NCBI GenBank assembly: GCA_964517275.1
Contig: CAZFBL010000002.1
Coordinates: 1 to 62,382 of the forward strand
DNA: 62,382 bases
Direction of reading: 5' to 3'
Source of the DNA: an uncultured Candidatus Saccharibacteria bacterium
Lineage (GTDB): Bacteria > Patescibacteriota > Minisyncoccia > Portnoybacterales > UBA2143
Shown here one piece after another: positions 1-62,382 of this stretch (within the stretch, counting starts at the first letter, position 1; every line of letters begins with the position of its first letter). The position numbers were made by a program, and so were the translations under genes. Under the pieces are notes generated by a model. The model searched no databases. It saw nothing but the letters and a program-made list of their open reading frames with translations, and had not been told where the DNA came from.

Positions 1-39
1 CCGTTGGACGGAATAGTCCAACGGGGATTTTTTTGTTTT
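1..39 (+). terminator. Intrinsic terminator of the upstream gene
   Basis: Perfect 9-bp stem CCGTTGGAC/GTCCAACGG (1-9, 16-24) followed by a T run. Confidence 0.7.
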
Positions 40-50
40 TGGAATCAGAT

Positions 51-78
51 TTGCCCGACCGGTCAAAAGTGATATACT
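51..78 (+). promoter_or_regulatory. Sigma70-type promoter for dnaE (probably leaderless mRNA)
   Basis: TTGCCC-N16-TATACT with extended -10 TG; the ATG at 85 is 6 nt after the -10 box. Confidence 0.6.
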
Positions 79-84
79 GAAGCT

Positions 85-3000
85 ATGAAATTCACTCATC
101 TACACGTTCACTCCCATTACTCTTTGTTGGATGGACTGGCTAAAATAGACCAGCTACTCGATGCTTGTCAGGAATTAAAAATGCCTTCTATTGCTTTAAC
201 CGACCACGGCAATATGTACGGAGCGGTTGAGTTTTATCAGAAAGCCAAAAAAAGAGGCATTCGGCCGATTATTGGCTGCGAGATTTATATAGCTCCCCAT
301 GGCATGGACCAGCGCCGGCCGAATATCGATAATAAGCCTCACCACTTGGTTATCTTAGTCAAAAGCAAAGAAGGCTATCGTAATTTAGTCCAATTAACAA
401 CCAAAGCCCATTTAGAGGGGTTTTATTACAAACCGCGGGTTGATAAAGAGCTGTTAAGGAAACACTCGGCCGGATTAATCGCCTCCTCGGCCTGTCTAAG
501 CGGAGAAATTCCCAAAGCTGTCATCAACGGAAGAGCCGAAGAAGCGGCCAAACTGGCTTTGGAATATCAAGATATTTTTGGAGCGGGTAATTTTTACTTG
601 GAGCTCCAACATCACCCCGGTTTAGAGCACCAAGAATTGGTTAACCAGACTTTAATCAGAATCAGTCGTCAGCATAAAATCCCTCTAATTGCCACTAATG
701 ATGTCCATTACGTCAAACCGGAAGACGCCGAAGCCCAGGACGTCTTAGTCGGTATCCAAACCGACAAAAGACTATCAGATGAAACCCGCCAGACAATGCG
801 TAATAACGACTTCTCGCTGCGACCGATTGAACAAATGGTTAAAGACTTCAAGGAAGTGCCGGAGGCAATCAGCAACACTCAAAAAATTGTCGAAAAATGT
901 AATTTTGAATTTGAATTAGATAAAATCCAATTGCCATATTTTAAAGTGCCGAATGGCCAAGAACCAAACGAATATCTTAAAAAACTCTGCCAGGCCGGTT
1001 TGGAAGAACATCAGTTCGAAACTCCGCTCCAGCAGGTTCTTGAGCGGCTTGACTACGAATTGGGAGTAATCAACAAAACCGGCTTCGCCTCTTATTTCCT
1101 AATTGTCGCCGATTTCGTCAACTGGGCCAAATCTAAAAACATTGTCGTCGGGCCGGGCCGGGGCAGCGCGGCTGGCTCTCTAGTCGCCTATCTGCTGAAG
1201 ATAACCGACATCGACCCCTTAAAATACAATCTTCTTTTTGAGCGATTTCTTAACCCTGAGCGCATCTCAATGCCCGACATTGACTTGGATTTTGCCGATA
1301 ACCGACGTGAGGAAGTGATCAATTATGTTAGGAAAAAATACGGCCAAAATCACGTTGCTCAAATTATTACCTTCGGGACAATGGCCGCCCGGGCGGCTGT
1401 CCGCGATGTTGGCCGGGTCCTTGATTACTCCTATAATTTCTGCGACCAGATAGCCAAAATGATTCCCTTTGGTTCCACTCTGGACAAAGCTGTCTATCAA
1501 TCGCCGGAACTGCACAGCGCATATGAGTCAGACGAGAATACTAAACGCTTAATCGATATGGCTATGAAATTAGAGGGGGTTGCCCGCCATGCTTCCACTC
1601 ACGCGGCTGGCGTAGTTATCACCAAACAAGACATCAACCATTCTGTCCCCTGTCAGCATCCGACTCAAGATGACCAAACCGTGGTTACCCAATATGAAAT
1701 GCATGCCGTTGAGGATTTAGGGCTGCTTAAAATGGACTTTCTGGGCCTAAGAACGCTGACCGTCATTCAAAATACTCTCAACCAAATCAAGGAGCAAACC
1801 GGTCAAGAAATTGATTTAGCCAATCTCCCGCTAGACGACCGAAGAACCTTCCAACTATTTCGGACAGCCAATACAACTGGCGTTTTTCAACTGGAGTCGG
1901 GCGGAATGAAGAAAAACCTTAAAGAACTTCGGCCTAACCAATTTGAAGATATTATTGCCATGGTTGCCTTGTACCGACCAGGCCCGATGGAATTTATTCC
2001 CGAGTTTATCGCTCGTAAGCACGGCTACAAAAAAGTTAAATATCTTCATCCATTACTTAAACCTATTTTAGAAAACACTTACGGGGTGATGGTTTACCAA
2101 GAACAACTAATGAGGATGGCCCGGGAATTAGCCGGTTTTACCCCCTCCGAGGCTGACGTCCTAAGAAAGGCAGTCGGTAAAAAGATTAAAAAGCTCCTAG
2201 ATGAACAGAAAGAAAAAATGATTGACGGAATGACTAACAACCAGATTGAGCCAAGAATAGCTAGCCAAATCTGGCATATGGTCGAACCATTCGCTCAATA
2301 CGGCTTTAATGCCGCACATGCCACCTGTTACGCTCTGATTGGTTATCAAACCGCTTACCTAAAATCTCATTACCCAACTGAGTTCATGGCCGCTCTTATG
2401 ACTTCTGAACAAAATGATATTGAGAGAATCGCCTTTCTGGTCGATGAATGCCGACAGATGAAGATAAAAGTTTTACCGCCCAACGTTAATCAAAGCGACC
2501 AGGATTTTAGCAAAGCGGCCAACGCGATAATTCATTTCGGTCTGAACGCAATCAAAAACGTCGGCCGTCAGGTAGTTGAAAGTATTGTTCAAGAAAGAAA
2601 ACAAAACGGTTCTTTCAAATCAGTCGCCGATTTTATTGAACGAGTCCAGTCCAGAGACCTGAACAAAAAATCGCTAGAAAGTCTAATCAAATGCGGAGCC
2701 TTAGATGACTTCGGGGAGAGGAACCAGCTATTGGCTTCCTTGGACCAAATGCTCGGTCTGGCTCACGAAACCCAGCGAGCTAAACAAAATGGCCAAATCA
2801 GCTTGTTTGCCGGCCAAGCTGCCGACAACCTGCCGTCTCTAAAATTAGCCGCGGCCGCACCAGCCGGCAAAAAAGATTATTTAAGCTGGGAAAAAGAACT
2901 ACTCGGTCTCTATCTTTCAGAGCACCCTCTAAAAGATTATCAGGAACGATTAGTCAAATTAGCTTCTTCTTGTCAGAATCTTTCCCGAGAGCAAGTTGGC

Positions 3001-3246
3001 CGTCGGGTCAAAGTTGGCGGAATAATTAATAAAATACAAAAAGTGAATACTCGGGCCGGCCAACTGATGCTTTTTGTCGAGATTGAAGACATGACCGGCC
3101 GGATTGAAACCCTGGTTTTCCCCAACATGCTCGAACAGACAGCCACCGTCTGGCAGGAAGAGAAGATTGTCCTAGTCGGCGGTCGTCTAAGCGACCGCGA
3201 CGGGAACTTGAAAATATTGTGCGACAGCGTTAAAGTAATAAAGTAA
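85..3246 (+). CDS. dnaE: DNA polymerase III alpha subunit
   Basis: PHP motif HLHVHSHYSLLDG, GPGRGSAAGS, MPDIDLDF catalytic motif, KMDFLGL, C-terminal OB fold; 1053 aa, no intein. Confidence 0.98.
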   Translation: MKFTHLHVHSHYSLLDGLAKIDQLLDACQELKMPSIALTDHGNMYGAVEFYQKAKKRGIRPIIGCEIYIAPHGMDQRRPNIDNKPHHLVILVKSKEGYRNLVQLTTKAHLEGFYYKPRVDKELLRKHSAGLIASSACLSGEIPKAVINGRAEEAAKLALEYQDIFGAGNFYLELQHHPGLEHQELVNQTLIRISRQHKIPLIATNDVHYVKPEDAEAQDVLVGIQTDKRLSDETRQTMRNNDFSLRPIEQMVKDFKEVPEAISNTQKIVEKCNFEFELDKIQLPYFKVPNGQEPNEYLKKLCQAGLEEHQFETPLQQVLERLDYELGVINKTGFASYFLIVADFVNWAKSKNIVVGPGRGSAAGSLVAYLLKITDIDPLKYNLLFERFLNPERISMPDIDLDFADNRREEVINYVRKKYGQNHVAQIITFGTMAARAAVRDVGRVLDYSYNFCDQIAKMIPFGSTLDKAVYQSPELHSAYESDENTKRLIDMAMKLEGVARHASTHAAGVVITKQDINHSVPCQHPTQDDQTVVTQYEMHAVEDLGLLKMDFLGLRTLTVIQNTLNQIKEQTGQEIDLANLPLDDRRTFQLFRTANTTGVFQLESGGMKKNLKELRPNQFEDIIAMVALYRPGPMEFIPEFIARKHGYKKVKYLHPLLKPILENTYGVMVYQEQLMRMARELAGFTPSEADVLRKAVGKKIKKLLDEQKEKMIDGMTNNQIEPRIASQIWHMVEPFAQYGFNAAHATCYALIGYQTAYLKSHYPTEFMAALMTSEQNDIERIAFLVDECRQMKIKVLPPNVNQSDQDFSKAANAIIHFGLNAIKNVGRQVVESIVQERKQNGSFKSVADFIERVQSRDLNKKSLESLIKCGALDDFGERNQLLASLDQMLGLAHETQRAKQNGQISLFAGQAADNLPSLKLAAAAPAGKKDYLSWEKELLGLYLSEHPLKDYQERLVKLASSCQNLSREQVGRRVKVGGIINKIQKVNTRAGQLMLFVEIEDMTGRIETLVFPNMLEQTATVWQEEKIVLVGGRLSDRDGNLKILCDSVKVIK

Positions 3247-5006
3247 TGCCCAAACAATCCAAAATTGAAATCATTCGTCATTCAACTTCTCATCTTTTAG
3301 CCGCCGCAGTCCAACAATTGTTTAGCGGGGCTAAATTTGGTATTGGGCCGGTTATTGCCAACGGCTTCTATTACGATTTTGACTTACCGCGTTCTCTCAA
3401 GCCGGACGACCTGAGCAAGCTCGAAAAGAAAATGAGAGAACTACTTAAGAAGAATTTGCCGTTTGAAAAGAAAGAACTGACCATTGAAAAAGCCTTCGAC
3501 TTATTTAAAAAACTTAAACAACCTTACAAGGTTGAGCTAATTAAAGATTTAAAAAAGAATAAACAAGCCAAAAAAGTAACCGTCTATCAAACTGGCGATT
3601 TCACCGACTTATGCCGTGGCCCGCACGTCCGCTCAACCAAAGAGCTAAAGCCGGACGCTTTTAAATTAACTAGACTAGCCGGCGCTTACTGGAAAGGAGA
3701 TGAAAAGAATAAAATGCTTCAACGGATTTATGGAGTCGTTTTTAAAAGCAAAAAAGAGCTGGACCAATATTTAGCCCAACAAACGGAAGCCGAGAAAAGA
3801 GACCACCGAAAGATAGGCAAAGAGCTGGATTTATTCACTTTTTCCGATTTAGTCGGTCCAGGACTCCCCTTGTTTACTCCTAAAGGAGTAATCATCATTG
3901 ACCAATTAAAGAAACACATTGAACAAATTTGCGCCAAATATGGTTTTAAAAAAGTATTAACCCCTCATCTGGCTAAAATTAAACTCTATGAACTTTCCGG
4001 TCACGCTAAAAAGTTTAGCCAGGAACTCTTTCGGGTTACTTCCGAACGCAAGCACGAAATGGTTATCCGGCCGGTTCTTTGTCCTCATCATACCCAAATC
4101 TATGCCTCTCGACCAAGAAGCTACCGCGATCTCCCGATTCGTTATATGGAAAGCGAAAAGCAATACCGAGCGGAAAAACCAGGTGAGGTCGGCGGCCTGA
4201 ATCGAGTCTACTCAATTACTATTGAAGATGGCCATATCTTTTGCCGAATAGACCAGATAAAACAAGAAATAAATAACTTGGTCGAAATTGTTCAGGGCTT
4301 CTATAAACCCCTCGGGCTCTGGGGTAAACACTGGGTTTCTCTTTCGGTCAGAGACCACCAGCATCCTGAAAAATATATCGGCGATGAAAAAGATTGGGAT
4401 AGTTGCGAGAAAATACTCAAACAAATTTCAGAAGAGACAAATCTAAAAGCTCAAAAAAAAGAAGGCGAAGCCGCCCTTTACGGACCGAAGCTGGACTTTA
4501 TGTTCCAAGACGCCTTGGGCAACCAGATTCAAATCCCGACCATTCAGCTTGATTTTGCCACGCCTAAACGCTTCGGCCTCTCTTATATCAATCAAGACGG
4601 TCGGTCGGTCCCGCCGGTAATGATTCATCGAGCCATTCTTGGCTCTTACGAACGCTTTATCGCCTTGCTAATTGAGCATTTTGCCGGAGCTTTCCCGACT
4701 TGGCTATCGCCGGTTCAGGCCCAGATTATTCCAGTCAGCCAGAAATTTAACAAATATGCTCAACAAGTTGCGGAACAACTCCGACAAGAAGACATCCGAG
4801 TCGAATTGAATGAGGACAATGAGACTCTCGGCAAAAAAATTAGAGAAGGCCAACTTCAAAAAATTCCTTATCTTTTGATTATCGGCCAGCAGGAACAAAC
4901 AGCTGATTCAGTGGCTGTCCGCGACCGAGAAAAGGGTGACCTTGGTCAGATGAAAACCAAAAAATTTATTAGCCAAATTAAAGAGGAAATAAAGAAAAAA
5001 AATTAA
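3246..5006 (+). CDS. thrS: Threonine--tRNA ligase (lacks the N-terminal TGS domain)
   Basis: RHSTSHLLA, DLCRGPHV, RDHRKIG, YGPKLD, HRAILGSYERF; overlaps the dnaE stop codon. Confidence 0.97.
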   Translation: MPKQSKIEIIRHSTSHLLAAAVQQLFSGAKFGIGPVIANGFYYDFDLPRSLKPDDLSKLEKKMRELLKKNLPFEKKELTIEKAFDLFKKLKQPYKVELIKDLKKNKQAKKVTVYQTGDFTDLCRGPHVRSTKELKPDAFKLTRLAGAYWKGDEKNKMLQRIYGVVFKSKKELDQYLAQQTEAEKRDHRKIGKELDLFTFSDLVGPGLPLFTPKGVIIIDQLKKHIEQICAKYGFKKVLTPHLAKIKLYELSGHAKKFSQELFRVTSERKHEMVIRPVLCPHHTQIYASRPRSYRDLPIRYMESEKQYRAEKPGEVGGLNRVYSITIEDGHIFCRIDQIKQEINNLVEIVQGFYKPLGLWGKHWVSLSVRDHQHPEKYIGDEKDWDSCEKILKQISEETNLKAQKKEGEAALYGPKLDFMFQDALGNQIQIPTIQLDFATPKRFGLSYINQDGRSVPPVMIHRAILGSYERFIALLIEHFAGAFPTWLSPVQAQIIPVSQKFNKYAQQVAEQLRQEDIRVELNEDNETLGKKIREGQLQKIPYLLIIGQQEQTADSVAVRDREKGDLGQMKTKKFISQIKEEIKKKN

Positions 5007-5012
5007 AAAACA

Positions 5013-6581
5013 ATGTCAACCATTTCTCTGCCGACCGAAAAATTAGTCCGCCGATTTAAAAGCTTTGTTTTAGCTAAACCGGAGCCGACTTCAACTATTC
5101 ACGTTGATTACATTGCCAGTAAAGTGGCTTCTTTTTATGAAAAAATTAGAAAAATACTGGATTATCAGGAAGAACACCTCTTTCGTAAAAACGCCATCGA
5201 CCGCATTCTTAAAAGAAGACTATTCTTCCAACAGGAGCAAAAAAAAGAAATCGCTTATCACCTGATCTGTGAACTAATTCGTGCTGGCTATCTACCCAAC
5301 GGTACTATTCCGGAAACCAAAACCAAGGAAGTCGAACTGATTGTCAATAAATACCTGTTCTTAATTAATGCTCCGGCTATAACCAACGACTTCAGAGAAG
5401 AAAGGACAAACTGGTTAATCAGTCTAGCTTCCTGCGAGATTGAAGAAAAACTGGCTCCTCCTCTTAAAGATAACGCCCTAGCCGATTATATGTACGATGT
5501 CTTCAAGAATAGAATTATTCTGAAAGGAATTAGCATCAGCCGAGAGAAAAAAGAAACCCAAATTTTTATCGCTATCCAGAAAGCCCTCCTTCGAGCTGAC
5601 CAAGCCCTTCTAAGTTATCGACTAGTTAAATGGCATTACCCGGAATGGACCAATCCTTCCCAGGAATTTATTAGACAAATAGCCCCTCAGCTCGAGTCGC
5701 TCCGAAAAATCATTTTCAAGGAGATTAACCATTCACTTGGCCCTAGATTTTTCAAAATTGCCAATCAATACAATACTCCTTTTCTTGTTTTAGGCGACGC
5801 CTTATTGAGTAATCCTGATCTGGTTAGCCAGCCAGCCAAGCTGGAAGAGTCAATCACCGCCGCTTATCAAGAACGTTACCGGCATTCAAAAAATAAACTG
5901 CGTCGGGCGGCCGTCTACAGCACCGCTTCCATCTTCGCCAGCAAAATAATTCTGGCCCTAGCGATTGAGATCCCTTTCGACCTTTATATAACTCGCCAAT
6001 TAATCCCTCTTAATCTGGGAATTAACATTCTTTTTCCTCCTTTTTTGATGTTTTTGATTATTATGACCATTAGGCCGCCAGCCGAGGAAAACACACAGAA
6101 GGTTATCTTAGAGACAATGAAAATTGTCCATAAAAATAAAAGAGAAGAAACTTACGAAATTAAACCGTCAACCAAAAAAGGCTGGTTCTTGAAAGGAGTT
6201 ATCAATTTATTCTACTTAATCACTTTCTTCATTTCCTTCGGTCTGATTATTTTAGGTCTCAATAAACTTCATTTCAGCTGGCTAAGCACAGCTATTTTCC
6301 TAATCTTCATCTCTTTAATTTGCTTTGCTGGTTTAAAGATTCGCCAGCAGGCTAGGAATTTAAGTCTTGAAAAGAAGAAAGAAAGCGGCTGGCTCTTTGT
6401 TATTGACTTATTTGCTTTACCGCTGGTCAGAGTGGGAAAATGGCTCTCCCGACAGTGGGCCAGATTCAATATCCTAGTCGTTATCTTTAATTTAATTCTA
6501 GAAGTCCCTTTCCAAATCTTCGTCGAATTCCTGGAAAACTGGCACCGCTTCCTGAAAGAGAAAAAAGAAGAAATTCAATAA
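5013..6581 (+). CDS. Hypothetical membrane protein (helical N-terminal domain, several C-terminal TM helices)
   Basis: 522-aa ORF directly after thrS; hydrophobic stretches confined to the C-terminal 40%. Confidence 0.8.
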   Translation: MSTISLPTEKLVRRFKSFVLAKPEPTSTIHVDYIASKVASFYEKIRKILDYQEEHLFRKNAIDRILKRRLFFQQEQKKEIAYHLICELIRAGYLPNGTIPETKTKEVELIVNKYLFLINAPAITNDFREERTNWLISLASCEIEEKLAPPLKDNALADYMYDVFKNRIILKGISISREKKETQIFIAIQKALLRADQALLSYRLVKWHYPEWTNPSQEFIRQIAPQLESLRKIIFKEINHSLGPRFFKIANQYNTPFLVLGDALLSNPDLVSQPAKLEESITAAYQERYRHSKNKLRRAAVYSTASIFASKIILALAIEIPFDLYITRQLIPLNLGINILFPPFLMFLIIMTIRPPAEENTQKVILETMKIVHKNKREETYEIKPSTKKGWFLKGVINLFYLITFFISFGLIILGLNKLHFSWLSTAIFLIFISLICFAGLKIRQQARNLSLEKKKESGWLFVIDLFALPLVRVGKWLSRQWARFNILVVIFNLILEVPFQIFVEFLENWHRFLKEKKEEIQ

Positions 6582-6594
6582 AACCGAACTTAAA

Positions 6595-6627
6595 AAAAAT
6601 CCGTTTTCGGCTAGGAAACGGATTTTT
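6595..6627. terminator. Bidirectional terminator between convergent genes
   Basis: AAAAATCCGTTT/AAACGGATTTTT inverted repeat with A and T tails. Confidence 0.75.
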
Positions 6628-6646
6628 ATTTTTCAGTCTATCTAGT

Positions 6647-7390
6647 TTATTCAGTTAGAATCCTCGGCCCCTCCTTGGTCACCGCGACTGTATTCTCAAA
6701 ATGAGCTGATAAGCTCTTGTCAGCGGTCTGGTAAGAAAAGCCATCCGGTCCTTGCTCGATTCCCGGCTGTCCGAGAACGGCCATTGGCTCAATAGCGATA
6801 ACCATTCCCTCTTTCAGAAGAGGGCCTTTGTTTGGGTAGCCAAAATTAGGAACATCCGGTTTTTCGTGCAGTTGACGACCGACTCCATGGCCGCAAAGCT
6901 CTCTGACTACCTGGAAACCATCGGCTTGGACATGTTTTTGAACAGCAAAAGAGACGTCGCCAATTGTTTTGCCTGATTTAACCCGAGCAATCGCCTTACG
7001 GAGAGCTTTTTTGGTCGTCTGGATTAATCTCTGCGCCTCCTTGGAGACCGGCCCGATTGGCAAGGTAACCGCCATATCGGCATAAAAATCCCGATAGATT
7101 AGGCCTATATCTAAACTTAAAATATCTCCTTCGACCAGCTGACGCTGTGAAGGGATACCATGAACAATCTGTTCGTTAATTGAGGTACAGAGAGTAGCTG
7201 GAAAACCTTGATAGCCTTTAAAGGCTGGTCTGGCTTGATAACTAATAATAAGCTCTTCAGCTAATTCATCCAATTGTTGAGTAGTCAGGCCCGGTTTGAC
7301 CGTCTCTTTTAATTGACGCATCACTTTGGCCAATAACTGGCCGGCTTCGGCCATTAATTCAATTTCTTCAGGAGTTTTGATAGTTATCAT
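6647..7390 (-). CDS. map: Methionine aminopeptidase type I
   Basis: CTSINEQIVHGIP, DIG, DMAVT, GHGVG, EPM, SAHFENT motifs; spc-operon position. Confidence 0.97.
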   Translation of the reverse strand: MITIKTPEEIELMAEAGQLLAKVMRQLKETVKPGLTTQQLDELAEELIISYQARPAFKGYQGFPATLCTSINEQIVHGIPSQRQLVEGDILSLDIGLIYRDFYADMAVTLPIGPVSKEAQRLIQTTKKALRKAIARVKSGKTIGDVSFAVQKHVQADGFQVVRELCGHGVGRQLHEKPDVPNFGYPNKGPLLKEGMVIAIEPMAVLGQPGIEQGPDGFSYQTADKSLSAHFENTVAVTKEGPRILTE

Positions 7391-7446
7391 AGAAATAAGA
7401 CAGCTAAATTTAGAGTAATTGATTTGTTTTTCTTAAACATCTGGAG

Positions 7447-7560
7447 TTTTGGAAACAAATAAATAAGCGGAGCCAGAGGGGAGCCCGATGGAGTGTCGCC
7501 GTCAGGCGACCGACATTGGAGGGGCCTCCCCTGGCAGAGCGAAATATTATTTGTCCAAAA
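7447..7560. repeat. Intergenic nested-palindrome (MITE/REP-like) element
   Basis: Ends TTTTGGAAACAAATAA / TTATTTGTCCAAAA; inner GCCAGAGGGG/CCCCTGGC and GTCGCC-GTCA-GGCGAC hairpins. Confidence 0.6.
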
Positions 7561-7586
7561 CGGAAGCAGTTTAAAAAAACAATCAA

Positions 7587-8252
7587 TTACTCAACGATTT
7601 TCTTAACCGCCCGATAAACATCTTCAATTGACTGTTGGCCGTTGACTTTAACTAGTTTCCCTTGTTTATGATAATAATCAACGGCCGGCTGGACGTCCTT
7701 ATTATAAAAATCCAGACGAGCCCGAATCGCGGCTGGTTTATCATCGGGCCGGCTAATCAATTGGCCGCCGCACTTGTCGCATTTTTTTAAATCCTTAAAC
7801 TGGCCAACCCAGGGAATCAGCCGGCCGCACTTTTTACAAATTCGTCTCTTGGTCAACCGATTGAAAGCCTCCTGGTCAGAAATGGTCAATAAAATAACCT
7901 TAATTTTAGTCCATTCAACCCAATTAAAGATATCGTCCATTAACTTCGCCTCAAGTAAGGCCCGCGGGTTGCCGTCAAGAATTAACCCCTTCAAATCCGG
8001 CTTATTCTTCATATTTCTTACTTCCTCGCTCCAGACCGAGAACATAAATGCGGCCTGTACTCGTTCCCCTTTACCTAAAATTTTCCTTAATTTTTGACCA
8101 GAGAAATCATTTCTCTTGGCGATCGTTCTTAATAAGTCACCGCTGCCCAAGCAATCAAAACCAAACTCTTTTTGAAGTAGTTTAGCCTGGGTCCCTTTAC
8201 CGCAACCAGAGCGGCCCATCAGAATAATAATTTGTGGCTGTTGACTGGACAT
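7587..8252 (-). CDS. adk: Adenylate kinase with Zn-lid
   Basis: P-loop GRSGCGKGTQ, GDLLR, LDGNPR, CKKC...CDKC lid, RPDD. Confidence 0.95.
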   Translation of the reverse strand: MSSQQPQIIILMGRSGCGKGTQAKLLQKEFGFDCLGSGDLLRTIAKRNDFSGQKLRKILGKGERVQAAFMFSVWSEEVRNMKNKPDLKGLILDGNPRALLEAKLMDDIFNWVEWTKIKVILLTISDQEAFNRLTKRRICKKCGRLIPWVGQFKDLKKCDKCGGQLISRPDDKPAAIRARLDFYNKDVQPAVDYYHKQGKLVKVNGQQSIEDVYRAVKKIVE

Positions 8253-8258
8253 AAATAC

Positions 8259-9542
8259 TTAAAATCCTTCGTAATCACGCATAGTTAGCTGACTGCCGAT
8301 TTGGCGCATCGTCTCTAAAACAACTGAAACAATAATCAGGAGAGCGGTTCCGCCGACGGCAAAACCGAAAGCAGTTATTCCGGTCGCTCCCTGAACAACC
8401 GACGGTAAAACGGCAATCGTTCCCAAAAAGAAAGCTCCGAAAAGCAAAACTCGATTTAGAATAAAGTAGAGAAAACCAGTCGTCGGCTGGCCCGGCCGGA
8501 TACCTGGGATAAAACCGCCCATTTTTTGCAGATTATTGGCCACGTTTTTAGGATCAAAGGTAACGGCTGTATAAAAATAGGTAAAAAGAACGACCAAAAC
8601 AAAATAACAAATACCGTAAAACCAGGCATTCTCAAAAAGGCGGCCGACTAATTGGGCGAAATGAGCCAGCCAGCTGATTTGTGAAGTACCCAGAAAACTA
8701 GCGACCATTCCAGGAAAAAGCATAATTGATAAAGCAAAGATAATCGGGATAACCCCGGCCGGATTGACATTCAAAGGCAAATAAGTTGAAACCCCGCCGT
8801 AAATCCGGCGACCGCGCACTCGTTTGGCGTAAGAGACAGGAATATTCCGCCGGCCTTCGTTAATGATAACGACTCCGGTAATAATAATTATGGCAACCGC
8901 CAAAAAAGCCAGATAAGAAGGAATTTTGGCCGGATCGTAAGTAACGGCCATTTCCCTGATTGATAAAGGTATCCGGGAGACAATTCCGGCAAAAATCAGA
9001 AGAGAGACACCGTTGCCAATTCCCTTTTCCGAGATTAATTCACCTAACCACATTAAAAATAAAGCCCCGGCCGTAATAACCGAAATAGAGGTAATCCACT
9101 GAACAGTCGACAGAGAGCCGATTACATTTTGACGGCTCAACAAGGTTAACATAGCATAAGCCTGTAAAGAGGCCAGAGGGACAGTCAGCAGACGAGCGTA
9201 TTGATTAAACTTTTGCCGGCCCCGTTCACCTTCCTCTTTGTAAAGAGCCTCCAGTTGGGGGAAAATCATGGTCAGCAACTGCATAATAATCGTTGCTGTA
9301 ATAAACGGCCCTAATCCAAGCATAACAATCGATAGATTGCTCATCGCTCCGCCGGTAAATATATTCAATAAGCCAAACAACTGGTTATTGGCAAAGAATT
9401 GCTTTAATTGTTCGGTATCTATCCCGGGAACCGGAATATTAGCGGCTACCCGGAAGATAACAAGAACGATTAAAACAAAAAAAATCTTCCGACGGAGGTC
9501 TCTGACTTTAAAAATTTGGATAAACTTTTGCAACCAGTCCAT
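8259..9542 (-). CDS. secY: Preprotein translocase SecY
   Basis: LGLGPFITATIIMQLL, GIGNGVSL, IPVSYAKR, GGFIPGIRPG, GGTALLI; about 10 TM helices. Confidence 0.98.
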   Translation of the reverse strand: MDWLQKFIQIFKVRDLRRKIFFVLIVLVIFRVAANIPVPGIDTEQLKQFFANNQLFGLLNIFTGGAMSNLSIVMLGLGPFITATIIMQLLTMIFPQLEALYKEEGERGRQKFNQYARLLTVPLASLQAYAMLTLLSRQNVIGSLSTVQWITSISVITAGALFLMWLGELISEKGIGNGVSLLIFAGIVSRIPLSIREMAVTYDPAKIPSYLAFLAVAIIIITGVVIINEGRRNIPVSYAKRVRGRRIYGGVSTYLPLNVNPAGVIPIIFALSIMLFPGMVASFLGTSQISWLAHFAQLVGRLFENAWFYGICYFVLVVLFTYFYTAVTFDPKNVANNLQKMGGFIPGIRPGQPTTGFLYFILNRVLLFGAFFLGTIAVLPSVVQGATGITAFGFAVGGTALLIIVSVVLETMRQIGSQLTMRDYEGF

Positions 9543-9571
9543 ATATTAAAAACTTATTATCTCTTTTTGAT

Positions 9572-10057
9572 TTATTTTTTTTTCTTAACAGCCGCTTTAT
9601 ATTCGTTTTGCTTTATCTTCTGCTCGGATTGTTTTGAAAAAACGACTCCCTTAAAGATTAATTTTTTCTTTAACTGGCCTTGGCCCAAAATTTTAACCGG
9701 TCGGTTCTTCTTTCTCATTTTAACAATCAACCCCTTTTCTAACAAGCTTTTCGGAGAAACAAGTTCGTTTTTTTTGAAATTTTCTTCAATATCCCTCAAA
9801 TTAAGAATAACCGGCTTGAGTCGGTTAGACGATTTAGAAGACTGTCTTATCTTTAATCGGCCTCTCTCTCCCCGCCGCTTAGGCAATCGTTTGGCCAACG
9901 GACTATCCCCACCGGCAAAACCAGGCCTCGGTTTTCTGCCAGCCCGAGCTTTCTGTCCTTTAAGTCCTCGCCCGGAGTAAGTTCCTTTTTTACCGCCTCG
10001 ACCGACCCGCTTCCTTTGCTTTTTACGATGAACTGGTTTTAACTGATTCAATTGCAT
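9572..10057 (-). CDS. rplO: 50S ribosomal protein L15
   Basis: RVGRGGKKGTYSGRGLKGQKARAG, KILGQG; operon position. Confidence 0.95.
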   Translation of the reverse strand: MQLNQLKPVHRKKQRKRVGRGGKKGTYSGRGLKGQKARAGRKPRPGFAGGDSPLAKRLPKRRGERGRLKIRQSSKSSNRLKPVILNLRDIEENFKKNELVSPKSLLEKGLIVKMRKKNRPVKILGQGQLKKKLIFKGVVFSKQSEQKIKQNEYKAAVKKKK

Positions 10058-10067
10058 ACTTTTAAAT

Positions 10068-10523
10068 TTATCTCTTGGTTAATTTTTTAAAGGCCTCGAT
10101 AGTCGCCTGGGCATTGTTTAATTTATTAGTTGTCCGGCCGATAATCTTAGCTGAAATATTCTCCAGACCGACTAGATTACAAATAATCCGGACTGCTCCG
10201 CCGGCGACAATACCCCGGCCAGCCAGACCTGGTTTCAACAAAACCTGAGCGCTGCCATATTTAGCTTCGACCTGATGAGGAATTGTTCCTTTAACTATCG
10301 GGATTTTAATCAAATGTTTTCTTGCTTTAGCGATTGCTTTCTCAACGGCCAGACTAACGTCGTGGCCTTTAGCCACAGCCAGCCCAATTTCGCCCTTCCG
10401 GTTGCCGATAGCGATGACCGCTCGAAATCTAAAACGACGACCGCCGGCGACGACTCGAACCACCCGGGCCACGTCGAGTAATTTTTGTTCGTATTCAGTG
10501 TCTTCTATTCTTTGATTAATCAT
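10068..10523 (-). CDS. rpsE: 30S ribosomal protein S5
   Basis: RVVRVVAGGRRFRF, GTIPHQV, GIVAGGAVR. Confidence 0.96.
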   Translation of the reverse strand: MINQRIEDTEYEQKLLDVARVVRVVAGGRRFRFRAVIAIGNRKGEIGLAVAKGHDVSLAVEKAIAKARKHLIKIPIVKGTIPHQVEAKYGSAQVLLKPGLAGRGIVAGGAVRIICNLVGLENISAKIIGRTTNKLNNAQATIEAFKKLTKR

Positions 10524-10577
10524 ATTTGAAATTATTTCTGGCCAACTGAATTCCAGTCGCCAGAAGATTATTGCCGG

Positions 10578-10925
10578 CTAAAACTCCAAACCGGCCTGAC
10601 GGGCCCCTTGGGCAGCCGACTTAACCCGACCTTGATATTTATAACCACTACGGTCAAAGACGGCTTTTTTAACCCCTTTGGCCAAAGCCTTCTTAGCTAT
10701 CAAATTGCCGACTTGCTCGGCTAAAGACAGTTTGGTTAACCCTTTTTTCTTTATTTCCCAATCACTGGAACTAACTAATGTCTTGGCACATTCATCGTCA
10801 ACCAATTGAAGATAAATATGCCGATTACTGCGGAAAACAGAAAGACGGGGACATCCTTTAGTCCCTTTTACTTTCGCTCTAATCCGTTTGTGTCGCTGAT
10901 GGCGTTTTTCCTGCTTTTGTTTCAT
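10578..10925 (-). CDS. rplR: 50S ribosomal protein L18
   Basis: [27 protein letters not shown]. Confidence 0.96.
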
Positions 10926-10989
10926 ATCAGTTACAAATTTTTATTTCCAACAAAGATTTAATCAACCGTCTTAGTCTGGAAATCTTCTT

Positions 10990-11544
10990 CTATTCAGTCC
11001 CGGCCGCCTTTTTGCCTACTTTTCTCCTAACCAGCTCATCGCTGTATCTAATTCCCTTGCCCTTATAGGGCTCCGGCTTACGAATTTCCCTAATCTGAGC
11101 GGCCACCTGACCAACTAACTGCTTATCTATGCCTGAGACAATAACCATATTTTTTTCTACCCCGAATTTAATTCCGGCCGGCGGTTCTACTTCAACCGGA
11201 TGAGAAAAGCCGATATTCAAAACTAATTTCTGACCAGCCAACGAAGCTCGGTAGCCGACCCCTTCTATTTCCAGTTTTTTCTCAAAGCCTTCCCTGACGC
11301 CCTTAACCATATTAGCAATCAAAGCCCTCGTTAAACCCCAAAGAGCCAAACCATTTTTTGACTTTGTTTTGGGGATAACCTTTAATTCTTTCTGCCCGTC
11401 GGTCAGCTCATTTAATTCCAAGTTGATCTGAATCGGAATTTGCTGAGTTAAAGTCCCCTGAGGTCCTTTAACCTCAATCTGGTCGTCAATTTTCACCTGA
11501 ACCTCGGTTGGTATAATAATTGGTTGTTTACCTATTTTTGACAT
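10990..11544 (-). CDS. rplF: 50S ribosomal protein L6
   Basis: MSKIGKQPI, GVGYRA, IGFSHPV, RKPEPYKGKGIRY. Confidence 0.97.
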   Translation of the reverse strand: MSKIGKQPIIIPTEVQVKIDDQIEVKGPQGTLTQQIPIQINLELNELTDGQKELKVIPKTKSKNGLALWGLTRALIANMVKGVREGFEKKLEIEGVGYRASLAGQKLVLNIGFSHPVEVEPPAGIKFGVEKNMVIVSGIDKQLVGQVAAQIREIRKPEPYKGKGIRYSDELVRRKVGKKAAGTE

Positions 11545-11568
11545 GAATATTATATCTAAAATTTGATT

Positions 11569-11586
11569 CCTGAGCTTGCTGAAGGA
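11569..11586. repeat. Half REP-like motif CCTGAGCTTGCTGAAGGA
   Basis: Same motif as 29758-29776 and 51479 onward. Confidence 0.5.
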
Positions 11587-11610
11587 CTACTTCTCTAGTC
11601 ATCAAAATTC

Positions 11611-12000
11611 TTACCAAATCTGACATAAAATTTCTCCCCCCAAACCCTTTTTTCTAGCCTGCCGATCAGTCATCAATCCCTGTGAAGTAGAGATAATCGC
11701 CAAGCCGTAACCTTGCTTAACCGACCTAATCTGACTTTTCTTGAGATATATCCGCCGACCCGGCTTACTAATTCTCTTCAAACTGTTAATAACCGGCTGG
11801 CCAGCCTGATATTTCAGGCCAATCTCAATAACTTTTTTGGCTTTACGACCATGGGTAGAAACCGAACTAACTAAGCCCTCTTTTTCAAAAAGATTAGCCA
11901 AACTCAGCCTCAATTTAGAAAAGGGAAGAACCGCCGACTGATGAGCAGCCGCTTGGGCATTTCTTATTCTGGTGAGCATATCAGAAATTGAATCAATCAT
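11611..12000 (-). CDS. rpsH: 30S ribosomal protein S8
   Basis: DSISDMLTRIRNA, RISKPGRRIY, STSQGLMT, GGEILC. Confidence 0.97.
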   Translation of the reverse strand: MIDSISDMLTRIRNAQAAAHQSAVLPFSKLRLSLANLFEKEGLVSSVSTHGRKAKKVIEIGLKYQAGQPVINSLKRISKPGRRIYLKKSQIRSVKQGYGLAIISTSQGLMTDRQARKKGLGGEILCQIW

Positions 12001-12009
12001 ATTATTCTA

Positions 12010-12195
12010 TTACCAACTGCTTTTTTTGACCCCGGGAATTTCTCCGTTGCGAGCTAATTCCCGAAAGCAAATTCGACATAAACCAAATTTACGAAGGTAG
12101 CCTCTTTTACGGCCACAGCGAAAACAGCGTCGGACTGCTCGACTGGAAAATTTTGGTTTTTTCTGAGCTCGGGCGATAACTGATTTTTTAGCCAT
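12010..12195 (-). CDS. rpsN: 30S ribosomal protein S14, Zn-binding type
   Basis: RCFRCGR...[18 protein letters not shown]. Confidence 0.96.
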
Positions 12196-12207
12196 AATAA
12201 TCTCTGT

Positions 12208-12744
12208 TTATTTTATCGGAAAACCTAATAATTTAAACAAGGTCAATCCCTGACGACGGTCTTTAGCTGAACTGACTACCGCAATCTCCAGGCCGAAAAT
12301 ATTCTTAGTGCTTTCGGCTGAAATCTCCGGAAAAATTATTTGTTCTTTGACTCCGATATTCAAATTGCCGGCCTGGTCAACGTTCTTCTCGGCCAGACCG
12401 TAAAAATCGCGGCTTCGCGGCAGAGCGACATGAATTAACCTATCCAAAAAATCATACATCCGTTGACGGCGCAGAGTGACTGTCAAGCCAACAATCATTC
12501 CTTGTCTAATTTTAAACGATGCAATCGCTTTCTTGGCCGGTGAAAGCTTGGCCTTTTGGCCGGTGATTAAAGCCAAATCATGACTAATCTCCTGTTGCCG
12601 TTTTTCGTCCTTAAGATTAGGGTCAAGACCGGTATTAACAACCACCTTGACAATCCTTGGCACGGCCAAGTCATTCTGATAGCCAAACTTTTTTTTCATT
12701 GTTGGCCGGACTTCCTTGATATATTTTTCTTTTAATCGAATCAT
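12208..12744 (-). CDS. rplE: 50S ribosomal protein L5
   Basis: VPRIVKVVVN, ITGQK, FKIRQG, VTLRRQRMYDFL. Confidence 0.96.
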   Translation of the reverse strand: MIRLKEKYIKEVRPTMKKKFGYQNDLAVPRIVKVVVNTGLDPNLKDEKRQQEISHDLALITGQKAKLSPAKKAIASFKIRQGMIVGLTVTLRRQRMYDFLDRLIHVALPRSRDFYGLAEKNVDQAGNLNIGVKEQIIFPEISAESTKNIFGLEIAVVSSAKDRRQGLTLFKLLGFPIK

Positions 12745-12759
12745 AAAAAAAAATCAATC

Positions 12760-13065
12760 TTATATCTCTTGTTTACATTTTTTGCAAATCCGATATTTAC
12801 CCTTTTCGGTTAAGAGGTAACCAACCCGGGTCGACTGGCCGCATTTAGGGCAAACTAATTTAAGATTAGAGACATCAATCGGCTTAGGCACTTCAACAAT
12901 CTGGCCCTTTTCTCTTTCCCGACGCGGCCGGCGATGCCGTTTAACCAGATTGACTCCTTCAACAATGACCTTATGCTGCTCAGGAAAAGATTCCAAGACT
13001 TTAGCTTTTTTGCCTTTGTCTTTGCCGCTAATAACTAAAACTGTATCGTCTTTCTTAATTTTCAT
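12760..13065 (-). CDS. rplX: 50S ribosomal protein L24
   Basis: IKKDDTVLVISGKDKGK KOW motif; CPKC...CKKC. Confidence 0.96.
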   Translation of the reverse strand: MKIKKDDTVLVISGKDKGKKAKVLESFPEQHKVIVEGVNLVKRHRRPRREREKGQIVEVPKPIDVSNLKLVCPKCGQSTRVGYLLTEKGKYRICKKCKQEI

Positions 13066-13088
13066 ATTATCAATAGAGTCTTCGATAA

Positions 13089-13454
13089 TTAGAGAACTTC
13101 CGGAGCTAAGGAAACTATCTTATCAAAACCCCTTTCTTTTAATTCCCGGGTAACCGGCCCAAAGATACGACCACCCTTTGGGTTAGCGCCTTCCAGAATA
13201 ACTGCTGCGTTTTCGTCAAAACGGATGTAGGAGCCGTCGGCCCGACGATAAGCTTTTTTCTGGCGAACAATCACTGCTCGAACGACATCTTTCTTCTTGA
13301 CCGTTTTCCTTGGTTCTGCTTCTTTAACCGAGGCGACAATAATATCGCCGATTCGGGCGTAGCGCCGGCGACTACCTCCCAATACCTTAAAACACTGGAT
13401 AATTTTAGCGCCAGTATTGTCGGCTACTTTTAATTTTGTTCCATCTTGAATCAT
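13089..13454 (-). CDS. rplN: 50S ribosomal protein L14
   Basis: [30 protein letters not shown]. Confidence 0.98.
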
Positions 13455-13497
13455 GATTATTAACTGAAATTCACCGGGTTAATTAAACAAATCTCGC

Positions 13498-13782
13498 TCA
13501 AACCTTTCCAACAACCTGCCATTTTTTAGTCTTGCTTATTGGTCTGCTTTCCTTAATAATCAGCCGGTCGCCGGCCTTATATTTATTTTCTTCGTCGTGA
13601 ACCTTATATTTTTTATCAACTTTATATCTTTTCTGGTAACGAGGATGCTTCTTTAATCGAGAAACCAAAACGACAATGGTTTTATCCATTTTGTCAGAAA
13701 TGACTCTGCCTTTGAACAAACGATTCTTCCTCTTTTCTTTGTCCGTTGAGCTGTTTTTTGGAGAATTATTTTTTTTATTCAT
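13498..13782 (-). CDS. rpsQ: 30S ribosomal protein S17
   Basis: GRVISDKMDKTIVV, HPRYQK, SRPISKTKKW. Confidence 0.96.
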   Translation of the reverse strand: MNKKNNSPKNSSTDKEKRKNRLFKGRVISDKMDKTIVVLVSRLKKHPRYQKRYKVDKKYKVHDEENKYKAGDRLIIKESRPISKTKKWQVVGKV

Positions 13783-13966
13783 TTTTACCTGTGCTTAAAA
13801 TAGTCAAAATCCGGGCAATCTCCCTACGCAGTTCCCTAACCTGTCGAACATCTTTCAGTTTCTTAGCGGCCAAATCAAACCTAAGCTGACCAAGCTTATG
13901 GCGATTTTCTTCTAAAGTTTCCTTCAGCTCTTTATTTGTTTTTCTGCGCAATTCTTTGATTTTCAT
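13775..13966 (-). CDS. rpmC: 50S ribosomal protein L29
   Basis: MKIKELRRK...RREIARILT; start moved to the ATG at 13966 because the track start lies inside a repeat element. Confidence 0.92.
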   Translation of the reverse strand: MKIKELRRKTNKELKETLEENRHKLGQLRFDLAAKKLKDVRQVRELRREIARILTILSTGKNE

Positions 13967-13972
13967 CGCTTT

Positions 13973-14062
13973 GTCATTGCCAGGAGCGAACAAAGTAAGC
14001 GACGCGGTAATCTTACGGTATTCTTCGGGATTGTCTCACTCCTTTCAGTCGTTAGCAATGAC
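13973..14062. repeat. GTCATTGC...GCAATGAC palindromic element (RPE/REP-like)
   Basis: 8-bp terminal inverted repeat, internal GTAATCT/GGGATTG arms; lies between rplP and rpmC. Confidence 0.7.
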
Positions 14063-14068
14063 CTTTCA

Positions 14069-14479
14069 TTAACGCTTAATAAATTTTGTCTTAATCGGCA
14101 ATTTATGGCTGGCCCGCCGCATCGCCTCTTTGGCCATTTCTTCGGCAATACCGTCCATTTCAAAAATGATTCGGCCCGGCTTAATGGGCATAACATAATG
14201 GTCCGGACTGCCCTTACCACCACCCATCGGCACCTCAACTCCTTTTTTGGTCACCGGTTTATCCGGAAAAACTCTAATCCAAATTTTGCCGCCACGCTGG
14301 ACATAGCGAGTCATTGCTCGGCGAGCGGCCTCAATTTGACGCGCGGTCAGCCAACAGCCGGCTAAAGCTTTCAAGCCGAAAGAGCCAAAAGCCAGGTAGT
14401 CACCACGCTTAGCACGTTGACTGTGGACTCGTCCTTTCTGCCATTTGCGATGTTTGACTTTCTTAGGAAACAACATCAA
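14069..14479 (-). CDS. rplP: 50S ribosomal protein L16
   Basis: [35 protein letters not shown]. Confidence 0.97.
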
Positions 14480-14485
14480 ATTATC

Positions 14486-14557
14486 TACGAATTACGAATT
14501 TATTACGAAATCACGAATAATTTTTTCGTAATTCCGTATATCATTCGTACTTCGCAG
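14486..14557. repeat. Heptad repeat array: 4 x (T/C)ACGAA followed by 4 inverted TTCGTA-like copies
   Basis: Direct copies at 14486, 14493, 14504, 14512; inverted copies at 14525, 14533, 14544, 14551. Confidence 0.75.
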
Positions 14558-14559
14558 GT

Positions 14560-15231
14560 CTACTGGAAAACTTCTCCTTTATAAATCCAGACCTTAATGC
14601 CGATTGTTCCGTAAGTAGTATAGGCGGTCGCCTGGGCATAATCAATACTGGAACGTAAAGTCTGTAAAGGAATTCTTCCCTGTTTCAACCACTCCTTGCG
14701 AGCAATCTCGGCTCCATTCAATCTGCCCTTGACCATCACCTTTGCCCCCTGGATCTCATTATTCTGAGTTATCTTGCTTAAAGTCTGTTTCATTACCCGA
14801 CGGTAGGGCAATCTTTTTTCTATCTGATTAGCCATTTCAGCGGCGACAACAGTTGCTTGCGAACTGGCCTGTTTAACTTCTTCAATCTCTAAACGAATTT
14901 CTAATTTACCGCCTTTGTTCGGAGCCAAATTCGGGTCAATTTTTCGGATAAATTTTTTAATTTCTTCTTTCAATTCTTCTACCCCGCTGCCGCCACGGCC
15001 AATGACTAAACCGGGCCGGGTGGTCTGAATAATAATGTTAATCAGGTTAGCTGAACGTTCTATCCGAATTGAATTTAAACCAGTTCTATCTAATTTCTTG
15101 TTAATAAAACTCCGCAAGCGAACATCTTGCTCCAAAAGGTCTCGGTATTTACCTTTTTTGCCAAACCAACGAGACTTCCAATTTTCTCCGAGGCCGATTC
15201 GTAAAGATAGTGGGTGAACTTTTTGTCCCAT
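14560..15231 (-). CDS. rpsC: 30S ribosomal protein S3
   Basis: MGQKVHP, RPGLVIGRGG, GRLNGAEIAR, GRIPLQTLR, YGTIGIKVWI. Confidence 0.98.
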   Translation of the reverse strand: MGQKVHPLSLRIGLGENWKSRWFGKKGKYRDLLEQDVRLRSFINKKLDRTGLNSIRIERSANLINIIIQTTRPGLVIGRGGSGVEELKEEIKKFIRKIDPNLAPNKGGKLEIRLEIEEVKQASSQATVVAAEMANQIEKRLPYRRVMKQTLSKITQNNEIQGAKVMVKGRLNGAEIARKEWLKQGRIPLQTLRSSIDYAQATAYTTYGTIGIKVWIYKGEVFQ

Positions 15232-15233
15232 AA

Positions 15234-15833
15234 TTAAAAACTTTTTCGTCTAAAATATTTTTTTACATTACCAAAGGTCTGCCGACTAAAGAATTTTTTC
15301 TTAGATTGGGAAGTGGTTGGATAAGGACGAGCTGGCGGAACCGGTTCCGGCTTAATCATTGGCTCTTCCTTTTCTTCTAAACGGCCAATCTCTTCCAATA
15401 ATTCCGGTTTCTTCTTTTTCTCTTTGTCCTCGGGCGTTCTGGATAAGCGAGATTCCTTAACTTTAGCCGGTCTATCTTCTCTTTTCTCCGGAACAGCCAA
15501 GCTTTCTTTTTGTCCTAAAACCAATGTAATATGACAAGTCTTCTTTCTAATTGGGGTGGCCCGTCCCATCGCCCGTGGTTGCCATCTTTTCAGCATCGGT
15601 CCTTCATCAACAATGAGCTTATCAACATAAAGATTCTCTTTACTTAACTTGTCATTATTCTGAGCGTTGGCCAAGGCCGACCTGAGTAGTTTTAAGATAG
15701 GCCGAGCGGCCCGTTTAGCCAAGAAATTCAACTGCCCCTCGGCCTCTTCAACCGGTAATCCCTTAATCAGATTGGCGACCAACCTAACCTTACGAGGGGA
15801 TATTCTAAGATAGCTCAATTTAGCCTTAGTCAT
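15234..15833 (-). CDS. rplV: 50S ribosomal protein L22 with a C-terminal extension of about 90 aa
   Basis: RISPRKVRLVA, SALANA, KRWQPRAMGRA; the tail is charged and Pro-rich. Confidence 0.95.
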   Translation of the reverse strand: MTKAKLSYLRISPRKVRLVANLIKGLPVEEAEGQLNFLAKRAARPILKLLRSALANAQNNDKLSKENLYVDKLIVDEGPMLKRWQPRAMGRATPIRKKTCHITLVLGQKESLAVPEKREDRPAKVKESRLSRTPEDKEKKKKPELLEEIGRLEEKEEPMIKPEPVPPARPYPTTSQSKKKFFSRQTFGNVKKYFRRKSF

Positions 15834-15850
15834 ATTAATTATTCAGCCGT

Positions 15851-16144
15851 TTATCTTTGGCGAGCGCCCATTGTCTGTTCCCGTTGCATCTTGCCGCCAT
15901 GCTTAATAAACTTGCGGGTTAGGGCAAACTCACCCAACTTATGACCGACCATATCTTCGGCGATTAAAACCGGAACGTGTTCCTTGCCGTTATGAATCCC
16001 GAAGGTAAAGCCAACCATCTCCGGACTAATCGTCGAACGCCTCGACCAGGTCCTGATTACTGTTTTATCGCCCGGCTTTAAGTTAGCTATCTTTTTCAAT
16101 AGCTTAGCTTCAACATATGGACCCTTTTTCAAACTTCTGCTCAT
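15851..16144 (-). CDS. rpsS: 30S ribosomal protein S19
   Basis: [32 protein letters not shown]. Confidence 0.98.
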
Positions 16145-16149
16145 AATAA

Positions 16150-16989
16150 TTATTTCCTTTTCTTTCTAATCCTTTTTTTCAAAATTAATTTATCGCTAGC
16201 TTTTCTCTTGCGAGTCTTTACTCCGTAAGCTAGTTTACCCCAGGGCGTCTTCGGACCTTTTCTTAAGCCAATCGGTTGTCGATTCTCGCCGCCACCATGC
16301 GGATGGTCAACCGGATTCATAGCCGAGCCGCGAACGGTCGGTCGACGGCCCAGCCAACGACCCCGACCGGCCTTACCCAAAACAACCATATTATGTTCCG
16401 GATTAGTCAGCTGACCCAAACTGGCCCAACATTCTTCCCTGACCATTCTTACTTCGTTAGAAGACAATTTAAGATGACTGTAACCAGCTTCGTTGGCCAA
16501 AACCTGGGCCGCGCTGCCAGCCGCTCTAATCAGCTGTCCTCCTCTATTCGGATGGAGTTCGACATTATAGACCTGACTACCGGTTGGAATATTTTTTAAT
16601 TTTAAGCGATTACCCGTCTTGAGCGGGCCTTTTTCCCGGCAGATAATTTCGTCACCGACCTTCAAACCATTTGGAGCTAAAACATATCTTTTCTGGCCAT
16701 CCCGATAATTCAAAAGAGCGATAAAACAACTCCGATTCGGGTCGTACTCTAAAGAAACAACCTTAGCTGGAATATCCAATTTGTCAAATCTTTTAAAGTC
16801 AATTAACCGGTATTTCCTTTTGCGACCGCCTCCTTTGTGGCGAGAAGTGATTCTTCCCCGATAACCACGACCAAAGCGTCTGACCAGTTTTTTGGTCAAT
16901 TTCTTTTCCGGTTTTTTCTTAGCCAAAGCGGAAAAATCCACTGAACTCATTCCCCTTCGACCAGGACTAGTCGGTTTGTGTCTTTTCAT
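16150..16989 (-). CDS. rplB: 50S ribosomal protein L2
   Basis: [33 protein letters not shown]. Confidence 0.98.
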
Positions 16990-16995
16990 AGAAAT

Positions 16996-17082
16996 GTCAT
17001 TCTGAGTCCGCTAAAGGCGGACGAAGAATCTCGCAGTTATTACTTAAGATCCTTCGACCGCCTTCGGCTCTTTCAGGATGAC
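16996..17082. repeat. GTCATTCTGA...TCAGGATGAC palindromic element
   Basis: Terminal inverted repeat plus GAAGAATCT/AGATCCTTC arms; lies between rplW and rplB. Confidence 0.7.
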
Positions 17083-17092
17083 TGTTTCGCCG

Positions 17093-17572
17093 TCATCTCG
17101 CTAATAATTCTATTTTTTCACCCGGGGCTAAAGTAATAATTGCTTTTTTATAACCCTTCTTTAGGCCGCCCCGCCAACCCTGGCTGAGGCCTAAACGTCT
17201 TTTCTTACCGGCCAGATGAATTAAATTAACCTTAGTTACTTTGACCTGATAAAGAGCCTCAATCGTTTTCTTAATTTCCGGCTTATTCGCCCGTGGCAAG
17301 ACCTTAAAAACATATTTATTCTGTCCAGCCAAAGAAGTTGCTTTCTCGGTAATCTGCGGTTCTTTAATCAGCCGATAGGCCTGAGGGACTCGTTGACCAA
17401 CAAACTCCTGAGTCTTTTTTTTATCGGTTTCCGGCCGGCCAGCCGCCGTTTTTTCTTTTTCAAGCTGAGATTTGTCTATGGCTGATTGAACAGCTCTTGT
17501 GTTTTCTTTTTCCTTTCTCTTTCTCCTCCAGGCTGGATTTGTTTTTTTCTTTAATTTGTTTAATAAAGACAT
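17093..17572 (-). CDS. rplW: 50S ribosomal protein L23 with an N-terminal extension of about 60 aa
   Basis: [30 protein letters not shown]. Confidence 0.93.
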
Positions 17573-17577
17573 AAAAT

Positions 17578-18222
17578 TTACCTAAGATAGACTCTCTTAA
17601 TTACTTTAAGAGCCGCTTGAGGAATTAATAAATATCGATATGAAAGAATATCCAAAACATTCAGACTATCAGCTCTAATCGTCTTCAGCTTGGGAACATT
17701 TTGACTGGCTCTGATTATATTCTGGTCGGTAGTCGGCAAAATAATTAAAGTCCCTCTGTCTAAATCTTTCTTTAAACTATTGTTCAAATGACTAATTATC
17801 TCGATTATCTGCTTAGTCTTGGCCTTGCTTAATTCTAACTTGTCCAATAAAACCAATTGGTCGTCTTTAAGTTTGGAAGACATGGCCATCAATAGAGCTT
17901 GTCTTTTCATTTTTCTGTTAATTTTTTTAGAGAAAGTTCTTTCTTTAGTCGGCCCGAAAGTAACTCCGCCGCCAATCCAAATTGGCGAACGGATTGAGCC
18001 ATGACGAGCTCGGCCAGTCCCTTTTTGACGCCATGGTTTCGTTCCGCCTCCTCGGACCTGACCTCGGTCCTTAGCCTGGGCTAAAACCTGTCGACGGCCA
18101 GCCATCTGTTCAACGGCCGCCTGATGGATTAAATCCTTATTTAGCGAGACTCCGAAAATCTCAGCCGGTAAATCCAGCTGGCCGACTTCTTTTCCTTCTT
18201 GATTATACAATTTAACATTCAT
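17578..18222 (-). CDS. rplD: 50S ribosomal protein L4
   Basis: [30 protein letters not shown]. Confidence 0.98.
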
Positions 18223-18250
18223 GATTTAAAACACATTCACAAAAGACAGG

Positions 18251-19006
18251 TCATTTATTTTCCGTCTTCTCTTCTTTTTCCTTCTCCGGCTCTTTTATTT
18301 TCCCCTGGCCTTTCTTTTCTTGGACTTTTCTTTCTTCTTCTTCCAGTTCAACTATTAATTTATCTTCTTTTTCTTTTTCAACCGCCTTAATCTCTTTACT
18401 TACTCTAATTTCTAAAAGACTGTTTTTCCGGCCGGGAACCGCTCCCTGGACAGCCAGTAAATTGTTCTCCTTGTCCACTTGAACAATTTTTAAACCGGAG
18501 ATGGTCACCCGCCGAGTGCCCATTCGACCGGCCATTTTTCTTCCCGGCAAAACCCTCTCTGGCCAGGCTGAACCAATCGAACCGGGCGCTCTTAGCCCGT
18601 GCTTGGTTCCATGACTGGCCGGAAAGCCGGAGAAACCATGTCTCTTAACAACTCCTTGGAAACCTCGGCCTTTAGCCAGACTAGACACTTTGACTATTTC
18701 CCCTTCTTGGAAAATCGAAACGTCTATTTTATCACCAGCCTTTAGGTTACTATCGGCGAATTCACTTAAATAACGAAACGATTTCTCCAAACCAGACTTT
18801 TTAAAATGACCCCTTTGAGGTTTTTTAACTCTATTGTCTCTAATTTCTTCGAAGCCGAGCTGAACGGCCTGATAGCCATCCTTTTCTTTAGTCTTTGACT
18901 GAACAACAAAACAAGGACCGGCCTCAACCAAGGTAACCGGAACAACTTTTTTCCGTTCATCGAAAACCTGGCTCATGCCTAATTTTTTACCAAGAATAAA
19001 TTTCAT
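18251..19006 (-). CDS. rplC: 50S ribosomal protein L3 with a charged C-terminal tail
   Basis: GKKLGMSQVF, DGYQAVQLGF, KGRGFQGVVKRHGF, GRKMAGRMG, GAVPG. Confidence 0.97.
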   Translation of the reverse strand: MKFILGKKLGMSQVFDERKKVVPVTLVEAGPCFVVQSKTKEKDGYQAVQLGFEEIRDNRVKKPQRGHFKKSGLEKSFRYLSEFADSNLKAGDKIDVSIFQEGEIVKVSSLAKGRGFQGVVKRHGFSGFPASHGTKHGLRAPGSIGSAWPERVLPGRKMAGRMGTRRVTISGLKIVQVDKENNLLAVQGAVPGRKNSLLEIRVSKEIKAVEKEKEDKLIVELEEEERKVQEKKGQGKIKEPEKEKEEKTENK

Positions 19007-19017
19007 ATAACCCTACT

Positions 19018-19244
19018 TTAGTTCTCTTCCCAATCCATTTCGAAAACATAGTGGAGAAGCTTACCTGCCTCGCGGCAAGGCGGGGAAAATTAAGTCATTG
19101 GCCAGGCAAAAATAGCTGTCGGAAAACTTTTTGGGCTTTGCCCGAAAAGGCAAACGAAACAGCGTTAAGTTTTTGCCGCCGACAATGACTTCAATTTTCA
19201 AGATTCGGAACTTTGTTTGAGAAATAGATTGGGAAGAGAACTAA
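19018..19244. mobile_element. MITE-like element with ~31-bp imperfect terminal inverted repeats
   Basis: TTAGTTCTCTTCCCAATCCATTTCGAAAACA versus the reverse complement of 19214-19244 (28/31); nested inner inverted repeats; no ORF. Confidence 0.65.
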
Positions 19245-19353
19245 CTCCTGAAAGACGATAGGCAATAAAATACCGGGCACTAGCCCGGTCTTTAATAACG
19301 GATAGTTGCCTTTAATTAATTGACATTTAATCTAGTATAGGAGTCTCCATAAA

Positions 19354-19683
19354 TTACATTTTTATTTCAATATCAATACCGGCTGGCAGATTTAATCCCA
19401 TCAAAGCGTCAATTATTTTAGGATTGGGGTTAATAATATCAATCAGCCGTTTATGAATTCTCATTTCATACTGTTCCCGCGAATCTTTATGGACAAAAGT
19501 GGAACGATTAACTGTATATTTATGGATCTGAGTCGGCAACGGAACCGGCCCTCTTATTTCAGCATCATAACGTCCAATCGTTTCGACAATCTGCTTGATT
19601 GATTGGTCAATCAATTTGTGGTCGTAAGCCTGAATTTTAATACGAATTCGTTGCTTAACTTCTTCTTCTTTTTTAGGTGCCAT
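19354..19683 (-). CDS. rpsJ: 30S ribosomal protein S10
   Basis: [39 protein letters not shown]. Confidence 0.98.
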
Positions 19684-19716
19684 CGTTAAAACTAGAATTT
19701 AAAAGGTAAATTAAGA

Positions 19717-19746
19717 GAGTTTAGCCCAGCTGACCGGGCTAAACTC
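19717..19746 (-). terminator. Hairpin / probable terminator after tuf
   Basis: Perfect 11-bp stem GAGTTTAGCCC/GGGCTAAACTC. Confidence 0.6.
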
Positions 19747-19758
19747 CTAAACTCCAAC

Positions 19759-20958
19759 TTACTTAACTATCTTGGTGACTACGCCGGCCCCAACTGTCTT
19801 TCCGCCTTCCCGAATGGCAAATCGCTGTTTTTGCTCCAAAGCAACTGGTGAGGCTAATTTAATCTTCAGATTAACCGTATCACCGGGCATAACCATTTCT
19901 GTCCCTTCAGGCAAAACAACATCGCCAGTCACATCTGTCGTTCTTATATAGAATTGAGGTTTGTAACCGCTGAAGAAAGGAGTGTGACGACCGCCTTCCT
20001 CTTTGCTCAAAATATAGACTTCGCCTTCGAACTCCTGATGAGGAGTGACTGAACCGGGCTTGGCCAAGATTTGGCCGCGCTGAACATCTTCTCGTTTAAC
20101 GCCTCTTAACAGGATACCGGTATTGTCGCCGGCTTTTCCTTCGTCAAGTGACTTATTAAACATCTCAATACCGGTGACTACCGTTTTTTGAGTATCGCCT
20201 AAACCAATTATCTCCACCTCTTCATTAAGTTTAATTACTCCTCGTTCAATCCGACCGGTCGCCACCGTTCCTCGTCCTTCAATTGAGAAAACATCTTCAA
20301 TCGGCATTAAGAAAGGCTTGTCTACCTGACGAGACGGCTCGGGAATATTTTCGTCAACCGCCTTGGCTAATTTAATAACCGGTCCGCACTTGGGACAATC
20401 TTCCTTGCCGCAACCGCACTCCAGCGCCTGCAAGGCTGAACCGCGAATAATTGGCGTTTTCTCTCCGTCAAATTCGTATTTGCTTAACAGCTCTCTAATT
20501 TCCTGTTCAACCAAATCAATTAATTCCGGGTCGTCAACCTGGTCGGTCTTGTTCAAAAAGACAACCATGGCCGGCAGGCCGACCTGACGAGCCAAAAGAA
20601 TGTGTTCGCGAGTCTGAGGCATCGGTCCGTCCGGAGCCGAAACAACCAAAATTGCTCCGTCCATTTGAGCCGCCCCGGTAATCATATTTTTAATGTAGTC
20701 AGCGTGTCCGGGACAATCAATGTGAGCATAATGTCGTTTTTCAGTTTCGTACTCAACGTGAGCAACGGCAATGGTTAAACCGCGCTCCTTTTCTTCTGGA
20801 GCTTTGTCGATATCGTTAACTCCTTTGTCTTGAGATTTAAACCCAGCCGCTTTTAAACATTTTAGAATAGCCGCGGTTAAAGTTGTTTTACCATGGTCGA
20901 CATGACCAATGGTTCCTATATTAAGGTGTGGCTTAGTTCGTTCAAACTTTTCGGCCAT
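19759..20958 (-). CDS. tuf: Elongation factor Tu
   Basis: [28 protein letters not shown]; start reassigned to MAEKFERTK at 20958. Confidence 0.98.
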
Positions 20959-21061
20959 AAATATCTTAGAACCTAAAACATAGAATTTGGAACCTTGTTT
21001 CAAATTTTATCTTTACGGCTCTAAAATTCTTTATTTAATTTAATTAATTAAGACTATTTTT

Positions 21062-21090
21062 AATTTAGCAATAAAAGGCCTTCTTGTCAA
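21062..21090 (-). promoter_or_regulatory. Sigma70 promoter for tuf
   Basis: TTGACA-N17-TAAATT with extended -10 TG. Confidence 0.65.
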
Positions 21091-21122
21091 TATCGTCTCT
21101 TCTTTAAACTGCCTCTAATTAA

Positions 21123-21371
21123 CTAGAAAGGCAAATCTTCTACTTTAACTTCTTCTTTTTCGGAGTCGGACTCAACCGCCTCTGCTTCCTCTTTTTTCTC
21201 TTCAGCCCGCCACTGGTCGATATCCTGATTGGCTTTCGCCGTCTCTTCGGCTGATAGGTCTTTATCCTGATAATTTTCTAATTTCATCACCAAGTAAGTC
21301 GGCTGATTGTTTTCTATTATAATACACTTACCGCCTTCTTTTTGCAATATTTTTTTAATTTTTTCCCACAT
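21123..21371 (-). CDS. Small protein with a Phd/YefM-like N-terminus and acidic tail
   Basis: GGKCIIIENNQPTYLVMKLENY resembles the Phd/YefM beta-beta-alpha pattern; own promoter TTAACA-N17-TAAAAT at 21381-21409. Confidence 0.7.
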   Translation of the reverse strand: MWEKIKKILQKEGGKCIIIENNQPTYLVMKLENYQDKDLSAEETAKANQDIDQWRAEEKKEEAEAVESDSEKEEVKVEDLPF

Positions 21372-21439
21372 ATATTTATTATTTTAACCAAAAACTTGAA
21401 CCTTGTTAAGTGATAAGTAATCCGGCCTGATTATCACGG

Positions 21440-21505
21440 GATTGCTTCGCTTCGCTCCCAGGGATGAATATCTATTACCAAGTCATGGATTTGGACAAAT
21501 GGTCA
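21440..21505. repeat. Partial palindromic element after fusA
   Basis: GATTGCTTCGCTTCGCTC arm, plus the 13-mer GGACAAATGGTCA shared with 52356-52368. Confidence 0.55.
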
Positions 21506-23623
21506 CTTTTTATCTCCGCTAATTAACTCCTCGGCAACATTGTCGGGCATTTCAGCGTAATGGTCAAATTCCATGGTGAAAGTGGCTCGTCCCTGAGTAA
21601 TTGAACGAAGTCGAGTCGCGTAGCCAAACATACCTGCCAGAGGAATCCGAGCATCAATTATTTTAACCTGACCGACTCCTTCGTCCCGGTCCTCCATCTT
21701 ATTAATCCGGCCCCGCTTGGAACTAAGATCACCAATAACATCACCCATAAACTGCTCCGGGGTAACCACTTCTAATTTCATAATCGGTTCTAGTAAAACC
21801 AGCTTAGCACTTTTGACCGCTTCCTGTAAAGCAATTGAACCGGCAATTTTAAAAGCGGCCTCCGAAGAGTCAACCTCATGATAAGAACCGTCGTAAAGAG
21901 TCACCTTCAAGTCAATTAACGGATAACCGGCCAAGACGCCTTTGTTTATTGCCTCCTTAATTCCTTTCTCAACGGCCGGAATAAACTCTTGAGGAATAAT
22001 TCCACCTTTTATCTCGTTGACAAATTCAAATCCTTGGCCGCGTTCCTGCGGCTTGACTCTTAACCAAACATGACCATATTGTCCCCGACCGCCGGTCTGC
22101 CGAATATACTTACCTTCCGCTTTGGCCTCTCCTTTAATTGTCTCTTTGTAAGCAACCTGCGGCTGGCCGATATTAGCGCCGACATTAAACTCTCTCAGCA
22201 TCCGGTCGACAATGACCGCTAAATGTAATTCACCCATTCCGGAAATAATTGTCTGGCCAGTCTCCGGATCGCCTCTAATTTGGAAAGTTGGATCTTCTTC
22301 GGCTAATCTCTTTAGAGCAATGCCCATTTTTTCCTGGTCGGCTTTTGTCTTTGGTTCAACAGCAATGGAAATAACCGGCTCAGGAAAGACTATTTTTTCA
22401 AGAACAATCGGCTCTTGGGAATCGCTTAAGGTGTCACCGGTTGTCGTCTCCTTTAAGCCGATAATCGCCCCGATATCGCCAGCATAAAATTCTTTGACTT
22501 CTTCTCTTTTATCGGCATGCATCCTCAATAGACGGCCAACTCTCTCCTTCTGGCCGGTGCTAGAGTTCGTGACATAAGAACCGGCCGTCAAACTGCCTGA
22601 GTAAATTCTCAAATAAGCCAGCTGTCCGACAAAAGGGTCGGTCGCAATTTTAAAAACTAAAGCAGCCAAAGGAGCCTTATCTTCGCTCTCTCTGCTAATT
22701 TTTTTTGTTTCGTCTTCGGCCGCAAATCCTTCAACCGGCGGCAAATCAACCGGCGAAGGCAAATAATCAATGACTCCATCCAGCAAAAGTTGAACTCCTT
22801 TGTTTTTCAAGGCTGAACCGCAGAAAACCGGGACTAATTTGTAATCAATGGTTGCCTGACGCAAGGCTTTTTTAATTTCTTCCTCTTTAATCTCCCGGCC
22901 GTCCAAATATTTTTCGGCTATTCCGTCGTCCTGGTCAGCCACTTTCTCTAACAGTTTATTACGATAATCCCCGCTTTCTTTTTTTAATTCCTCGGGAATC
23001 TCTTCTTCAACTATCTTTTCACCAAAATCGCCGACGAATTTATAGGCCTTCATCGTTATCAAATCAACCACCCCCTGATGCCCTTCTTCCAAGCCGATTG
23101 GGATATTCAAAGCAACTGCTTTAGGAGTCAGTCGCTGCCGGATTGATTCCAAACTTCTTCCGAAATCAGCTCCGGTCCGGTCCAGCTTATTGATAAAACA
23201 AAGGCGAGGCACCTTAAATTTATCGGCTTGCCGCCAAACCGTTTCCGATTGCGGTTCTACCCCGGCTACCCCGTCGAAGACGACGACCGCCCCGTCAAGC
23301 ACTCTCAAGGAACGCTGAACTTCTACCGTAAAATCAATATGACCGGGCGTATCAATAATATTAATCCGATACTGCCCCGGTTCTTTGGACAAATAGTCCC
23401 GCGGCGTCCAAAAACAAGTGGTTGCCGCCGAGGTAATCGTAATTCCTCTTTCTTTTTCCTGAGCCATCCAGTCCATAATTGCCTCTCCTTCATGGACTTC
23501 GCCGATTTTATGGGAAATGCCGGTATAAAAAAGGACCCGTTCGGTCACGGTCGTCTTGCCGGCATCAATATGAGCAATGATGCCAATATCTCTAACTTTT
23601 TTTATTGGGTATTGCCTAGGCAT
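21503..23623 (-). CDS. fusA: Elongation factor G
   Basis: [46 protein letters not shown]; start set to MPRQY at 23623. Confidence 0.98.
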
Positions 23624-23640
23624 GTCAATTTTGTCAAGAT

Positions 23641-24111
23641 TTACCAAGCGAAATGAGCAAAGGCCTTATTGGCTTCGGCCATTCGGTGTGTATCTTCTTT
23701 CTTTTTAACGGCCGTCCCCGTATTTTTAGAAGCATCCAATAGCTCGGCGGCCAGTTTTTCAGACATCGGCTTGCCCTTTTTTGCTTGAGCGGCTTGAATC
23801 AGCCAACGGATAGCCAAAGTGGTTCTCCTTTCGCCGCGCACCTCTCGGGGCACCTGATAATGAGCTCCGCCAATTCGTCGTGATTTTACCTCAACTAAAG
23901 GAGAAACATTTTTGACCGCTTGGTCGAATATTTCCAACGGTTCCTTTTTTTTGTCCTGTTTAGACAGTATTTCAAAAGCTCGATAAAAAACTCTTTGGGC
24001 AACCGATTTTTTACCCTGTTTCATCAACTGATTGATAAACTTGGCCACCAAAATATTGTCATACTTGGGGTCAGGATTAATGGTCTTTTTGATTTTTTTC
24101 TTCCTTCTCAT
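23641..24111 (-). CDS. rpsG: 30S ribosomal protein S7
   Basis: [34 protein letters not shown]. Confidence 0.98.
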
Positions 24112-24116
24112 AATTA

Positions 24117-24602
24117 TTATTTTGATTGCTCGGCTGGTTCGGCTTTTTCCGTCTCAGCCGGTCCGCCCTCTTCGGCTTTCTTATTTCCTTCCTTGCCTGA
24201 TTTCTTAGTTCCATAACGACTTCTCTTTTGTTTGCGACCTTCCACTCCTTCTGTATCCAAGATACCGCGGACAACATGATAACGAACGCCAGGCAAATCC
24301 TTAACCCGGCCGCCTCGCAACAGAACAACCGAGTGTTCCTGAAGATTATGACCGATGCCTGGGATATAGGCGGTTACTTCCATGCCATTGGTTAATCTGA
24401 CCCGAGTCACTTTCCGCAAAGCAGAGTTCGGCTTCTTGGGAGTAATTGTCTTAACCTGTAAACAGACACCGCGCTTAAAGGGCGAAGGGTATTTTCTCGG
24501 CTTATTTTTAAGTAAATTAAAATTCCGCCAAAGAGCCGGTGACTTTGGTTTCTTCTTTATTTTCTTTCTCGGTTTCTTAACTAATTGATTAATGGTTGGC
24601 AT
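24117..24602 (-). CDS. rpsL: 30S ribosomal protein S12 with an acidic C-terminal tail
   Basis: [39 protein letters not shown]. Confidence 0.98.
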
Positions 24603-24636
24603 AATTTAACGTAAAAAAAATAACCCACCTTTTTTA

Positions 24637-24665
24637 AAAATAGCAGATTACCGTTGTAATGTCAA
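24637..24665 (-). promoter_or_regulatory. Sigma70 promoter for the str operon
   Basis: TTGACA-N17-TATTTT with extended -10 TG. Confidence 0.55.
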
Positions 24666-24672
24666 ACAAAAT

Positions 24673-25530
24673 TTATTCTTTGGCCTGATGAATAACCATT
24701 TGAGGGAAGGGAATTTCAATCCCTTCTTGGTCAAAGGCAATCTTTAATCTTTTTCTTAACTCGCCGGTAACGTCCCACTGCTGGAGAGGTTTGGTCTCGC
24801 CCAGAATTCTGATTATAACGGCCGAATCGGCAAAATCATCAACTCGGAGGAACTGAGGAGCCTTGGTAATTTTATCTTTCCAGCCTGAATCCTCGGCCAG
24901 CTCCCGACCGACCCGATTAACTGTTCCAATCACCTTTTCCAAATTTGAACTGTAAGAGATGCCAACGCTTAAATTAACTCGGGCAAACTTTTTAGACAAA
25001 TTATCCGCCTTGGTTATTTGGCCATTCGGAATATGGTGGACTGTCCCGTCAAGGTCTCGCAGAATAGTCATTCTCAAGTTGACACTTTCCACCTCGCCGC
25101 AGGTCCCGTCAAGACAAACTACGTCGCCAACCCGATATTGATTTTCCAGAATTATAAATAATCCGCTTAAAAAATCACGGACTACATATTGAGCGCCAAA
25201 ACCAAGAGCCACTCCGACAATTCCCGCTCCGGCCAAGAGAGGTCCGATATTGATGCTCAGCTCTGATAAAATTATCAGGACAACCACCACCCAGACAACT
25301 ACCCTTAAAGTTCCCTCGAAGACCTTAATCAAAGTATCCTCTCTTTTCCGCTCAGCTTCTTTGTTCAAGTAGCGGTCGCCGGCAATCGCCCGCCTGATAA
25401 TTTTCTCAATAAAAATTTTGCCAAAGCGCAGAGCCAAATAAGCAACTACGATAATGACAATAATCTTCAGGCCATGCGAAAAAAACCAAGGGGACAACTG
25501 ATTTAAAAATTTTTCCAAACTGGCTGACAT
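24673..25530 (-). CDS. mscS: Small-conductance mechanosensitive channel (MscS family)
   Basis: LLAGAGIVGVALGFGAQ, FIILENQYRVGD, GTVHHIPNG, GIEIPFPQ; ATG at 25530 preferred over GTG at 25539. Confidence 0.92.
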   Translation of the reverse strand: MSASLEKFLNQLSPWFFSHGLKIIVIIVVAYLALRFGKIFIEKIIRRAIAGDRYLNKEAERKREDTLIKVFEGTLRVVVWVVVVLIILSELSINIGPLLAGAGIVGVALGFGAQYVVRDFLSGLFIILENQYRVGDVVCLDGTCGEVESVNLRMTILRDLDGTVHHIPNGQITKADNLSKKFARVNLSVGISYSSNLEKVIGTVNRVGRELAEDSGWKDKITKAPQFLRVDDFADSAVIIRILGETKPLQQWDVTGELRKRLKIAFDQEGIEIPFPQMVIHQAKE

Positions 25531-25623
25531 AGATTGCACCTATTAAGATAACATTTCGGGTAAAATAGGGATTTTCTCTAAAATACCTTCAAACGCTCTT
25601 TTGTCTGAATTCATCATTCTGAG

Positions 25624-25696
25624 CGCGCCTGGTAGGACTCGAACCCACGACCTAAGGTTTAGAAAACCTTTGCTCTATCCACTGAGCTACAGGCGC
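25624..25696 (-). tRNA. tRNA-Arg(UCU), CCA not encoded
   Basis: Cloverleaf: GCGCCTG/CAGGCGC acceptor, AAGGT-TT-TCT-AA-ACCTT anticodon arm, GTTCGA T-loop. Confidence 0.95.
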
Positions 25697-25705
25697 CTAA
25701 TACCT

Positions 25706-25734
25706 ACTATAGACAGAAATAGTCAAAAAGTCAA
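25706..25734 (-). promoter_or_regulatory. Promoter of tRNA-Arg(UCU)
   Basis: TTGACT-N17-TATAGT. Confidence 0.7.
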
Positions 25735-25742
25735 ATGTTCGT

Positions 25743-26015
25743 TTATTGAAAAGGGTCAGAGTAACCGGTTCGCTCAACCCGATTTAAGGTTGTCTGCCGC
25801 TGGTCCAGGCTATCTAAAACTTTTTCTAGATTTTCCCGGTCAATCGTTGTTTTTTCCAGCTTCGGCTCCGGGCGGACGACCATAACCAGATAAACATACT
25901 GGTAATAGATAAAGATATTGAGGCCGACTAATAAAATAAAAACTATTCCCGGAATAAGACGGCGATATTTTTTTAACAAATAATTTACCTTTTCTAAACT
26001 AATTTTCTTTAACAT
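25743..26015 (-). CDS. Small single-TM protein at the end of the pilMNO operon (PilP position)
   Basis: 90 aa, one TM helix, 3 bp after pilO. Confidence 0.7.
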   Translation of the reverse strand: MLKKISLEKVNYLLKKYRRLIPGIVFILLVGLNIFIYYQYVYLVMVVRPEPKLEKTTIDRENLEKVLDSLDQRQTTLNRVERTGYSDPFQ

Positions 26016-26018
26016 AAT

Positions 26019-26594
26019 CTATTGAGTGTAAATCTTAATACTCAAAATACTCTCTAAACTGTTTTCGGCCAACGGATAACTGATTCTAGTCAAATCTTCA
26101 GCCTCTAACTTCTTGATGGTTATATTTTCGAGCTCAACTAATCGGTAAGGAGGGTAAGGACTATCTTCCAGCTTGGCTAAAAAGAGAAGGAGATTATGGA
26201 AACTGCCCCAAAGAGAAATCCGAAAACTAAGATAACCGGCTTCTTCCTCCGAAGGTTGATGGGGACTGGCCGCTTTTATTTCAAAAAAATTATTGGTCCG
26301 ACGGGCAATTGTCTCCAAATTAGTGATGAAACCAACTGTTTCTTCCGTGCTTAGAAAAACCTTGGCCAAATCGGCTAACTCGGATTCATTTTCCTGATAT
26401 TCTTTTTCTAACTGCTTGGCTAAAGACTCGCGCTGGTCTAATTTAGTCAAAACTTCCTGACCAGCTAAATACTCCTGACCGGCCCGGTCAATCGCAGCCA
26501 GCCAGGGATAAACAGATAAACTAATGAAAAGAAGCAGGCCAATCAGGCATAAGAGAGGAACTAAAATAATTTTTTTAGGCCGAGATAGATCCAT
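26019..26594 (-). CDS. pilO: PilO-like type IV pilus alignment protein
   Basis: N-terminal TM, coiled coil, SFRISLWGSFHNLLLFLAKLE ferredoxin-like pattern; position after pilN. Confidence 0.75.
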   Translation of the reverse strand: MDLSRPKKIILVPLLCLIGLLLFISLSVYPWLAAIDRAGQEYLAGQEVLTKLDQRESLAKQLEKEYQENESELADLAKVFLSTEETVGFITNLETIARRTNNFFEIKAASPHQPSEEEAGYLSFRISLWGSFHNLLLFLAKLEDSPYPPYRLVELENITIKKLEAEDLTRISYPLAENSLESILSIKIYTQ

Positions 26595-26620
26595 AATGAA
26601 ATAATCAATCTTCAGTTTTT

Positions 26621-27163
26621 TTAACGAGAATCAAGGTGCAGGGTAAAACTGAAATCAATATTCTTTTCTTTAACCAAATTAGCTAAAGGCGTTTCGACTT
26701 CGGCGAAAAACGGATTCTCTTCTAGCGACCTCTGGAAACAAAGAAGATCCTCCCGTTGGTCAGCCCAGCCGTTTAAAATAATCCGGTTACCGCTCGGCTG
26801 ATAGGAAAGGTTGGTTAAATAGAGGCCAGCCGGAACAGTCTTGGTCAATCTCTCTAAAAGAGGAGTCCAAAGAACCATTTGCCGCTGTTTGGAATTAATT
26901 TGTTTAATGATTTGATTAGTCTGCTTAATTTTATCTTCTATTTTGAGCAGGTTTTGCATCTGCGGCTCGCTTTCTCTAATGGCAACCAAATTAGCCTGTT
27001 CCTTTAAAAGAATAGATAACGACAGAAAGGCGCCGGCTAAAAAAATACTAAAGATAACTAAGATGACTAAAAACCAGCCGGCCAAAGAGAAAATTAAACG
27101 ATTAAATTCGCTTATTCTCAAATCCTTTTTTTCAGCTGGCGGCAAAAGATTCAGTTTGATCAT
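26621..27163 (-). CDS. pilN: PilN type IV pilus protein
   Basis: IKLNLLP PilM-binding motif, TM, coiled coil, VPAGLYLTNLSY, IILNGWA. Confidence 0.88.
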   Translation of the reverse strand: MIKLNLLPPAEKKDLRISEFNRLIFSLAGWFLVILVIFSIFLAGAFLSLSILLKEQANLVAIRESEPQMQNLLKIEDKIKQTNQIIKQINSKQRQMVLWTPLLERLTKTVPAGLYLTNLSYQPSGNRIILNGWADQREDLLCFQRSLEENPFFAEVETPLANLVKEKNIDFSFTLHLDSR

Positions 27164-27190
27164 TATTCTGAGACCGTTTTAAAAAAGAAA

Positions 27191-28270
27191 TTACTCATCT
27201 AGATTCCTCATAGCCAGGCCTAAAGCGGTCGTATAAGTTAGAAGTTCCCTTTTGGGTAAAGCAGCCAGAGCCGGAGAATGCTTTTCAACCGGTTTAGGAA
27301 AATTAATTAACGGGTCAGCCACTTCAATTTTCAGACCTAAACGCTGACTAAGAAAGAAAGGTAAATTAATTAAGAGCGAATCGCCGCCGCAAAGTAAGAG
27401 TCGGTCAATCAGCTTGTCCGAGCCCGGCAGATGAGCAGCCTGTTTCTGGTGGAAAATAATATAATCTTTAATCCGGTCAGCCAACTCCTCAACTAATGGA
27501 GCCAGGGCCTGGTAGACCTCTCCATTTTCTTTAGCTTTGTCCAAGCCAACTTTAATCTTTAATTGCTTAGCTTTTTTCTGGTCAACGCCCAGTCTTTTCA
27601 TAATCGCTTGCTCAAAAAGCTGCCCGGAGATGTTAATATGCGAAGTAAAGCGAATAGTCGAAGCGGCGAAAATAACAAAATTAGTGCCGCTAGCTCCCAG
27701 GTCAATCAAAACTGTCGGCCTTGAATCACCGGCTTTAATCAAACTACGGACAATCGCTACCGACTCCGGTTCCAGAGCAATCGGCCTAAGGCCGCTCCTT
27801 TTAAGAAACCTGGAGTAGCTATCGACTAAAAGGCGAGGGGCGGCCGCAATCAAAATACTATAGCGATTGTTTTTTTCGGTCGGCTCTTTAACAATTTGCC
27901 AATCTAAATAGACTTCATCAAGACCCAAAGGTATATGGGCTTCCGCTTCCCAGCCAACCGCCTGGTCAAGCTCCGCCTTTTTCATCAAAGGCAACCAAAT
28001 CATTCGAATGAAGACTTTTTCCTCCGGCAAATTACAAACCACTTCCCTGCTTTGAAAGCGCTGACCGCCCGTTTTTTTTAGCCGGCCTTTAAGAATATTA
28101 ACCAATTCTTTTTCCTTCCTGATTTCTCCGCCCTGAACCAGACCAGCCGGTAAATTCGCTTCAACAAAATTAATCAAAGAAAGACCTTCCTTTTTCTTTA
28201 ATTGAATTAATTTAAGCGAAAAGTCGCTTAAGTCCAAACCGAAAGCTGATTTTTTAGCAAAACTAAACAT
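27191..28270 (-). CDS. pilM: PilM type IV pilus assembly protein (actin-like fold)
   Basis: AFGLDLSDFSLK, EAEAHIPL, LIDLGASGT, LCGGDS, YTTALGLAMR. Confidence 0.92.
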   Translation of the reverse strand: MFSFAKKSAFGLDLSDFSLKLIQLKKKEGLSLINFVEANLPAGLVQGGEIRKEKELVNILKGRLKKTGGQRFQSREVVCNLPEEKVFIRMIWLPLMKKAELDQAVGWEAEAHIPLGLDEVYLDWQIVKEPTEKNNRYSILIAAAPRLLVDSYSRFLKRSGLRPIALEPESVAIVRSLIKAGDSRPTVLIDLGASGTNFVIFAASTIRFTSHINISGQLFEQAIMKRLGVDQKKAKQLKIKVGLDKAKENGEVYQALAPLVEELADRIKDYIIFHQKQAAHLPGSDKLIDRLLLCGGDSLLINLPFFLSQRLGLKIEVADPLINFPKPVEKHSPALAALPKRELLTYTTALGLAMRNLDE

Positions 28271-28277
28271 GTCTAAG

Positions 28278-28664
28278 TTATTTTATCACTTTTCCTTTGG
28301 ACAGCCAAGCGACTAAAAAAACAGCCAGACCGTCAATAAGAATATCTTGGCCGGACGCCTGACGGCCGGGAATAAAACTCTGATGATATTCATCGGAGAA
28401 AGCGTAAGCCAAGGCAAAAATGACAGCCAGGATTAAGACCGTTTTTCTGGCTAAACGGTGCTCTTGGAGAGCGGCGATAAGAAGAAAGGTCAAAATAGTA
28501 TATTCCAAAAAGTGAGCCAGATAACTAAAAAGAAAACTCCAGTTTTCAGACAAACCTAAGCCTAAATCCGACTGATGGGAGATAAAGAAAATGAAACCAG
28601 CCCAAAAAAGAACTAAGAGCCAGCTTTTAATAATTTTATAGCGAGTCCGTCGAACTGTCTTCAT
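28278..28664 (-). CDS. VanZ-family membrane protein
   Basis: AHFLEYTILTFL, YAFSDEYHQSFIPGRQASGQDILID. Confidence 0.88.
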   Translation of the reverse strand: MKTVRRTRYKIIKSWLLVLFWAGFIFFISHQSDLGLGLSENWSFLFSYLAHFLEYTILTFLLIAALQEHRLARKTVLILAVIFALAYAFSDEYHQSFIPGRQASGQDILIDGLAVFLVAWLSKGKVIK

Positions 28665-28669
28665 AGAAA

Positions 28670-28703
28670 AAGCCGCATTACTTAGTTTAACATAATGCGG
28701 CTT
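28670..28703 (-). terminator. Terminator hairpin immediately before the vanZ start
   Basis: AAGCCGCATTA/TAATGCGGCTT 11-bp stem plus U tail on the minus strand. Confidence 0.65.
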
Positions 28704-28726
28704 CCGAGAGAATCAAATAAAACTTT

Positions 28727-28999
28727 TTAGTTACCTCCGAGTACGCGGTCGGCGATCAGGCCGGCGACTAAGTCACGGATATCGTGGACTGCTGCCTCTC
28801 TATCTGGCGAAATAAATTTTGAGTCCTCACTTATCTCCCTGAGAATCTCGACCAACCGTTTTCGGCTAATCTTATTCCGTTTTAACTTATTTAACGCCGC
28901 AAACAACCTGTTATTGGCGCCATCAAGCGCCCTGATTAAGGCAACAATCTCCTCCCGAACCCGTTCGGTTTTTTTAATCAACTCTCTCTTGGATTCCAT
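28727..28999 (-). CDS. Hypothetical helical protein (90 aa)
   Basis: AAGGAGG Shine-Dalgarno 5 nt before the ATG at 28999; own terminator. Confidence 0.7.
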   Translation of the reverse strand: MESKRELIKKTERVREEIVALIRALDGANNRLFAALNKLKRNKISRKRLVEILREISEDSKFISPDREAAVHDIRDLVAGLIADRVLGGN

Positions 29000-29009
29000 A
29001 ACAGCCTCC

Positions 29010-30743
29010 TTATCTTTCAAAATAATCCAAAAATTCTTTAAACGAACAAATATTCAAAATGTCCTTTTTAGTTGCCCAGCCGCGGCGGGCTTGAGCAATG
29101 CCTAATTCCATCATTGGCAAATGCTGCGGGCTATGAGCATCGGTGCCGATAGTCAGTTTAACCTCCGCTTGGACGGCCTGTCGGATATCAGTATCCTTTA
29201 AGTCCAGCCGGTCTAAATGGGCATTGATTTCCAAAGCGGTTTTGGCTTCCCTGGCCGCTTCAAAAACTTTATTGAAATCAAATTGATAAGCCTTCCTTTT
29301 CTGAAGAAGCCGACCGGTTGGATGAGCAATAACATCCAGGTGAGGATTTTTGATTGCCTGTAACAATCTTTTAGTCATATCCGTTTTGTTCATCTTAAAA
29401 CTGGAGTGAACCGCCCCTAAAACAACATCTAACTTGGCTAAGACCTCGTCCTTAATAGCTAAAGAACCATCATCTTTAATATCGACTTCACAGCCCTTGA
29501 GGATTTTTATCCCGCTTATTCGCTGGTTAACTTTATCAATTTCAGCCATTTGTTTCAAGAGGCGTTTCTCGTCCAAGCCATGAGCTATCTTCAAAAAGCC
29601 GGCGTGGTCAGTAATGATTACGTATTGATAACCTATTCTTTTAGCCGCCTTGGCCATTTGGGTAATCGTTTCAGAGCCGTCACTCCAGTCGGTATGACAA
29701 TGAGTTTCTCCTTTAATCTCATTGTAGCCAACTATTTTAGGCAACCTATCGGATTCGCCCTGAGCTTGCCGAAGGGCCGCTTCGAGCTCACCGCTATTGG
29801 TTCTTAATTCCGGTTCAATATATGGGAGGTCGATGGTTTGATAAATTTCCTTCTCGTTTTGACCAGCTATTCTCTTTTGACCTTTAAATATCCCGTATTC
29901 ATTCAATTTCAACCCTTTTTTAATAGCCAAGCGCCGGGTCAAAATATTATGGTCCTTGTTGCCGGTAAAATATTGGAGAGCCGCGCCAAAGCTTTCTTTT
30001 TTAATCACCCGTAAGTCACAATCGAAACCGCCTTTAAATCTGACTGACGAACGAGTTGGCCCTTTGGCCCAGATTTTAACTACTTCGGGCATCTGAACAA
30101 AAAAATCTATGACCTTAGCTGGTTTGGCCGAAGTAACCAAAATATCAATATCGCCAACCGTCTCTTTCATTCGCCTGACCGAACCAGCCACCTCAACTTT
30201 GTCTGTTTCGGGCAAATCTCTAAGCTGGCTGACCATTTTTCTAACAATCGGCAAGATTAAGCCGAGTAAAAATCTTCCTTTACTTGTTCTGACAAAAGCG
30301 ATACCTTGTAGAATATTTTTTTCACTTTTTTGGCCAAAGCCTTTCAATCTTCTTATCTTTCCCGCCTTAGCCGCCTTTTCTAAATCAACCAGATTCTTAA
30401 TCTTCAGTTTTTTGTAAAGAAACTTAATCTTTTGTGAACCCAAGCCCTCAACAGCTGTTAAAGATTCTAAATCAACCGGACATTCTTTTTTTAGTCTCTG
30501 ATAATCTTTAATTCGGCCGGTTTTAAGAAATTCTTCAATTCTTTTGGCAATGCCTTTACCTACTCCGGGAATTTCTTCCAAGGCGGCTAAGCCGCCGGAT
30601 TGATAAACCTGTTCAACGTCTTTTTCCAGGGATTCTAAAACGCGGGCTACTTTTTCAAAAGCCCGCGGCTCAAAAGAAACTCCCTTCATCTCTAACAAAT
30701 CAGCCATTTGATAAAAAATTTGGGACAGTTCTAAATTTTTCAT
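29010..30743 (-). CDS. polX: DNA polymerase X family with PHP domain
   Basis: HhH IPGVGKG, AGSVRRMKETVGDIDILV, DCDLR, YFTGNK; PHP motifs HCHTDWSDG, TDHA, AHP, GTDAH. Confidence 0.95.
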   Translation of the reverse strand: MKNLELSQIFYQMADLLEMKGVSFEPRAFEKVARVLESLEKDVEQVYQSGGLAALEEIPGVGKGIAKRIEEFLKTGRIKDYQRLKKECPVDLESLTAVEGLGSQKIKFLYKKLKIKNLVDLEKAAKAGKIRRLKGFGQKSEKNILQGIAFVRTSKGRFLLGLILPIVRKMVSQLRDLPETDKVEVAGSVRRMKETVGDIDILVTSAKPAKVIDFFVQMPEVVKIWAKGPTRSSVRFKGGFDCDLRVIKKESFGAALQYFTGNKDHNILTRRLAIKKGLKLNEYGIFKGQKRIAGQNEKEIYQTIDLPYIEPELRTNSGELEAALRQAQGESDRLPKIVGYNEIKGETHCHTDWSDGSETITQMAKAAKRIGYQYVIITDHAGFLKIAHGLDEKRLLKQMAEIDKVNQRISGIKILKGCEVDIKDDGSLAIKDEVLAKLDVVLGAVHSSFKMNKTDMTKRLLQAIKNPHLDVIAHPTGRLLQKRKAYQFDFNKVFEAAREAKTALEINAHLDRLDLKDTDIRQAVQAEVKLTIGTDAHSPQHLPMMELGIAQARRGWATKKDILNICSFKEFLDYFER

Positions 30744-30889
30744 TAACTTCTATTAATATTTATTTACCATAAAACCATAATCAAAACAGAAATTACCTCA
30801 AGTATTGTTCTTTTTGCGAAGCAAAAAGAACGGGCGGGGGGAGGGGCTGTGGTAGATAAAAAATTTGGGACAGTTCTAAATTTTTCATT
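30710..30889. repeat. Perfect 35-bp direct repeat (30710-30744 and 30855-30889) flanking a hairpin-bearing insert
   Basis: GATAAAAAATTTGGGACAGTTCTAAATTTTTCATT occurs twice and contains the first 11 codons of polX. Confidence 0.9.
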
Positions 30890-30891
30890 GG

Positions 30892-31536
30892 TTATTGTTT
30901 AGGCCGAGGCGGTTGAATGCTTTTAGCGACAATGATTTTAGCCGGCTCTTTGGTCTTGGGAACAACTTCTCTAAACATTAAAAAGGGCAGACCGGCACTG
31001 GCCAGAATAAAAATGCTGGTTCCGGCAAAAAGATAGGTAAAGCCAAAGCGATTAGCGATAATAGCGCCGACTGCTCCGGCCACACCCGCTCCCAGTCCTA
31101 TTAGAGCGCTCCGGACGCTCCAATCAAAGGCCTCGCGACCTTTATCAATGTGCCGGGTAAAAATAGCCGTATAGGCAGGCACGTTCATGGCCATGCCAAC
31201 AGCATAGACCACTTGAAGAAAATAAATGTGCCAAGGCAAACGGGAAAAAATATAGCCAAAGACGGCCACGGCGGCCAGCAAATTGCCGATAATAATAAAC
31301 CAGAAGTCGTCCTTTTCGCCGTGATTTTTGTCTAAATAGCGGCCACAAGGAATAACCAGCAAGGATTTGACTATCCAATAAATAGCGGCTGCATAGCCGG
31401 CTACTTCAATGTTGCCTCCCTGAATCTGGCCGGTTAAAAAAATAGCAAAAATAGGAGCAACCAAGCCGTCACCGATAATTAAATAAAAATCGGACAGGAT
31501 CAATATTTTGATTACTTTATTGATGGCTACCTTCAT
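30892..31536 (-). CDS. Half-size (6-TM) MFS-family membrane protein
   Basis: Motif-A-like GRYLDKNHGEK after TM2; six hydrophobic segments in 214 aa. Confidence 0.8.
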   Translation of the reverse strand: MKVAINKVIKILILSDFYLIIGDGLVAPIFAIFLTGQIQGGNIEVAGYAAAIYWIVKSLLVIPCGRYLDKNHGEKDDFWFIIIGNLLAAVAVFGYIFSRLPWHIYFLQVVYAVGMAMNVPAYTAIFTRHIDKGREAFDWSVRSALIGLGAGVAGAVGAIIANRFGFTYLFAGTSIFILASAGLPFLMFREVVPKTKEPAKIIVAKSIQPPRPKQ

Positions 31537-31571
31537 TGTCTTTATAATAACAAGATTGATTAAATAAAAAA

Positions 31572-31596
31572 AGGGTAATCCGCTAAGGATTACCCT
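31572..31596 (-). terminator. Intrinsic terminator
   Basis: AGGGTAATCC/GGATTACCCT stem with U tail on the minus strand. Confidence 0.7.
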
Positions 31597-31632
31597 GATG
31601 ACCGCCGGCCGGAGAATTTCATTCTACCTTCC

Positions 31633-31824
31633 CTATCTTTCCGGAGACCCGTCATCAATATTTTCCGGAAGCTCATCCCCATGATAAGCTAGTTCTCCGC
31701 AAAGAGGGCAAACCCCTATGTATCCCAGGCCACAAGTAATTAGATATGTTTCGACCTCTCGATGACAACTTTGGCAGACAATCGTCGCCTTTATTTCAAC
31801 CTGCCTAATCTTTAATTCTCCCAT
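31633..31824 (-). CDS. Small Zn-ribbon protein (CQSC...CPLC)
   Basis: 63 aa, strong SD AAAGGAGG, own terminator. Confidence 0.7.
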   Translation of the reverse strand: MGELKIRQVEIKATIVCQSCHREVETYLITCGLGYIGVCPLCGELAYHGDELPENIDDGSPER

Positions 31825-31874
31825 TTCTTCCCTCCTTTATCTTTGTTTTATTATATAAAATAATCTTAAAAATG

Positions 31875-32090
31875 TCAATCTGCCCAAGGATGACAAGTAG
31901 CAATTCTTTTTAATCCCAGCCAAAAACCTTTGAGAATTCCTTTCTCTGATATGGCTTGATAAGTATACTGAGAACAAGTCGGATAATGACGGCATTGGCC
32001 TAAAAGCCGGAGAATAGGAAAATAACCATGGTCCGGCGAAATAGTTTTTTGGTATATTTTAATTAAGGCAAGAATAAATTTCTTAAGCAT
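31875..32090 (-). CDS. yidD: Membrane protein insertion efficiency factor YidD
   Basis: IKIYQKTISP, CRHYPTCSQY, RIATCHPW. Confidence 0.92.
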   Translation of the reverse strand: MLKKFILALIKIYQKTISPDHGYFPILRLLGQCRHYPTCSQYTYQAISEKGILKGFWLGLKRIATCHPWAD

Positions 32091-32832
32091 TCAAATATTC
32101 CTTTATTTTTTGAGCGTTTTTGACGGCATAGCCGCCGGCATCATTATTGAAATAGACATAAACCCTTTTAGTCTTGGCCCATTTTTTTATCTTAACCGTC
32201 CAATTCTTTAATTCTTTATCAGTATAATCAGAAGAATAGAGAGATTGACTGCCATGGAGACGCAAATAAACAAAATCGGCCGTAAACACCGGACGTCTAA
32301 CAAATCTGTTAGACACCCAGTGTTTAACAGAAGGAGAATCAACCAGACACAGAGCGACGTTGTGTTTCTTGAATAATTGATAAATTTCTTGAGTAAACCA
32401 ACCGGGATGGCGAAATTCAAAAACATAACTATATTTTCCGGGCAAAATTTTTAAAAAATCTTCCAATCTTTGACAATTAACCGGCCAGTTGGCCGGAAAC
32501 TGGAACAAAATTGGACCCAATTTTTCTTTCAACTGGCTGGCCCGCTTAATAAAAACTCTCCAAGGCTGACGGCAGTCTTTTAATTTTTTGAGATGACTGA
32601 TATAACGACTGGCTTTTAGAGCGAAAATAAAATTGGGGGGAGTTTGTTGATACCAATCCTGGAAAGACTTAGCGGCCGGCAGACGATAAAAAGGATTATT
32701 CAGCTCAACCGTCCGGAAAAGCCGGCTGTAATACTTTAATTGTTCGGTTTTAGCCAAATCCGACGGATAAAAAACTCCTTTCTCCCAACAAGAATAAGAA
32801 AAGCCGCTGGTCCCAATGTATATTTTAGCCAT
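32083..32832 (-). CDS. DUF72 (UPF0759) family TIM-barrel protein
   Basis: IYIGTSGFSY, TVELNNPFY, LGPILFQFP, EFRHPGW, YLRLHG, YVYFNND. Confidence 0.92.
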   Translation of the reverse strand: MAKIYIGTSGFSYSCWEKGVFYPSDLAKTEQLKYYSRLFRTVELNNPFYRLPAAKSFQDWYQQTPPNFIFALKASRYISHLKKLKDCRQPWRVFIKRASQLKEKLGPILFQFPANWPVNCQRLEDFLKILPGKYSYVFEFRHPGWFTQEIYQLFKKHNVALCLVDSPSVKHWVSNRFVRRPVFTADFVYLRLHGSQSLYSSDYTDKELKNWTVKIKKWAKTKRVYVYFNNDAGGYAVKNAQKIKEYLNA

Positions 32833-32890
32833 ATTTCTAGTTTAACAAATAAATAAAAAAGAGGCCAAGTTCTTAAATAGAAAGAGAAAA

Positions 32891-32922
32891 GGCCTTTAGT
32901 TTTTAGAAAACAACTAAAGGCC
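32891..32922 (-). terminator. Terminator after the pyrB-like/Zn-finger pair
   Basis: GGCCTTTAGTT/AACTAAAGGCC stem plus U tail. Confidence 0.65.
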
Positions 32923-32925
32923 AGC

Positions 32926-33141
32926 TTATGGATATTTTTTTTTCAGGGCGTGAATTAAATTGCATTGATAAAAATAAGTCCCTGACTCTATCTCAAATTC
33001 TTTTTGGCAGTGGTTGCAAAAAAACACAATCATTTGCCGAGGAGGACTAGGCCTATTGATTACGTCTCTTATTCTCATAAAAGAGATGTATCTTCCCCGG
33101 CAATCAGGACAGCGGTAATCGCCGATTTCATTCCCAGCCAT
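32926..33141 (-). CDS. Small Zn-finger protein, possibly a PyrI-like Zn domain
   Basis: CPDC...CNHCQKEF; SD AAGGAGG; 15 bp downstream of the pyrB-like gene. Confidence 0.7.
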   Translation of the reverse strand: MAGNEIGDYRCPDCRGRYISFMRIRDVINRPSPPRQMIVFFCNHCQKEFEIESGTYFYQCNLIHALKKKYP

Positions 33142-33156
33142 TTCTCTCCTCCTTCT

Positions 33157-34176
33157 TTACAGAATCATTTTTAAGAGCGCCATCCGGACAAAGAGACTAT
33201 TCTGAATCTGCAGTTCAGAGTAAAGCGGAACTTTCTTAATATCCGGAAAGTCTCCTGGCCGGAAAGACAAATCCATAACCATTGACTCCTTGGGCAGCCT
33301 TTCCAGGACCTGGTCATTGACTGAATATTTATCCATCAATTCCTGATGTGAAAACATTTTATCCCTGACAACAAAGTTATCGCCGCCCAAGATTTTACCC
33401 GGAATCCGAGACTGATAGACCACCTGGACCTGGCCGGCTATCTCTCTCAAATCGTCAACTTCGATAAGCTGAGGGCCGTCCTTAGTCAAGTAATAATCCT
33501 TAATGTCCTGGCCCAGTTTCAAATTATCCGGCGCGACCGCGTATATTTTTACATTGTAATTAGCCAACAGATAACACAACGACCTGATTTCCCGATTGGT
33601 GAATAAATTGCCGGTCAAAGCTATCGACAAGCCGTCTATCTGTTTGAAAATATATCGAATTGTATAAAGGTCGGCAATCGCCTGGGTTGGGTGCTGATTG
33701 GCCCCATCGCCAGCGTTGATAACCGGCACATAGGAGACTTCCATAGCTCTCTTGGCTGCCCCGGCCAATGGATGACGCAAGACAATGACATCAGGCATAA
33801 ACAAACTTAACCCTCTTATTGTATCTTCCAGGGCTTTCTCCTTAGCCGTACTGGAAAATTCCTGCTCACCGCTAAATGAAGTGACCACCTTACCGCCGAG
33901 AGTACAGATGGCTATCTCAAAGGAAGCTCGGGTCCGGGTACTCGGCCGGTAAAAAACAGTAATCATATTCTTCCCTTTGACTTCTTTTTGCATCTCTGTC
34001 CTTATTCTCTTTCTTTTTTTTCTGTCTTCAGCCGAAAGAGCGCCTTCGGCTTCTTTTCTCTTCCAAATATCTTCTTGAACCATCCAGTTAGCCTTTTCGT
34101 CGGTCAATCCGAAAATTCGCTCAAGCGTCTCCGGGTCAAACTGCTGAGCCTCAATAATATGGCGCAATTCTTTCAT
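33157..34176 (-). CDS. Divergent aspartate carbamoyltransferase-like protein
   Basis: PSTRTRASFE, RHP, INAGDG, QHPTQAIADLYTI and RMALL retained; QKER and HPLP motifs missing. Confidence 0.85.
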   Translation of the reverse strand: MKELRHIIEAQQFDPETLERIFGLTDEKANWMVQEDIWKRKEAEGALSAEDRKKRKRIRTEMQKEVKGKNMITVFYRPSTRTRASFEIAICTLGGKVVTSFSGEQEFSSTAKEKALEDTIRGLSLFMPDVIVLRHPLAGAAKRAMEVSYVPVINAGDGANQHPTQAIADLYTIRYIFKQIDGLSIALTGNLFTNREIRSLCYLLANYNVKIYAVAPDNLKLGQDIKDYYLTKDGPQLIEVDDLREIAGQVQVVYQSRIPGKILGGDNFVVRDKMFSHQELMDKYSVNDQVLERLPKESMVMDLSFRPGDFPDIKKVPLYSELQIQNSLFVRMALLKMIL

Positions 34177-34232
34177 CTTCTCCTCCTCAAAAGATTTTAG
34201 TTCACAATTGACAAGGAACTTAAATTAACCAA

Positions 34233-34261
34233 AAAATAGCAAATTGATTAATAATTGTCAA
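34233..34261 (-). promoter_or_regulatory. Promoter for the pyrB-like operon
   Basis: TTGACA-N17-TATTTT with extended -10 TG. Confidence 0.55.
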
Positions 34262-34395
34262 GCGCCAGCCAGCTTAGTCGGTCAGTTGAGTTCATCTTGG
34301 CCAATTTAACTCTGACTGCAAAACAGACTAAACCAAAAAGCTACCGATTTAATCCCGACGATAGCTTATTCGTTTGCCTTAGTTTAATCAGATTT

Positions 34396-35982
34396 CTACT
34401 TCCTTTTAAAAACCTGGGCCGTAAAAATATAGATATCAACTTGGCCTTCTTTCCAGCAATCCCAGGGTAAGCCAGCTTTTTGAGAGCAAAGCTGGCCCAG
34501 AAAAGTTTCTAAATCCCAATTATTTTCAGTAGCTACCTGTGGCAGAAAAACCCCCGACCGCTGCCCTTGTCTGATTTGAACACCGTGTTTGCCCAATTCT
34601 ATCTGGCGCCAGTCGTCTATTTTCCGCAAAGGACTTAAAACCGAAATTTCATACTCCAGTTCATCCAGTTCGCCGGCCTGAACCGGGTAAAAACGATTAT
34701 CTTGACTGGCCGCGGCAACCGCCATTTGAGAAACAGTCTGATAAAGAGGAAGACTGGCTTGTTCGTCTTCAGAAGAAAAAAGACCGATACATCCTCTCAA
34801 CTGCCCATCTTTTTCTAAAGTGACAAAAGCGCCCAAGGATTTATTCAACAAAGAATCGTTAACCTCAAATTTAGGAATTTTACCTTCCAAAACATATTCC
34901 TCAACAGAACTCTCAGCGATTTCCAAGAGCTTATTTTTTTGTGTTCGGTTAAGCCTAATCTCCGAAGACGTCTTTGATTTTTCGGGCCAGCTAAAGCTGA
35001 TTGCTGAATAGCCAACCACTTGCGATTTACTCGCCTCGCTGCCAAGCGGGCCGCTGACCGCCACATCCCCGGAATTGGCATATTTTAAAAGCTTAATCTC
35101 ATCGGCTTTCTTTTCCTGAGCAATAGCCATTAAAACCTCTACCGCTTCTTGGCCGCATAAACAAGTATCTAAATCAGGAATATTCTCTTGAAATAATTGG
35201 TCAATCGTTTCTTCTAATTTAGAAAGCTGACCAGTCAAAATTGCCTCAATTACCTTTCCATCTGCCTGATTGGCCTGTTCATAAGCAGGATAATGAGACA
35301 TATCTGAACTGGCAATGACTAAAGTTTGTTCATCAAGATGTTTAACTAAACTCTGGCTGATTTCTTTCAAATCATCGTCAGTCAATTGATTGACTAAAAT
35401 AGGAAGTATCCGAAAATCATTAAGAACCGTCTGCAAAAAAGGGAGCATTACTTCTAAAGAATGTTCCGACTGATGAGGCACGGAATCCAATCCGAATAAA
35501 GAATTTTCTTTAACTAAAGTTTTGGCTAAATCGGTAGCCAAATCAACCTGACCTAAAGGTGTTTGCCAAATATCGCTCTCGTCAATAACCGCCCTACTTA
35601 AATATTGGTGATGACTTGGGCCAATCAGAATAACTTTTTTTACCGCCTGAGCTTGAATAGCCTTAAAGCCGTAAGCGGCCACCGGTCCCGAAAAGGGATA
35701 GCCGGCGTGAGGCAAAACTAAACCCCTTATCTTCGCACTCTGAGCGGAATCATCGGGCTGAGGCAATTCGGCTTCTCCTAAAAATCGACTAATCATTTGA
35801 GTCAGCTCTTCTTTATCAGACGGATAAAATTGACCAGCCACAGCCGGTTGACGAATAGTTTTTTCTTGAAATATTTTTGACATAGAACCAGTCTGATTGT
35901 TTTCGTCCGTCTCTCTCAAGAAAAAAGAGTAAGAAATTCCTCCAATTACGATAATCAAAATAAAGAGATAGAATTTCCTCAT
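34396..35982 (-). CDS. AmmeMemoRadiSam protein B (MEMO1-like) fused to protein A (AMMECR1), with an N-terminal TM anchor
   Basis: IRQPAVAGQFYP, PHAGYPFSG, GPSH, EHSLEV, SSDMSHY, CLCG; then GAFVTL, LRGCIG, EISVLSP, GKHGV, SGVFLPQVA. Confidence 0.92.
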   Translation of the reverse strand: MRKFYLFILIIVIGGISYSFFLRETDENNQTGSMSKIFQEKTIRQPAVAGQFYPSDKEELTQMISRFLGEAELPQPDDSAQSAKIRGLVLPHAGYPFSGPVAAYGFKAIQAQAVKKVILIGPSHHQYLSRAVIDESDIWQTPLGQVDLATDLAKTLVKENSLFGLDSVPHQSEHSLEVMLPFLQTVLNDFRILPILVNQLTDDDLKEISQSLVKHLDEQTLVIASSDMSHYPAYEQANQADGKVIEAILTGQLSKLEETIDQLFQENIPDLDTCLCGQEAVEVLMAIAQEKKADEIKLLKYANSGDVAVSGPLGSEASKSQVVGYSAISFSWPEKSKTSSEIRLNRTQKNKLLEIAESSVEEYVLEGKIPKFEVNDSLLNKSLGAFVTLEKDGQLRGCIGLFSSEDEQASLPLYQTVSQMAVAAASQDNRFYPVQAGELDELEYEISVLSPLRKIDDWRQIELGKHGVQIRQGQRSGVFLPQVATENNWDLETFLGQLCSQKAGLPWDCWKEGQVDIYIFTAQVFKRK

Positions 35983-36009
35983 CAGAAATTAGCAATTTAA
36001 ATATTTAAT

Positions 36010-37308
36010 CTAAAACAAGCTGGCTTGTTTGGAAAAATTGCCTCGCTCTTCGTCTTTAAAAATCTTAATTCGACCGTATTCACCGTCATAACCCGGTTCG
36101 ATCTGGACCTCTTTTTGACGAACCCTTTTAATCCCCTCGGCTAGCTCCGGCCGGCCAGACTGTTCGACTTGTTCCGGACTGACATTATAGAGTATTTCAA
36201 GCTCCGAGCCAAAACGTTTAATCATACTCTTGTATTCTTCCCGAACTAGCTTACTGCTAACTCCGACTCCTTTGGCTTCAGCGATAATTTCCTCCAAGGG
36301 AACAAATTTTTTGAAGGGAATAACTTGTTCTGGAGACTCGCTTTCCTGACGGTCGGCCAAATCGTCAATCCGATGGAGAACGCCGATGGTTAAAGGCTTA
36401 CCGCATTGAGGGCAAATATTCTTTAGCTTCTTGGCTTCTTGAGGGTTTAAACGAACCCGACAATTACGATGGCCATCGTAATGATACCTGCCTTCTTCAG
36501 GAAAAAATTCAATCGTCTCCAAGAACTTCTGTCGGTCTTTGCTTTTAATCGCCTGGACAATAGCTGGATAGCTTAATTCCGTCTCAAAAACATTGGCCTC
36601 CCGACCGATCCGGGTTGGACTGTGGGCGTCAGAATTGCTAACCAGAGTCAATCGGTCAAGAGCCGACCAACGCCAGTTCATAGCCGGGTCAGAGCTTAAT
36701 CCGGTCTCGCCGGCGTAAATATACTGGCTGTATTCTTCAAAACATTCTCTCAAAGAATCAAAACCGGAATTAGCTCCAAACAGAGAGAACCAAGGCGTCC
36801 AGATATGAGCCGGGATAATAAAGCAATTTTCAGAAGTATTTAAGACAATCTTAACTAATTCTTTGGCATCCAGGCCCAGAATCGGTCGGCCATCAGCTTT
36901 AAGGTTGCCTATCCAGCCCAGGCGAGCATTAATTTTTTCGACTGTTTGGAAATCGGGAGCAAGAACGACAATATGGACTTTGCGAGTCCGATTATTCTTG
37001 GAATAGATACAGCTAATCTCGCTGGTCAGCAAAAAACGGGTCCCCTTATCTTGATGACTGCTATTAGGCAACCAATCTTCGTTAGACAGACCGGCCTGAC
37101 TTTTCTTTTTAAACTTAAAAAGACCTGGTTCGGCTGGTTCAAGTCTTTCTTTAAGCTCCTTTAACCAAAGAGGGTGGGTGAAATCGCCGGTTCCTAAAAC
37201 CTTAACACCTTTAATCTTGGCCCATTTATCCATATTTTCCAGGTCCATGTCCCGGGAAGTGGCCCGCGAGTATTTGGAATGAATGTGTAGGTCGGCAGCA
37301 AAACGCAT
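36010..37308 (-). CDS. Endonuclease Q-family PHP-domain protein
   Basis: ADLHIHSKYSRATS, GTGDFTHP, PAHIWTPW, ETGLSSDP, NSDAHS, YHYDGHRNC...CPQCG, PGYDGEYG. Confidence 0.88.
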   Translation of the reverse strand: MRFAADLHIHSKYSRATSRDMDLENMDKWAKIKGVKVLGTGDFTHPLWLKELKERLEPAEPGLFKFKKKSQAGLSNEDWLPNSSHQDKGTRFLLTSEISCIYSKNNRTRKVHIVVLAPDFQTVEKINARLGWIGNLKADGRPILGLDAKELVKIVLNTSENCFIIPAHIWTPWFSLFGANSGFDSLRECFEEYSQYIYAGETGLSSDPAMNWRWSALDRLTLVSNSDAHSPTRIGREANVFETELSYPAIVQAIKSKDRQKFLETIEFFPEEGRYHYDGHRNCRVRLNPQEAKKLKNICPQCGKPLTIGVLHRIDDLADRQESESPEQVIPFKKFVPLEEIIAEAKGVGVSSKLVREEYKSMIKRFGSELEILYNVSPEQVEQSGRPELAEGIKRVRQKEVQIEPGYDGEYGRIKIFKDEERGNFSKQASLF

Positions 37309-37312
37309 AATT

Positions 37313-37594
37313 CTATTTAAATCTAAACCTCTTTCTTATAGCCAAGACAACTAACCCATATTTGTCTATCTGCTCCTTTTTATAAAATCTCTCTGTATCT
37401 TTTGTATTAAATTTATACAATACTTCACATTCTATCTGCCGACCGGTAAGTTCTTTCGCCTTTTGTTTCTGCTCTTTTAGGACGAGAGTATCGCCGGGCT
37501 TGCACTTAAAATCGGCTAAACGAACCTCAAAGCGCTTTTTACCCTCAATAATTGCCTTAAAATATTCTTGTTGAACCTTTTTCTCGATTTTCAT
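37313..37594 (-). CDS. ASCH/PUA-like DUF3850 domain protein
   Basis: YFKAIIEGKKRFEVRLADFKCKPGDTLVLKE; true ATG at 37594 (the track start lies inside the tRNA). Confidence 0.85.
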   Translation of the reverse strand: MKIEKKVQQEYFKAIIEGKKRFEVRLADFKCKPGDTLVLKEQKQKAKELTGRQIECEVLYKFNTKDTERFYKKEQIDKYGLVVLAIRKRFRFK

Positions 37595-37608
37595 AATAAA
37601 AAGACGGG

Positions 37609-37681
37609 CGTGCCTGGCAGGATTTGAACCTGCGACCCTCAGCTCCGGAAGCTGATGCTCTGTCCGCTGAGCTACAGACAC
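37609..37681 (-). tRNA. tRNA-Arg(CCG), CCA not encoded
   Basis: GTGTCTG/CAGGCAC acceptor, TCAGC-TT-CCG-GA-GCTGA anticodon arm, GTTCAA T-loop. Confidence 0.94.
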
Positions 37682-37692
37682 AATTTACCTTC

Positions 37693-37720
37693 ATTATACC
37701 CTTCTCTAATCAACGGTCAA
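37693..37720 (-). promoter_or_regulatory. Promoter of the tRNA-Arg(CCG)-ASCH-EndoQ-AmmeMemo unit
   Basis: TTGACC-N16-TATAAT. Confidence 0.65.
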
Positions 37721-37734
37721 ATCGCGGAAAAACC

Positions 37735-39072
37735 CTAAACCGGGCTCCGGTTGACAGAACCGGACTTTGTCAAACGGATTTCATTTTCTCCGGCAACCAA
37801 ACCTAAAACCAGCCAAAAAATTAACTGTCCCTGTTGAAGAGTCCAGAAGAAATGGTCAAAGAGTCCGATAAGAAGAAATGATAAAACGATAAACCAACCA
37901 AAATACTCCCGGCTTTTAACTTCTTTCAATAATCGGAAAATAAAAATCAGAAAAACAACCAAGCCGATTAAACCCAGTTCGCTGGCTATCAATAGATAGA
38001 GATTATGGGCCGGTTGGTGAAGCCAGCCGGCTAACAGATGAAGCGTCTCTCTTATCTGCCAGACAAAATTACCTAAGCCGATTCCCAGCCAAGGCTGGTC
38101 TCCGATAATGGAAAGGGCAGTTTGATTATAGAAGGCTCGCAAACCGATTGCCTGTTCGTTTAAGGAAATGGAAAAACGAGTCGATATTTCCGGCCAGAGT
38201 AAAATAGTGAATAAAGAGCAAAAAACTATAAAGATTGTTAGCAAGCCGAGGACTCTTCTACGAAGAGAAGGTTTTTTAAGATAAGTCCAGCTGAAAAATA
38301 AGAGGCTGGTTAAGATAAAAATGATTATTGTCAGTCGTGAGAAGGTCAGCCAGAAAGCAATTAATAAAAAACCAAAGACGGTCAGCCCCAAGCAATCTTT
38401 AATAAAAAGTTTCTTCTTTTTCAGCCAGAGAAAATAGAAAAAGAAAATAGCTAAAAAGAGAAAGACAGCCAAAAGATTAGGATGGGGCAAACTCCCGTAA
38501 GCCCGAATCAGGGTTATTTTGCCAACAACAATCTCGGCCACTCCGGCTATTTCCGGACTTAAGGGACTCTCTCTAAAAAACCAAAGACCTAAACTTTTTT
38601 GATTCAAATATTGAGCCAAGCCGATGACGGCCTGGAGAAAACCGCTGACCAGAAAAACTTGGGCCAGCCGCTTGAAATCAAAGAGCCGGCTGAAGTTATA
38701 CCTAAGATAAAAAAACAAGCCGGCCATCTCTAAAATCTTAAACCAGGCATAAAAAGCCAATTGGATATTCTCGGCCCGGGCCAGAGAAATAAAGCCGATG
38801 ACCAGAAAGATAACCAGCCAAAAGCCGGCTTTTTCTATCTTTTGAGCCAACCGGCTAAGCTGAAAAGTCAATCCCCCTTTTAAGAATCTTTCTCTCCTTC
38901 GCCGCCAGGCCCAAAGAATTACAAGAAGAATAAATAAGAGGTCGGTTAAATAAAGATAAGCGCTAGTCCATTCATTAAAGCTATTGCCCCATTGATAAAT
39001 TATTGTCCGTGTCTGAAAAGGCAGACAGAAGATAAGCAGATAAAAAATAATTTTCTCAAGATGAATCAACAT
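37735..39072 (-). CDS. O-antigen ligase (Wzy_C) family membrane protein
   Basis: RAYGSLPHPNLLA, LTFSR, PWLGIGLGNF, QPAHNLYLLIASELGLIG; many TM helices. Confidence 0.88.
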   Translation of the reverse strand: MLIHLEKIIFYLLIFCLPFQTRTIIYQWGNSFNEWTSAYLYLTDLLFILLVILWAWRRRRERFLKGGLTFQLSRLAQKIEKAGFWLVIFLVIGFISLARAENIQLAFYAWFKILEMAGLFFYLRYNFSRLFDFKRLAQVFLVSGFLQAVIGLAQYLNQKSLGLWFFRESPLSPEIAGVAEIVVGKITLIRAYGSLPHPNLLAVFLFLAIFFFYFLWLKKKKLFIKDCLGLTVFGFLLIAFWLTFSRLTIIIFILTSLLFFSWTYLKKPSLRRRVLGLLTIFIVFCSLFTILLWPEISTRFSISLNEQAIGLRAFYNQTALSIIGDQPWLGIGLGNFVWQIRETLHLLAGWLHQPAHNLYLLIASELGLIGLVVFLIFIFRLLKEVKSREYFGWFIVLSFLLIGLFDHFFWTLQQGQLIFWLVLGLVAGENEIRLTKSGSVNRSPV

Positions 39073-39079
39073 TTAACCA

Positions 39080-39222
39080 TAAAGATTGGCCATACGTCTT
39101 TTAGCGAACGCGAAAATCCCCGGCGAGGATTTTCGCTCTTTATAATTGCTCGCTCCTCGCCTCTGGCGAGACCATGCCCGCTCGCAATTCTATGTCGCTA
39201 AAAGACGTATGGCCAATCTTTA
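39080..39222. mobile_element. MITE-like element with perfect 28-bp terminal inverted repeats
   Basis: TAAAGATTGGCCATACGTCTTTTAGCGA (39080-39107) is the reverse complement of 39195-39222; overlaps the murE stop codon. Confidence 0.75.
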
Positions 39223-40491
39223 ACCTCGCAATTTAGAAAACTCTTCTCTAACTACCTGGCGGTCATCCCAGGGTATTTTTTTACCGTCTTCAACGCAGAG
39301 CCACGGTTCACACCCTTTGCCGGTAATAACAACGACATCACCAGCTTGAGCTATTTTTAGAGCTCGTCCGATGGCCTGACGCCGATTCAAAATCTTCTCG
39401 GCCGGTTTCTGCTTTAAGCCAGCCGACAACTGGTCAATAATTGCCTGTGGGTCCTCGTCATAAGGATCCTCGTTGGTAATAATGACTTTATCTAAATACT
39501 TTTCAGCAAGCTGGCCTAATTGAGGCCGTTTCCATTTATCGCGACCGCCACCAGCCGCTCCCAAAACGCCAATCAGCCGGCCCTTGGAAATCCGACCAGC
39601 TGTTTGATAAACTTTGGCCAAAGCGTCCGGGGTATGGGCGTAATCAACAATAACCGTAAAGGGTTCTTTAATAACAATTTCCAAGCGGCCCGGCAAACCT
39701 TTAATCTTCTCCAAAGCTAATTTAATTTTAGCCAGAGGGATTCCTTCAACCAATCCAAAGGTGATAGCCGCTAAAGCATTGGCAATATTAAACTCGCCCA
39801 ATAAACTCAAATCAAAATTAATCCCTTTGACCAAAAAACTAACTCCCTTCTGATTTAGCTGACAATTCTCGGGCTGAACGATATTCTCAGCCTGAGCCCG
39901 TATCTGCAGACCGTATCCCCATTTCCGGCCAGCCGGAAATTGAAGAAAATAGCCGGCTGACTGGTCATCTAAATTAACAATCATTTCCCCCTGAGAACCG
40001 ACTTTTTGGAAAAGTCTGCCTTTGGCTTTTCGGTAATTGTCAAAGCCGCCATGGCTTTCCAAATGCTCAGCCGTCAGATTGGTCAAAAGAGCTGTCTGAA
40101 AATTAATAAACTGATGACGATTTTGTTTAATTCCTTCGGAAGTTACCTCTAAAATGGCATACCGGCAACCGGCTTGAACGGCCCGGCGCAGAAACTTTTG
40201 GATTTTTAAGCGGCCGGGCATAGTCATTTTCAAATTATTGATCCAAACTTCATCCTTTATTTTAAACTGAATAGAAGAAAGAGCGGCGACCTGATAACCG
40301 GCTTCTTCTAAAATTCGGCTAATTAAAAAAACGACTGTTGATTTGCCGTTAGTCCCGGTCACCCCGATTACCTTCAGCCGTTTGGAAGGAAAGCGATAAA
40401 TAATCGCTCCCAATAAAGCCCAACCAAAATGATACCAGTTTAATAAAAAATCAGGCGCCAATTTTTTTATAAAAGCTTTCATTTTTTTCAT
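39220..40491 (-). CDS. murE: UDP-MurNAc-tripeptide synthetase MurE
   Basis: VTGTNGKST, LEVTSEG, TNLTAEHLESH, PGRLE, VDYAHTPDA, GGGRDKWKRP, TNEDP, TGKGCE. Confidence 0.92.
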   Translation of the reverse strand: MKKMKAFIKKLAPDFLLNWYHFGWALLGAIIYRFPSKRLKVIGVTGTNGKSTVVFLISRILEEAGYQVAALSSIQFKIKDEVWINNLKMTMPGRLKIQKFLRRAVQAGCRYAILEVTSEGIKQNRHQFINFQTALLTNLTAEHLESHGGFDNYRKAKGRLFQKVGSQGEMIVNLDDQSAGYFLQFPAGRKWGYGLQIRAQAENIVQPENCQLNQKGVSFLVKGINFDLSLLGEFNIANALAAITFGLVEGIPLAKIKLALEKIKGLPGRLEIVIKEPFTVIVDYAHTPDALAKVYQTAGRISKGRLIGVLGAAGGGRDKWKRPQLGQLAEKYLDKVIITNEDPYDEDPQAIIDQLSAGLKQKPAEKILNRRQAIGRALKIAQAGDVVVITGKGCEPWLCVEDGKKIPWDDRQVVREEFSKLRG

Positions 40492-40502
40492 TATTAGAAA
40501 AA

Positions 40503-40599
40503 GGTCTTAGAAAAAGGTCTGGCCTTGTCCAACTCAGCCCGTAATTATTGATTATTTTTGAAAATTTTAGCCGGAAAGGCCAGACCTTTTTCTAAGACC
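40503..40599. mobile_element. MITE-like element with perfect 24-bp terminal inverted repeats (AGGTCTGGCCTT family)
   Basis: GGTCTTAGAAAAAGGTCTGGCCTT and its reverse complement at 40576-40599; related to 60386-60473. Confidence 0.75.
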
Positions 40600-40725
40600 A
40601 AACTTTTTTCCTAAACTTTTACTTTTTTAATCCTGAGTTTATCTAAGGAAAGGACACATCTCTAAAATAACAGCTTCTAAGGGAAAATAAAAGAGCCGGC
40701 CAATGGCCAGCTCGCTGAGTTTCTT

Positions 40726-41001
40726 TTAAGACGCCTTAGTGAGAGCCTCCGAAAGAGCCTTTTCAATCTCAAATGCCTTTTGATTAGCTCTATCCCACCA
40801 TTTACCCGGGTTAATACCCGGTCCAAAGACCGGCGAAATTCTGAACCCTTTTCCAGCAATCTTCTCGACCAAAAAAGAAGGCTGGTCATCGTTCCGAAGG
40901 ATCAAAGCCCCGCCAGCTTCAGTTGTCTCCAGCCGACCAAAATTTGCCAAAACCTTAGCCGCCGCTGTCAACGGTTTGTCCGTCTCCGCTATCTTTCCCA
41001 T
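40726..41001 (-). CDS. Hypothetical protein (91 aa)
   Basis: Strong SD GGAGGGGG upstream; hairpin GAGCCGGCC/GGCCAGCTC downstream. Confidence 0.65.
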   Translation of the reverse strand: MGKIAETDKPLTAAAKVLANFGRLETTEAGGALILRNDDQPSFLVEKIAGKGFRISPVFGPGINPGKWWDRANQKAFEIEKALSEALTKAS

Positions 41002-41095
41002 AACTTCGTCCCCTCCATATCTTAAATCTAAATTATTTTAAACAACTTCTTGATGATTAAACCCATATATCATAAAAAGGAACTTATGTCAAAGG

Positions 41096-42043
41096 TTAAA
41101 GAACCTTTTTAGCTAAACGATAAAGCTGATACCAAAGCGGCTGAAAAACTAAATCAAAAGAACCCGGGTAATTGATTTCTTGTCCATTAAATCCTTTTTT
41201 AAAACGAGTTACCCCCGGCCATTTATTTTCATCAATGCCCCAAAAATCATAATACTGGCAACCGAGTTTTTTGGCTTCCAAAATAGCCTGCCATTGGCAA
41301 AGATGAGGAGCCATTAAATGATGAAAATTGTAATCTGAAGCGCCATGTAAATAACAGGCGGTCTGGCCGAAGAAACAAATTAGATTGGTCGCAATAATCT
41401 GGTTTTGATATTTAGCTAAAAATAACTTAATCATCCCTTCTTGGCCTAAAAATTCTAGCATTTTACGATAATAGGCCGGGGGGTGAAGATGGAATTTATC
41501 CCGTTTGGCTGTATCAGCTGACAATTTTAAAAATCGGTTTACTTCTTTAGGGTTATCCCCGGCAGAAATTTCAATTTTAACTCCTTTCCGTTGGGCCAGT
41601 TTAATATTATACCTGGTTTTCTGGTGCATCTGGGCTAATAATTCCCCCTCTGGTCTAGAAATATCTAAAATTAAGCTCTTCACTGGCTGAATCCGGTTCT
41701 TTGACTCCTTTAAGGGCATCCCCTTCAGGGACGCTCTTGCGGGGAATTCCTTGTCCAGTTCTATTTTAAAGAAAATACTCTTTTCTGAGCGACCAATTTC
41801 TTTAACCTGATTCAAAAATCCTCGAAAATTATCTTCAGTCACTTGGCCGGCCGGCCCGCGCGAACAATATAAATAATTTCTGCCTAAAGGCAGATTGCGT
41901 CTAATAACCAATCCCTTTAGACCAGTTTCTTCCAACGACCAAACCCGATGACTAAGCGCTTTCTGAAACTGGCCCCAGGCCGACGATTGTAAAAAAGAGC
42001 CTTTATTCTTAATAACAAATTGGTCCCACCGATTATTAACCAT
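41096..42043 (-). CDS. FemABX-family peptidoglycan bridge aminoacyltransferase
   Basis: SFLQSSAWG, YCSRGP, KTRYNIKLAQRKGV, YLHGAS, YYDFWGI, GVTRFKKGF. Confidence 0.9.
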   Translation of the reverse strand: MVNNRWDQFVIKNKGSFLQSSAWGQFQKALSHRVWSLEETGLKGLVIRRNLPLGRNYLYCSRGPAGQVTEDNFRGFLNQVKEIGRSEKSIFFKIELDKEFPARASLKGMPLKESKNRIQPVKSLILDISRPEGELLAQMHQKTRYNIKLAQRKGVKIEISAGDNPKEVNRFLKLSADTAKRDKFHLHPPAYYRKMLEFLGQEGMIKLFLAKYQNQIIATNLICFFGQTACYLHGASDYNFHHLMAPHLCQWQAILEAKKLGCQYYDFWGIDENKWPGVTRFKKGFNGQEINYPGSFDLVFQPLWYQLYRLAKKVL

Positions 42044-42044
42044 T

Positions 42045-42614
42045 TTACTTCCCTAAGTTTTTCAGGGCTTCTTTAAGCCGATTAGCCGTTCCTTTTACTT
42101 TAGGCGAAACTTGTTTAAGCGCCTCTCGGGCTTGCCTCTGCTGATAGCCGAGGCCAACCAATGCTTCAACCGTCTCGTCATCGGCCACCAATTTGGAGAC
42201 TTCCCGGCCGGGAACTAAAATTTTACTGCCTAATTCCAGAATGACCCGCTCGGCTGTTTTTTTGCCGATACCGGAAACTTTGGTTAAAAGACTAACCTGG
42301 CCGCTGGCAATCGAAGCTTTCAAATCCTTTAAAGAGGCGATTGACAAAACAGACAGGGCTGCTTTTGGACCGATTCCGCTGACCGAAATTAGCATTTCAA
42401 AAAATTCCAATTCGGCAAAAGTCAAAAAACCGTATAAATCCAGAATATTTTCGCGTGAGTAAAGATGAGTAAATAACTTGACTTTATCATGACCAGAGAA
42501 TAATTTTTCTAAAGTATTGGCCCCGCAAAAAATCTTGTAGCCAAGACCATTCTCTTTTAGAATAACAAAACGTTCCGTTTTTAATTCAATTTTCCCTTCA
42601 ACTAAAGCAATCAT
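42045..42614 (-). CDS. ruvA: Holliday junction DNA-binding subunit RuvA
   Basis: LYGF, LISVSGIGPKAAL, VSGIGKKTAERVILEL, ALVGLGY. Confidence 0.96.
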   Translation of the reverse strand: MIALVEGKIELKTERFVILKENGLGYKIFCGANTLEKLFSGHDKVKLFTHLYSRENILDLYGFLTFAELEFFEMLISVSGIGPKAALSVLSIASLKDLKASIASGQVSLLTKVSGIGKKTAERVILELGSKILVPGREVSKLVADDETVEALVGLGYQQRQAREALKQVSPKVKGTANRLKEALKNLGK

Positions 42615-42709
42615 ATTTAAAATCCTATCATAGACTTACCCAATACTACAATAGCATCGCGGTATTGGACTTGCCTAAATTAAAAGATTGAGTTAAGCTT
42701 TAAAGACTT

Positions 42710-42973
42710 ATGGCTATCACTAAATCAGCTCAAAAAGCTCTTCGTCAAAGCCGTCGTCGACGGACTTTTAATCTGGTTCGATTAACCAAACTAAGAAGGT
42801 TAGTTAAACAGATTAGGAATTTAATCAAAGAAGGGAAAAAATCAGAAGCGCTTAAAATTATTCCCCAGACCTATCAGGCTATCGACAAAGCGGCTAAACG
42901 AGGAGTTATAAAAAAAAATACGGCCAGCCGCAAAAAATCGCGTCTAGCCAAGGCAATTGATAAAATTAAATAG
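42710..42973 (+). CDS. rpsT: 30S ribosomal protein S20
   Basis: MAITKSAQKALRQS, IDKAAKRGVIKKNTASRKKSRL. Confidence 0.96.
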   Translation: MAITKSAQKALRQSRRRRTFNLVRLTKLRRLVKQIRNLIKEGKKSEALKIIPQTYQAIDKAAKRGVIKKNTASRKKSRLAKAIDKIK

Positions 42974-43018
42974 TGTGGATAATGGGTGCTTGACAGTCGA
43001 AATAGCTCGTGATAATCT
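42974..43018 (+). promoter_or_regulatory. Perfect DnaA box plus sigma70 promoter of the LysM-CHAP gene
   Basis: TGTGGATAA at 42974-42982; TTGACA-N17-TAATCT at 42990-43018. Confidence 0.65.
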
Positions 43019-43030
43019 CTTATTGTACCT

Positions 43031-44140
43031 ATGGGTACAATCAAACAATTTCTAAAAAAGCTTTTTAATCGCCTAAAATCTGAAACTGGCCGAAGCAATA
43101 AAAGACTGCTCCTAGCGGCAGTTATTTTATTTGGTCTGATTTTCTCTTTAGCCAACCCGGTTAAAGGAATGGGACAATTCCTGCTGCTCAATCTTAAACA
43201 AGACAAATCGGTTATTGTCGAGGAAGTTAAGAAAGAGACTGAAGACAGACCAACCAGCCTCTCGACTAATCAGACATATCTTACTGCCAATTCACTAGCC
43301 AGCTTAGCCAGTCAAACGGACGATTTTTCGGCTAGCCCGGAAAATATTTTTCAGGAGACCGGTTTAATTCTTCTTCAGGAGCAAGCTTTACTCGCTCAAA
43401 ATTGTCCGACCACCTTTATTAGCCAGGACCCGCGGAGCGGAGTTATTAATTACGTTGTTCAAGAAGGAGACACCGCTTCCAGCATCGCCGCTTCTTTTGG
43501 CATCACGACCAACACCCTCCTCTGGGCTAACGATCTTTCCTCCAGAAGCATTATCCGGCCGGGCGACGAGTTAACCATTTTGCCAGTCAGCGGCGTCCTT
43601 CACCGAGTTAAAAACAGCGAGACGATCGGCGGTATTGCTAAAAAATATCAAGCTGACGAAGAAGAAATTATTGTCTTTAATGACTTACCGGCCGATGGAG
43701 CAATTCAAATTGGCCAGAAAATAGTTGTTCCTGATGGCCAAATGCCGGTTTCTAAACCAAGTTATCAGTACACCGCTCAAAGCAGCTACAGCGGAGCCGG
43801 CAGCGGTCAAAGCCATTCCTTCCCCTACGGCCAGTGTACTTGGTATGTCGCCCAGAAAAGAGTGGTCAGTTGGTCTGGACATGCTAAAAACTGGCTGGCC
43901 AACGCTCAAGCGACCGGTTATTCGGTCTGCTGGGGAGCAAGCTGCCAACCTCAAGCCGGAGCAATTGTTAGTTTAAAAGACGGCGGCTGGCTGGCCCGAC
44001 TTTACGGCCACGTCGCCTACGTTGTTAAAGTAGAAGGGAATCGCTTCCTGGTCTCAGAGATGAACCGAATCGGCTGGGGACAGGTCAGCGTCCGTTGGAT
44101 TTCAACCGGTAGTTCCAATATCAGAGGATTCATTTATTAA
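43031..44140 (+). CDS. Secreted LysM(x2)-CHAP peptidoglycan hydrolase
   Basis: N-terminal TM; YVVQEGDT..SIA and HRVKNSETIGGIA LysM repeats; CHAP motifs YGQCTWYV, GHVAYV, VSEMN. Confidence 0.9.
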   Translation: MGTIKQFLKKLFNRLKSETGRSNKRLLLAAVILFGLIFSLANPVKGMGQFLLLNLKQDKSVIVEEVKKETEDRPTSLSTNQTYLTANSLASLASQTDDFSASPENIFQETGLILLQEQALLAQNCPTTFISQDPRSGVINYVVQEGDTASSIAASFGITTNTLLWANDLSSRSIIRPGDELTILPVSGVLHRVKNSETIGGIAKKYQADEEEIIVFNDLPADGAIQIGQKIVVPDGQMPVSKPSYQYTAQSSYSGAGSGQSHSFPYGQCTWYVAQKRVVSWSGHAKNWLANAQATGYSVCWGASCQPQAGAIVSLKDGGWLARLYGHVAYVVKVEGNRFLVSEMNRIGWGQVSVRWISTGSSNIRGFIY

Positions 44141-44174
44141 TAAAGCTGATTCACAGCGAGGCAAAGCCAATAAC

Positions 44175-44197
44175 AAAAACTGCCACTGGCAGTTTTT
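44175..44197. terminator. Bidirectional terminator
   Basis: AAAAACTGCC-ACT-GGCAGTTTTT between convergent genes. Confidence 0.7.
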
Positions 44198-44202
44198 TAG
44201 TC

Positions 44203-45738
44203 CTAGAAATCATCTTGCTTAGGCCGATATTGAATCGCCTCGGCAATATGACTAGCCTGAATATTCTCGACTTTTTCCAAATCGGCAATAGTCCGAGCTA
44301 ATTTTAATAATCGATGATAGGAACGAGCCGATAAATGAAGCTGGCTCATTGCTTGTCTCAATAAGCTCCGACCGGCTAAATCAATCCGGCAATACTTTCT
44401 TAGTCGTCTTATATCCAAATCACTATTAGTCATTATCCCCTTTTCCCCGCTAAATCTCTTCTTTTGTCTGTACCTGGCTTTAATAACTCTTTCTTTAATT
44501 AGTTTGGAAGACTGGCTTATCTGGTGGCTGGCTAATTTTTCATAAGTTAATCGCGGAACTTCAATATGCAAATCAATCCTGTCCAAAAGCGGCCCGGAAA
44601 TCCTGCCCCGATATCTGGAAATTTGAGCCGGCGAACAGGTGCAAATTTGTCCGGGATCACCCAACTTTCCGCAAGGACAAGGATTCATTGCTCCGATTAA
44701 AATAAATTTTGCCGGGAAAGTTAAACTGCCGCTGGCTCGAGAAACTGTAATCAGATTGTCCTCCAAAGGCTGGCGCAGACTATCTAGAACCTGACGAGGA
44801 AACTCGGGAAACTCATCTAAAAAAAGAACTCCCCGGTGAGCTAAAGTGACTTCTCCCGGCCGCGGATAAGAGCCGCCGCCAATCAAAGAAATAGCCGAAG
44901 CCGTATGATGAGGAGCCCGAAAGGGCCGGTTGGTTAATAAAGGCCGGTCGTTGGGCAGACAGCCGGCCACGCTGAAAATATTAGTCACCTCCAAGGTTTC
45001 ATTAAAAGTCAGCGGAGGTAAGATGGAAGGAAAACTGCGAGCCAGAAGTGTTTTGCCGGCTCCGGGCGGCCCATGCATTAGAAGGTTATGGCCGCCGGCC
45101 GCCGCTATCTCAAGCGCTCGTTTGGCTTGCTCCTGTCCTTTGATATAGGCCAGGTCAACCAATTCGTCGGCCGGAGCGGAATGTTCAATCCGAGAATAAA
45201 GACGCCGGGCAATCAACTCTTCTCCCTTTAAATGAGCGATTAATTGACTCAGTGATTCAACCGGAATAATCTCCAATTCCTTAACCAGGGCGGCTTCGGC
45301 TGCGTTGTCCTGCGGAACAAATAAAGTCTGGAATCTTTCCTGCTTGGCCATTAGGGCGATAGCCAAGAGGCCGTTAATCGGCCGAACCTTGCCCTCCAAA
45401 GACAGCTCACCAAGAAAAAGTTTGTCTTCCAAGTTTTCAAAATTAACTTGATTACTAGCCAAAAGAAAAGCAATCGCCATCGGCAAATCGTAAGCCGGGC
45501 CCTCTTTTTTTAAATGAGCCGGGGCCAAATTAACAATCAGCCGACGGCGGCTGTGTTCGGGCGGTTTAAAACCGCTATTTTTAACGGCTGAAGAAATCCG
45601 CTCCTTAGATTCGTTGACCGCTTTATCCGGCAAACCGACAATATGAAAGGAATACAAGCCGGTCGGCAAATCAACTTCTACTTCAATCGGCTGGGCCCTC
45701 AGACCAATCAGGCCAGCTGAATAAACTTTAGCCAGCAT
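44203..45738 (-). CDS. comM: ComM/YifB Mg-chelatase-like AAA+ helicase
   Basis: VGLPDKAVNES, VNLAPA, GPPGAGKT, PFRAPHH, LFLDEFPEF, AMNPCPCG, LDRIDL; start at MLAKVYS. Confidence 0.93.
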   Translation of the reverse strand: MLAKVYSAGLIGLRAQPIEVEVDLPTGLYSFHIVGLPDKAVNESKERISSAVKNSGFKPPEHSRRRLIVNLAPAHLKKEGPAYDLPMAIAFLLASNQVNFENLEDKLFLGELSLEGKVRPINGLLAIALMAKQERFQTLFVPQDNAAEAALVKELEIIPVESLSQLIAHLKGEELIARRLYSRIEHSAPADELVDLAYIKGQEQAKRALEIAAAGGHNLLMHGPPGAGKTLLARSFPSILPPLTFNETLEVTNIFSVAGCLPNDRPLLTNRPFRAPHHTASAISLIGGGSYPRPGEVTLAHRGVLFLDEFPEFPRQVLDSLRQPLEDNLITVSRASGSLTFPAKFILIGAMNPCPCGKLGDPGQICTCSPAQISRYRGRISGPLLDRIDLHIEVPRLTYEKLASHQISQSSKLIKERVIKARYRQKKRFSGEKGIMTNSDLDIRRLRKYCRIDLAGRSLLRQAMSQLHLSARSYHRLLKLARTIADLEKVENIQASHIAEAIQYRPKQDDF

Positions 45739-45823
45739 TAAAAAAACCCTCCAAATTTTATTAACCAAGTCTGTCTCAAGAACCTTTCAACAAACTCAGG
45801 GAATAAACTCTAGACAAACTAAA

Positions 45824-45849
45824 AAACCTGCTATGATTCTAGCAGGTTT
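45824..45849 (-). terminator. Terminator after the dksA-like gene
   Basis: AAACCTGCTA/TAGCAGGTTT stem. Confidence 0.65.
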
Positions 45850-45876
45850 CTCTTTTCTCGGCAATCAAACCCAATC

Positions 45877-46251
45877 TCAAAATTCTTTTTTTCGGCCACA
45901 CTTCAGACAGAGTCTGGCTTCCGGAACCAGTCTTAGTCGCTCTGATTCAATTTCTTTCTTGCATTTCTCGCAGTAACCGTAATTTCCTCGTTTGAGCTTA
46001 GTCAGAGCCTCATCAATATCTCTGAGCCGCAATTCTAAGGCATGTTCAATAGACAAGAGTTTTTCGTACTCCTCTACCTCTTCAGCGCTCTCGTCTTTGG
46101 AAGCGCTGCCCAAATCAAAGAAAGGGAAACGAGTCCGCCAGTTCCCTTTTATTTTAGGGTCTTTTTTGGCAAAAGATTTTAACTCTCTAGTTAATTTCTT
46201 TTTCTCTTCTTCCAGCTGTTTCTTCTGTTGTTTGATGAAATCTTTGTTCAT
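45877..46251 (-). CDS. DksA/TraR-family C4 zinc-finger protein
   Basis: Coiled coil, IDEAL, GNYGYCEKC...IESERL...PEARLCLKC. Confidence 0.88.
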   Translation of the reverse strand: MNKDFIKQQKKQLEEEKKKLTRELKSFAKKDPKIKGNWRTRFPFFDLGSASKDESAEEVEEYEKLLSIEHALELRLRDIDEALTKLKRGNYGYCEKCKKEIESERLRLVPEARLCLKCGRKKEF

Positions 46252-46326
46252 ATTGCTGTTTCTATTCTAGCACAAAAGACGCTTGTCAACAATAACTTAG
46301 GGGGAAACAAAAAAAGCCAATTCTTA

Positions 46327-46355
46327 TTGACTAATTACTAAAACTGTGATATATT
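46327..46355 (+). promoter_or_regulatory. Orphan sigma70 promoter (no plus-strand gene downstream)
   Basis: TTGACT-N17-TATATT with extended -10 TG. Confidence 0.5.
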
Positions 46356-46767
46356 AGAGGGGCCTTGATTTACCCATTAGTAAGTTACTTCAAAGGGTCA
46401 AGACCCCCCTTGTCTTTAAAGAATCCCAGACCTATCCATCAAAATGATAGAAAGAAGTCATTTTTATTATATTATCGGATTCCGGAAAGACACTTTCGTC
46501 CCCGGCTCGCTATTGGAAACATTTTCCAAATTCTCTTCTCTCAGCGACAGATTTTCCTCCTTTTTTAATCCTCAAGTAAAGAATTCAGAAAACCAAAAAT
46601 GAAAGAACTAATAACCTGATAGTGAGCGGAAGACTCTAGTCTTATTTTAGAAAATATGAACCAACCTTGTCAACCCTGTTTTCTTCCATTTATTCCTGTT
46701 GACCGAAAATCAAAAAATGGCTATGTTAAGCCATTGAAGTAAAGAGAGAACTTGAACCTAATTCTCT

Positions 46768-46787
46768 TTATCCACAATTTATTCACA
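46768..46787. promoter_or_regulatory. Tandem DnaA boxes
   Basis: TTATCCACA (perfect) and TTATTCACA (1 mismatch), 2 nt apart, intergenic. Confidence 0.6.
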
Positions 46788-46788
46788 A

Positions 46789-47478
46789 TTATTCGCCAAT
46801 AACAGAATCAATTATTGTTTCCAAAGAAGTCTGGCAGTTGCTGATAATAAAATAATTTTCTATTTGGCCATAAAGATAATTAGTCGAGTCGGTTAAAGGC
46901 TCTAAAACGGTTATTTTGATTTGGCGGTAATTTATCGAAGAAAAATTGTAATCTTGTTTCAGTTCCGGCTCAACTTTTTCCAAAATCCGGCTTATTTCAG
47001 ACCCAGAAGCCTCTCTTTCTAAAATCAAGACAAAAGGGAATCTTTCTTCTTGATTAGCCGGCAACAAGATAAAAGCTATTTCATTTTTAAAAAGAGATTG
47101 AACATCTTCAGAAAAACCCAAATTGGCTTTAGTTAGGTAATTATTAAATCCATCAATGACAGTCTGGCCATAGAAATTACTATCTTTTAAAAACTGAGTA
47201 AAAGGGTTAACCTGTTGATAAAAATCAGTTTGGTTAATAAGACCGAAAACGACCGTTTCTTCAGGGACTAAATCAGTAAAAGGCATTTCTTTTTGGTTGA
47301 AAATAAACCAGCTGATTAAGAAAACAACTATAATTAAAATAGGAATTCCCAAAAACAGCCATTTTCTTGATGGCTGTTTTTGTTCTGATTTTAAACCGTT
47401 CCGCAAATCAACTTTTAGCTCTTCAGCCATTGGTTTGATTGACTTGCCTTTCCTGATTTTAATCGGAATTTTGGGCAT
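46789..47478 (-). CDS. Membrane-anchored hypothetical protein (DUF3352-like)
   Basis: Basic N-terminus, one TM, soluble domain ending YGQIENYFIISN...IID. Confidence 0.7.
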   Translation of the reverse strand: MPKIPIKIRKGKSIKPMAEELKVDLRNGLKSEQKQPSRKWLFLGIPILIIVVFLISWFIFNQKEMPFTDLVPEETVVFGLINQTDFYQQVNPFTQFLKDSNFYGQTVIDGFNNYLTKANLGFSEDVQSLFKNEIAFILLPANQEERFPFVLILEREASGSEISRILEKVEPELKQDYNFSSINYRQIKITVLEPLTDSTNYLYGQIENYFIISNCQTSLETIIDSVIGE

Positions 47479-47492
47479 CAAAATTATTAAAT

Positions 47493-49280
47493 TTATTCAA
47501 AAGAAATACTTCCTAAAATGCCGTCGCAAACATTACCTAAATATTCATCGATTCCTTGACATTCAAACATGTAAATTTTACTGTTGGCCTCCACATAAAA
47601 AGCCATGTTAGAAGGCGATTGGATGGACTGAGATTGATATATCTTTATAGCGTCGTGACCGCTAATCTCATAATTTATATCATTAGGAGGATTGTACCAA
47701 GATTCTTTCGCATATTTATCATACCATTCTGTAAACGATAAACCTTCTTGGTTCAACCAGACATCCGCACTAAAACCACCTACCCAGTATCCTTTAGTTG
47801 TGTCTCTAAAAAAGACTCCATATCTTATAACATAAGGCTCGCTATCAGGATTATCAAGGATATTATCCAATGTCCATTCCGAAGGATATTTAAAAGAAAT
47901 TCCATACTCTTCACTCTGATAAGTCTGCCAGTTTGAGGTATCTATTTCGGTCTCGCCTTCCGGCTCACTTTCGGCGGACAACAAAGCCTCGATAGCCGCA
48001 TACATACTTTCCCGGGAAGTAGTCAGAACCAATTTGCCGTCGACAATGCCATAATCAATGCTCAAGCCCGGGTCGGGGAAATTAAGATAACGAATGGCAA
48101 TATCTTGATAGATGTTATCCTGAAATTCTTCGGTAAAAGCGGCTGGCACTTCCTCTTCCAGGAAAAGAGCCCTCAAATCATCAACCAAAGTCGCCTCCCA
48201 ATTCTTCAAATCCTCGACTAAAGTCTCGCTCTGACCCATCTTGACTACCAGTCCTAAACGATTGCCTTCGGTCTGATTATACAAAAACAAAGTATAATTA
48301 TCGCCCCCTATTTGACTGTCGGCTATGGCGGTCTGGATACCCTCGGGTAAACTAGTTCCCAAAGCGGTTAACAAAGTAGTCAAATCAGAGTATCGCTCTT
48401 CTGTCTGGTTATTAACTAATTTAACCAAAATTCGTTTAAAGGTACTGGTTGCCTGGGTCTGACTAGCGATTGTTTTTAATTCTTCAACCAGTAAATTTTC
48501 CTGGCCAGCCGTCAATTCAATAACCTTGGTCTCGGCAACCGGGATTAAAGTGGCCGGCTCAGTCGGTTCGACCGGTTGGCAGTCAGCGTCAATCTGGCAT
48601 TGGTCATCCCCTTCTCCTTCTATCTGCCGGCATAAATTGTCCTGACATTCATAATGGAAAACCGGTTCAACTACCCGCAGGTAATTCCACCAGTAAACAA
48701 AACCGCCCAAGCCGCCGACGACAACCAGAATGACCAGTCCGCTCAGGATAAGCTTTTTTGAAATCGGTTTCTTTTTAGCTATTCCCGGTTTTTGAGCGGC
48801 AGCCAACTTCTTTTTAATTTCCTTCCGGCCGCCTTCTTCTTTTTTCTTCTCTTTTTTCTTTGCCACTTCACCTTGAACCGCCTTCTGACGTTCTAGTTCA
48901 GCTTTTCTTCTGGATTCTTCAATTCTCTTACGTGTTTCCTCAATCCTCTTTTTAATTTCTTCCTCTTTCTTCAATCTTTCGGCTGATTTAGGCGGACCGA
49001 CTGGCGGAGTCGGCCGAGGAACCGGCGGTGAAGGCATTTCCGGTTTTTTAGCCGGCTCAAATACGGGCAAACCGACCGGCGGAACCGCTTTCTTAGGCGG
49101 TTCTTTCCTAACTAATCCGGACATTGGCCGATCCGGCTTAGACGGACCCTTCTCTTGCAAAGCGGCCAAGTCTTTCTCCATTGTCCGAATGAATGGCTTT
49201 TTTTCTGAACGTAAAAGCTCAACTAGACCAAGCGGTTTTTCCTGGCCAGCTGGTTTAACTGGCTCTTTAATGTCCTCCAT
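47493..49280 (-). CDS. Large bitopic surface protein (Pro-rich and coiled-coil N-terminus, TM, 4-Cys module, acidic domains, C-terminal PsbP-like domain)
   Basis: Direct reading of the ORF; WQTYQSEEYGISFKYPSEW is typical of PsbP-like domain starts. Confidence 0.75.
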   Translation of the reverse strand: MEDIKEPVKPAGQEKPLGLVELLRSEKKPFIRTMEKDLAALQEKGPSKPDRPMSGLVRKEPPKKAVPPVGLPVFEPAKKPEMPSPPVPRPTPPVGPPKSAERLKKEEEIKKRIEETRKRIEESRRKAELERQKAVQGEVAKKKEKKKEEGGRKEIKKKLAAAQKPGIAKKKPISKKLILSGLVILVVVGGLGGFVYWWNYLRVVEPVFHYECQDNLCRQIEGEGDDQCQIDADCQPVEPTEPATLIPVAETKVIELTAGQENLLVEELKTIASQTQATSTFKRILVKLVNNQTEERYSDLTTLLTALGTSLPEGIQTAIADSQIGGDNYTLFLYNQTEGNRLGLVVKMGQSETLVEDLKNWEATLVDDLRALFLEEEVPAAFTEEFQDNIYQDIAIRYLNFPDPGLSIDYGIVDGKLVLTTSRESMYAAIEALLSAESEPEGETEIDTSNWQTYQSEEYGISFKYPSEWTLDNILDNPDSEPYVIRYGVFFRDTTKGYWVGGFSADVWLNQEGLSFTEWYDKYAKESWYNPPNDINYEISGHDAIKIYQSQSIQSPSNMAFYVEANSKIYMFECQGIDEYLGNVCDGILGSISFE

Positions 49281-49295
49281 GAATAAATTTATTTA

Positions 49296-51401
49296 TTATT
49301 TATCTCTTTCGACTTTATTCATTGATAGACCAATCCGGCCCTGTTCATCAATTTTTTTAACCTTGACCGGAACAATCTGGCCGGTCCTGACAACGTCCTC
49401 AACCCGACGGACCCGATAAGGAGTTAACTCGGAAATATGAAGCAATCCTTCCTGGCCGGGCAGAATTTCAACGAAAGCGCCAAAGTCGGTAATCTTAGTT
49501 ACCCGGCCTTGAAAAATTTCGCCAATCTTGACTTCGTGAGTCAAATTCTCAACCCATTCCAAGGCTTTTTGGCCGGCCGCCTGGTCAGTCGAGGTAATAC
49601 TAACTAATCCATCATCTTCAATATCAATTTTAGCTCCGGTTTTTTCGGTTATCTCATTAATCATCTTGCCGCCCGGCCCGATAACGTCCCTGATTCTATC
49701 AGGATTAATCCTCAAGGTTAAAACCCGGGGAGCCAGAGCGGAAAGATTTTCTCTCGGCTGGTCAATCGTCTTGGCCATCTCTTTGAGAATATGGAGCCGC
49801 CCTTCTCTGGCTTGGGCAAAGACTTTTTTCAAGATTTCTAAACTAATTCCATCTATTTTAACATCCATTTGACAAGCTGTCACTCCCCGCTTGGTGCCGG
49901 CAATCTTGCAATCCATATCGCCATGATGATCTTCCGGGCCTTGAATATCAGTCAAAATCCGGTAATTATCAGCCGACTCCATAATTAAGCCCATAGCTAC
50001 TCCGCTAATGTGGTTTTCTATTGGCACTCCGGCATCCATTAAAGCCAAGCTAGAACCGCTGACCGAAGCCATTGAGGAAGAACCGTTAGAGGAAAGTATT
50101 TCTGAAACCAGACGGATAGTATATGGAAATCCTTCTCTGGCCGGAATTAGTGGCCGGAGGGCTCTTTCAGCCAAAGCGCCGTGTCCAATCTCTCGACGGC
50201 CCGGTCCGCCCAGCCGTCCGGTTTCGCCGGTACAATAAGGCGGAAAATTATAATGATGGAAGAAACTTCTCTTCTCTTCAACTTCCATCCCATCAATAGT
50301 TTGTTCATCGCTGGGCGCCCCCAGGGTAACCGTCGAGAGAGCTTGGGTTTCACCTCGCTCGAACAGGCCGGAACCATGTGTCCGCGGTAAAAGGCCAACC
50401 TGGCTTTCAATCGGGCGAACTTCATCTAATTTGCGACCATCCGGCCTTTTTTCCTGGCCGGCCGGCTTTAAAATATTCTGGTGAACAATTCGGTCAATTT
50501 CCTCTTCAAAGATTCCTTCGATTTGATTGGTCTTTTCCTCGGTTTCCGGAGCTAATTGCTCAATTAGTCCCTTCCTCAGCTCAGATAATTCCTCCAGACG
50601 TTCAAACTTACCCGGCCGATAAAGAATTTCTTCCAAACGTTCAGCTACTTTTTCTTTTACCTTCCCGACTAACTCGGCAGTCGGTTCGGCAGTGACCAAA
50701 ACTGCTTTAGGCGAACCAACCTCTTCAATAATTTTTTTCTGCCACTGGATAATTTCTTTAATATGAGACTGGCTGAACTCAATCGCCGACAGAAAAACCT
50801 CTTCTGGAAGTTGTTTGCCCCCTCCTTCTAACATACTGACTTTATTCTCTTTGCCGGCGACAACTAAGTCGAAATCGCTATTCTCCCGACCCTGATAAGT
50901 CGGATTCAAAAGCCATTCTTCTTTGTCAGAATCAGTCCGACCAACCCGCAGACCGGCCACCGGTCCATTCCAAGGGATATTGGAAATACCCAGAGCCAAG
51001 GAAGCGGCCAGCAAAGCAGGAATATCCGGGTCGTTTTCCTTATCAAAGGAAAGAACTGTCAGAACGACTTGAAGATCGTTTCTAATCTTCTGGTCAAAGT
51101 TAGGCCGGAGGACCCGGTCAATCATCCGACCGGTCAAAACCGCCTCATCAGAAGCCCGACCTTCCCTTTTCATGAAGCGACCGCTTTTAATCTTGCCGGC
51201 CGCGTAAAGCTTTTCCTCGTAATCAACGGTTAAAGGCAAATAATCAACTTGACGGGCCTCCGGGCTCATAACCGCCGTGGCCAAGACAGCCGTCTGACCA
51301 TAAGAAAGTAAAACCGCCCCATTGGCTTGCTGAGCCAAACGGCCAACTTCCACCTTTAATTCCCGGCCAGCCCAATCGGTCTTAAATTGTTTAGGACTCA
51401 T
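49296..51401 (-). CDS. pnp: Polyribonucleotide nucleotidyltransferase
   Basis: FMKREGR, RPDGR, RREIGHG, SNGSSSMAS, GDMDCKIAGT, KH (VIGPGG) and S1 domains; start at MSPKQF. Confidence 0.97.
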   Translation of the reverse strand: MSPKQFKTDWAGRELKVEVGRLAQQANGAVLLSYGQTAVLATAVMSPEARQVDYLPLTVDYEEKLYAAGKIKSGRFMKREGRASDEAVLTGRMIDRVLRPNFDQKIRNDLQVVLTVLSFDKENDPDIPALLAASLALGISNIPWNGPVAGLRVGRTDSDKEEWLLNPTYQGRENSDFDLVVAGKENKVSMLEGGGKQLPEEVFLSAIEFSQSHIKEIIQWQKKIIEEVGSPKAVLVTAEPTAELVGKVKEKVAERLEEILYRPGKFERLEELSELRKGLIEQLAPETEEKTNQIEGIFEEEIDRIVHQNILKPAGQEKRPDGRKLDEVRPIESQVGLLPRTHGSGLFERGETQALSTVTLGAPSDEQTIDGMEVEEKRSFFHHYNFPPYCTGETGRLGGPGRREIGHGALAERALRPLIPAREGFPYTIRLVSEILSSNGSSSMASVSGSSLALMDAGVPIENHISGVAMGLIMESADNYRILTDIQGPEDHHGDMDCKIAGTKRGVTACQMDVKIDGISLEILKKVFAQAREGRLHILKEMAKTIDQPRENLSALAPRVLTLRINPDRIRDVIGPGGKMINEITEKTGAKIDIEDDGLVSITSTDQAAGQKALEWVENLTHEVKIGEIFQGRVTKITDFGAFVEILPGQEGLLHISELTPYRVRRVEDVVRTGQIVPVKVKKIDEQGRIGLSMNKVERDK

Positions 51402-51478
51402 AAGTGCGAGCGTCCTCCGCCGATATTGATATCGACTTTCGTACAGGTTTCTGTCCAAAATCTTTGTAGTAAATATTT

Positions 51479-51572
51479 CCTGAGCTTGCTCGCCTCGCTA
51501 AAGCTTGGCGAAGCGGGTCGAAAGATGAGCATGTCGAAGGATTCGGCCTTCGACTCGCTCCGCTCGCTCAGG
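51479..51572. repeat. Composite REP-like palindrome upstream of pnp
   Basis: CCTGAGCTTG[CTCGCCTCGCTAAAGCTTGGCGAAGCGGG]TCGAA ... CCTTCGAC...GCTCAGG. Confidence 0.7.
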
Positions 51573-51648
51573 CAGTAATTAAACATTCCGGATAAAAACC
51601 TAAACGAAAAAAACGAGACCAAAATCAGCTAAAGAGCGCTTTATTTAA

Positions 51649-52155
51649 TTATTTTTTCAACAAATACTTAGCCCGGTCAGCGCCTAAATCAGTGAAGTCG
51701 TCAACCATTTCCATCAGCTTGGCTGAAGCACTTTTAGAAAAAGCAATCGCTTCTACCTGACGGCCCTGCCCTTTCAAATATTCAACCAAAGGACAGAAGT
51801 CTCCATCTCCGGTGACCAAAACAATAGCGTCCAATTGGGTTGACAGTTTGACCGCGTCAACAGTTAGGCCAACATCCCAGTCGGCTTTTTTCAGACCGCC
51901 ATAAAATATTTGGAGGTCTTTTACTTTTGTTTCAATTCCGGCCTTAATCAAAGCTTCAAAAAACTGTTTTTCCTCGCCACTCTCCGTTTTGATGACATAA
52001 GCAACCGCCCGGACTAATTTTCGGCCAGCCACTGCCGTCTCTAAAATGGCCTTAAAATTAACTCGGGCTCCATAAATATTCTTAGCCGAGTGATACATGT
52101 TCTGAGCATCAATCAGAACAGCTACTCTTTGTTCCTTGTGTTTAATAATAGACAT
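51649..52155 (-). CDS. NYN-domain (LabA/DUF88, PIN-like) protein
   Basis: VAVLIDAQNMY, KADWDVGLTVD, LVTGDGDFCPLV, DDFTDL. Confidence 0.92.
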   Translation of the reverse strand: MSIIKHKEQRVAVLIDAQNMYHSAKNIYGARVNFKAILETAVAGRKLVRAVAYVIKTESGEEKQFFEALIKAGIETKVKDLQIFYGGLKKADWDVGLTVDAVKLSTQLDAIVLVTGDGDFCPLVEYLKGQGRQVEAIAFSKSASAKLMEMVDDFTDLGADRAKYLLKK

Positions 52156-52164
52156 AGTTTATTT

Positions 52165-52346
52165 GTTATTGCGAGGAGCTGCCTTTTTTACTGTCATTGC
52201 GAGTGAAGCGAAGCAACCTCGGGCAAAGACCACGAGATCCCTCGGTCGTCCCGCAGTACTGCGAGGCTCCCCAGAACGACTATTTTTTGCCAAATCATAT
52301 CCTTCGACCCGTTTAGCCAAGCTTCAGCGAGGCGAGCAGGTTCGGG
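52165..52346. repeat. Cluster of REP/RPE-like palindromes between rpsO and the NYN gene
   Basis: GTTATTGCGAGGAGC; GTCATTGCGAGTGAAGCGAAGCAACC...AGAACGAC (52193-52280); 52301-52346 is an inverted copy of 51479-51524 (39/46). Confidence 0.7.
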
Positions 52347-52365
52347 ATGTAATTCGGACAAATGG

Positions 52366-52632
52366 TCATTTTTTCAAGCCTAATTTTTTAATCAACTTCT
52401 TATAGCGTTTTTCGTCTTCTTTTTTTAGGTAATCCAAAAGGCGGCGCCGTTTGGAAACCATTTTTAAAAGACCCCGCCGCGAGTGATTATCTTTAGGGTG
52501 TTTTTTTAAATGTTTAGCTAACTCTTCTATCTGTTTGGTAAATATGGCAGTTTGGACCTCGGCCGAACCGGTGTCCTTGTCATGAGTCTTGTACTCTTTA
52601 ATTACCTTAGATTTCTTTGTTGGTTTTAACAT
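52366..52632 (-). CDS. rpsO: 30S ribosomal protein S15
   Basis: [37 protein letters not shown]. Confidence 0.98.
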
Positions 52633-52672
52633 ATTATTGTCATTCTAAGTGAAGCGAATAATCTTTAAAATT

Positions 52673-52701
52673 ATTCTAACAAAAAAAATAAAAAAATGCA
52701 A
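52673..52701 (-). promoter_or_regulatory. Promoter of rpsO-NYN-pnp
   Basis: TTGCAT-N17-TAGAAT. Confidence 0.6.
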
Positions 52702-52727
52702 CTGGGGAAAACATAAATCACAAAAAA

Positions 52728-52755
52728 ACCGCCCAGTTAATTTTAACCGGGCGGT
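52728..52755 (-). terminator. Terminator after the subtilase gene
   Basis: ACCGCCC...GGGCGGT stem with U tail on the minus strand; homologous to 55767-55798. Confidence 0.7.
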
Positions 52756-52802
52756 CCTGGCTTACGCCAGATTGCCTCTTTTTTTGCGACTATCTGAGTC
52801 AG

Positions 52803-54980
52803 CTACCTGTCAGATGCCGTGTTAATAAAGCATCCTCCTCCGTCTCCGCCTCCGCCTCTGCTTTTAACTGAAGAAGACAAAGTGGTTAATCTCTTGTCAT
52901 TGCCATAGCTTGTTCCTTTGTCATTTCTGGCGACCATTCGGAAATGATAGGTCGTCCCCGGATTCAATCCGGCAAGCTCAGCGCTGACTGGCACTACGCT
53001 CGTTCCTGAACCAGTCTCTGTTTCAGCTGTACTCGAGCCGTAACCGGTAGTTAGACCATACTCAAAGTAGTAAGCAGCTTCCACTTTGCCGTTATTAGGG
53101 TTAACTGTACCATTAAGAGTGGCCGAGTTGGCAGTCACTAAAGTAGCGCTGCCGGTAGTCGCAATAGGTGAATTTATTAGAGAGAGAACAGCTTTATAAG
53201 CATTAGCTCTTCCGTTAGTAGCCACCTTGCCGATTAAGGACGGAACAACATCTACATTGTCCTCTATGATTTCCTTTATCTCCAGATTGCTTAAGCCGGA
53301 ATCAAATGCTTGAATTAACAAGCAAAGACCGAGCAGATGTGGAACAGCCATCGAAGTACCGTCCATAAAGGCGTATTCATCGCCATCAAAAATATCCGAG
53401 TGGACGGTAAATTTCAGATCGTCAAAATAAAAGCCGTCTTCAGTAACGGAGGAATCTGTGGACAGGCGGAATCTGAAATAGATAGTAGATTCGCCGTCAA
53501 AATCTGCAAGGTCGATAATCAGAGGAATCCACATTCCAGCGGACGAACCGGAGAAATATCCACTATACCAATTCAGCAAATCATCAGAGGCCTCAACGTA
53601 CAACCTGTCGCGATTACGCTCGCAGGCTCCATTAATTTTAAATCCAACTATCACGCCACTATACGAAGAGAAGTCCAGAGGACCAATTCTGGCCCAGGAA
53701 TCAGTATCGTTCTGATAATTCCCAAACGGACTGTCGGTCAGTGAATGGGGACTGCTCCAAAATTTACTAGAGGTAATTCCCCAAGTATTGTTAATCCCGC
53801 CGGTTGTCCAGCCGGACATATTCCCGTCATCAAAATCATCATCCCAGATGACCGGCCTTGATGGGACAGTACTGTAAACATTCACTCCCGGTCCGGCCAA
53901 ATCCACGCTGGCTGCTCCGTAATTTGAGAATCCGGCCAGCTCATCATTTTGGCCGGTGGCGGCTACAGCTATGATATTTGGACAATCATAACTGGCCGGA
54001 TAGTGGGGACTATCGTCATTGTCGTTAGCAGAATTTCCAGCCGAGCAAACAACTACCGCCGAAGAAGCCTCAATCGCCTCTTTAAAGAACTGGCTAAAAC
54101 CATCGCCGCCAAAACTCATATTTATGGCTGTCAGCCGAACCTGAAGCGCATTAGCGTATTCAACCGCCTCAATAATATCCGAAATCCATCCGCTGCTACT
54201 GGCATCCAAGACTCTAATCGGAACTATCCTGGCTTTCCAGCAAACTCCGCTTAACCCGTAAGCGTTGTTTCCTTCCGCGGCCGCTGTGCCGGCTACATGA
54301 GTACCGTGTCCCGCGTAATCCATAGAGTCGTTATCATTATCGACAAAATCCCATCCATGAACGTCATCAACATATCCATTACCGTCATCGTCAAGCCCGT
54401 TGCCGGGTATCTCATCTGGATTGGTCCAGATATTATTTGATAAATCAGGGTGGTTGCAATCAATCCCGCTATCCAGGACGGCGCTGATGACTGCCTGACT
54501 GCCGGTACATTGAGAACATACGCCCCAAGCCTCGGGAAGGTCCATATCAGCATCAGCCGCGCCGGTCGTCCCGTTCACTTCCTGACCGCTATTGTGCAGT
54601 CCCCACAACTTGGAAAAATCGGGATCATTAGGAACGACATCGGCGGAATAACGATAATTCGGCTCGGCATGCACTACATTGGGACTTTTGTCATAAACCG
54701 CCAAGGCCTCCTCCACGCTTAACCCGGGAGGAAGCTTGACCAATTGGACTCCGCTTTTAAGGGTTTTGGTGGCTCTAAAGTCATATTCTTCCTGAAAATA
54801 CATGGCCGCCGCTGCCCGAACTGGAGCCCGGTACTTTACTAACACCTGACCGGCTTTGTAATCCGGACTAACAATCTGATTGTCAACATGGCCATCGGCC
54901 ATACCCGCAAAGGCAGGCGTTCCTATGAAGATAAGGACTACAGCCAGAAACCAACCAATAAGAATCTTCGTCTTTTTCAT
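52803..54980 (-). CDS. Secreted S8 (subtilisin-like) serine protease with prodomain, inserted beta-sandwich, FN3-like domain and a truncated CFI-box-CTERM-like tail
   Basis: Signal peptide; triad VLDSGID, GHGTHVAG, GTSMA; oxyanion SAGN; tail GGGGDGGGCFINTA. Confidence 0.92.
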   Translation of the reverse strand: MKKTKILIGWFLAVVLIFIGTPAFAGMADGHVDNQIVSPDYKAGQVLVKYRAPVRAAAAMYFQEEYDFRATKTLKSGVQLVKLPPGLSVEEALAVYDKSPNVVHAEPNYRYSADVVPNDPDFSKLWGLHNSGQEVNGTTGAADADMDLPEAWGVCSQCTGSQAVISAVLDSGIDCNHPDLSNNIWTNPDEIPGNGLDDDGNGYVDDVHGWDFVDNDNDSMDYAGHGTHVAGTAAAEGNNAYGLSGVCWKARIVPIRVLDASSSGWISDIIEAVEYANALQVRLTAINMSFGGDGFSQFFKEAIEASSAVVVCSAGNSANDNDDSPHYPASYDCPNIIAVAATGQNDELAGFSNYGAASVDLAGPGVNVYSTVPSRPVIWDDDFDDGNMSGWTTGGINNTWGITSSKFWSSPHSLTDSPFGNYQNDTDSWARIGPLDFSSYSGVIVGFKINGACERNRDRLYVEASDDLLNWYSGYFSGSSAGMWIPLIIDLADFDGESTIYFRFRLSTDSSVTEDGFYFDDLKFTVHSDIFDGDEYAFMDGTSMAVPHLLGLCLLIQAFDSGLSNLEIKEIIEDNVDVVPSLIGKVATNGRANAYKAVLSLINSPIATTGSATLVTANSATLNGTVNPNNGKVEAAYYFEYGLTTGYGSSTAETETGSGTSVVPVSAELAGLNPGTTYHFRMVARNDKGTSYGNDKRLTTLSSSVKSRGGGGDGGGCFINTASDR

Positions 54981-54996
54981 TTCTTCCTCCTTTTTT

Positions 54997-55347
54997 CTAG
55001 TTGATGTTAACCATATAGTTCGGTTCTGCCTGGAGTACTTCCGGACATTCCCGTAACTGTTTTGCCATCTCTTCCACCGAATCTCCAGCCAGAATTTCCA
55101 TTAAATAAAGGTTTTTGGGTTGAGAAATCACCTTTACAGTCTTCAGCTCTAATTTTTCCTGGATATTGCTTATAGCTTGTTCGCTGGTTTTATCATGAAA
55201 TTTTACCAGAACCTGTTTAGCTGCATAATTCTCTCTTTCTCCGGTTGGTTGAACTCCTGTTTGTTGATCATGACAGCCAAACAGAGACACCGTAAAAGCC
55301 AGGAGAAAAAGAAATAGTAAAATAATTTTTTTGCGGTCTAATTTCAT
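54997..55347 (-). CDS. Lipoprotein consisting of a stand-alone subtilase prodomain (I9-like)
   Basis: Lipobox LFGC; YAAKQVLVKF...SVEE...AEPNY matches the downstream protease prodomain YKAGQVLVKY...SVEE...AEPNY. Confidence 0.8.
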   Translation of the reverse strand: MKLDRKKIILLFLFLLAFTVSLFGCHDQQTGVQPTGERENYAAKQVLVKFHDKTSEQAISNIQEKLELKTVKVISQPKNLYLMEILAGDSVEEMAKQLRECPEVLQAEPNYMVNIN

Positions 55348-55593
55348 AATTTTCGTCCTTTCTTGCCTATATTTATTTTGAGTCTAATCTCATAAACCAA
55401 CCTTTCCTAAAAAGATAGATTCTTAAGACCAAAGCATGAATCGTCTTTTTTGTCTTTATCTATAACTGATTTTCTATCTGACTAATTTGAGTATCTTTAT
55501 TTAATTTTCAAACAACTAAAAAACAAACTAACCCTATCAGGCTATTTTGTCAAGCCCGAACCTTGTTTAAATCAAAACACCGAGTCATTTTTT

Positions 55594-55664
55594 GCGCGTC
55601 CGCTATGACCCGAACCTGGATTAACTGATTAAGAGCCAGTTACCCTAAGCCAAGCTTCAGACTT
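55594..55664 (-). pseudogene. Degenerate tRNA-Lys(CUU) copy
   Basis: Anticodon arm AACTGG-CTCTTAA-TCAGTT intact; CCAGGTTCG shared with the tRNA-Lys at 56090; T and D stems broken. Confidence 0.55.
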
Positions 55665-55766
55665 TATGCAGAACACAAATGTTTAATCTTTGTAGACCAT
55701 CCTAAGTCAATCGCAACAGAAAAATAAAGAGAGTAACCAGGAAAAACGAAAATCACAGAAAAAACA

Positions 55767-55798
55767 GGGCTGTCCAGCTAATTTTAACCGGACAGCCC
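55767..55798 (-). terminator. Terminator after the 72-aa membrane protein gene
   Basis: GGGCTGTCC/GGACAGCCC stem. Confidence 0.7.
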
Positions 55799-55802
55799 CA
55801 GC

Positions 55803-56021
55803 TTACATTTTTTGAAGAAGCGATAACAAAAGGATAGTCTCTGAGATAAAACCAACTAAACCTGCTACGGAGAAAGCAAGGCCGCCAAGGCAAAAAGTAA
55901 CCACGGCCTCGGCATCACTAAACGACTTACATTTAACAGCCTTATACAATAAGTAAATTCCAAGAGCAAAGCCAGCCAGACAAATAAGCATGAGTACAAT
56001 GACGCAGGCTATCGCTATCAT
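55803..56021 (-). CDS. Small two-TM membrane protein
   Basis: 72 aa, two hydrophobic helices, SD AAGGGGG, own terminator. Confidence 0.6.
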   Translation of the reverse strand: MIAIACVIVLMLICLAGFALGIYLLYKAVKCKSFSDAEAVVTFCLGGLAFSVAGLVGFISETILLLSLLQKM

Positions 56022-56089
56022 ATCAACCCCCTTAATCTTCAGGATTAAATTTTAAAACAACACTCAAACTTATATTAATTATCATCTCT

Positions 56090-56166
56090 TGGTGCGCCCA
56101 CCAGGACTCGAACCTGGAACCAATTGCTTAAGAGGCAACTGCTCTGCCGAATTGAGCTATGGGCGC
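56090..56166 (-). tRNA. tRNA-Lys(CUU)
   Basis: GCGCCCA/TGGGCGC acceptor, loop CT-CTT-AA, GTTCGA T-loop, encoded CCA. Confidence 0.95.
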
Positions 56167-56178
56167 ATTAAAATTTTC

Positions 56179-56253
56179 TGGTGCCCTCGGGAGGATTCGA
56201 ACCTCCAATAACGGTTCCGAAGACCGTTGTGATATCCGTTTCACCACGAGGAC
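56179..56253 (-). tRNA. tRNA-Arg(UCG)
   Basis: GTCCTCG/CGAGGGC acceptor, ACGGT-CT-TCG-GA-ACCGT anticodon arm, encoded CCA. Confidence 0.95.
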
Positions 56254-56262
56254 GTTTTGTTT

Positions 56263-56320
56263 ATTCTATCTTAAAAAACAAACTTGGTCAATTGTCAAAA
56301 AAGTCTTTTTGGATTATGAT
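56263..56320. promoter_or_regulatory. Overlapping divergent promoters (tRNA-Arg/Lys leftward, cca rightward)
   Basis: Minus: TTGACC-N17-TAGAAT (56291 to 56263). Plus: TTGTCA-N17-TATGAT (56292-56320). Confidence 0.65.
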
Positions 56321-56326
56321 AAGAAC

Positions 56327-57763
56327 ATGAAATTAGCTAAAGAAATTGAAATCATTTTAAATAAACTGGAAAAAGCCGGCTTTGAGGCCTACGTGGTTGG
56401 CGGCTGTTTGCGCGATCTTTTAATCGGTCAAAAACCAAAGGATTGGGATATTACTACCAAAGCTGAGCCGGAACAAATTCAAAAAATCTTCCCGGATAGT
56501 TTTTATCAGAACGAGTTTGGGACAGTCACCGTCAAAACCAAAAGCAAAGAACCGACTCTTCAAGAAGTTGAAATTACCACTTTTCGGACCGAACAAAAGT
56601 ACACCGATAAGCGCCATCCGGATAAAATCGGTTTCACTGACAACTTGAAAGAGGATTTAGCCAGGCGGGACTTCACCATTAACGCCTTAGCTCTGAATAA
56701 AAAGGGCAAGATTGTTGATTTATTTGACGGCCAGAAAGATTTGAAGAAAAAAAATATCCGGGCCGTTGGCCAGCCGGCCGAACGCTTTAATGAAGACGCT
56801 TTGCGAATGTTGCGGGCCGTCCGTTTGGCTGTGGAACTCGATTTCAAGATTGAACCGAAAACCCTTCAAGCGATTCAGCAAAACGCTGGCTGGCTGCAAG
56901 CGATGGCCAAAGAAAGAATCCGCGATGAATTAATTAGAATAATCATGTCAGCTAAATCAGACCAGGGGATTGAATTATTGAGAGAAACCGGTTTGTTAAA
57001 ATATATTATTCCGGAATTGGAAAAAGGGGTCGGAGTTAGTCAGAACCGACACCATATCTATACCATTTACCAGCACTCAATTCTTTCTTTGAAATTCGCC
57101 GCCCAGAAAAAATACAGCCTGGAAGTGCGCTTGGCCTCCCTGTTTCATGATATTGCCAAGCCGCAAACCAAAGAGGGCGAAGGCCCGGAAGCGACTTTTT
57201 ACAACCATGATATTTTAGGCGCTAAGTTTGCCGTTAATATTCTCAGCCGGCTTAAATTCCCCAAGAAAATCATTGAGAAGGTAGCTCTTTTAATCCGCAG
57301 TCATATGTTTGTCTATGATGTTGAAGAGGTGACTGAAGCCGGCGTCCGCCGCTTATTACGGCGAGTTGGTCGGCAGAACATTCAGGACTTGATTAACTTA
57401 CGAGTAGCTGATAGATTAGGAAGTGGCTGTCCAAAAGCGGTTCCCTACAAACTACGCCATCTTCAGTATGTAATTGAAAAGGTTTCTCAAGACCCCATTT
57501 CGGCCAAAATGCTTAAAATCAACGGTCATGATTTGATGAAATTCTTGAATATTAAACCCGGACCGCGACTCGGCCTGCTGATTGAAGCGCTTTTGGCTGA
57601 AGTTTTAGAAAATCCAAAACTTAACGACAAGCAAAAGCTTTTGCAAAAAGCCGAAGAACTTAATAACTTGTCTGACCAAGAATTAAAAAACAAGACCAAA
57701 AAAGTTAAAGAGAAAAAAGAAGAGGTTGATTTGGAGATGAAAGGCAAATATTGGGTTAAATAG
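56327..57763 (+). CDS. cca: tRNA nucleotidyltransferase (CCA-adding, class II) with HD domain
   Basis: VGGCLRD..DWD, EDLARRDFTINA, RFNEDALRMLRA, ERIRDE, FHDIAK; true start at 56327 (the track start lies in the tRNAs). Confidence 0.9.
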   Translation: MKLAKEIEIILNKLEKAGFEAYVVGGCLRDLLIGQKPKDWDITTKAEPEQIQKIFPDSFYQNEFGTVTVKTKSKEPTLQEVEITTFRTEQKYTDKRHPDKIGFTDNLKEDLARRDFTINALALNKKGKIVDLFDGQKDLKKKNIRAVGQPAERFNEDALRMLRAVRLAVELDFKIEPKTLQAIQQNAGWLQAMAKERIRDELIRIIMSAKSDQGIELLRETGLLKYIIPELEKGVGVSQNRHHIYTIYQHSILSLKFAAQKKYSLEVRLASLFHDIAKPQTKEGEGPEATFYNHDILGAKFAVNILSRLKFPKKIIEKVALLIRSHMFVYDVEEVTEAGVRRLLRRVGRQNIQDLINLRVADRLGSGCPKAVPYKLRHLQYVIEKVSQDPISAKMLKINGHDLMKFLNIKPGPRLGLLIEALLAEVLENPKLNDKQKLLQKAEELNNLSDQELKNKTKKVKEKKEEVDLEMKGKYWVK

Positions 57764-57773
57764 AGGTAAAACA

Positions 57774-57828
57774 GAGGTCCGGCCTCGCAGGCCGGACCTG
57801 CGAGGCCGGACCTGCGAGGCCGGACCTC
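57774..57828. repeat. 14-bp GCGAGGCCGGACCT repeats (one inverted, about three direct)
   Basis: Read directly from the sequence; the same unit occurs at 59135-59195. Confidence 0.85.
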
Positions 57829-57836
57829 AAAATGAA

Positions 57837-57910
57837 CGGGGTGTGGCCTAGTGGCTTAAGGCGCCGCCTTCGGGAGGCGGAGATCGCTGGTTCAAATCCA
57901 GTCACCCCGA
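57837..57910 (+). tRNA. tRNA-Pro(CGG)
   Basis: CGGGGTG/CACCCCG acceptor, CCGCC-TT-CGG-GA-GGCGG anticodon arm; followed by CCG rather than CCA. Confidence 0.95.
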
Positions 57911-57947
57911 CCGAATGAAAGGTCGTAAAAAGAAAGGAGATAAAAAA

Positions 57948-58229
57948 ATGTTAGCCCAATCACCCTTAGACCTTAAAAAAGTCCCTAAAAAAGATTTAGA
58001 CAAAGAAATTCTGCGTCTGGGTATGATTGCTGAACTGGACGCGGTTAATCTGTACGAACAACTGGCGGCCATGACTCAAAACAGGACAATGAAAAGAGTT
58101 CTCTTAGATATTGCCAAAGAAGAAAAAACTCACGCCGGCGAGTTTCAGGCTTTACTTCTAAAAATAGACAAGGAGCAAGTTAAAGAATTGAAAGAAGGAG
58201 AGAAAGAAGTCAAAGAATTAGCCAGATAA
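57948..58229 (+). CDS. Ferritin-like protein of the encapsulated-ferritin (EncFtn/Flp) type
   Basis: EILRLGMIAELDAVNLYEQ...DIAKEEKTHAGEF diiron motifs; SD AAAGGAG before the ATG at 57948. Confidence 0.85.
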   Translation: MLAQSPLDLKKVPKKDLDKEILRLGMIAELDAVNLYEQLAAMTQNRTMKRVLLDIAKEEKTHAGEFQALLLKIDKEQVKELKEGEKEVKELAR

Positions 58230-58232
58230 AAG

Positions 58233-58610
58233 ATGACTGAAATAAAACAGATATATAAATGCAATATTTGCGGCCATCTTATCGAGGTTTTACATGCCGG
58301 AGCAGGCCAGCTGGTTTGTTGCGGCCAGCCGATGGAATTACTCAAAGAGAAAATCGAAGACGAGGGATTAGAAAAGCACGTGCCAGTCATTGAAAAAACC
58401 GAACAGGGGATTAAGGTTAAAGTCGGTTCAATCCCGCATCCAATGGAAGAAAAACACTATATTGAATGGATAGAATTAATCGCTGACGGCCGGGCCTACC
58501 GGAAATTTCTGAAACCCGGTCAGCCAGCCGAAGCTGAATTCTGCCTTAAGGCGGATAAAATTAAAGCTCGTGAACACTGCAATATTCACGGCTTGTGGCA
58601 ATCTAAATAG
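58233..58610 (+). CDS. dfx: Desulfoferrodoxin (two-iron superoxide reductase)
   Basis: YKCNICG...LVCCG, EKHVP, HPM, HYIEWI, CNIHGLW. Confidence 0.95.
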
Positions 58611-58619
58611 ATTGTTTCC

Positions 58620-58695
58620 GGGCCTGTAGCTTAGTTGGTAGAGCGCGGCATTCGCATTGCCGAGGTCAGCGGTTCGAATCCGCTCAGGTCCACCA
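58620..58695 (+). tRNA. tRNA-Ala(CGC)
   Basis: GGGCCTG/CAGGTCC acceptor with G3:U70, CGGCA-TT-CGC-AT-TGCCG anticodon arm, encoded CCA. Confidence 0.95.
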
Positions 58696-58748
58696 GTGTG
58701 CCAGCCTAATAGGCCTGGCCTTGAAACTAATCAACTTTGAAAACAGAC

Positions 58749-59135
58749 ATGCCTAGCCAGAAAAGAAAATTGGGCGATATTGGCGAGAAAATTGCCGGTG
58801 ATTATCTTAAAAAAGAGAGTTATCAAATTTTAGAGCGGAATTATCAAAAGCCCTGGGGTGAAATTGACCTGATCACCCGAAAGAAAAAAGAACTAATTTT
58901 CATTGAAGTCAAAACAAGGACTGTCCAATCAAGACAGTCCTTAAAATACGCCTATCCTGAAGAAAATGTCGATTGGTTCAAAAGGAAAAAATTAATCCGG
59001 ACGGCTAAAACCTATTTAGCCGAGAAAAGTTATCCCCCAGAAACAACTTGGCAAATCGATGTCATTGCTATAGAATTAAACGTTCAAACCAGAAAAGCTA
59101 ACTTAAAACATTTTAAAAACGTTGTTTGGCAATAA
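58749..59135 (+). CDS. yraN: YraN (UPF0102) PD-(D/E)XK nuclease
   Basis: LGDIGEKIA, ILERNY, GEIDLI, FIEVKTR, IDVIAI. Confidence 0.88.
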   Translation: MPSQKRKLGDIGEKIAGDYLKKESYQILERNYQKPWGEIDLITRKKKELIFIEVKTRTVQSRQSLKYAYPEENVDWFKRKKLIRTAKTYLAEKSYPPETTWQIDVIAIELNVQTRKANLKHFKNVVWQ

Positions 59136-59195
59136 GGTCCGGACTGGGACATACGAGGCCGGACCTGCGAGGTCCGGCCTGCGAGGCCGGACCTC
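59135..59195. repeat. Second GCGAGGCCGGACCT / AGGTCCGGCCT cluster
   Basis: Mixed direct and inverted copies between yraN and the malic enzyme gene. Confidence 0.8.
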
Positions 59196-59218
59196 GGATA
59201 CTCGGATAACAAAAATTT

Positions 59219-60361
59219 ATGGACTATTTTAAAGAATCACTACGACTGCACAAAAAAGAAAAAGGGAAGCTAGAAATCAAATCCAAATTTCCTCTTAAAA
59301 ACAAAACGGATTTAAGCATTGCCTATACCCCGGGTGTAGCCGAACCCTGTCGTCAAATTGCCAAGAATCCGGCTAACACCTATCAGTACACGATTAAAGG
59401 CAATAGCGTAGCCGTAGTCACCAACGGAACAGCCGTTCTTGGTTTAGGCAATATCGGCGCCCAGGCCGCTCTACCGGTCATGGAAGGCAAATCTCTCCTT
59501 TTTAAAAAATTCGCTAATATTGACGCTTACCCGATTTGCCTGAACAGCCGGGATAACCAAGAAATTATCCGAACAGTCAAACTGCTTAGTCCCGGCTTTG
59601 GCGGAATCAACTTAGAAGACATTAAAGCGCCCGACTGCTTTGTCATTGAAGAACAACTTAAGAAGGAATTAGATATTCCAGTCTTTCACGATGACCAACA
59701 CGGAACGGCTATCGCTGTTTTAGCCGCCTTGACTAATGCCCTGAAAGTGGTTAATAAGAAAATAGAGCAGGTTAAGATAATTATTAACGGAGCCGGAGCG
59801 GCCGGCATCGCTACAACCAAACTTCTGCTAGCGGCCGGAGCGAAAAAGATTATTCTAATTGACCGCCAGGGAGCTATCTATCAGGGCCGAGACAATCTTG
59901 ATGCGGCTAAAAAAGAAATGGCCCGGTCAACCAATCTAGAAAAAGCCAGAGGCCGGATTGAAGACATTATTCAGACCAGCGACGTTTTTATCGGTCTGTC
60001 CGTCCCCAAGGTTCTTAGAAAAGAATGGGTTAAAATGATGAACCCTAAAGCGATTGTCTTTGCCATGGCCAATCCGATTCCGGAAATTATGCCTCAAGAA
60101 GCCAAGCAGGCCGGAGCGGCTATCATTGCCACCGGGCGGAGCGATTTTCCCAACCAGATTAACAATGTTCTCGTTTTCCCCGGTATTTTCCGCGGTCTTC
60201 TGGACAGCCGAGCCAAACAAGTAACCGAGAAAATGAAACTAAGCGCTGCCCGAGCCCTATCTTCTTCAGTCAAAAAACCAACCACTAATAAAATTATCCC
60301 TTCTATTTTCGAAAAGGGGATTGCCCAAAAAGTCGCCTTGGCCATAAAAGGACATCATTAA
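59219..60361 (+). CDS. NAD(P)-dependent malic enzyme (short type)
   Basis: [64 protein letters not shown]. Confidence 0.95.
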
Positions 60362-60385
60362 AAAGAGCGATAAAAGGTCTAAAAG

Positions 60386-60473
60386 TTAATAAAAGGTCTG
60401 GCCTTGCCCATCTCAGTTTTTTTTATTGACATCTACCGAGAATTTTCGTTGGAAAGGCCAGACCTTTTATTAA
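60386..60473. mobile_element. MITE-like element with perfect 20-bp terminal inverted repeats (AGGTCTGGCCTT family)
   Basis: TTAATAAAAGGTCTGGCCTT and its reverse complement at 60454-60473. Confidence 0.7.
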
Positions 60474-60485
60474 ATACCTAACAAT

Positions 60486-61415
60486 ATGTATCAACTAATT
60501 ATTATCGGAGCCGGGCCGGCCGGCTTAACAGCCGCCCTCTTCGCCCAGCGTTACCGAATCAACTATCTATTAATCGGCCAACCAACCGAAGGTGCTCTTA
60601 ATCAGGCTCATCTAGTTGAGAATTATCCGGGGGTTAAACCAATGAGCGGTCCCCAATTAATTAAAGAATTTCAAAAACATTCAGCCCTTAAAATCAAACG
60701 AGAACAAGTCAAGCAAATCTTGCCCAACAAGCAGAAAAAAACTTTTCAGATAATCACCAATCAAGGCCGCTACCAAAGTCAGGCCATCATTCTGGCTCTG
60801 GGCATGAAAATCAGGAAATTAGGCATTAAAAACGAAGAAAAATTCTTACACAAAGGAACTGCCTATTATACTCCCAAATTTCTGACTAAAGGAATATCTT
60901 ATTATACCCCCGATGATGTACGTTTTTTAAAAAACAAAATTATAGCAGTAGTTGGCGGCGGCGACACCGCTTTAACGACCGCCCTCAAATTGGCCGACCA
61001 AGCCAAAAAGGTCTATTTAATCCATCGCCGCGATGAGTTCCGGAGCGCTCCTCTGCTAGCCAAACAAGCCAGAGCCCAAAAAAATATAGAAATTATCTAC
61101 AGCGCTCAAGTAAGCGAAGCCCAAGGCCAAAAGTCCTTATCTAAAATTATCTTAAATACAGAACAGGAATTAGCCGTTAATTACCTGTTTATTGAAATCG
61201 GCGGCGTGCCCAATGTTCTTCTCTGTCGAGACTTGAAATTAAAGATGGATAACAACTTTGTCGCTACTGACCAGAGACAAGCAACCAGCCTGCCCGGCCT
61301 GTTCGCGGCCGGCGATATGACTAATTATCCGCTTAAACTGATTGTCACCGCCACCGCCCAAGGAGCGATGGCCGCGACCAGCGCCTACGATTACCTGAAA
61401 ACCCTTGACAAGTAA
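60486..61415 (+). CDS. Thioredoxin-reductase-fold FAD/NADPH oxidoreductase lacking CxxC
   Basis: GAGPAG, VENYPG, VGGGDTA, HRRDEFR, GLFAAGD; SYYTPDD where SYCATCD is expected. Confidence 0.88.
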   Translation: MYQLIIIGAGPAGLTAALFAQRYRINYLLIGQPTEGALNQAHLVENYPGVKPMSGPQLIKEFQKHSALKIKREQVKQILPNKQKKTFQIITNQGRYQSQAIILALGMKIRKLGIKNEEKFLHKGTAYYTPKFLTKGISYYTPDDVRFLKNKIIAVVGGGDTALTTALKLADQAKKVYLIHRRDEFRSAPLLAKQARAQKNIEIIYSAQVSEAQGQKSLSKIILNTEQELAVNYLFIEIGGVPNVLLCRDLKLKMDNNFVATDQRQATSLPGLFAAGDMTNYPLKLIVTATAQGAMAATSAYDYLKTLDK

Positions 61416-61564
61416 TTTTAGGGGTATAAGCTGGAATAAAAGTCGTTAATGATAGCTTCCAATCAGTATGGGCAAAACAGATTGGAAAATTAAACCGCTA
61501 AAAAGATAACTTGAGAAGGGGCGGTTTTTTTATTTTAAAAATATAGATACTAATTTTCAGAGCC

Positions 61565-61697
61565 GCCTCGGCCAAAGTTTTTACCAATTGAAACCTTTGG
61601 CGGAGGCAGGTCGAAAGTGACTGACCCTAAGTCCTCCCCATCCTAGCTAGGAGGATAACAGGGAAACCGAGGCCAGGAGGACCTACGGCGAGTCACT
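61565..61697 (+). ncRNA. Candidate structured cis-regulatory RNA (family not recognised)
   Basis: Multiple stems, GG-GAAA-CC tetraloop, CCUAAG/UACGG receptor-like loop; 40 nt before an SD-led ORF. Confidence 0.5.
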
Positions 61698-61737
61698 CAA
61701 AACAATCTTAAAAAGAAAGGGGGTGTGAAAATATAAA

Positions 61738-62382
61738 ATGAAGAGAATTATAATTAGTTTGTCAATCGTCGGCTTAGTGGCCGGAGTTACTTTAGGCATC
61801 ACCGGCGCTTATTTCACCGATGAAGAGCCGATTGAGAAGAATGTTTTTCAGGCGGGGACTCTTGATATCCGACAAGGGGTAAACGACTTGGGCAATATGA
61901 CCCTTTCCGGCCTAATGCCCGGCGTAGCCACGGAGCCGCAAAAGCTGACCATGGGCAATAACGGAAGCCTACACGCAGTAATCGATAAAATCGAGGTGAC
62001 TTCTTTGGCTAACGCTGATGTCAGCGGCACATCAAACGATGTCACCGCCGCCAACTACGCTGATATGGTAAAAGTGACTATTTCGGACGAGGTCGGCCGA
62101 CCTCTTTGGAAAGGAACGCTCGGTGATTTATACGGCGTCGACAAAGACAACGCTGTTGACGGCACCGACCGGGTTTTCTTGGCCAAACAAGGCAGCGGCG
62201 AAAATTACACGACCCGCGACTATTGGTTCACTTTTGAGCTGAACGAAGAGGTTACGGACGCTTACCAAAACGAGGGAGTGGAAGCGACTATCAGCGTTAA
62301 CGCTACCCAGATTAAAGATAATGAATTTGACGCGGCTGAAAGATTAGTCGCCAATCAAAATAACGATGACGGCTGGGACTGG
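61738..62382 (+). CDS. TasA/CalY-family secreted protein with a SipW-type signal peptide (partial, runs off the window)
   Basis: MKRIIISLSIVGLVAGVTLGITGAYFTD...NVFQAGTLDI; SD AAAGGGGGTG; open to base 62382 (absent from the ORF track because there is no stop). Confidence 0.8.
   Translation, partial: MKRIIISLSIVGLVAGVTLGITGAYFTDEEPIEKNVFQAGTLDIRQGVNDLGNMTLSGLMPGVATEPQKLTMGNNGSLHAVIDKIEVTSLANADVSGTSNDVTAANYADMVKVTISDEVGRPLWKGTLGDLYGVDKDNAVDGTDRVFLAKQGSGENYTTRDYWFTFELNEEVTDAYQNEGVEATISVNATQIKDNEFDAAERLVANQNNDDGWDW

Follow-up and report, generated by a model that had tools for sequence, protein, structure and literature searches.

The pyrB-like gene at positions 33157..34176 (minus strand; 339 aa) of the window, by which we mean the whole 62,382-nt (62-kb) stretch of DNA that was analysed, is neither a pseudogene nor the gene of a standard aspartate carbamoyltransferase (ATCase). 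We consider it probable that it is orthologous by position to pyrB and has been repurposed for a function other than that of an ATCase, one in which the carbamoyl phosphate (CP)/phosphate site is still in use. Its changes are common to four other lineages at every position covered (two of these are represented by 3′ contig-end fragments), and the gene therefore belongs to a clade. We call this degenerate clade type C, with type A for canonical pyrB and type B for a long form. Directly downstream lies the gene of a 71-aa zinc-ribbon protein (32926..33141, minus strand), a member of a small, unnamed and CPR-restricted family whose genes usually come right after pyrB genes of any type.

Both genes were taken from the open reading frame (ORF) list. 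The PyrB-like ORF stops at TAA and is followed by 15 nt containing the Shine-Dalgarno sequence GAAGGAGGAG (33146..33155), after which the 71-aa ORF begins. The PyrB-like gene has a Shine-Dalgarno sequence of its own, GAGGAGGAG (34180..34188), likewise read from the sequence, preceded by a promoter-like site, TTGACA-17-TATTTT (34261..34233; TG-extended, 10/12), which is a consensus match only. A terminator-like hairpin at 32891..32922 (32878..32922 together with its U-rich tail) lies 3′ of the small gene; it has an 11-bp stem and a 10-nt loop, folds at −17.4 kcal/mol with z = −3.7, and 0/200 shuffles folded as well. All of these signals are on the minus strand. The layout given in an earlier sequence-only reading (the two ORFs, the 15-nt gap with its own Shine-Dalgarno sequence, an own promoter and terminator, and no further pyr gene) was recovered throughout: across the 62 kb no pyr or car gene was seen besides the PyrB-like gene, and neither carAB nor arcC was present in the window as a source of CP. 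The small gene is predicted to be co-transcribed with the PyrB-like gene, and it is probably translationally coupled to it. The neighbours of the PyrB-like gene are Memo-AMMECR1, DUF72, YidD and PolX genes, and none of the neighbouring genes points to a substrate or pathway.

The PyrB-like protein has the two-domain transcarbamylase fold according to Pfam (OTCace_N, 5.7e-36; OTCace, 1.9e-8), AF2 (pLDDT 90) and Foldseek (TM 0.8-0.88 to ATCases). Both the trimer-type ATCase fold and the whole CP/phosphate half-site are retained. The nearest solved structure is Arabidopsis PYRB (6YPO/6YW9), and identity to the plant ATCase is 38-40%; the E. coli enzyme is represented by 1D09/1EKX. The ATCase equivalog model TIGR00670 has a cutoff of 236.95 bits, which type A (295 bits) and type B (238 and 247 bits) pass, whereas the three full-length type C proteins fall below it, with 199.4 bits for the window protein, 207.3 for that of lineage L001 and 188.5 for that of L005. 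Public sources label the type C genes ‘aspartate carbamoyltransferase’.

The basic insertion described earlier was found as a K/R/E-rich stretch at about residues 28-66 (33979..34095, minus strand; alignment and AF2), of which only ~15 residues are clade-specific, the other ~22 being common to canonical sisters. AF2 places it in a predicted helical hairpin (H15-43 and H49-63, pLDDT about 97). With a dN/dS of 0.57 against L005 it is the least constrained part of the gene.

Active-site residues were tabulated for type C against 111 ordinary ATCases in E. coli numbering, the E. coli sequence being verified as 1ekx_A. The type C sample comprises five lineages, three of them full-length, and all five are covered at the C-terminal positions. 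The motifs SxRT, HPxQ and HxLP characterise all known transcarbamylases, and the signatures FxExSTR plus RxQxER define ATCases (PMC4581275). In the PyrB-like protein the CP residues S52, T53, R54, T55, S80, R105, H134 and Q137 are all kept, as are R167, R229 and R296. Retention of STRT and HPTQ, as read earlier, held in both the alignment and the residue table: STRT (residues 79-82; 33931..33942, minus strand), which binds the phosphate of CP, is invariant in the three full-length type C members, and HPxQ is present as HPTQ (residues 162-165; 33682..33693, minus strand), which contacts the carbamoyl group.

The other half of the site is rewritten. Relative to ordinary ATCases E50, E86, D162, T168, Q231, E233, R234, H265, P266, L267, P268 and E272 are replaced, at positions that are invariant in 109-111 of the 111 (D162 and T168 in 111/111). 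The changes read E50R, E86K, D162N, G166N, T168E, Q231P, E233K, R234I and E272D, plus H265D, P266L, L267S and P268F, which together make DLSF. At most of the replaced positions the three full-length members carry the same new residue; position 50 is R, R and Q among them and E in 110/111 ordinary ATCases. The substitution of DLSF (residues 302-305; 33262..33273, minus strand) for HxLP is as the earlier reading had it and is identical in all five type C lineages, while in the 111 ordinary ATCases the H and both P of HPLP are invariant and the L is present in 110. Neither ATCase signature survives: FxExSTR has become FYRPSTR and RxQxER has become RIPGKI (residues 257-262; 33391..33408, minus strand), again as read earlier, with only R229 kept of R229, Q231, E233 and R234. 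A conserved 7-residue insertion in the 240s loop follows RIPGKI. The replacement of GRTxHS by NREIRS was right only in part, since in GNLFTNREIRS (residues 189-199; 33580..33612, minus strand), which takes the place of GDLxxGRTVRS, G166N and T168E do deviate, whereas R167 is retained and the supposed His is Arg in 111/111 of the compared ATCases anyway. The adjacent-chain catalytic lysine, K84, is K in the window, R in L001 and deleted along with three neighbouring residues in L005 and L006; the 80s loop as a whole varies within type C, with this 4-residue deletion in L005.

The replaced positions shape aspartate binding (Q231, T168, E233 and E272) and domain closure (E50 and R234), and the change from HPLP to DLSF affects the positioning of the carbamoyl nitrogen. 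The substitutions are far beyond chance. The family review describes no transcarbamylase without HxLP (PMC4581275). Set beside PyrB as defined by TIGR00670, the window protein is alike in SxRT, R105, HPxQ, S80, R167, R229 and R296 and in its chromosomal slot. It is unlike in FYRPSTR, RIPGKI and DLSF, in D162N, T168E, E86K and E272D, in a K84 that is unconserved in its clade, and in having a 37-residue charged helical insertion as well as the 7-residue insertion of the 240s loop.

At 112 positions conservation in canonical ATCases is 95% or higher; of these, type C keeps 69, has 17 fixed to one new residue in every type C member covering the position, and varies at 26. The tree joins type C to type A in a clade of nine members, the stem branch of type C measuring 0.157. 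The divergence of type C falls mainly in the aspartate domain, where identity to ordinary ATCases is 36%, compared with 54% in type A. In all five lineages the reading frames are unbroken as far as the sequence goes, and synonymous divergence is saturated at a dS of about 1.7-1.9. Across type C comparisons the dN/dS of the gene is 0.11-0.32 (0.32 for window-L005, at a dS of 0.32, and 0.13 for window-L001); for the same two pairs the values in the aspartate domain are 0.29 and 0.16. Both domains are under purifying selection. Neighbouring genes have lower dN/dS values, 0.09-0.24, than the about 0.3 of the PyrB-like gene in the closest pair, so constraint is partly relaxed.

This excess over the neighbouring genes, the 26 variable positions, and the existence of relatives that grade from canonical pyrD-pyrB through degenerate pyrB with pyrD and degenerate pyrB alone to none would suit a gene that is being lost, a functionless relic of reductive evolution. 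We regard such a relic as very improbable: the frames remain intact in five lineages, three of them sampled at full length and two as contig-end fragments, despite the saturated dS, dN/dS is far below 1 in both domains, the 17 replacements are identical in all members covering them, and the Shine-Dalgarno sequence, promoter-like site and terminator are preserved. The dN/dS values and the identical fixed substitutions rule out a pseudogene. The departure from ATCase proposed in the sequence-only reading is real, being conserved and constrained in a clade that fails FxExSTR, RxQxER and HxLP alike.

The gene order shared with related genomes is MJ0043_C, Memo-AMMECR1 or pyrD, pyrB, small gene, DUF72, sigma70, YidD, MFS and PolX. 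The PyrB-like gene lies where related CPR (Saccharibacteria-labelled) genomes have a canonical pyrB, and we think it likely that it is the lineage's own pyrB and, jointly with this, that its product is no longer a standard ATCase. An extra paralog gained by transfer was ruled out by the synteny and by the clustering with type A, and positional orthology is preferred. As a separate observation, related genomes appear to exchange the cassette by recombination.

In syntenic relatives the gene directly upstream of pyrB is an equivalog-grade pyrD, and in L005 and L006 the degenerate pyrB itself lies inside a pyrD-pyrB-small operon with equivalog-grade pyrD. Neither this window nor L001 has pyrD, and L025 has the small gene and no pyrB at all. 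The locus resembles a step in a progression from canonical pyrD-pyrB, through degenerate pyrB with pyrD, to degenerate pyrB alone (the window) and finally no pyrB. That the window and L001 have lost pyrD and that L025 lacks pyrB fits a pathway that is being dismantled. The earlier expectation that the organism lacks pyrimidine synthesis was too simple: pyrD is indeed gone in the window, but relatives, including L005 with its degenerate pyrB, have it, and those with intact pyrD and canonical pyrB mean that the group is not uniformly pathway-less. Given its position in a pyrD operon, the degenerate gene of L005 and L006 may still serve pyrimidine metabolism there. A literature search on pyrB in CPR or Saccharibacteria, on ATCase pseudoenzymes and on stand-alone zinc domains found nothing relevant.

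That operon, with its intact pyrD, also bears on whether type C is a still-working if unusual ATCase, kept by a small genome for a partial pyrimidine route, whose changes retune kinetics or remove allosteric domain closure. All CP ligands are kept together with R167 and R229, and the gene is under purifying selection. Types A and B have Q50 with S234 or W234, that is, they too have lost the E50-R234 pair, yet they pass as ATCases, so the group tolerates unusual closure residues. HxLP acts through main-chain atoms, and with R167, R229 and, in the window, K84 kept, residual ATCase activity is possible on sequence. We nevertheless judge a working ATCase unlikely, because the aspartate pocket contains Q231P, T168E, E233K and E272D, L005 lacks K84 and L001 has Arg in its place, and DLSF drops both prolines of HPLP, including the Leu-Pro cis peptide. 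All three full-length type C members are also below the equivalog cutoff, pyrD is missing from the window and L001, and HxLP-less transcarbamylases are without a described precedent in the family review (PMC4581275).

In the repurposing that we favour, the lineage's pyrB would have changed, along a single long stem branch, so that its product is no longer a standard ATCase. The protein would still form trimers and still bind CP or another phospho-ligand, and carbamoyl-aspartate would no longer be made efficiently. It would then be either a non-catalytic protein that binds a ligand or a carbamoyltransferase acting on another acceptor. This pair of options, a new acceptor or a pseudo-enzyme, had been named in the sequence-only reading and is apt, since the departure is conserved and constrained and fails FxExSTR, RxQxER and HxLP. 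We lean somewhat towards the non-catalytic option, given that neither K84 nor the 80s loop is constrained.

If type C were a carbamoyltransferase for a new acceptor, it would have kept the CP half-site and rebuilt its second-substrate pocket (240s loop, T168E, Q231P and DLSF) for another amine. The specificity of transcarbamylases is set by the 240s loop and the second position of HxLP (PMC4581275). In type C the changes hit the second-substrate determinants and go to fixed residues (the 17 clade-invariant replacements), the insertion in the 240s loop is conserved, and the aspartate domain is under purifying selection. There is also a precedent in ureidoglycine transcarbamylase (UGTCase), a non-ATCase enzyme that arose within the ATCase branch and was once annotated ‘pseudo ATCase’ (PMC4581275). 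Like the window protein, UGTCase combines an ATCase-like sequence and an intact CP site with an altered second-substrate pocket. It differs in keeping H(T/S)LP, the adjacent-chain lysine K106, and S258 plus K261 in the 240s region, where the window protein has DLSF and R-I-P-G-K, and the window locus has no purine-catabolism context; UGTCase identity was ruled out by motif, DLSF against H(T/S)LP. More generally, the characterised specificity switches all keep H-x-L-P and an 80s-loop adjacent-chain Lys or Gln, whereas in type C HxLP is gone and K84 varies. With, in addition, no neighbour suggesting a substrate or pathway and no carAB or arcC in the window, a new acceptor seems unlikely.

A precedent for a catalytically dead paralog in the pyrimidine pathway is PyrC′ of class A (Pseudomonas-type) ATCases, an inactive dihydroorotase-like protein kept under selection as a structural subunit. 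There the dihydroorotase is dead and the ATCase active, whereas in the window the remodelled protein is the ATCase homolog itself, and its neighbourhood has no pyrC-like gene.

The 71-aa protein has four cysteines that are invariant in its family, arranged as CxxC (C11, C14; CPDC) and CxxC (C42, C45; CNHC). In the family alignment the knuckles appear as CPxC (33100-33111, minus strand) and FFCxxC (knuckle at 33007-33018, minus strand). The family also conserves a C-terminal helix ending in L[KR]x[KR]YP (L-K-x-K-Y-P in the 71-aa protein). AF2 gives three strands and a helix (pLDDT 78), and the dN/dS of the gene is 0.31 against L005. The family is rare, with about 40 clusters among 1.84 billion representatives in an exhaustive HMM search, and its members are all about 55-100 aa long.

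In 11 of 13 lineages the small gene is directly downstream of a pyrB-family gene, often overlapping it; the pyrB genes concerned are degenerate in 5, long in 5 and canonical in 1. One lineage (L025/26) has the small gene without pyrB. The zinc protein is thus not confined to the degenerate clade, and strict co-dependence of the two was ruled out, the gene occurring with types A and B and alone. The 71-aa protein probably serves as a partner protein or as a regulator specific to this operon. Because the sequence subtypes of the small protein do not track PyrB type (L017 and L031) and the gene survives without pyrB in L025/26, a partner role is read from gene order only.

The small protein had been likened to the zinc domain of PyrI, as a ‘mini PyrI’ regulatory chain. 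A minimal PyrI would be a stand-alone zinc domain that clamps catalytic trimers as the E. coli regulatory chain does. There are points of likeness to the C-terminal zinc domain of PyrI (PF02748; E. coli 1D09_B): the gene comes right after that of the catalytic chain, as in pyrBI, and its linkage to pyrB is tight (11/13 lineages); the protein is of similar size, with four Cys in two knuckles; and it contains a local CxxC[EQ]KEF string, CNHCQKEF against CKYCEKEF. The resemblance goes no further than that string, of which the family conserves just CxxCxxxF and not the K-E. E. coli PyrI has CxxxxC ... CxxC (C109/C114/C138/C141, verified against 1d09_B), whereas the 71-aa protein has CxxC ... CxxC; it also lacks the allosteric nucleotide-binding N-domain, has its own conserved C-terminal helix, and belongs to a family that accompanies three widely differing PyrB types and in one case occurs where there is none.

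Searches gave the PyrI reading neither sequence nor fold support. The 71-aa protein had no Pfam match to PyrI_C at E ≤ 1, and PyrI_C was not among the families listed for 17 small-family members at E ≤ 10. NCBIfam offered no PyrI support, and PDB searches with the small family (phmmer and profile) returned no PyrI chain. hhalign against E. coli PyrI gave 4.7-7.8% probability over 15-16 columns with 4- and 17-sequence profiles. Foldseek of the 71-aa model had no match at E ≤ 0.001 and no ATCase regulatory chain in the top 50. Its best matches were the NrdR N-terminal ribbon and TFIIS/Rpa12-type (Rpa12/Rpb9) ribbons, at probabilities of 0.85-0.98 and TM of about 0.45-0.5 over 45-51 residues; with E-values of at least 0.14 these are not significant, and the 71-aa protein has no ATP-cone or other domain, so the likeness is that of a generic ribbon only. 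The exhaustive HMM search of the 1.84 billion representatives yielded no intermediate of PyrI length or architecture. With Pfam, NCBIfam, PDB, hhalign, AF2 plus Foldseek and the exhaustive search all negative, PyrI homology was rejected, and since the gene also persists in L025/26 without pyrB, a minimal PyrI is improbable.

Few enzymes have been studied as closely as ATCase, and tens of thousands of genes are annotated by means of its motifs. Carried over to type C, the label ‘aspartate carbamoyltransferase’ would wrongly credit these organisms with a step of the pyrimidine pathway. We suggest, tentatively, that type C may be the first transcarbamylase-fold family to drop HxLP and the ATCase aspartate signature yet keep the CP/phosphate site, forming with the CPR-specific zinc-ribbon family a two-component module; this could be a sensor of CP or nucleotide precursors, a scaffold or an enzyme of new chemistry, arisen while an episymbiotic lineage was losing pyrimidine synthesis through reductive evolution. 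Across CPR lineages the unnamed zinc-ribbon family is linked to pyrB genes, and it is a candidate for a new partner or regulator of ATCase, separate from PyrI. An active site half kept and half rewritten to fixed residues under selection would be a natural experiment in the repurposing of a core anabolic enzyme during CPR genome reduction.

The PyrB-like gene (339 aa, 33157-34176) and, directly after it, a gene for a 71-aa zinc-ribbon protein (32926-33141) are open reading frames on the minus strand. They are separated by TAA and then 15 nt, AGAAGGAGGAGAGAA, and each is preceded by a strong Shine-Dalgarno site. A promoter-like sequence, called by consensus match only, lies at 34261-34233 on the same strand (TTGACA-17-TATTTT, 10/12, TG-extended), and folding gives a terminator-like minus-strand hairpin 3′ of the small gene, with an 11-bp stem and then a U-rich tract (-17.4 kcal/mol, z -3.7; equal stability in 0 of 200 shuffles). 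All the elements that the sequence-only reading had described for the pair were found, and its statement that the window has no other pyr gene also holds: neither pyr nor car genes were found in the rest of the 62-kb window. What remains is housekeeping (DnaE, ThrRS, Map, Adk, SecY, ribosomal proteins, EF-Tu, EF-G, PilMNO, PolX, PNPase, CCA-adding enzyme and others). The two reading frames happen to be the same, with TAA and five codons (RRRRE) between them (33141-33159), so that stop-codon readthrough would fuse the proteins. The shared frame is probably incidental, since pyrB and the small gene overlap out of frame in three related loci (L005, L014, L028).

The 339-aa protein matches Pfam OTCace_N (5.7e-36) and, weakly, OTCace (1.9e-8). 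Its closest solved relative is Arabidopsis PYRB (1.3e-59), and its AF2 model (pLDDT 90, pTM 0.90) superposes onto ATCases with TM 0.8-0.88; its TIGR00670 score, 199 bits, is below the cutoff of 237. Residues were numbered after the E. coli chain, whose sequence was confirmed identical to 1ekx_A, and compared with 111 ordinary ATCases from the homologue search. The carbamoyl phosphate (CP) ligands are all kept (S52, T53, R54, T55, S80, R105, H134, Q137), as are R167, R229 and R296. Replacements fall at twelve positions where 109-111 of the 111 agree: E50R, E86K, D162N, T168E, Q231P, E233K, R234I, E272D and, at HPLP, H265D, P266L, L267S and P268F. STRT and HPTQ had therefore been read correctly as kept, with DLSF for HPLP and RIPGK for RxQxER; NREIRS for GRTxHS holds at G166 and T168 but not at R167, which is kept. 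All known transcarbamylases are defined by SxRT, HPxQ and HxLP, while FxExSTR and RxQxER set ATCase apart (PMC4581275); measured against these, the protein carries SxRT and HPxQ but lacks HxLP and both ATCase signatures. UGTCase is the only enzyme of the ATCase branch known to be something other than an ATCase; it retains H(T/S)LP, and the window protein does not match it. Fold and CP half-site are retained; the aspartate, closure and HxLP half-site is rewritten.

This rewriting is clade-wide, not a single-sequence oddity. The homologue search gave close relatives at 81% (P0002) and 66% (P0003) identity, and context look-ups gave two further partial genes (L027, L031). RIP[GS] and DLSF occur in 5/5 lineages of this clade, here type C, and GNL...REI in all four whose sequence reaches that region. 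Canonical ATCases (117 sequences) are at least 95% conserved at 112 positions. Type C retains 69 of these; at 17, all members with sequence there share one new residue, and 26 vary, catalytic K84 among them. K84 is K in the window and R in L001; in L005/L006 it is deleted with three neighbours. This four-residue 80s-loop deletion (FSS----KALEDT; P0002, L005 1626-2681) was recovered in contigs from two samples, which rules out an assembly error. In a neighbour-joining tree type C is monophyletic on a long stem branch (0.157) and clusters with canonical type A sequences (P0004-P0009), which have a shorter version of its N-terminal insertion. The excess divergence sits in the aspartate domain, where identity to ordinary ATCases is 36% for type C versus 54% for type A, against 55% versus 63% in the CP domain.

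Among type C genes the least saturated pair (window-L005, dS 0.32) has a Nei-Gojobori dN/dS of 0.32; deeper pairs give 0.11-0.15. Taken domain by domain, the values are 0.29 and 0.16 for the remodelled aspartate domain and 0.25 and 0.11 for the CP domain. With neighbouring genes at 0.09-0.24, these values indicate purifying selection, somewhat relaxed, and rule out a pseudogene. The two-gene cassette (window 32926-34176, L005 1626-2883, L001 6001-7278) has a history unlike its flanks: for DUF72 and MFS the closest pair is L005-L001 (dS 0.25-0.38), while for the cassette it is L005-window (dS 0.32-0.41; L005-L001 ~1.9), which suggests exchange by recombination among related genomes.

The window and its Saccharibacteria-labelled relatives share the gene order Mur ligase, Wzy_C, PHP/MJ0043_C, Memo-AMMECR1, pyrD (in some), pyrB, small gene, DUF763 (in some), DUF72, sigma70, YidD, MFS, PolX, so the type C gene is the positional orthologue of canonical pyrB. 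The slot holds pyrD, type A pyrB and the small gene in L008; pyrD, type C and the small gene in L005/L006; type C and the small gene without pyrD in the window and L001; only the small gene, immediately following MJ0043_C, in L025/26; and a long PyrB, type B (381-393 aa), in L014 (8818-9972), L017 (915-2084), L028 (346-1491) and L032 (642-1793). Type B has STRTF instead of STRTR, RIQ[DN]EW, HPLPK and an N-terminal extension of ~45 aa; the two scored on TIGR00670 (L014, L017) reach 238 and 247 bits, just above cutoff. Window and L008 are 66-84% identical in flanking proteins, 49% in PyrB and 39% in the small protein. The pyrD genes score 377-382 bits on the DHODH equivalog (cutoff 269) and keep the catalytic Cys in NISCPN. 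An organism lacking pyrimidine synthesis had been expected; with intact pyrD in relatives, the pathway is not uniformly lost in the group. The first four states look like a loss series, of which the window is one stage.

Other features of these loci were recorded. The E50-R234 domain-closure pair is lost jointly in otherwise canonical relatives (Q50 and S234 in type A P0004 and P0005, from L010 and L007; Q50 and W234 in type B), and in general this CPR group has unusual ATCases. In L032 a divergent DHO_dh-like gene with NYSCPN precedes type B pyrB. Two genes upstream of the window's PyrB-like gene is a 432-aa PHP-like (HIHSKYSRATS) and MJ0043_C gene (36010-37308), whose L008/L009 orthologue (L008 2064-4913, 949 aa) has an intein with a LAGLIDADG endonuclease. 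A fused Memo-AMMECR1 (34396-35982, 528 aa), conserved in relatives and with an apparently hydrophobic N-terminal segment, sits at or adjoins the pyrD position of other lineages. DUF72 follows the small gene in several lineages, directly or past DUF763 (L001 7300-8487, L027 971-2083, L033 526-732; absent in the window). The listed start of a 122-aa frame (37313-37681) falls within a tRNA gene (37609-37681; 67.9 bits in Rfam); its true start is probably an internal Met (MKIEKKVQQ...). Between MFS and YidD, a 63-aa CxxC...CPxC protein (31633-31824; L015 1946-2140) is conserved in a relative; its sequence is not related to that of the 71-aa family. L015 (PEUD01000007.1; a 6.4-kb contig), whose title is 'Candidatus Omnitrophica bacterium', shares synteny with these loci; its MFS gene contains an N-run beyond which the protein changes character, and the contig is probably misbinned or chimeric.

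In the 71-aa protein four Cys are invariant (CPxC ... F[FY]CxxC), I-S-F, F49 and Y58 are conserved, and the C-terminal helix ends L-[KR]-x-[KR]-Y-P; AF2 gives three strands and a helix (pLDDT 78). The family is real: a word-based search found 17 clusters, and when 1.84 billion representatives were searched exhaustively with a profile, about 40 short members of full length came up, of which one is named from a Parcubacteria-group MAG. The suggested resemblance to the Zn domain of PyrI failed every available test. No Pfam family, PyrI_C included, matches the protein or family members; hhalign against PyrI gives 7.8% and 4.7% probability, over the second knuckle only; no PyrI chain appears in the PDB profile search; and the top 50 Foldseek matches, with NrdR and Rpa12/Rpb9 ribbons whose E-values are not significant, include no ATCase regulatory chain. 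The first knuckle is CxxxxC in E. coli PyrI (sequence verified) but CxxC here, and the CxxCQKEF likeness belongs to the window sequence only, not to the family.

For 13 distinct lineages the gene directly upstream of the small gene could be judged; it is pyrB-family in 11 (type C 5, type B 5, including distant L033, type A 1), in many cases with a gap of 15-30 nt or an overlap of 4-14 nt. L025/26 has no pyrB, and L023/24 probably has none. Small-protein subtype does not track PyrB type: the subtype resembling the window's occurs beside type B in L017, and the other one beside type C in L031. Operon association with pyrB is strong. Co-occurrence with the degenerate clade is borne out by five type C lineages but is not specific to it, extending to types A and B and to loci without pyrB. 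Gene order makes a physical complex of the two proteins a candidate.

In the searchable literature we found no description of a transcarbamylase without HxLP or of this zinc-ribbon family, to which the type C gene is linked by operon. The type C changes are fixed clade-wide and under purifying selection in a positional pyrB orthologue. To judge from the residues, standard ATCase catalysis would be lost or severely impaired; residual ATCase activity is unlikely, the main reason for entertaining it being the pyrD retained in the L005 operon. A transferase with a new acceptor is an alternative favoured by the fixed pocket residues and conserved 240s insertion. We lean slightly towards a non-catalytic role, as a ligand-binding or scaffold protein, given the lack of constraint on K84 and the 80s loop and the absence of HxLP. 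The type C protein has probably been retained for a function that still uses the phosphate/CP site.

Follow-up and report, generated by a model that had tools for sequence, protein, structure and literature searches.

The window, by which we mean the whole stretch of 62,382 nucleotides that was analyzed, carries a gene encoding a secreted S8 subtilase and, directly upstream, a separate gene for a free-standing subtilase prodomain with its own membrane anchor (Table 1). We hypothesize that this small protein is probably an envelope-tethered, product-mimicking inhibitor of the neighboring protease, which it would bind and inhibit in trans. A tethered inhibitor is the best reading of the locus, and the role of such a protein would be a protective one.

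The two genes, which an earlier note on this DNA had picked out as a pair of open reading frames 16 bp apart, are indeed found on the minus strand with that spacing. They lie in differing reading frames, a GGAGG ribosome-binding site is located inside the spacer, and together they form one predicted operon in which the small gene comes first. This is the potempin-type layout, a small lipoprotein gene directly 5' of the gene for a secreted, prodomain-bearing peptidase, here with a 16-bp gap, on the same strand and with a common terminator.

Table 1. Coordinates in the window of the two-gene cassette, its protein domains and the surrounding island.
Feature	Position	Strand	Residues	Remarks
rpsO (ribosomal protein S15)	52366-52632	minus		native neighbor, other side of island
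Right-hand direct repeat	52685-52765			terminator and rpsO promoter spacer
Intrinsic terminator after protease gene	52725-52758	minus		15-bp stem, then T run; ends predicted two-gene operon
S8 subtilase gene	52803-54980	minus	725 aa
Protease signal peptide			about 1-26
Protease own (cis) prodomain	54645-54860	minus	41-112
Protease catalytic domain			about 117-375 and 533-600	D170, H225, N316, S543
Protease insert			about 385-530	beta-rich, MAM/jelly-roll-like
Protease FN3-like domain			about 605-700
Protease Gly-rich tail with CFI-box	52806-52856	minus
Intergenic spacer	54981-54996	minus		16 bp; Shine-Dalgarno AAAAAGGAGGAAGAA ahead of ATG; read directly
Small stand-alone prodomain lipoprotein gene	54997-55347	minus	116 aa
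Small protein signal peptide	55273-55275 (Cys25 codon)		1-25	lipobox LFGC
Small protein linker			26-40	low-confidence in model
Small protein prodomain	55000-55227		41-116	end AEPNY-MVNIN
Two degenerate tRNA 3'-half-like fragments	55555-55570, 55591-55620	minus		upstream of small gene
Left-hand direct repeat	55720-55806			copies 73-82% identical; second terminator 55765-55800
Membrane-protein ORF	55803-56021	minus	72 aa	inside island; absent from G002 island
tRNA-Lys(CTT)	56090-56166	minus		island insertion point

Over 104 residues, the small protein can be aligned to the protease N-terminus (32% identity, E 2e-10), and the QVLVK, SVEE and AEPNY motifs previously described as common to the small protein and the propeptide of the protease all fall inside this alignment. 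The profile of the Fervidolysin N-terminal prodomain, PF22148, matches residues 29-110 of the small protein with 42.1 bits (E 1.2e-10, profile positions 3-81 of 81; gathering cut-off 21 bits) and the N-terminus of the protease with 41.5 bits; for PF05922 (Inhibitor_I9), there is no Pfam match to the small protein at E<=1. In an AlphaFold2 model, residues 45-110 are arranged as beta-alpha-beta-beta-alpha-beta with a pLDDT of about 90 (strands 45-50, 68-75, 80-85 and 104-110; helices 56-66 and 91-99), and the OB-fold or eight-stranded beta-barrel of the potempin scaffold is absent from this alpha/beta, prodomain-like model. Its best fold matches in the PDB, at E-values of only about 1e-3, are subtilase prodomains, namely the PC1/3 prodomain bound to furin, pro-subtilisin E and the subtilisin BPN' prosegment. 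A PDB sequence search with the family profile returned spurious repeat-protein matches only, and consequently no close relative has a solved structure.

The N-terminus of the small protein, MKLDRKKIILLFLFLLAFTVSLFGC, displays a positively charged, K/R-rich start, a 14-residue hydrophobic core and the lipobox L22-F23-G24-C25, in which the Phe at position -2 is non-canonical with respect to [LVI][ASTVI][GAS]C. Six orthologues all retain L22, G24 and C25, and Lgt is encoded in the genome (PF01790, 79 and 72 bits). No LspA was detected in this genome, which is 98% complete, either with the PF01252 profile or by a motif scan, and the small protein may therefore retain its signal peptide as an anchor and not be a mature lipoprotein. 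In agreement with the earlier note, which had described a 116-aa lipoprotein consisting essentially of one prodomain, the product is a single free-standing prodomain with a membrane anchor.

Given the homology between the small protein and the N-terminus of the neighboring protease, the gene of the former might be taken for a broken paralog, the remnant of a duplicated protease, or else for a functionless chance open reading frame, a caveat that had been raised from the start. This explanation is effectively refuted by the dN/dS of 0.19-0.50 over the prodomain part of the small protein (about 0.2 for the protease), by a lipobox that does not vary in the orthologues, by a 16-bp gap too short for a catalytic-domain remnant, by a genome of only 0.59 Mb, and by a family that comprises 265 cluster representatives in an exhaustive profile search and is conserved in length and chain end. 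Selection, lipobox and family size thus argue for a functional gene. Likewise, of 61 related tiny genomes, exactly 3 contain both the small gene and the protease orthologue, the pair being absent from the other 58 and S8 proteases of any kind from 53; the proposal that co-occurrence be examined is thereby answered with co-inheritance of the small gene and the protease.

Almost all of the best 150 of the 265 representatives measure 80-210 aa and carry the domain at the extreme C-terminus, and a lipobox is present in at least 91 of 118 full-length members. Stand-alone prodomains score 128-184 bits on the family profile and cis prodomains 23-77 bits; the former make up a clade apart from the latter, with the signature I..IQ..L.L.TIR..S.PNLYLM.I, and the trees of stand-alone and cis partners have mirrored topologies. 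Judging from these scores and trees, the small protein is a member of an old, separate and unannotated lineage of stand-alone prodomains, the members of which are named in databases "hypothetical protein" or, wrongly, "S8 family serine peptidase". The earlier description of the small protein as a copy of the protease's own prodomain, if understood as a recent duplication, is contradicted by the same profile scores and tree, which rule out such an event for the lineage found in the window. A second, younger origin is seen in loci of the L032/L057 type, where the stand-alone prodomain is sister to its own cis prodomain and a recent duplication does apply, and this suggests that the arrangement is selected for.

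The small protein is predicted to end about where the cleaved cis prodomain of a subtilase ends. The tail that follows EPNY is of 5 residues in 69 of 134 family members, which is the mode, and of 6-7 residues in another 37, and residue 1 of the crystal chain of deseasin MCP-01 (3VV3), the closest solved structure to the protease, aligns to protease residue 114, that is, EPNY+5. An ungapped hhalign alignment, with a probability of only 9%, places residues 90-113 of the small protein on residues 51-74 of the BPN' prosegment, a register in which the C-terminal N116 falls on Tyr77, the P1 residue of that prosegment. The P1 register that we infer is uncertain by one or two residues, and a P1 residue would not be expected to vary as the C-terminal residue of the family does (N, Q, H, Y, D, R).

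The partner is an S8 enzyme by its PF00082 match (158 bits), and the triad D170, H225 and S543 as well as the oxyanion N316 occupy invariant or nearly invariant alignment columns. Its isolated 27-residue tail matches the model NF041763 of the CFI-box sorting signal with 17.5 bits against a cut-off of 15.9, and the chain stops 6 residues past CFI (..CFINTASDR), as it does in the related genomes G002 and G010. The window's protease lacks the complete CFI-box-CTERM domain, in which a helix or TM segment lies downstream: relatives at loci L053 and L068 match NF041770, and the TM helix that follows the CFI-box in the Desulfobacterota relatives has been lost here. Membership of the dentilisin PrcB/PrtP or mycosin groups was rejected, the NCBIfam scores of 85 versus 300 and 95 versus 279 being far under the cut-offs. 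A part in anti-phage defense was also discarded; PADLOC gave a generic subtilase match for the protease and none for the small protein, and both proteins bear export signals. The earlier suggestion that the protease is possibly used against a host found no support.

The cis prodomain of the protease is intact, and purifying selection acts on it as on the remainder of the enzyme, so that help with folding is already available in cis. This bears on a second explanation, in which the small protein would be a trans-acting foldase or maturation factor, a membrane-bound chaperone that folds or stabilizes the protease as it leaves the Sec channel. The membrane-anchored, lipase-specific foldase Lif and the lipoprotein PrtM of the lactococcal PrtP offer parallels. 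Prodomains are folding catalysts, and the membrane site near the point of export, a compact operon led by the small gene and the strict co-inheritance all fit such a function; furthermore, stand-alone I9 proteins of yeast and Pleurotus have been reported as chaperones too (bioRxiv 10.64898/2026.05.05.722857). Nevertheless, we consider a foldase unlikely, as a second folding template seems redundant beside a cis prodomain that is complete and constrained, and the conserved chain end near P1 is a trait of inhibitory binding, though compatible with chaperoning.

As a tethered inhibitor, the small protein would be exported and lipid-modified by Lgt at Cys25, and a flexible linker of ~15 residues would hold its prodomain at the outer face of the membrane. 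The secreted subtilase would fold with its own prodomain and then cleave it off and, once this cis prodomain had been degraded, the tethered one would recapture mature enzyme still at the surface of the producer. The prodomain sheet would pack on the catalytic domain, with the C-terminal tail lying product-like in the non-prime substrate subsites. Such a recapture would leave the enzyme silent at the envelope of the producer and active only once away from it. Counting against an inhibitor is the fact that prodomains supplied in trans are often just temporary inhibitors, later degraded by the protease.

In the genome, the gene pair sits in an island of ~3.4 kb that extends from tRNA-Lys to rpsO and is flanked by direct repeats of ~85 bp. 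The right-hand repeat has its homologue in the native spacer between tRNA-Lys and rpsO in a relative without the island, and in the relative G003 the empty site consists of tRNA-Arg, tRNA-Lys, 72 bp and rpsO. Of the two tRNA-like fragments upstream of the small gene, both of them probable integration scars, the one closer to tRNA-Lys displays 77% identity to the 3' end of that tRNA. The locus hence combines the traits of tRNA-associated islands, i.e. tRNA-adjacent insertion, direct repeats and absence from close relatives. The island holds no integrase or mobility gene, its sole further open reading frame encoding the 72-aa membrane protein, and it does not stand out in base composition. The cassette was probably gained here by horizontal transfer; the catalytic-domain tree, the base of which is unresolved, gives no direction of transfer, and in the prodomain tree the window's protease is weakly nested with partners of the Syntrophobacterales type.

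Among related loci fetched from public genomes with a 10-sequence alignment, 13 of 15 stand-alone genes, mainly from Desulfobacterota, precede an S8 gene at a distance of -23 to +30 bp, and the S8 partners in those 13 loci carry their own signal peptide and prodomain. The adjacency of the two genes is conserved across phyla. The cassette is a widespread module and an old mobile unit, not special to this organism, and in bacteria the two-gene arrangement is as yet unstudied. Elsewhere, related domains of the prodomain type occur as C-terminal fusions to the secretin GspD (L035, L047, L088, L096 and P0146), within T2SS clusters in which S8 protease genes are found as well, and genes for GspC and GspD come next after the cassette in L021 and after the stand-alone gene in L043. 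These associations would favor a docking or hand-over receptor, in which the tethered prodomain mainly stores the mature protease at the envelope or presents it to a secretion machine instead of shielding the cell, and the loss of the TM helix after the CFI-box means that the lipoprotein could be the sole tether of the protease. In the window, however, neither a secretin fusion nor a T2SS link was seen, and the trans-type domain is absent from 300 genomes sampled of the same phylum, so that nothing points to a general role there. We therefore hold a docking function to be improbable as the main one; it overlaps with inhibition, since binding in the active-site cleft would silence the enzyme regardless.

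Close precedents for the tethered inhibitor are PotA-PotE, the potempins of Tannerella forsythia. These are lipoproteins of 98-132 residues, each with a gene immediately 5' of that for a secreted peptidase, with which it is co-transcribed and which its product inhibits; PotC inhibits the S8 subtilase mirolase, and the potempins protect the outer membrane of the producer (PMC9890683). The window's pair matches them in gene order, size, anchor and presumed logic, and the targets of the potempins likewise possess a prodomain of their own. In contrast, potempins are OB-folds or eight-stranded beta-barrels unrelated to prodomains, which insert a loop into the cleft (standard/bilobal mechanism), whereas the small protein has a prodomain fold and would bind via its C-terminal tail; inhibition is proven for the former and inferred for the latter. 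The same fold is found in cis prodomains (fervidolysin-type PF22148, the BPN' and E prosegments in 1SPB and 3WHI, and PC1/3 on furin in 9FID), which share with the small protein PF22148 and a conserved last strand, V-x-Y-A-E-P-N-Y, followed by a short tail. Unlike them, the small protein is encoded by a separate gene, has its own signal peptide and lipobox, and is never covalently joined to the enzyme.

Stand-alone prodomains are also found among the MEROPS I9 inhibitors, such as yeast PBI2, Pleurotus PoIA1/2, Trichoderma TrI9 and plant SPI-1, and the fungal ones lay a C-terminal loop over P9-P1 without prime-side contacts (bioRxiv 10.64898/2026.05.05.722857). Like the small protein, these are free prodomain folds encoded apart from the subtilase, and some of them both inhibit and chaperone. 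Their chain ends at P1 on the non-prime side, compared with a register uncertain by 1-2 residues in the small protein. However, they are eukaryotic, soluble (cytosolic or vacuolar) and without genetic linkage to their target, while the small protein is prokaryotic, lipid- or membrane-anchored, operon-linked and without a PF05922 match.

Specific inhibitors encoded beside a protease gene are also known in Spi, a homologue of the SpeB propeptide, in the staphostatins, and in AprI/Inh of the serralysins. These act in a compartment traversed by the protease and, like the small protein, Spi is a propeptide homologue; they differ in having cysteine or metallo proteases as targets, other folds, a cytoplasmic or periplasmic location, and inhibitor genes downstream. 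To our knowledge, none of them is lipid-anchored. The staphostatins have been described as co-encoded protease inhibitors (PMC7863939). The small protein combines two known ideas, those of the eukaryotic stand-alone I9 inhibitors and of the potempin lipoproteins.

Few secreted proteases have been studied or used as much as the subtilases, the control of which is attributed to the cis prodomain. It is conceivable, although we propose it only tentatively, that envelope-tethered second prodomains constitute a general, unrecognized latency system for secreted prokaryotic subtilases. A detached prodomain, lipid-anchored or fused to the T2SS secretin, would then succeed the cis prodomain after autoprocessing and hold the mature enzyme at the envelope in a product-like complex until export or release. 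The cassette of lipoprotein and protease would spread by horizontal transfer as a unit complete in itself and reach even ultra-small genomes of the episymbiont type, which it would provide with their only subtilase and its safety catch. If true, a large bacterial and archaeal family of tethered free prodomains, coupled to their enzymes, would be a second layer of control for subtilases. Such a family would also be a source of natural, cognate and tight inhibitors for use in producing enzymes, account for the survival of cells whose exposed membranes face their own proteases, and tie protease latency to lipoprotein sorting and type II secretion. In the organism studied here, the cassette supplies the only subtilase of a tiny genome and, as a recent accessory gain, is a candidate factor in its feeding on, or interaction with, its surroundings.

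The small protein encoded just upstream of the subtilase is a prodomain, as the earlier note had read it. By BLASTP it shares 32% identity with the protease N-terminus over 104 residues (E 2e-10), an alignment containing all the motifs that had been remarked in both propeptides (QVLVK, SVEE and AEPNY), and PF22148 (Fervidolysin N-terminal prodomain; Pfam) scores above cut-off in both proteins. In its AF2 model a signal helix and a disordered linker precede a beta-alpha-beta-beta-alpha-beta domain (residues 45-110, pLDDT about 90), whose top fold matches in the PDB are the furin-bound PC1/3 prodomain, pro-subtilisin E and the subtilisin BPN' prosegment, though with modest E-values of about 1e-3, so small a fold being common. 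Given the short spacer with its GGAGG and the terminator after the second gene, the pair looks like one operon, and in this 0.59 Mb genome it holds the one S8 gene and the only two prodomain copies.

Coordinates of the features discussed (window positions, or locus and positions in other public genomes)
Feature	Position	Strand	Remark
Small-protein ORF, 116 aa	54997-55347	minus	upstream member of pair
Protease ORF, 725 aa	52803-54980	minus	downstream member of pair
Spacer, 16 bp, with GGAGG ribosome-binding site	between the two genes	minus	
CFI-box tail, protease residues 709-725	52806-52856	minus	protein end GGGGDGGGCFINTASDR
Strong intrinsic terminator	52758-52725	minus	3' of protease gene
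Island, ~3.4 kb, between tRNA-Lys(CTT) and rpsO	52640-56089		carries pair
tRNA-Lys(CTT)	56090-56166		bounds island
rpsO	52366-52632		bounds island, other side
Direct repeats, ~85 bp	52685-52765 and 55720-55806		73-82% identical; flank insert
Two degenerate tRNA-3'-half-like fragments (scars)	55555-55570 and 55591-55620		upstream of small gene
Second-type stand-alone prodomains, 107-120 aa	L032:5956-6318, L057:267-608, L036:5688-6011		signal ending ..FQDAC
GspD secretins ending in one or two prodomain-like domains	L035:3916-6234, L047:4633-6228, L088:3925-6243, L096:1696-3852		also protein P0146

The protease matches Peptidase_S8 with 158 bits in Pfam, along with weak MAM-like and FN3-like matches, and its catalytic machinery is intact: across 22 aligned relatives, the columns of D170, H225, N316 and S543 are invariant or nearly so. 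Its AF2 model (mean pLDDT 77) begins with a signal helix and the prodomain (41-112); the catalytic domain is split and carries a beta-rich insert, and a beta domain lies at the C-terminus, the nearest solved structure being the collagenolytic S8 protease deseasin MCP-01 (PDB 3VV3). The presence of this intact cis prodomain weakens the idea that the small protein acts as a membrane-bound foldase, which we consider unlikely. The CFI-box, a putative sorting motif (NF041763, 17.5 bits, cut-off 15.9), is found in this genome in the protease only. Many partner proteases elsewhere end in a Gly-rich CFI-box plus a transmembrane or CFI-box-CTERM domain; the protease of the window, like those of the related genomes G002 and G010, stops six residues past the box and lacks what comes after it in relatives from Desulfobacterota and Nitrospirota.

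The N-terminus of the small protein, MKLDRKKIILLFLFLLAFTVSLFGC, is laid out like a lipoprotein signal. Its residues L22, G24 and C25 are invariant across six orthologues, and the remaining signal and linker drift almost neutrally (dN/dS 0.7-1.0). Only three candidate ORFs in the whole genome fit a strict lipobox pattern; Lgt is encoded; for LspA, a Pfam profile and a motif scan of the assembly, rated 98% complete, both came up empty. The small protein would be membrane-tethered whether its signal peptide is removed or kept.

Three observations bear on where the chain stops. Ungapped, hhalign matches small-protein residues 90-113 to residues 51-74 of the 77-residue BPN' prosegment, with a probability of only 9%. 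In this low-probability register the C-terminal N116 falls on Tyr77, the P1 residue of the autoprocessing site. Independently, residue 1 of the MCP-01 crystal chain aligns to protease residue 114, that is EPNY+5, and in the protease model the last prodomain strand runs to residue 112, beyond which confidence drops. The small protein would therefore end within one or two residues of the expected cis-prodomain cut. Fungal stand-alone I9 inhibitors characteristically stop in this way: their C-terminal loop occupies P9-P1 and touches nothing on the prime side (bioRxiv 10.64898/2026.05.05.722857).

When 1.84 billion representatives were searched exhaustively with a profile of the stand-alone family, 265 matched at E<=1e-3, the best 150 of them nearly all 80-210 aa long with the domain at the extreme C-terminus. 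A typical member has a lipobox (found in at least 91 of 118 full-length members), a low-complexity linker of ~30 residues, the domain, with the signature Y.PGE[IV]LVKF..GT....I..IQ..L.L.TIR..S.PNLYLMKI.DGSSVE.....L....EV.Y[AS]EPNY, and a short tail, which is 5 residues after EPNY in 69/134 members and 6-7 in 37 more. No solved structure was related by sequence when the family profile was compared with the PDB, and no description of a stand-alone prokaryotic prodomain family was found in the searched literature. Database names for members are "hypothetical protein" or the mistaken "S8 family serine peptidase"; the latter is borne by the 132-aa P0155 (NCBI MGW8208020.1), which lacks a catalytic domain, and one JGI record reads "uncharacterized lipoprotein YajG". 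Some members (P0006, P0029) are small proteins with two tandem prodomain units.

Co-occurrence was assessed on one-genome-per-species contigs, leaving out one frameshifted protease. Of 15 genuine stand-alone genes, hosted mostly by Desulfobacterales, Syntrophobacterales and other "Deltaproteobacteria" MAGs plus one archaeon, 13 lie directly upstream of an S8 gene on the same strand (start -23 to +30 bp downstream); the other two are at a contig end and without S8 within 5 kb, respectively. Every downstream protease has its own signal peptide and prodomain. The trans domain, which the earlier note called a copy of the protease's own prodomain, is not a recent copy of it: core-type trans proteins score 128-184 bits against the family profile and cis prodomains, adjacent ones included, 23-77 bits. 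A tree of 87 prodomains places the 13 core trans domains in one group, which also takes in one long-branch intruder, and eleven of the cis partners in a clade of their own whose sub-groupings mirror the trans group, which indicates that the core pair has long been inherited as a unit. In the same tree a second stand-alone type (L032, L057 and L036) pairs as sister with the prodomain of the protease that it precedes, and represents an independent, younger origin of the same architecture; such recurrence argues that the arrangement of prodomain and protease is selected for.

Of 61 related small genomes, three carry an orthologue of the small gene (71-76% identity), namely G002, G010 and the genome holding the window; these three alone also carry an orthologue of the protease (76-78%), and 53 of the 61 give no S8 match at E<=1e-10. 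The possibility that the small gene is a broken paralog was rejected, as dN/dS is 0.19-0.50 on its prodomain part and about 0.2 in the protease, and a dead remnant is accordingly a scarcely credible reading. A genome of the same genus, G001, encodes a 122-aa membrane-anchored prodomain-like protein (L015:4835-5203; PF22148 20.8 bits, just below cut-off). That genome has no S8 protease at E<=1e-10, and no protease gene neighbours the small one, which may thus be an orphan whose product is possibly directed at another organism's protease.

In the related genome G003, where the pair is missing, tRNA-Arg, tRNA-Lys(CTT), 72 bp, rpsO, NYN and pnp follow one another. Both direct repeats of the island are copies of this native tRNA-Lys/rpsO spacer, with its terminator hairpin and rpsO promoter region. 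Between tRNA-Lys and the small gene the window carries a 72-aa two-helix membrane ORF (55803-56021, minus), G002 nothing, and G010-type contigs a 202-aa ORF (L097:4947-5555) with no Pfam match. No integrase was found in the island, and its base composition gave no signal. Since a trans-type domain (E<=1e-6) is absent from all of 300 genomes of 0.5-1.2 Mb sampled evenly across the same phylum, the cassette was most likely acquired horizontally. The family is richest in Desulfobacterota; the catalytic-domain tree gives no resolution as to the donor. Downstream of the CCA-adding enzyme gene lie a 125-aa ORF with CxxC cysteine pairs (58233-58610) and a 104-aa ORF (57915-58229), read by eye as desulfoferrodoxin-like and rubrerythrin/ferritin-like, respectively, the one supporting match being a weak Pfam EncFtn-like/Rubrerythrin hit on the syntenic ORF of L097; these, separate from the cassette, would serve against oxidative stress in this very small genome.

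In some relatives the family is linked to type II secretion. GspC and GspD genes lie 3' of the cassette in L021 and of the stand-alone gene in L043, and L036 has T2SS genes on its upstream side. The GspD secretin itself ends in one or two prodomain-like domains in Nitrospirota-type loci (L035, L047, L088 and L096) and in protein P0146, where they match PF22148 with 97.6 bits; S8 genes share these T2SS clusters. These fusions suggest a docking or hand-over receptor, a role that we regard as improbable for the small protein. The best reading is that it is probably a putative envelope-tethered, product-mimicking trans inhibitor, which would recapture the mature protease at the producer's surface once the cis prodomain is gone. 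The observation in the earlier note is confirmed, and its interpretation as a membrane-tethered immunity or inhibitor protein is partly supported.

In logic and gene layout, the nearest analogue whose action is proven is the potempin system of Tannerella forsythia. Its lipoproteins, of 98-132 residues and including PotC for the S8 mirolase, have genes directly 5' of those for secreted prodomain-bearing peptidases and protect the producer's outer membrane (PMC9890683). Potempins, however, are beta-barrels (PMC9890683), whereas the small protein has a predicted prodomain fold. The cassette would unite two ideas that are already known, inhibitors of the I9 type that stand alone and lipoproteins that inhibit the secreted proteases with which they are co-transcribed, in a prokaryotic family of which the searched literature gave no description.

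Follow-up and report, generated by a model that had tools for sequence, protein, structure and literature searches.

A conserved three-way-junction RNA in the mRNA leader of a TasA-like fibre gene of Patescibacteria

Positions 61616 to 61697 of the window, the 62,382-nucleotide stretch of Candidatus Saccharibacteria DNA analysed here, are a real, conserved, cis-acting RNA domain. The domain folds into a three-way junction on a long imperfect stem, upstream of a gene for a TasA-like fibre protein. We found no earlier description of it in the literature, and literature on surface-fibre genes of Patescibacteria reported no riboswitch or leader RNA. We conclude that the junction is an uncatalogued cis-regulatory leader RNA and one exchangeable module of a multi-part TasA-like fibre mRNA leader. 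How it works is read tentatively: we give a probability of about 0.35 to the view that it would act as a post-transcriptional leader module. A sequence-only reading of this DNA had treated positions 61565-61697 as a single RNA. In this study, we found two units there, hairpin 1 and the junction, separated by the sequence AGGTCGA (61608-61614). The 3' two-thirds (61616-61697) are conserved outside the clade of the window, and hairpin 1 (61565-61607) falls outside the conserved unit. The features of the leader and gene are given below; the labels L004 to L028 denote loci with orthologous TasA-like genes and their leaders.

61405-61432, + strand: probable sigma-70-type promoter (TTGACA at 61405-61410, 16-nt spacer, TAAGCT at 61427-61432)
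61438-61446, + strand: weaker first copy of the family motif, AAAAGTCGT, near the predicted transcript 5' end; kept in L004 and L018
61457-61487, + strand: hairpin A, with 11-nt arms TTCCAATCAGT / ACAGATTGGAA; arms kept and loop variable in L004 and L018
61492-61536, + strand: terminator-like leader hairpin (AAACCGC / GCGGTTT, 22-nt loop, then T7-A-T4)
61565-61607, + strand: hairpin 1, with 13-nt arms, a central GxG mismatch and a 17-nt loop, seen in sequence and fold; clade-specific
61608-61614, + strand: AGGTCGA, the window copy of the motif AAAGGTCGR
61616-61697, + strand: conserved structured domain, folded as a three-way junction above a long imperfect stem, seen with covariance model R1, RNAalifold and clade identity
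61616-61622 with 61691-61697: stem P1 (AGTGACT / AGTCACT)
61625-61626 with 61687-61688: stem P1b
61628-61629 with 61684-61685: stem P1c
61631-61637 with 61676-61682: stem P2, (G)TCCTCC / GGAGGA(C)
61642-61644 with 61649-61651: stem P3
61661-61662 with 61667-61668: stem P4
61650-61655 and 61676-61681: GGAGGA repeats of the junction
61698-61737, + strand: A-rich linker with Shine-Dalgarno (SD)-like GGGGGTG (61719-61725), ending at the start codon
61738-62382, + strand: 5' part of the TasA/camelysin-like gene (ATG at 61738), which runs off the window

The gene downstream of the RNA had been called TasA-like, and the protein evidence agreed. The window fragment carries a SipW-type signal peptide (TIGR04088, 24.4 bits vs a cut-off of 19). 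It gave no match in Pfam; the orthologues P0027 and P0016 matched PF12389 (Peptidase_M73/camelysin, TasA family) with 43-47 bits. Full-length orthologues have about 510 amino acids and consist of a TasA-like N-terminal domain and a C-terminal domain with weak squalene-cyclase/TED-like matches. The nearest genomes are metagenome-assembled genomes labelled Candidatus Saccharibacteria and Paceibacterota. Elsewhere, the window holds ordinary CPR housekeeping genes (DnaE, ThrRS, a ribosomal-protein operon, SecY, EF-Tu/G, PilM, PolX, PNPase, a subtilase and the CCA enzyme). For comparison with the leader of the window, we gathered about 20 distinct leaders of orthologues; the leaders of L009-L011 are identical to the L004 leader, and L026 and L027 are the same as L025.

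A covariance model, R1, was built from cores trimmed by hand. R1 gave the window 83 bits, L025 71.8 bits and L021 54.8 bits, and L004 and L018 also carry homologues. The junction was thus found in three independent lineages: the window clade (with L004 and L018), L025 and L021. In L025 and L021, whose proteins are 56% and 60% identical to that of the window gene, the homologous domain occupies the same leader position, directly 3' of AAAGGTCG. R1 matches lie solely ahead of orthologous genes, in these three lineages. No further copy was detected by R1 in the 62-kb window, in the leaders without the element or in 36 IMG/VR loci; when IMG/VR was scanned twice with DNA patterns and once with a protein, chance matches only were returned. 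The core 34-mer occurs just once in the window. A neighbour-joining tree built on the N-terminal domain places the junction-bearing lineages in two different major clades. This distribution implies that the module either dates far back and has often been exchanged for others, or moves from leader to leader. L028, the sister of L025, has a larger domain that shares CCUAA..UUAG and AGGG..CGGGAGGAGAC with L025 and is closed by the helix UUCUCU/AGAGAA. Judged from these shared sequences, it is probably a diverged, larger relative. R1 gave L028 no score, and L028 was left out of the homologue count.

Base pairing in the junction is conserved between the lineages. In an alignment fitted to the proposed structure and covering the three independent lineages, 23 of the 23 modelled pairs are standard pairs in every sequence, compared with 26-51% paired in slid controls. 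Changes on both sides of the pair were found in five pairs and G-U changes in three, and P1 and P2 are among the covarying stems. P1 reads AGUGACU/AGUCACU in the window, GGUGGUU/AACCACC in L025 and GGUGGCU/AGCCACU in L021. RNAalifold returned the same structure as modelled. For the covariation check proposed earlier for the leaders of TasA-like genes, this gives five compensatory pairs and 23 of 23 pairs kept in a model-fitted alignment of three lineages. The stems listed at that time, including AGTGACT/AGTCACT, TCCTCC/GGAGGA, ATCCT/AGGAT and GG-GAAA-CC (61661-61668), were all located in the sequence. Among the unpaired and junction nucleotides, CCUAG..UAGGAGG and AGG..CC.AGG are invariant, as are two conserved mismatches of the long stem. 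Thus the junction combines a conserved fold, covariation and invariant unpaired nucleotides, as an aptamer-type RNA does, in a small sample with an alignment fitted to the model.

The strand is not fixed by folding energy alone, because the reverse strand is slightly more stable. The 151-nt stretch folded at -60.9 kcal/mol (z = -4.6 vs dinucleotide shuffles), and its reverse strand at -67.6 kcal/mol (z = -5.0). R1 also gave the reverse strand 32-35 bits. These values and the near-palindromic arms would suit a DNA-level element, in which the inverted repeats serve as an operator or recombination site. However, the changes between lineages preserve pairing, by G-U and compensatory changes, and do not preserve the arm sequences, and G-U pairs would be A-C mismatches on the opposite strand. 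The domain also lies within what is probably the transcribed leader, co-oriented with the gene. A DNA element is very improbable on these grounds; both the G-U changes and the direction of the gene favour an RNA of the + strand.

Identity to the window was compared by segment for the two other members of the clade.

Promoter to T-run: L004 107/133; L018 118/133
Spacer 61537-61564 (plus indels): L004 15/28; L018 21/28
Hairpin 1: L004 41/43; L018 41/43
Junction 61616-61697: L004 81/82; L018 81/82
Positions 61698-61737: L004 39/40; L018 37/39
Coding sequence: L004 552/645; L018 126/174

Within the clade, the junction is 98.8% identical vs 72-86% for the coding sequence and 54-75% for the spacer. 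These results indicate that the stretch from hairpin 1 to the AUG is far more constrained than the protein. They also bear on whether the patch has a function in RNA structure at all. The 82-nt element by itself gains modestly over shuffles (z = -2.05), as chance hairpins in a G+C-rich patch might, and an open reading frame starts at a conserved GUG in P1, with 9 codons in the window and L021 and more in L025, as a short leader peptide would require. The window peptide (MTDPKSSPS, from GTG at 61617 to TAG at 61644-61646) was rejected as not conserved. Both the length of the frame and the peptide vary, with about 38 codons in L025 and a Pro-to-Gln change in L004, and the GUG is buried in P1. 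Together with an identity above that of the coding sequence and the covariation in P1 and P2, this makes chance hairpins or a leader peptide barely credible.

The leader upstream of the junction is also organised. The promoter TTGACA-N16-TAAGCT, noted before, stood in part. A simple consensus scan made no call, but a CTTGACAAG box followed by TAnnnT 16-17 nt on recurs in orthologous leaders, and this CTTGACAAG-type -35 box and TAnnnT are common to all leaders, including those with differing upstream genes. The probable promoter of the window extends over the final codons of the trxB-like gene that precedes it. L004 has a different gene there, which ends in its own terminator, so the promoter, hairpin A and the terminator belong to the TasA-like gene and not to trxB. 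The terminator-like hairpin reported upstream of the RNA was confirmed as a hairpin and T-run at 61492-61536; its arms and T-run are kept in L004 and L018, and its loop has diverged. A hairpin with a T-run, itself preceded by at least one other hairpin, comes before AAAGGTCGR in nearly all orthologous leaders, and the junction is always 3' of it. A long-range helix that would mask the SD (61553-61564 with 61721-61732) was rejected; its 5' arm lies in the diverged spacer and is lost in L004 and L018.

Every orthologous leader has the + strand motif AAAGGTCGR at a distance of 30-290 nt from the start codon, and some have two copies. Among the fetched loci, all exact copies are on the + strand upstream of the gene, except for one minus-strand coding copy in L021 (also L022). 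As a promoter or transcription start the motif was rejected, since no -35/-10-like box lies at a fixed distance from it and GGCGGAGGC precedes it in the window. Nor is it a genome-wide signal, as its 18 sites in the window vs 11.5 expected are no enrichment. The junction begins 2-10 nt 3' of the motif, and is thus immediately 3' of it in the three lineages. In the other orthologues this slot holds a plain, non-conserved hairpin (in most) or nothing. The arrangement is like that of tandem or multi-module leaders, in which a second structured module stands between a promoter-proximal terminator and the start codon and modules are swapped between lineages. It differs from these in that AAAGGUCGR and the junction belong to no described family.

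These observations could also suit a site for an RNA-binding protein that would act on translation or decay: a global regulator with specificity for GGA/GGAGG, or one dedicated to the fibre operon. Sequence-specific recognition would fit both the repeated GGAGGA/AGG motifs and the invariant unpaired nucleotides. In all leaders AAAGGUCGR sits in a single-stranded linker between two hairpins, much as a site for a protein or an RNase would. A terminator without any recognisable aptamer is found in most orthologous leaders, which suggests protein-mediated control in the gene family. Against this, there is no candidate protein, and no regulator gene is conserved beside the locus, where the upstream genes vary. 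We consider a protein site unlikely.

Hairpin 1 and the proposed tertiary contact did not hold as parts of the conserved domain. The arms of hairpin 1 are GCCTC-G-GCCAAAG (61565-61577) and CTTTGGC-G-GAGGC (61595-61607). In L004 and L018 its changes affect the loop, the terminal pair and one C, which becomes T; this change at C61595 in L018 gives a G-U pair and fits an RNA of the + strand. Hairpin 1 is missing from the L025 and L021 leaders. Neither it nor the junction resembles an intrinsic terminator, with AGGTCGAAAG following hairpin 1 and CAAAACAATC following the junction and no direct U-run after either, and a terminator scan called neither. A switch between GCCTCGG (61565) and CCGAGGC (61667) had been suggested. 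The two are complementary, but 7 bp is about what chance gives (about 0.5 expected in 130 G+C-rich nt), and the pairing is traceable inside one clade only and shows no covariation there.

The GAAA tetraloop and its 11-nt receptor had also been proposed. The GAAA loop is closed by only two base pairs in the window, and it is replaced by GGC-AAA-GCC in L025 and by an A-rich 7-nt loop in L021. The canonical 11-nt GAAA receptor is CCUAAG...UAUGG. CCTAAG at 61626 and TACGG at 61684 are present in the window sequence, and the likeness to the receptor is that CCUAAG lies on the 5' strand of an internal-loop region in the window and L025, with a GAAA loop in the window. However, the 3' strand is CCUACGG in the window and CCUGAGG in L025 and L021, with no UAUGG and out of register; the window TACGG is displaced by two nucleotides. 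In L021 the 5' strand is CUCCAGG, and GAAA is lost in both L025 and L021. From its sequence, a helix that contains two mismatches (C-G, C-G, CxC, U-A, A-U, AxC, G-C) describes the region better. Its columns behave as pairs: P1c changes from U-A to U-G to C-G, and AxC becomes G-C in L021.

A second feature of the junction is its SD-like repeats. AGGAGGA occurs at 61649-61655 and 61675-61681, with no AUG, GUG or UUG 4-12 nt 3' of either copy. Over 17 distinct leaders of the family, GGAGG occurs 20 times vs 2 for CCTCC; 2.5 GGAGG were expected, about an eightfold enrichment, and 0 of 1000 shuffles reached 20. Start sites show little of this. An SD-like core near the start codon was found for 6 of 57 window genes, and 16 of 17 orthologous genes lack any GGAGG/GGGGG SD-like run within 22 nt upstream of the AUG. 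The predicted ensemble has both GGAGGA repeats largely base-paired, with P(unpaired) of about 0.25, and the SD and AUG of the window are partly paired only.

One pyrimidine strand can pair with either repeat. GUCCUCC (61631-61637) pairs with the distal GGAGGAC (61676-61682) in the junction fold or with the proximal GGAGGAU (61650-61656). Constrained folds, proximal and distal respectively, gave -32.0 and -32.5 kcal/mol in the window (a difference of 0.5), -39.9 and -42.1 kcal/mol in L025 (2.2), and -50.6 and -46.3 kcal/mol in L021 (4.3). P1 is retained in both folds. All lineages can form 100% of the proximal helix, but every change in it is one-sided; the helix is therefore compatible with the sequences and gains no further statistical support from them. 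In addition, AGGUC of the motif is complementary to GACCU of the distal strand in the window and L025, with 4 of 5 pairs in L021. A toggle between the folds could therefore also alter accessibility of the motif.

Known RNA families were searched with Rfam 15, using the whole window at the gathering score, positions 61380-61780 (401 nt) at E<=10, and 19 related loci under permissive settings. At the gathering score, the whole window gave six tRNAs only, and the junction was unmatched. At E<=10 the 401-nt region gave chance-level matches to sRNA/miRNA hairpins and 0 riboswitch families. In particular, the models for c-di-GMP-I (clan CL00126) and c-di-GMP-II (RF01786) did not match the window leader even at E<=10. 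The Infernal check thus upheld the statement that the RNA fits no known family. In the 19 related loci, the permissive scans found two c-di-GMP matches and one tRNA only. L017 has a c-di-GMP-I-UAU match at 1148-1225 (RF03168, 62 bits, under the gathering score of 65.9 bits, E about 1e-11), and L014 has c-di-GMP-II at 848-933 (RF01786, 57.7 bits, above the gathering score of 53.5). Both aptamers sit 5' of the leader terminator, whereas the window junction sits 3' of it. These aptamers make the gene family a c-di-GMP riboswitch target, in line with the earlier suggestion that TasA-like genes are targets of second-messenger riboswitches.

The junction was compared with c-di-GMP-I (GEMM-I, including RF03168) and c-di-GMP-II, both of which occur in orthologous leaders. 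All are cis-acting structured RNAs in 5' UTRs of surface or fibre genes. GEMM-I often has a GNRA loop and its receptor, the likeness that the sequence-only reading had brought up. The junction differs in sequence and architecture, being a three-way junction on a long mismatched stem that neither model matches. It also lies after the terminator rather than before it, and a loop and receptor are not conserved in it.

It could nevertheless be an aptamer that represents a riboswitch class of its own, for which c-di-GMP or a different nucleotide messenger would be the obvious ligand. A ligand would lock one of the GGAGGA/UCCUCC pairings and so alter translation, stability or processing of the TasA-like mRNA. 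Several observations are consistent with this: a junction of several stems, which covary, with nucleotides that are invariant at the junction and in the internal loops, no Rfam match, two mutually exclusive, near-isoenergetic folds in all lineages, and the c-di-GMP aptamers before orthologous genes in L017 and L014. Known c-di-GMP riboswitches govern surface proteins and pili (PMC6200980), and this link fits as well. However, no expression platform is evident. No U-run follows the junction, the 3' flank in L025 is pure unstructured A/U up to the AUG, and P1 is present in both folds. The orthologous aptamers use another slot, most orthologues have a simple hairpin in the slot of the junction, and the junction is known from three lineages only. 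GGDEF, EAL or HD-GYP proteins were found for 0 of the 30 largest open reading frames of the 62-kb window, a weak argument given that the window is a small part of the genome. We regard a new riboswitch class as doubtful, though a serious competitor of the reading that we prefer. A more specific version is improbable: that the junction forms the aptamer of a third class, structurally unrelated to the other two, for c-di-GMP (or another cyclic nucleotide), replacing c-di-GMP-I/II in some Patescibacteria and acting post-transcriptionally by one pyrimidine strand that toggles between two GGAGGA. Of the description as an unrecognised riboswitch-like RNA, the uncatalogued structured RNA stands on Rfam and covariation, and the riboswitch part is weakened by the platform and the slot. 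Ligand sensing by the junction is possible only, because the tetraloop and receptor are not conserved, hairpin 1 is outside the unit, no platform is evident and the slot is post-terminator.

We prefer the reading of the junction as a post-transcriptional leader module. The leader runs in the order probable promoter (61405-61432), hairpin A, terminator-like hairpin (61492-61536), hairpin 1, AAAGGUCGR (61608-61614), junction, A-rich linker and AUG, with AAAGGUCGR as a family-wide, putatively single-stranded motif. The on/off decision would be made upstream, at the leader terminator, the step that carries c-di-GMP aptamers in two orthologues. The junction would act on read-through transcripts only, after transcription, as a stable 5'-proximal structure in which one anti-SD-like strand (GUCCUCC) alternately masks two SD-like GGAGGA. 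This may determine how stable the mRNA is or how ribosomes load onto it, as with a 5' stabiliser or STAB-SD, and may also change access to the adjacent AAAGGUCGR site. Each functional step (transcription start, termination, 30S binding, processing and stabilisation) is predicted from the fold and pair conservation with its covariation, the near-identity within the clade, the fixed position, the GGAGG enrichment, and the bistability, seen as two near-isoenergetic pairings, together with the STAB-SD precedent.

The precedent is the STAB-SD, the 5' mRNA stabiliser in the cry3A mRNA of Bacillus thuringiensis (PMC4113751). As in cry3A, an SD-like sequence lies far 5' of the start codon and does not initiate translation, and this is found in the junction. 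Both also have a long leader for a very abundant secreted structural protein, a position near a probable processed 5' end, and a stable 5' structure. The two differ in that the SD-like repeats of the window lie inside a conserved junction with many other invariant nucleotides, and in an organism that rarely uses SD sequences. They are also mostly paired, whereas a STAB-SD must be accessible, which argues against a stabiliser. A passive stabiliser is further opposed by the invariant non-SD nucleotides CCCUAAG and CCUAGCUAGG and by the two conserved mismatches, while the plain hairpins of other lineages are not conserved. Against the module reading as a whole stand the number of independent lineages, three, the one-sided changes in the alternative helix, and the location of the 16S rRNA gene outside the window.

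To our knowledge, gene regulation in Patescibacteria (CPR) is almost unstudied. In this study, we found that the leader of one gene family is unusually elaborate and modular, with a universal 9-nt motif, a terminator, c-di-GMP-I/II aptamers in some lineages and at least two uncatalogued structured domains in others. If ligand sensing is true, the junction would found a riboswitch class, one linked to a fibre with a probable role in attachment. If stabilisation or ribosome docking is true, SD-like sequences would serve beyond start-site selection in an organism largely without SD use. The junction is a concrete RNA for testing, and a possible regulatory part for organisms that have no genetic tools.

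The motif AAAGGTCGR, which adjoins the 5' side of the conserved three-way-junction RNA, was found on the coding strand in every leader of the TasA-like gene family across all orthologous leaders, with the variants AAAAGTCGR and CAGGTCGA. Copies in the window and in fetched loci with orthologous TasA-like genes (L numbers, each with its own positions) include the following.

Window 61608-61614, + strand: AAAGGTCGR motif copy
Window 61438-61446, + strand: AAAGGTCGR motif copy
L005 2871-2878, coding strand: AAAGGTCGR motif copy
L005 2945-2952, coding strand: AAAGGTCGR motif copy
L025 2460-2467, coding strand: AAAGGTCGR motif copy
L025 2860-2867, coding strand: AAAGGTCGR motif copy
L030 283-290, coding strand: AAAGGTCGR motif copy

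The motif usually lies in an A-rich single-stranded linker, with a terminator or hairpin before it and a hairpin after it. Promoter boxes at a fixed distance from AAAGGTCGR were not found in the leaders of the family. The motif could serve as a site of processing or of binding. The L019 leader (2540-3000) does not carry the junction; it contains at least seven copies of a AGAACCTTGA-like repeat, and its AAAGGTCGR copy reads TTTGGTCGA. Between the junction and the AUG of L021 (2845-2990), three direct CACCCCGTTAAA-like and three inverted GTTTAACTGGGG-like copies make up additional hairpins, which the other leaders lack.

We found c-di-GMP aptamers in the promoter-proximal portion of two orthologous TasA-like leaders, each upstream of a leader terminator. 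Both contigs are of Patescibacteria type.

L017 1148-1225, + strand: c-di-GMP-I-UAU (RF03168) aptamer, 62 bits, slightly below the 65.9-bit gathering score
L014 848-933, + strand: c-di-GMP-II (RF01786) aptamer, 57.7 bits

L017 also contains, at 1350-1405, a perfect Shine-Dalgarno (SD) sequence, AAGGAGG, followed 7 nt on by a 5-codon ORF (MASSI, stop). This ORF, a possible leader-peptide attenuator, overlaps the 5' arm of a second leader terminator.

In a different clade of the family, the leader holds a separate structured domain, roughly 165 nt long, between the promoter (TGGTATAAT) and AAAGGTCGR.

L002 244-426: ~165-nt structured domain
L016 977-1197: ~165-nt structured domain, with an additional hairpin inserted
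L023 2771-2952: ~165-nt structured domain

The domain is closed by the helix GUCUCCA/UGGAGAC, and these three copies had no Rfam match. Compensatory changes were seen at 0 of 59 predicted pairs, the three copies being too alike for covariation.

In the window, an SD-like 4-mer lay within 22 nt of the start in only 6 of 57 ORFs, including the subtilase gene at 52803-54980 (AAGGAGG), the carbamoyltransferase-like gene at 33157-34176 and the TasA-like gene. SD sequences seem to be rarely used by this organism. Within the 300 nt that precede the start codon at 17 distinct orthologous loci, GGAGG was eightfold enriched (20 observed, 2.5 expected), and this was strand-specific, with CCTCC occurring twice. 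The leader terminators of orthologous loci have purine-rich 3' arms (GGAGAAG-like) and pyrimidine-rich 5' arms.

The gene after the TasA-like gene was located at four loci.

L023 4679-5890: following gene, with a weak Peptidase_S24 (signal-peptidase-like) match
L025 4652-5920: following gene, also with this weak match
L019 4657-5865: following gene
L021 4615-7419: following gene

Its product carries fn3/He_PIG/Pur_ac_phosph_N domains or LTD with Laminin_G_3, and is a possible partner for SipW-type processing or for anchoring.

The leaders of L009-L011 are identical to that of L004, a close relative of the window, throughout the compared 340 nt ahead of the start codon, whereas their TasA-like proteins are only 84-88% identical to the L004 protein, differing mostly beyond residue ~215. 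This combination suggests that the C-terminal domain has recombined or diversified while the leader and N-terminal domain stayed fixed.
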